Origin: Candidatus Thorarchaeota archaeon
GTDB taxonomy: Archaea; Asgardarchaeota; Thorarchaeia; Thorarchaeales; Thorarchaeaceae
Length of the DNA stretch: 11,452 bases
NCBI GenBank assembly: GCA_046758445.1
Contig: JBHIAE010000076.1
Span: 1 to 11,452 of the forward strand
Reading direction: 5' to 3'
A program made the position numbers and the translations under genes. This document shows, piece after piece, positions 1 to 11,452 of this stretch; the stretch's first letter is position 1, and the number at the start of each line of letters is the position of its first letter. Under the pieces are notes generated by a model, which saw only the letters and a list, made by a program, of their open reading frames with translations, did not search any database and was not told the origin of the DNA.

Positions 1-2402
1 CCTCCTACCGACCCTACAATCACGCCTGACGCCATGCCACTTGCACTCTCAGCAGTAAGGGTCTTGGCAATCTCCGCTCTGGTCATTCCGAAGGCCGAGA
101 GCATCCCAATCTCTCTTCTTCGTGTTGATGCAATCGACCAGCTACTGAGAAATGCACTGGCCATGGTGGCGATGAACAATGCCACCAGAGATGCATCGAC
201 AACCAGTTGAATCGAATTGAGGGCAGCTAGGTAATCTGCCTCCACGGCTGACACAAGGACAGGATGAGCACCAGAGAAGGACTCCAGCTCCACGATCGAA
301 GATTCTGCATCTGTCGACTCAATCAGCATGCCGCCCACGATGAAGGTCTCGCCTCGCACAACTTCCCACGTTTCGATTCCCACAATTGAGAAGATGGGAT
401 TCACAACGGTGACAACAAAGACAGGAACCGAAGAGCTGCATACTCCCACGACGCGAACGTCTACAGCGAAACCGATGTCGATGAAGTCGCCCACATGCGC
501 GTTCAACGTACGCGCGGCTTGCTCCGAGATGATGCAAGTATTTGGTTCCTCAATGGACGACACGCCAAGTGTTCTGTTCTCGAGCTCAATTAGGCCAAGT
601 GATGCCAGTCTCTCAAACCCGTCCGAATCTACGCCCATGATCAGTCCGAACTCTGCGCCTGATGGACTACTCATATCGTCTAGACCCTGATTCATAGGTA
701 CGACCATGGTCACATTCTCTATGCTCTCAATGTCCTGCACTATGTCGATCGGGGCAGGAGGATCCATATACATCACGATATTGGCCGCAGTTGCTTCGCC
801 ACCGATGTTAGCCTTCCAAGACTCCGTAATGGCTACTCCCACGTTCGTGGATGCAAAGAACAGCACCGTCACCGCTGCGAAGAGATTGAAGACAACCAGA
901 CCACTGAGGGTGTTCCGCCGAATGTTCCTACGGGACAAGAATCGCACAATCTTGGAGGACCTTGCAACTATCGGCTTCACGATTCTTGTAGAATGAGCAA
1001 GTCTTGGAGACAGGACAACGATGACCAAAAGGAAGGCAGGAATGGAAGCTATTCTCAAGAAGTCCTCAGATACAATGTGGAAACTGAATAAGTCAGAAAG
1101 AGTCTGGACGACCACGAGTGCTGCCAGTACTCCGGCTACGATGCTAATCACAATGTGTATCCGCTTTCTGGTCATGACTGACATTGACTGCCTTGCGCCT
1201 GAAACAGGCATTGAACCAGAACCCAGGCTAGTCGCAACTGATTCACGAGTAGCCCTCCAAGCTGGTATGTATCCTGCGACGATTGTGAGTGCAATTCCAA
1301 TCAAACCTGCACCGATGAGGCTCCATAGGTCGGTAACGTAGAGTGTGTCCAAGAACCGAGATGACGGCGAGATTGCAGATATATTGAGAACGAGTAAGAT
1401 GAAGTCAAGGACGACAGCACCCAGGACAATCCCAATTATCCCTCCGATGACAGCGCCAATGATTCCTATCGCTCCTACCTCAGCCAATAGGAGAGAGAGA
1501 ACAGTCTGCCTAGACGCTCCAAAGGCCAAAACAACGCCGGTTTCATGTCTGCGCTCTCCAAAGACCACTGCAAAGGCAGAGAACACTCTGAATGTCGCTA
1601 TGAAGCATGTGGCGAAGACCAGAGCCAAGAGAATCGTCCGTGCCTGTGAAAGGAAGAGTGTGGCTCGGTCCAGGGGGTATATCTTCAGGTTCGTGAGCAC
1701 GTAGTCATCACCGAACATGTACTGGATTCGGTCAGCAACCATTGGTGTTGAAAAGACATCATCGACTTCAACTAGGAGCTTGCCTACAGAATTGGACGGG
1801 TATCTAAGGTGATAGATCTCCCAAGCCTTCTCTATTGATACAAAGATTACCGGGCCCGCGAGACCTTTATCTACAGCCAGCCCAACACCAGTGACGTTCA
1901 GGAATTGAAGTCCGGCTGTTGTGTAGAGTTCTATTTCATCACCAACACTTACATTGAGCAGAAACTTTGCCTCTCGTGTGAGAAAGCAGCCATTTTCCGA
2001 CAGATCCAGTAAACCTTCTGAGACATCGAGATGACCTACGTGATCCTCCAGTTCAAGATCGAGCCCAACAATGAAGAGGTAGATTCTATCTATTCCATTC
2101 TCTACCCAGACATATTCTTCGATGCGGGGGATCGTGTTCGAAACACTGGGAATTGATTCCACATCAGATTGCATGTCAGTAGTTATGCGAACTCCCCACT
2201 TTCCGCCATTTGAAACGACAATATCGATAGGAGATAATGTGTCCTGGAGGAAGATTTTCGCGTTGTTCTGAAGGCTTGCACTAGCTGACATGGCGGTATA
2301 GAGTAGGCTGACTGAGATTGCGATTGAGATGATTGTGAACAGCGCCACGCGCCTTCGGCGGAACGCATTCCGAAAGCCCATGCCGGCAATCTCTAGACTC
2401 AA
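1..2402 (-). CDS. ABC transporter permease, MacB/FtsX family with duplicated (extracytoplasmic domain + FtsX) architecture; 3'-partial, about 800 aa visible
   Basis: Manual minus-strand translation: TTG at 2402 (GAGGT 4 nt upstream) or ATG at 2381 gives (MSLEIAG)MGFRNAFRRRRVALFTIISIAISVSLL..., the typical 'RN..RR..R + TM' start. First FtsX motif ERRHETGVVLAFGASRQTVLSLLLAEVGAIGIIG (~1555-1450) followed by YIPAWRATR. Second repeat starts RRNIRRNTLSGLVVF (~930). Second FtsX motif RRREIGMLSAFGMTRAEIAKTLTAES (~125-45). No stop seen before the window edge. Confidence 0.93.
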   Translation of the reverse strand, partial: MSLEIAGMGFRNAFRRRRVALFTIISIAISVSLLYTAMSASASLQNNAKIFLQDTLSPIDIVVSNGGKWGVRITTDMQSDVESIPSVSNTIPRIEEYVWVENGIDRIYLFIVGLDLELEDHVGHLDVSEGLLDLSENGCFLTREAKFLLNVSVGDEIELYTTAGLQFLNVTGVGLAVDKGLAGPVIFVSIEKAWEIYHLRYPSNSVGKLLVEVDDVFSTPMVADRIQYMFGDDYVLTNLKIYPLDRATLFLSQARTILLALVFATCFIATFRVFSAFAVVFGERRHETGVVLAFGASRQTVLSLLLAEVGAIGIIGAVIGGIIGIVLGAVVLDFILLVLNISAISPSSRFLDTLYVTDLWSLIGAGLIGIALTIVAGYIPAWRATRESVATSLGSGSMPVSGARQSMSVMTRKRIHIVISIVAGVLAALVVVQTLSDLFSFHIVSEDFLRIASIPAFLLVIVVLSPRLAHSTRIVKPIVARSSKIVRFLSRRNIRRNTLSGLVVFNLFAAVTVLFFASTNVGVAITESWKANIGGEATAANIVMYMDPPAPIDIVQDIESIENVTMVVPMNQGLDDMSSPSGAEFGLIMGVDSDGFERLASLGLIELENRTLGVSSIEEPNTCIISEQAARTLNAHVGDFIDIGFAVDVRVVGVCSSSVPVFVVTVVNPIFSIVGIETWEVVRGETFIVGGMLIESTDAESSIVELESFSGAHPVLVSAVEADYLAALNSIQLVVDASLVALFIATMASAFLSSWSIASTRRREIGMLSAFGMTRAEIAKTLTAESASGMASGVIVGSVG

Positions 2403-2472
2403 TCGGACCTCGACTCCAGCCCTTAGGAGGCAAAAGTGTGAACTACAAAGATGACTCCAACCATCCAAACGA

Positions 2473-2490
2473 GGTTAAAGCATTTTTCGG
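2473..2490 (-). promoter_or_regulatory. Putative archaeal BRE + TATA promoter of the ABC permease
   Basis: Minus strand reads CCGAAAAATG-CTTTAACC, a purine-rich BRE-like element directly followed by a TTTAA box, about 70 bp upstream of the TTG start. Confidence 0.45.
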
Positions 2491-2557
2491 ACAGCCTAGC
2501 GGGGATTCCGTGGCAATTCCCTTTGCCCCCACATCATCATGCTTGGACCATCTACTC

Positions 2558-2581
2558 AAAGAATAAATGGTGTAACGCCAT
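2558..2581 (+). promoter_or_regulatory. Possible promoter (AAAGAATAAAT) and adjoining imperfect inverted repeat ATGGTG-TAA-CGCCAT upstream of the DUF4139 operon
   Basis: AT-rich box about 35 bp before the probable TTG start at 2602; palindrome at 2567-2581. Confidence 0.3.
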
Positions 2582-2601
2582 CTGGTGGCCGGGAGAACAT
2601 C

Positions 2602-4191
2602 TTGACAGTCATGGATACTAGGATAGAAGACGTCACAGTCTTCAGGGATGGCGCCCGAGTGACCCGAAAGGGAAGGGTAACGCTTTCTCCTGGACCTCAC
2701 AAGGTCTTCATAACCGGAATCACAGACTCTGCTCAGGAAGACAGCTTCAGAGTGAAAGGGAAGGGCAAAGCGACTCTGTCAGCCATAGATGTAAGAAGAA
2801 GACAAGAAGTATTCGAGCCGGAAGAAGACTCGAAGCCATTGCATGATGAACTCAAGAACCTCGAACGTGAGAGAAAGAGGATCTCAGACGAGATAGAAAC
2901 ATACTCTCAAAGGCTTGGCAATCTCGAAGGCATGATTGTGGACTTTTCAGGGACATTTGGTATGCTTTATGCGGCAGATGAGGCAGACATAGAGCGGCTT
3001 AGTGAGATGGATGAAAAGAGTGGGAAACTTCGAGAAGATACGAAGAAGAAGCTGCGAGCCCTCGAAGAGAAACTGCAGAAGATTGATGACGAGATTCAGA
3101 TCGTGCGCAGCAGAATCGGCGCCTTAGCCTCCAAGAGGAGGATAGAAACCTTCTATGACCTAGAGATTAGCATTGAGACCCAGAAGGAGAGCAAGGTCGA
3201 GCTCGAAGTCACCTATCAGGCGGACGGGGCAGGTTGGAACCCATCATATGACCTTGACTTGCATCCCGCAAAGGCGAAGGTACGAAAAATCGCAATGATA
3301 GGCAACCACACAAGTGAGAGTTGGCATGAAGTCAATCTAACGGTGTCTACGGCAACGGCCAGACCAGTGGAGGCAGTGGAAGGCACTCCCTTCATCATCA
3401 GCGCTTATGATCCAGAGATGATGAAGAGGAAGAGAACGGAAAGGGCGGCGAGTATGCGCAGGGCGAAGATGGACAAACGGCCAGCCTCCAAATCTGTGGC
3501 CGCCCTTGCGGCTCCACCTCCTCCGGCACCTCCGCCTGAGATTGTGGAAGAGTTTGCGGAAGCCACAGAGGCAGCATCAGGGATATCCGTCTACGAATTG
3601 CCAAAGACTGTTACGATTCCTTTCGATGGCGACCGACACCCAGTCACTTTAATGGAAGAAGAGTTCGACTCGGATACCATCCACTATTGGTACGCAGATG
3701 GGATGGCAGAGGTCGTGGCACAGGACGAGATCACCAATGGGGACACTGTCCTGCTCCCGGGCAAAGCGAAGGTCTACGCCGAGGGCGACTACATCGGAGA
3801 ATCAAGCATTGCCTTCATCAGCCCAAGGGAGAAGTTCAAGCTTGGTACTCGTGTTGCTTACGATGTCAAGGCCTCCAAGAAGTTGATCGAACGTGAAGTA
3901 GAGAAGGCCGGCATTACGAGAGCCAAACTGAGGAGAGAATACAAGTACCAACTCAAGATTGAGAGCTTTTCCAAGCAACCTGTGAAAATGCAGGTATTTG
4001 ACAGGATCCCCCATAGCCTCACGACGTCGATAGAGGTAAAGACTGACTGGGAGAAGCTGAATGCGAAGAAGCATGAGCTTGGCGTGATAGAATGGCTACT
4101 CAACATTGAGCCCAAGCAGAAGAAGGAGATAGACTACGACTATGTAGTGGAGTGGGACCGAGACATTGTGATCAATCCCCCGCTCCCCTGA
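2602..4191 (+). CDS. DUF4140/DUF4139 domain protein (mucoidy inhibitor MuiA-like family), paralog 1
   Basis: N-terminal 'IEDVTVFRDGARVTR..DSFRV' (DUF4140-like), long heptad coiled coil, then 'LEVTY...AGWNPSYDL...IGNHTSESWHEVNLTVSTA.P' and C-terminal 'LLPGKAKVY..G.YIG..FKLG..DRIP.S....IEV..GVIEW' (DUF4139-like). Start moved from 2539 to TTG 2602 (GGGAGA 5 nt upstream; aligns with paralog 2 N-terminus); ATG 2611 is an alternative. Confidence 0.88.
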   Translation: MTVMDTRIEDVTVFRDGARVTRKGRVTLSPGPHKVFITGITDSAQEDSFRVKGKGKATLSAIDVRRRQEVFEPEEDSKPLHDELKNLERERKRISDEIETYSQRLGNLEGMIVDFSGTFGMLYAADEADIERLSEMDEKSGKLREDTKKKLRALEEKLQKIDDEIQIVRSRIGALASKRRIETFYDLEISIETQKESKVELEVTYQADGAGWNPSYDLDLHPAKAKVRKIAMIGNHTSESWHEVNLTVSTATARPVEAVEGTPFIISAYDPEMMKRKRTERAASMRRAKMDKRPASKSVAALAAPPPPAPPPEIVEEFAEATEAASGISVYELPKTVTIPFDGDRHPVTLMEEEFDSDTIHYWYADGMAEVVAQDEITNGDTVLLPGKAKVYAEGDYIGESSIAFISPREKFKLGTRVAYDVKASKKLIEREVEKAGITRAKLRREYKYQLKIESFSKQPVKMQVFDRIPHSLTTSIEVKTDWEKLNAKKHELGVIEWLLNIEPKQKKEIDYDYVVEWDRDIVINPPLP

Positions 4192-4198
4192 GGAGGTG
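4192..4198 (+). promoter_or_regulatory. Ribosome-binding site GGAGGTG for paralog 2
   Basis: Strong Shine-Dalgarno directly after the paralog 1 TGA and 5 nt before ATG 4204, consistent with co-transcription and translational coupling. Confidence 0.8.
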
Positions 4199-4203
4199 CT
4201 GAG

Positions 4204-5799
4204 ATGGGAAAGAAGATTGAAACAGAGATAACTGATGTGACGGTATTCCGTGATGGTGCAAGAGTAGTCCGTTCTGGGAAGAAGCAACTTGTCCCTGGCG
4301 AACACGTCCTCGAAGTCGGGGGCATCTCCAACCTTGCCCAGAGTGACAGCTTCAGGGTGAAAGGAAGAGGAGCAGCTGTTCTGAAGGGGATTGACGTCAA
4401 AAGCAAGACTGAAACCTTCGAGCCCGAGGGTGACATCGCCTCGCTTAGGGAGAAGCTGCTCGGATTTGAGAGAGAACGCAAGCGAATCTCTGATAGCATC
4501 GAACATCAAGAGTCACGGTTTCGATATTTCACCTCCATAACTGAGCAATTCTCAGCAGAGTTTGGCAAATGGTACGCTGCCGGGGAGTCAACTCTAGAGA
4601 ATCTGGACAAAATGGACAAAGCGTCAATCAAGCAACTCAATGACGTTAGGAAGAAGCTGAGGGTCTTGAGAGAGGAGCTGGATGAGATTGATGTCAAGAT
4701 CCAGGTAGTTCAAGCGAATATCAACAGGGTTCAAGGTCAGCGGAGAACTGTGACCAGCAAGGAAGTCCGAGTTACACTTGACGTGAAAGAGAACTCACTC
4801 ATTGATCTCGAGGTCACGTACCAGCTTGGGGGTGCAGGTTGGTCTCCCACCTACGATGTGGACATCGGGGATGACAAGTCCGGAGTCAAAAGGACAGCAA
4901 TGGTATACAACCGAACTCTGGAAAACTGGAATGACGTAGGATTGACTGTATCAACCGCATCTTCCAGGAGAGCGGCAGCCGTCGAAGCGACACCCTTCTA
5001 TGTAGATGCTCTATCGCCCATGGCTGGCTACGGAGGGCGCATTGATGATATCGAAGCGACAGTCTCAGAAACAGGAGAGTACTATGCCGAGGACGAGACC
5101 GTGGACTACCTGAAAGAAGAAGAGATTGTTTACGAGCTCGAACCAGAGATTGAAGAAACTCTTGCCACTGCAACGGAAACCTTGAGCGGCACGATGACCT
5201 ACGAGGTTCCTGGAAGAGTTTCAATTCCGACAGGCGATGAACCGCAGCCCATAACGTTGACCGAAGAAGCATTCGACTCCAAACGACTCTATTACTGGAA
5301 TGCTTACGCTATGCCGGAGGTTGTCGCACAGGACGAGATTACCAACGCCGACTCAGTGATGCTTCCTGGCAACGTCAGGGTGTACGCTGAGGGCGATTTT
5401 CTGGGAGAAACAAGAGTCGGTTTCATAGCCCCCAGAGAAACCTTCAGACTCGGGACAAGGACGGCCTATGACGTTAAGGCAGAGAAAAAGCTAGCCGTAA
5501 AAGACATCGAGAAGGCAGGCTTCACTCGAGGAAGACGAAGAAGGGGCTACGAATATCGACTTGAGATCAAGAGTTTTTCCAAGAAGCCCATAGAGATGCG
5601 AATAGTCGACCGAATCCCACATAGCAACTCCGAGAAGATACAGGTTGAGCTCAAACCTATGCGTATTGCTCCTAAGAAGAGTGAGCTAGGTGTGCTGGAG
5701 TGGGAGATAACGGTTGACGCGGAGCAGGAGCTTGAAATCGGGTATGCATTCGAGGTTGAATGGGAAAAGGATGTCCATATCCAACCACCCCTTCCTTGA
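4204..5799 (+). CDS. DUF4140/DUF4139 domain protein (MuiA-like family), paralog 2
   Basis: 531 aa ORF co-linear with paralog 1 (DVTVFRDGARV, DSFRVKG, LEVTYQ..GAGW.P.YD.D, EVVAQDEITN.D.V.LPG, DRIPHS, terminal PPLP). Confidence 0.9.
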   Translation: MGKKIETEITDVTVFRDGARVVRSGKKQLVPGEHVLEVGGISNLAQSDSFRVKGRGAAVLKGIDVKSKTETFEPEGDIASLREKLLGFERERKRISDSIEHQESRFRYFTSITEQFSAEFGKWYAAGESTLENLDKMDKASIKQLNDVRKKLRVLREELDEIDVKIQVVQANINRVQGQRRTVTSKEVRVTLDVKENSLIDLEVTYQLGGAGWSPTYDVDIGDDKSGVKRTAMVYNRTLENWNDVGLTVSTASSRRAAAVEATPFYVDALSPMAGYGGRIDDIEATVSETGEYYAEDETVDYLKEEEIVYELEPEIEETLATATETLSGTMTYEVPGRVSIPTGDEPQPITLTEEAFDSKRLYYWNAYAMPEVVAQDEITNADSVMLPGNVRVYAEGDFLGETRVGFIAPRETFRLGTRTAYDVKAEKKLAVKDIEKAGFTRGRRRRGYEYRLEIKSFSKKPIEMRIVDRIPHSNSEKIQVELKPMRIAPKKSELGVLEWEITVDAEQELEIGYAFEVEWEKDVHIQPPLP

Positions 5800-5801
5800 G
5801 T

Positions 5802-5847
5802 CCCAATGACTTACGCAAGTCGGGGCCCAACAACGTGTAAAGAGAAG
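5802..5847. terminator. Possible terminator region between convergent genes
   Basis: Hairpin GACTT-ACGC-AAGTC (5808-5821) flanked by CCC/GGG; pyrimidine tract CTTCTCTTT on the minus strand immediately after the M20 stop, typical of archaeal terminators. Confidence 0.35.
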
Positions 5848-7197
5848 CTACCAGTGACCCATCTCATGCATAACCAGTGCGATCCGCTTCGTGCCTTTCT
5901 GGAAGTTGTCCAGCTTTATACTTTCATTAGGAGAGTGGCCTCTTGATTTCACATCACCTACTCCTATCGACACCATTGGCACATGGTCTTTGAACAGGTA
6001 CAGAGGCCCAGAGCCTGCAGTAGTTGGGTGTATGCGAAGATCTCCGAACACCCTCGCGTTTGCTCTCTTCACGACATCCACGAACGGATGATCCACCGGA
6101 GTCTTAGCCGCAGGGTAGCCTTCGTACCAAGCAATCTTGACATCAGCAAAGCCCTGGCTGTTAAAGTGCTTGCGCAGCTTCTGCAAGATGTCTTCAGGAT
6201 CCATATTCTCTACGAGCCTGAACTCTATCTTAGCTGATGCTTTTCCTGGGAGAACTGTCATTGACCCCTCTCCCTGATAGCCACTCGTAAGACCACAGAT
6301 GGAGTTGCTAGGAGCTCCATAGACGATCTCCTTAAGGTCTCGTCCGGAAAGACCATTGAGAAACTCCGATATTCCGTATTCTCTCTTCATGTCTTCCTCA
6401 TGTAGGTCTATCTTGTCAATCGCTTTCCACTCTGTGTCTGATAGCGGTTTTACCCCATCATAGAACCCATCGATGAGAATCCGATGGTTTGAGTCCTTCA
6501 ATGAGTTCAATGCTGCGACAAGCTTGAGGGGTGCTGACGGGAGATATCCACCAGCACTCGAATGGACATTGCGAGTGAGACTCTCCACCTCCAGCTGGAC
6601 ATAGAGTATTCCCTTCAGCCCGAGCCATGCCTGTTGGACGCCATCGTAGCCTTCCCCGCCGAACTCCCATATCCCACCTTCTGCACTCATAAACTCCTTG
6701 TGATTGCTGGTGAATTCTGGTAGGTGAACGCTTCCAATCTCCTCCTCGCCTTCAACTACGAACTTGATGTTCACTGGAATCTCGGTTCCGGTTTCTAAGA
6801 AAGCTCTGACTGCCGAAATTCGAGAAACAAGATCCCCCTTGTTATCAGATACCCCCCTTCCGTAGAGGCGTCCATCGCGTGACTCTGGCTCAAAAGGAAG
6901 GCTGTCCCACAACTCCAAAGGCTCAGCGGGCTGCACATCGTAGTGATTATAGAACATGAGAGTCTTGGAAGCTCCTACGTCAAGGTGTCCAGTCACGACT
7001 GGCGCGCCTGATGTATTATGAAGCTCAGTTTCGATGCCAATCGCTTCAAGCATTTCTAGAAGCATCCCTGAGCACTCCTCTATCCCCTCGTTCTTAGCCG
7101 CAATGGAGGGGATGCTTGCGATTCTCTTCAAGTCATCTAGGGCGCGTTCAGCATTCTTGTCGAGATAACTCGTGACTTCCTCAATCATCCGAATCAA
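5848..7197 (-). CDS. M20/M25/M40 family metallopeptidase (ArgE/DapE-like dipeptidase)
   Basis: Motifs YNHYDVQP, LYGRGVSDNKG, VEGEEEIGS, GLKGI, VHSS, TVLPGKA, HSPNESI provide the metal ligands and catalytic Glu. Start is TTG 7197 or ATG 7188. Confidence 0.93.
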   Translation of the reverse strand: MIRMIEEVTSYLDKNAERALDDLKRIASIPSIAAKNEGIEECSGMLLEMLEAIGIETELHNTSGAPVVTGHLDVGASKTLMFYNHYDVQPAEPLELWDSLPFEPESRDGRLYGRGVSDNKGDLVSRISAVRAFLETGTEIPVNIKFVVEGEEEIGSVHLPEFTSNHKEFMSAEGGIWEFGGEGYDGVQQAWLGLKGILYVQLEVESLTRNVHSSAGGYLPSAPLKLVAALNSLKDSNHRILIDGFYDGVKPLSDTEWKAIDKIDLHEEDMKREYGISEFLNGLSGRDLKEIVYGAPSNSICGLTSGYQGEGSMTVLPGKASAKIEFRLVENMDPEDILQKLRKHFNSQGFADVKIAWYEGYPAAKTPVDHPFVDVVKRANARVFGDLRIHPTTAGSGPLYLFKDHVPMVSIGVGDVKSRGHSPNESIKLDNFQKGTKRIALVMHEMGHW

Positions 7198-7221
7198 CTT
7201 ATTGGGGCTAGCTCATCCCAA

Positions 7222-7264
7222 TGATATATACTCTCATCACTTGTGGCATACGCAACAAATATAG
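7222..7264. promoter_or_regulatory. Divergent TATA-like boxes for the M20 peptidase (ATATATAC ~7224-7231) and gap (AAATATAG ~7257-7264)
   Basis: AT-rich boxes in the 118 bp divergent intergenic region at archaeal-type spacing; gap also has an AGGTG RBS at 7304-7308. Confidence 0.45.
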
Positions 7265-7315
7265 CGGAGCATCGAGCCGTCCTCGCCGAAGGACAACCAT
7301 AGCAGGTGTATTGTC

Positions 7316-8323
7316 ATGACTGTTCGTGTTGGTATCAACGGTTTCGGAAGAATTGGCCGCGGCTTTCTGAGGGCGGCAATGTCAAAGAAGGAGTTCGAGG
7401 TTGTTGGACTGAACGACCTTATGGATGTCAAGACCATTGCTCATTTGATGAAGTACGACACCGTGATGGGCAGATTCGAAGGAAGCGTCGAGGCAGGCAA
7501 GGACTACATGAAGGTCAATGGCGAGGATCTCAAGGTGGTATCGGAACGAGATCCTGCAAACCTTCCATGGAAGGACCTTGGTGTGGACATAGCTGTTGAG
7601 TGCACAGGTCTGTTCAGAAAGCGTGACGATGCAGCTAAGCACTTCACCGCGGGAGCCAAGAAGGTTGTCTTGAGCGCACCAGGGAAAGGAGGAGAGATGC
7701 TCACTGTTGTGCCTGGTGTGAATGATGGTGACTATGACCCGACAAAGCATGACATCATCTCAAATGCATCCTGCACCACAAACTGCCTTGCACCAATGGT
7801 GAAGGTCATTGACGAGAGCTTTGGCATAGAGAGAGGCCTAATGACGACAGTTCACGCTGTTACAAATGATCAAGTCATGCTTGATGGCCCGCACAAGGAT
7901 CTCCGAAGAGCACGCGCAGCGTGTTGGAACATAATCCCAACAACCACCGGAGCAGCAAAAGCAATTGGACTGGTGTATCCAAAGGCTGCTGGTAAGCTTG
8001 ATGGCATGGCGTTAAGGGTGCCGGTCATGGATGTGTCAATTGTCGATCTGAATGTGGTCGTTGAGAACAAAACTGATGTTGACGGAGTCAACGCAGCTTT
8101 CAAGAAAGCCTCAGAAACCGGGCCTTTGGCAGACTACTTGGCTTACCTAGACGTGCCCCTTGTGTCATCCGACTTCATTGGAGACCCGCATTCGTGTAGC
8201 TACGACTCACTAACGACTACGGTAATCGGGAACATGGTGAAGGCACTAGGATTCTATGACAACGAGATGGGCTACAGTCACCGGTTAGCCGACCTAGCCG
8301 GTATAGTCGCAACCAGCATGTAG
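7316..8323 (+). CDS. gap: Glyceraldehyde-3-phosphate dehydrogenase, type I (bacterial/eukaryotic class), probably NAD-dependent
   Basis: VGINGFGRIGR Rossmann motif, NDL, GAKKVVLSAP, catalytic SNASCTTNCLAP, TTVHA, DGPHKDLRRARAA, NIIPTTTGAAKA, GMALRVP, YDNE.GYS.R. Confidence 0.97.
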   Translation: MTVRVGINGFGRIGRGFLRAAMSKKEFEVVGLNDLMDVKTIAHLMKYDTVMGRFEGSVEAGKDYMKVNGEDLKVVSERDPANLPWKDLGVDIAVECTGLFRKRDDAAKHFTAGAKKVVLSAPGKGGEMLTVVPGVNDGDYDPTKHDIISNASCTTNCLAPMVKVIDESFGIERGLMTTVHAVTNDQVMLDGPHKDLRRARAACWNIIPTTTGAAKAIGLVYPKAAGKLDGMALRVPVMDVSIVDLNVVVENKTDVDGVNAAFKKASETGPLADYLAYLDVPLVSSDFIGDPHSCSYDSLTTTVIGNMVKALGFYDNEMGYSHRLADLAGIVATSM

Positions 8324-8364
8324 GGTCCAACGACTGGAGAAGCCCCCTACTGAGGCGAGAGTCC

Positions 8365-9408
8365 GTGGAACCAATCAGCAGGATTGATACCGAGCAGGGT
8401 AAACTCTACTTCAGGGGACATGATGCCACCCAAATAGCCAGGTTTCATAGCTATGAAGATGTCACGCATCTCCTTGTCCATGGGCACCTTCCAACTCCAG
8501 ATGAGAGCAAGCAGTTCATGAAGAGAATGATTGAACTCCGCAACATTGGAGAGCAGGATATCGACTCGATCCTATCTGAGTTCGGAAGCATTCAGGGTTC
8601 GTTCACGCTTGATTCTCCAGAGGTGCTAGTTTCAATCGGGCTCAAACGTTTCATTGAGAAACTAGACTTCTACAAAGACGACCACGGACTAAGCGCGATG
8701 GACACGGCGTTGCTCTTCGTGTCAATGGCTCCTGTAGTTGTTGCTGCCGAATGGCGCAAGATCCATGGGAAGATTCCAATCACATCAAGGAATACACTCG
8801 GTCATTCAACGAATTTCCTTTGGATGCTCAACGAAACCACTCTGGACGATTTGGCAGCTCGAGAACTTGAAACCAGTATGATACTTCACATGGATGATCC
8901 AGACAATCCTTCTCTCTCTGCCCTGGAGAGTACCTATCGTTCAACCGACTCGGTTTCCAAAGCGACTCTCGCAGCTCTAGACAAGCATGTCAGTACACTT
9001 CACCACGGGGCTGGAACAGAGGCTATGAGAATGATCAAGGAGATTGGCGGACATCCCCAAGTATCGAATCTTCTGGAATACAGACTCGGACGTGGGGAGA
9101 AGATCTTCGGACTCGGGCATAGAATCTATCGAAGTATGGATCCTCGAGCAAAGGTTCTTAGAGAGATTCTGAAGAGGAGAGGAGAAGAAGATACTCGTTG
9201 GGCCAAGCGACTCTCCGACATTGACGAGATTGCCGAGGTGGGTAGCGGATTGATTCTGGAGAAGAAAGGCAAGGCTGTTCATCCAAATGTGGACCTATAC
9301 AACGCTGCAGTGTATGAATCATTTGGAATCAGCTATCTGCTGAATACCGACCTATTTGCCATCGCACGTTCAGCCGGTTGGGCGGCGCACATTCTTGAGT
9401 TGCAATAG
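8365..9408 (+). CDS. Citrate synthase / methylcitrate synthase-fold protein, divergent
   Basis: ISRID..QGKLYFRGHD N-terminus, KIFGLGHRIYRSMDPRAK (GFGHRVY..DPRA), HPNVDLY, LFAIARSAGWAAHILE; GTG start with GAGG 9 nt upstream. Non-canonical LHMDDPDNPS and LHHGAG motifs. Confidence 0.85.
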   Translation: MEPISRIDTEQGKLYFRGHDATQIARFHSYEDVTHLLVHGHLPTPDESKQFMKRMIELRNIGEQDIDSILSEFGSIQGSFTLDSPEVLVSIGLKRFIEKLDFYKDDHGLSAMDTALLFVSMAPVVVAAEWRKIHGKIPITSRNTLGHSTNFLWMLNETTLDDLAARELETSMILHMDDPDNPSLSALESTYRSTDSVSKATLAALDKHVSTLHHGAGTEAMRMIKEIGGHPQVSNLLEYRLGRGEKIFGLGHRIYRSMDPRAKVLREILKRRGEEDTRWAKRLSDIDEIAEVGSGLILEKKGKAVHPNVDLYNAAVYESFGISYLLNTDLFAIARSAGWAAHILELQ

Positions 9409-9417
9409 AGGCCAGGA

Positions 9418-9873
9418 CTAGATTCTCTTGGTCAAGCTTGCAGCTGTTGGGCAAAGAGTGGTGAACTCGATTGACTGTCTAACGGATGCAGGGACATCTT
9501 CCCGGTCAACAGATTCAAACCCAATCTTCCGAAAGAACTCTTCGGCTGTGTCTGTGAGCAGGTATAATTGACCTATCCCTTTGACTCTCGCTCTTTCTAT
9601 GATACTGCTCACCAGTTGTTTTCCAATTCCTCTCCCTTGAAAATCCGGATGTACAGCGAGTGATCGGAGAAGGGCGTATTTGTCGTAGATTTCCAAGCCC
9701 ACACATCCAATCAGGATCTCCGGCCCTGCCACAACATGAGGACTTCGAATGATAAGAAAGTCATCTACGTGTGGCTCAATTCCATCTGGTGGAAGGTCCG
9801 TGTCCTGTAGAAATACAACGATTCCTGGAAGGTCCTTCTTGCTTGCACCTTCAATTGGAAACCGTTCGTTCAT
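9418..9873 (-). CDS. GNAT N-acetyltransferase, ArsN2-like
   Basis: IGCVGLEIY...ALLRSLAV.P..QGRGIGKQLV acetyl-CoA motif, LYLLT.TAEEFF...GF, and C-terminal VP..VRQS.EF..LCP.AA characteristic of ArsN2-type proteins. Confidence 0.85.
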   Translation of the reverse strand: MNERFPIEGASKKDLPGIVVFLQDTDLPPDGIEPHVDDFLIIRSPHVVAGPEILIGCVGLEIYDKYALLRSLAVHPDFQGRGIGKQLVSSIIERARVKGIGQLYLLTDTAEEFFRKIGFESVDREDVPASVRQSIEFTTLCPTAASLTKRI

Positions 9874-9894
9874 GGTTATTCAGTTTCCTATTGT

Positions 9895-9902
9895 CTTTAT
9901 AA
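9895..9902 (-). promoter_or_regulatory. TATA box (TTATAAAG) of the GNAT gene; probably a leaderless transcript
   Basis: Box lies 22-29 bp upstream of ATG 9873 and no RBS is visible, which matches archaeal leaderless promoter geometry. Confidence 0.55.
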
Positions 9903-9963
9903 TGTAAATGGCCAAGGCCAGAAAGATGCACCCCTTCCATCGGCTCTACTATCCCCTCAGATT

Positions 9964-9971
9964 CTTTATAG
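9964..9971 (+). promoter_or_regulatory. TATA box (CTTTATAG) of the 2-TM Zn-ribbon gene
   Basis: About 31-38 bp upstream of GTG 10002 / TTG 10005. Confidence 0.5.
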
Positions 9972-10001
9972 GGTGATTCGGAAACTTGAACACAGTGAGC
10001 T

Positions 10002-10439
10002 GTGTTGAGCCAGAATGTTGGACTGAAGATAGCTGGCATCATGTGCCTGGTGTTTGCGTTTCCTATTATCCTGGTAGTGATATTCCTGCAAGCTCTGGGC
10101 ATAGGAGAGTATGTGTTTCCGATCCTAGTACCTATCATTATAGGACTTGGTGCAACCTTCTGTTTGATCGGACTCGTCTTCGCATTTGCGGCCAGAGCTG
10201 AAAGACAGAAGGGAGTCGATTTGGACAGAGCAGTCCGTGCAGGTTACGAAGCACAGATGTTCGCAGCTGGCGATTACACAAGAGTCTACAGGCCAGGTGC
10301 GACCTTCTCCATTCCGGTCTATTGCCCTCATTGTCAGTCAGGCATTGAACTGGACAGAGTACATTGGAGTGGCCCACAGACGCTTGTGTGCCAAGAGTGC
10401 CTCAACTCAGTAGATGTAACTCTCTCTGAAGAGATCTAG
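10002..10439 (+). CDS. Hypothetical membrane protein: two N-terminal TM helices and a C-terminal Zn-ribbon (CPHC...CQEC)
   Basis: Hydrophobic segments IAGIMCLVFAFPIILVVIFLQAL and VFPILVPIIIGLGATFCLIGLVFAFAA, then IPVYCPHCQSGIELDRVHWSGPQTLVCQEC. Fills the gap between genes and has its own TATA box. Start is GTG 10002 or TTG 10005. Confidence 0.82.
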   Translation: MLSQNVGLKIAGIMCLVFAFPIILVVIFLQALGIGEYVFPILVPIIIGLGATFCLIGLVFAFAARAERQKGVDLDRAVRAGYEAQMFAAGDYTRVYRPGATFSIPVYCPHCQSGIELDRVHWSGPQTLVCQECLNSVDVTLSEEI

Positions 10440-11348
10440 TCACACAGGAGATAGGCCCCAGTCTGTAGTAGCTTGGATGGCAAGCTCCTTCTCGACTCTG
10501 CTCAGCGGGTGAATCGGAGGCCGACAGTTTCCCCCTGACAGCCCAATATAGTCCAGCATCACCTTGATAACTGGCACATTATTCGCCGTTCCTCTCCCTT
10601 CTCTCAAGTATTCGAGAGGACTGATCAATTCCTGGAGCTTCATGGCCTCTGCGTAGTCCTCTCGTCTAAGTGCACCAAGCATCGAAAGTGATACTTTAGG
10701 TGCGAAGTTACCAAGTCCAGACGTAAAGCCGGATGCTCCGGCCAGCCAGAAGAACGGGGCGAATCTCTCTGCTGTGCCGCACGACCAGACGATTGACTTG
10801 TCCATCCTCTGCACTGTCCGCGCGAAGTCAACGATGCGTCCAAATGCATACTTTACACCAACCAGACTCTCGTGACCAATGATACTCTCCAAGACATTGT
10901 CACTCAGCAAGGGGCCTTTCTTGTATAGAACTACACCCATTTCGCCGCTTGAATCGAGTATCGTCCGGAGATAGTTGAGCAGACCCTCTTCAGAGCTGAA
11001 AACGTGTTGGGGATACATCACCATCACACCTTCTGCACCAAGCTCCTCGGCTTGACGGATCATGGTTGTAGCGGTTGTCGTCGAATGACCAACTCCGGGC
11101 ATGACAACCATTTTGCCGTCCGCTGTTTCAACAGTTGCCTCCAGCACCTGCCTCCATTCTGTTTCAGACAGGGAGTAGAACTCACCTGTATTACCGCACG
11201 GTACGACCATCTTTATGCCTTCCCGAACCAGGTATTCCAGATTGGTCGACACGGCCGAGGTGTCAACGGAAGAGAGATCTTTCGTGAACGGCGTGGTTGT
11301 AGTTACAGACACCCCTTGGAGGGCATCGAACAGTCGATTATGTTTCAT
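10440..11348 (-). CDS. Dihydrodipicolinate synthase (DapA)-family class I aldolase/dehydratase, closer to the 5-dehydro-4-deoxyglucarate dehydratase-like branch
   Basis: TTPF..D..VD, PCGNTGEFYSLS..E, PGVG, catalytic Tyr (VVLYKK), Schiff-base Lys (LVGVKYA), GTAERFA...GASGFTSGLGNFAP, CRPPI.PL. Confidence 0.9.
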   Translation of the reverse strand: MKHNRLFDALQGVSVTTTTPFTKDLSSVDTSAVSTNLEYLVREGIKMVVPCGNTGEFYSLSETEWRQVLEATVETADGKMVVMPGVGHSTTTATTMIRQAEELGAEGVMVMYPQHVFSSEEGLLNYLRTILDSSGEMGVVLYKKGPLLSDNVLESIIGHESLVGVKYAFGRIVDFARTVQRMDKSIVWSCGTAERFAPFFWLAGASGFTSGLGNFAPKVSLSMLGALRREDYAEAMKLQELISPLEYLREGRGTANNVPVIKVMLDYIGLSGGNCRPPIHPLSRVEKELAIQATTDWGLSPV

Positions 11349-11397
11349 GATTCAGGCGACCTGTGACACTGAGTGTGAATCTTTGCCGCCAGCACTA

Positions 11398-11408
11398 GTT
11401 CATATATC
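11398..11408 (-). promoter_or_regulatory. Possible TATA-like box (GATATATGAAC) upstream of the DapA-family gene
   Basis: Most TATA-like sequence in the upstream region, about 50-60 bp before ATG 11348. Confidence 0.3.
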
Positions 11409-11452
11409 CGCCGATTCCGTATGGGATGAAACCATTGCTAACCGGAACCCAA

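Follow-up and report, generated by a model that had tools for sequence, protein, structure and literature searches.

Two adjacent paralogous genes in a Thorarchaeota genome encode proteins that carry oppositely charged segments at the same position, which raises the question whether these charges arose independently or belong to one shared function of the two proteins. The window, i.e. the whole stretch of 11,452 nucleotides that was analysed, contains the following features relevant to this question:

2611 to 4191, forward strand: gene A (P0004, 526 aa), with DUF4140, a coiled-coil hairpin and DUF4139; carries a basic, Pro-rich loop
3400 to 3534, forward strand: loop A (P0004 residues 264-308, 45 aa), net charge +7 and 8 Pro by loop extraction and charge counts
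3412 to 3462, forward strand: basic segment of loop A (residues 268-284), a helix by DSSP in the AF2 model at a pLDDT of about 69-82; hydrophilic, not amphipathic
3463 to 3513, forward strand: lowest-confidence core of loop A (residues 285-301), AF2 pLDDT < 50 and presumably disordered; a polyproline run comes next
4192 to 4203, forward strand: spacer of 12 nt between genes A and B, with a Shine-Dalgarno-like GGAGGTG at 4192-4198, read from the sequence
4204 to 5799, forward strand: gene B (P0002, 531 aa), of the same architecture as gene A; carries an acidic, Tyr-containing loop
5005 to 5142, forward strand: loop B (P0002 residues 268-313, 46 aa), 5 Tyr and a net charge of −13; Gly-rich at its start, acidic in its second half

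The two proteins are 47% identical over 527 aa, and in both an N-terminal DUF4140 (PF13600) is followed by a C-terminal DUF4139 (PF13598), with all matches above the gathering score (for A, 2e-25 and 89.5 bits, then 3e-34 and 118.9 bits; for B, 2e-18 and 67.1 bits, then 2e-35 and 123.1 bits). Both also exceed the curated cut-off of 112.6 bits for NCBIfam TIGR02231, with scores of 250.2 bits for A (model positions 1-521 of 524) and 243.7 bits for B (positions 1-523 of 524). They are thus tandem paralogs of the DUF4140+DUF4139 / TIGR02231 “MuiA” family, and they are the only DUF4139/MuiA copies in this genome. Of the 48 genomes in this family of Thorarchaeota (GTDB code f1), 44 have the tandem pair, and they cover 16 genera. 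In related contigs, where loci were sought with a degenerate DNA pattern scan, the spacer between the two genes measures 11-26 nt, and the presence of GGAGGTG in the 12-nt spacer of the window suggests that A and B are translationally coupled. The reading frame of gene A is open from an ATG at 2539; the ATG at 2611 is the likely start, and the gene call in the database likewise gives 526 aa. A possibly TATA-like AATAAAT lies at 2562-2568, inside the longer version of this reading frame. The gene neighbourhood in the related contigs gave no hint of function, the only conserved neighbour being a convergently oriented M20 peptidase gene downstream of the pair in the window and in three related contigs; a neighbouring FtsX/MacB permease gene of the window is not retained in the related contigs.

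Both loops are low-confidence stretches of otherwise high-confidence AF2 models (mean pLDDT 92.8 for A and 92.5 for B). Loop A extends from a conserved flank that ends in the motif TPFII to a conserved acidic flank that begins with PEIVEEF, and in the model of B residues 251-321 are all coil, with pLDDT values < 50 at residues 287-304. The initial annotation had described charge-complementary stretches at 3418-3540 and 5041-5148 between shared flanks, and our recount reproduced its coordinates, residues and counts exactly: the former translates to a basic stretch (11 K/R and 2 D/E in its first 25 aa) followed by a Pro run, the latter to an acidic, Tyr-containing stretch of 36 aa with 15 D/E, 1 K and 4 Y, and both lie between the claimed flanks in the paralogs. 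The term “inserts” is not appropriate for these stretches, because the segment is a variable linker that occupies the same site in every family member; delimited by alignment, the whole loop spans 3400-3534 in A and 5005-5142 in B. Within one protein alone the charge enrichment is only marginal and not significant, since 7% of the composition-preserving shuffles of A and 5% of those of B had a window just as rich. What lifts the observation beyond chance is the combination of same site and opposite sign, its consistency across homologues and genera, and its rarity in distant relatives. Conservation is lowest in the loop, where A and B have 4 of 44 residues in common, and in a segment comparison it was the only part of the proteins with a large charge difference between the two (+3.5 vs −6.0); only 6 type-specific positions were found outside it. 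The remainder of both proteins is net acidic (−15 and −9), as is the flank that follows the loop (−5.2 and −2.4), while the N-terminal domains of A and B are both basic.

The linker is not confined to the Thorarchaeota pair. The family is very large, with 7,642 matching representatives (50% clustering, E ≤ 1e-3); bacteria and archaea both have it, and published papers also name it in eukaryotes. A linker was present in all 125 distant representatives examined, averaging 44±7 aa in length and −0.8±2.8 in net charge, with 13% Pro; according to the AF2 models it presumably is a disordered, low-confidence segment of conserved length inside the C-terminal beta domain, and the Pro run at its end is family-wide. 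Usually the first half of the linker is basic and Pro-rich in these relatives and the second half acidic: 81 of the 125 have a positive first and a negative second half, compared to 6 with the reverse order. The same bipolarity (+3, then −7 to −9) is seen in the Asgard outgroups G025, G035 and G046, which have a single copy. Extreme net charges are rare among the 125 single-type loops, with values of at least +5 in 4 and of −7 or lower in 1. The ancestral linker is bipolar, and it was later partitioned between A and B.

Across the 16 genera the loop charge averages about +4 in the upstream copy and about −4 in the downstream copy (+5 and −7 as means over the sampled genomes), and among A-type homologues the loop is positive in 119 of 120 (mean +4.5). 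The two loops are opposite in sign in 14 of the 16 genera, compared to only 35% of randomly drawn pairs of single-copy loops; 2% of these random pairs differ by 10 or more charges. The genus means are anticorrelated (r = −0.84), and the variance of their sum is 7-fold lower than that of their difference (9.8 vs 71.6, with a mean sum of −0.8). These genera are few and related; independent contrasts gave r = −0.63 (27 contrasts, p-value 4e-4), with 17 contrasts of opposite and 6 of the same sign. Random loop charge among orthologues, which the initial annotation had named as evidence against its idea, was thus not observed. In two basal lineages the polarity of the loops is swapped and nevertheless complementary. 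When the loop columns were left out of the tree, all upstream copies fell into one clade with support 99, including those of the swapped genomes G019, G094 and G043, and since both swapped lineages are basal, the switch may have been a single event. The charge split is weak or absent in some genera (upstream/downstream loop, g26 0/0, g27 +1/−1, g2 about +1.5/0).

Because the loop charges of A and B change in step across genomes, the two proteins probably belong to one complex. The reading that we put forward, tentatively and at somewhat less than even probability, is that one cytoplasmic complex contains both A and B as subunits and that their disordered arms pair or neutralize each other electrostatically. 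According to this model, the gene would have been duplicated in tandem at the base of family f1, starting from a single-copy state with a polyampholyte linker that was about neutral overall. The halves of this linker would then have been divided between the copies, A retaining the basic helix and polyproline and B the acidic part in most lineages, and the other way round in the two basal ones. The two proteins would be co-translated into one assembly of the MuiA/DUF4139 family, where mutual neutralization of the arms would come about most simply through a direct, ‘fuzzy’ electrostatic pairing that would favour A:B association over A:A or B:B. The suggestion of the initial annotation that opposite charges drive A:B pairing agrees with the tight and conserved operon, the anticorrelation, the swapped complementarity and the bipolar single-copy loop; physical association of A with B and arm-to-arm contact, including the pairing itself, are what we infer from these patterns. 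No oligomeric state of any family member was found in our literature and PDB searches. It is conceivable that an arm docks on its own chain or on the body of its partner instead, given the acidic bodies and basic N-terminal domains.

That the arms have separate targets appears unlikely, though it deserves serious consideration. The basic, polyproline-containing arm of A would then bind an anionic or Pro-recognizing partner (nucleic acid, an acidic protein surface, or an SH3- or profilin-like module) or dock on an acidic body, while the acidic, Tyr-containing arm of B would serve as a mimic, autoinhibitor or spacer; the summed charge would be constant because selection acts on the overall charge of an assembly or ligand that both share. 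The basic part of A is indeed modelled as a helix, as if packed on something, acidic surfaces are available in the bodies and post-loop flanks of both proteins, and the Pro run may be a motif of its own since it is family-wide. However, neither the anticorrelation nor the swapped but complementary polarity would be expected from separate targets alone, and Pfam searches, the window and the related contigs yielded no nucleic-acid-binding domain and no context pointing to one. The lack of amphipathicity makes membrane insertion unlikely. Lipid binding by way of an amphipathic, membrane-binding helix found no support and was rejected: in 10 orthologues the hydrophobic moment did not exceed that of shuffles and the mean hydrophobicity was strongly negative.

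We consider it improbable that the low-complexity linker simply relaxed neutrally once the gene had been duplicated, with each copy drifting in composition and many genera inheriting an apparent complementarity from one or two ancient events. The low conservation of the loop, the marginal enrichment in single sequences, the nearly neutral loops of several genera and a possible single basal swap would all fit such a scenario, but the length of about 45 aa is kept family-wide, A-type loops are almost invariably positive, such large net charges are rare among single-type loops, and both the 7-fold variance ratio and the sign distribution of the contrasts speak against it. The last possibility raised by the initial annotation was that the loops serve as bait or for cleavage, with differing protease specificities; this reading, to which we added a possible tie to the neighbouring M20 peptidase, seems to us scarcely credible. 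The loops are long, exposed and of low confidence, and the convergent peptidase gene recurs downstream. Yet M20 enzymes are known as exopeptidases or deacylases rather than endoproteases, which counts against this link, and cleavage leaves the charge compensation unexplained. A bait region of the alpha-2-macroglobulin type was rejected, as A and B have no A2M-type Pfam match, no Cys residues and no thioester CGEQ motif.

The namesake of the family, MuiA of P. aeruginosa, is described only in genetic terms: according to a review (PMC10418997), it inhibits alginate production and is induced by envelope stress in an SbrI-dependent manner. A and B share with MuiA/TIGR02231 the full-length match, the domain order and the variable linker site. 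Unlike MuiA, they form a charge-partitioned tandem pair, neither has an N-terminal hydrophobic signal, and they are archaeal and predicted to be cytoplasmic, with no alginate system in view. The literature searched contained nothing on a charge-split loop pair and no study of DUF4139, DUF4140 or TIGR02231 function; PF13598 appears in one paper's list of histidine-kinase Pfams, apparently by a slip.

Searches of PDB sequences and profiles with A and B returned coiled-coil noise only, and an atlas search DUF4139 clusters only. With Foldseek, both AF2 models gave repeatable but weak matches to mu-homology domains (AP2 mu2, delta-COP) with a probability of 0.90-0.98, E of about 1e-3 and about 210 columns, but a TM by target of 0.25-0.28 (TM > 0.5 marking the fold level) and an rmsd of 9-10 Å. 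VIA-align, in a wide search and in a re-ranking of the Foldseek hits, matched only the coiled-coil hairpins (model residues 65-179), which saturated its lists, so that these matches do not bear on the beta domains. A Pfam scan of the C-terminal halves gave DUF4139 alone even at E ≤ 10; the hmmscan filters drop weak matches. It is a very remote prospect that the mu-homology domain has a prokaryotic relative in the DUF4139 beta region and that A and B would be a cytoplasmic coiled-coil and MHD-like adaptor scaffold, with arms that carry partner-recruiting short linear motifs; the layout does recall that of muniscins (coiled-coil dimer, Pro-rich disordered linker, muHD).

Prefoldin alpha and beta (archaeal GimC) are paralogous coiled-coil-hairpin subunits of a hetero-oligomer, but hairpin matches with the Z obtained here are generic for long helices, and the beta domains of A and B are far larger. 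Oppositely charged disordered proteins such as histone H1 and prothymosin-alpha form high-affinity complexes without folding; the Thorarchaeota arms resemble them in opposite charge and presumed disorder, and their binding would be the corresponding step of our model. Duplication-degeneration-complementation is a known route by which ancestral elements are split between duplicates, and here too a bipolar ancestral element was divided, within one protein loop rather than among regulatory elements. The compensating loop charges of a conserved, apparently co-translated pair offer a concrete and cheap hypothesis, namely that the heteromer is the unit and the linker a functional, evolvable arm. If confirmed, this would be a clean natural case in which duplicates shared out an ancestral polyampholyte loop and thereby came to enforce hetero-association, and a first handle on DUF4139/MuiA biochemistry, in an Asgard lineage.

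The linker site is where paralogs diverge most in four tandem duplications that arose independently within the family. An ancient bacterial DUF4139 pair (Streptomyces, Myxococcota, cyanobacteria, ‘Deltaproteobacteria’) arose by an independent, older duplication, and its adjacent members likewise differ chiefly at the loop, though by length and motif (150-250 aa and Pro-rich vs 27-32 aa) and not by charge partition; three long bacterial loops contained no inserted Pfam domains. In the independently duplicated pair of g34 both loops are bipolar, with a moderate charge difference (+2 to +4 vs −4 to 0).

The two genes that carry the oppositely charged segments, here referred to as A and B, encode members of a family that is known only as a DUF. 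The Pfam domain search placed DUF4140 at the N-terminus and DUF4139 at the C-terminus of both proteins, and both pass the NCBIfam model TIGR02231 "mucoidy inhibitor MuiA family" (250 bits for A and 244 bits for B; cut-off 112.6 bits). A and B are 47% identical across 527 residues, and they are the only family members in the 3.25-Mb genome. The nearest database relatives carry names that assign the host to Thorarchaeota, an Asgard lineage. The features of the region are as follows.

Features of the A/B region
3-2468, minus strand: FtsX/MacB-type permease gene, upstream of the pair
2539-4191, plus strand: ORF A
2539-2610, plus strand: N-terminal extension of ORF A (24 codons), probably untranslated
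3139-4188, plus strand: predicted C-terminal beta region of A (AF2 model)
4204-5799, plus strand: ORF B
4738-5796, plus strand: predicted C-terminal beta region of B (AF2 model)
5848-7197, minus strand: M20/M25/M40 peptidase gene, convergent, just downstream of the pair

The start of A is placed at the ATG at 2611 by the database gene call (526 aa), and its homologues begin at the equivalent position. An AATAAAT box at 2562-2568, within the longer ORF, agrees with this start. The sequence GGAGGTG directly follows the TGA stop of A, and the ATG of B lies 12 nt past that stop. Neither protein contains a cysteine or an N-terminal hydrophobic segment. The namesake MuiA is described genetically, in a passage of PMC10418997, as an inhibitor of alginate production that is induced by envelope stress; full-text literature searches found no papers on the structure, pairing or loops of the family.

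The initial annotation had described charge-complementary inserts, basic with a polyproline run in A (3418-3540) and acidic with tyrosines in B (5041-5148). Translation reproduced the quoted peptides, an independent recount of their residues agreed with the earlier one, and the segments do lie between shared flanks in both paralogs. The complementary segments are real, with net loop charges of +7 in A and −13 in B. "Insert" is the wrong term, as the segment is a family-wide linker. An exhaustive phmmer search retrieved 7,642 representative proteins at E ≤ 1e-3, and a segment was present at the loop site in every one of 125 distant full-length representatives, each at most 37% identical to A. 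This linker measures 44±7 aa, is 13% proline and rich in alanine and methionine, and has a net charge of −0.8±2.8. It is typically bipolar (mean +2.0 in the first half and −2.8 in the second), with positive-then-negative halves in 81 of the 125 and the opposite order in 6. Because a net charge of at least +5 occurs in only 4 of these linkers and one of −7 or lower in only 1, the window loops are outliers in both directions. Within a single protein the enrichment is only marginal, since 7% of shuffles for A and 5% for B contain an equally rich window, so that the argument depends on position, sign and conservation.

Of the 48 genomes in the GTDB family to which the window belongs, 44 carry the tandem pair, and they span 16 genera; a single copy is found in most other Asgard families. 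We extracted 30 complete pairs. Mean loop charges were +5.1 upstream and −7.1 downstream in the first set of relatives sampled, and about +3.9 and −4.6 across 16 genus means. At the genus level the two charges compensate each other (r = −0.84), the variance of their sum being 9.8 versus 71.6 for their difference, with a mean sum of −0.8. The loops have opposite signs in 14 of 16 genera, whereas single-copy loops paired at random do so in 35% of cases and differ by 10 or more in only 2%. Felsenstein contrasts on a tree of concatenated A and B, loop excluded, gave r = −0.63 (27 contrasts, p = 4e-4; 17 contrasts of opposite versus 6 of same sign). The large systematic charge difference is confined to the loop, and only six type-specific positions lie outside it. 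Among metagenomic A-type homologues, 119 of 120 have positive loops. Proline makes up 19.5% of A loops and 8% of B loops; tyrosine makes up 2.3% and 4.4%, so that the tyrosine richness of B is modest outside the source genus.

In trees built without the loop columns, the upstream copies form a single clade (support 99) and the Thorarchaeota pair is nested within single-copy Asgard genes. Loops in the single-copy outgroup genomes G025, G035 and G046 are bipolar, with +3 followed by −7 to −9. The most economical history is a splitting after duplication, in which a bipolar ancestral loop would have been divided between the copies, A retaining the basic, proline-rich part and B the acidic part. 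The two lineages that branch off first (genome G043, and G019 together with G094) show an acidic or neutral loop in the orthologous upstream copy and a basic, proline-rich one in the downstream copy. Polarity there is reversed, yet still complementary, and the reversal may represent one event only.

The earlier proposal that opposite charges drive A:B pairing gains comparative support from the co-variation and is plausible, but it falls short of proof. What the data show is membership of the family, a universal linker, bipolarity of the ancestral loop, its partition and the compensating change of the charges; physical association and arm-to-arm contact are what we infer. We tentatively favor the possibility that one cytoplasmic assembly contains both A and B as co-translated subunits and that their disordered arms neutralise each other. 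Direct electrostatic pairing of the arms would be the simplest means of doing so, and neutralisation would favor hetero-association over homo-association. It is rather unlikely that each arm instead has a target of its own or docks in cis, and improbable that neutral drift plus a few inherited events produced the pattern. That the loops serve as bait or cleavage sites appears very improbable.

AF2 models of A and B, built with a 136-sequence alignment, were of high confidence (mean pLDDT 92.8 and 92.5). Both predict a beta domain at the N-terminus, a long antiparallel coiled-coil hairpin and a large all-beta C-terminal region that is broken by the loop. For the basic part of loop A the model gives a helix (residues 268-284; pLDDT about 69-82), which is not amphipathic, and residues 285-301, between this helix and the proline run, fall below 50. 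In B, residues 251-321 are all coil, with 287-304 below 50. No solved structure matched A or B by sequence or profile, and VIA structure-search matches were swamped by the hairpin. Foldseek matched the beta region of both models to AP2 mu2 mu-homology domains weakly but repeatably (probability 0.90-0.98), despite a TM of only 0.25-0.28 and an rmsd of 9-10 Å. This weak predicted likeness is a lead only: a mu-homology-like fold would be an intriguing find in an Asgard, yet most of the family is bacterial and the structures superpose poorly. Delta-COP mu-homology domains and Ost1/ribophorin I also gave weak, repeatable matches to both beta regions.

The neighbourhood offered no clue to function: the convergent M20 peptidase, also found in three related Thorarchaeota contigs, is the sole gene accompanying the pair there, and the upstream permease is not retained in them.

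A degenerate-pattern scan of species-representative genomes found 120 bacterial loci (L072-L191), 27 of which contain at least two tandem DUF4139 genes. An ancient pair occurs in Streptomyces, Kitasatospora, Embleya, Myxococcota, cyanobacteria and 'Deltaproteobacteria' (e.g. L083, L089, L097, L109, L141, L183). Its upstream copy has a proline-rich loop of 150-250 aa at the same site as the Thorarchaeota loop, beginning with the conserved motif GRxQPxP...SGWRxPP, whereas the downstream loop has 27-32 aa with alternating charges; the long-loop clade is sister to the short-loop clade. Locus L168, from a Myxococcota MAG, is a local triplication.

Loops of the three tandem DUF4139 genes at L168 (minus strand)
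Loop 1, minus strand: 56 aa, net −14, rich in Tyr/Asp/Glu, with a Pro run at the end
Loop 2, minus strand: 40 aa, net +1, bipolar (+6, then −5)
Loop 3, minus strand: 14 aa, net 0, Gly-rich

The Asgard genus g34, of another family, has its own tandem duplication of the gene (L052-L054, in genomes G048, G097 and G113), with loop charges of +2 to +4 versus −4 to 0; both loops are still bipolar, and the first half carries +10 upstream versus +4 downstream. The tree shows four independent duplications of family genes, and the linker is therefore the recurrent site of divergence between tandem paralogs. A second, very divergent tandem DUF4139 pair, with loops of +7 and −1, lies on a short contig binned with Thorarchaeota (L063, G147:C200:1-3300); its translated ORFs appear rich in Arg, Pro and Thr, and the contig is probably a contaminant from another organism.
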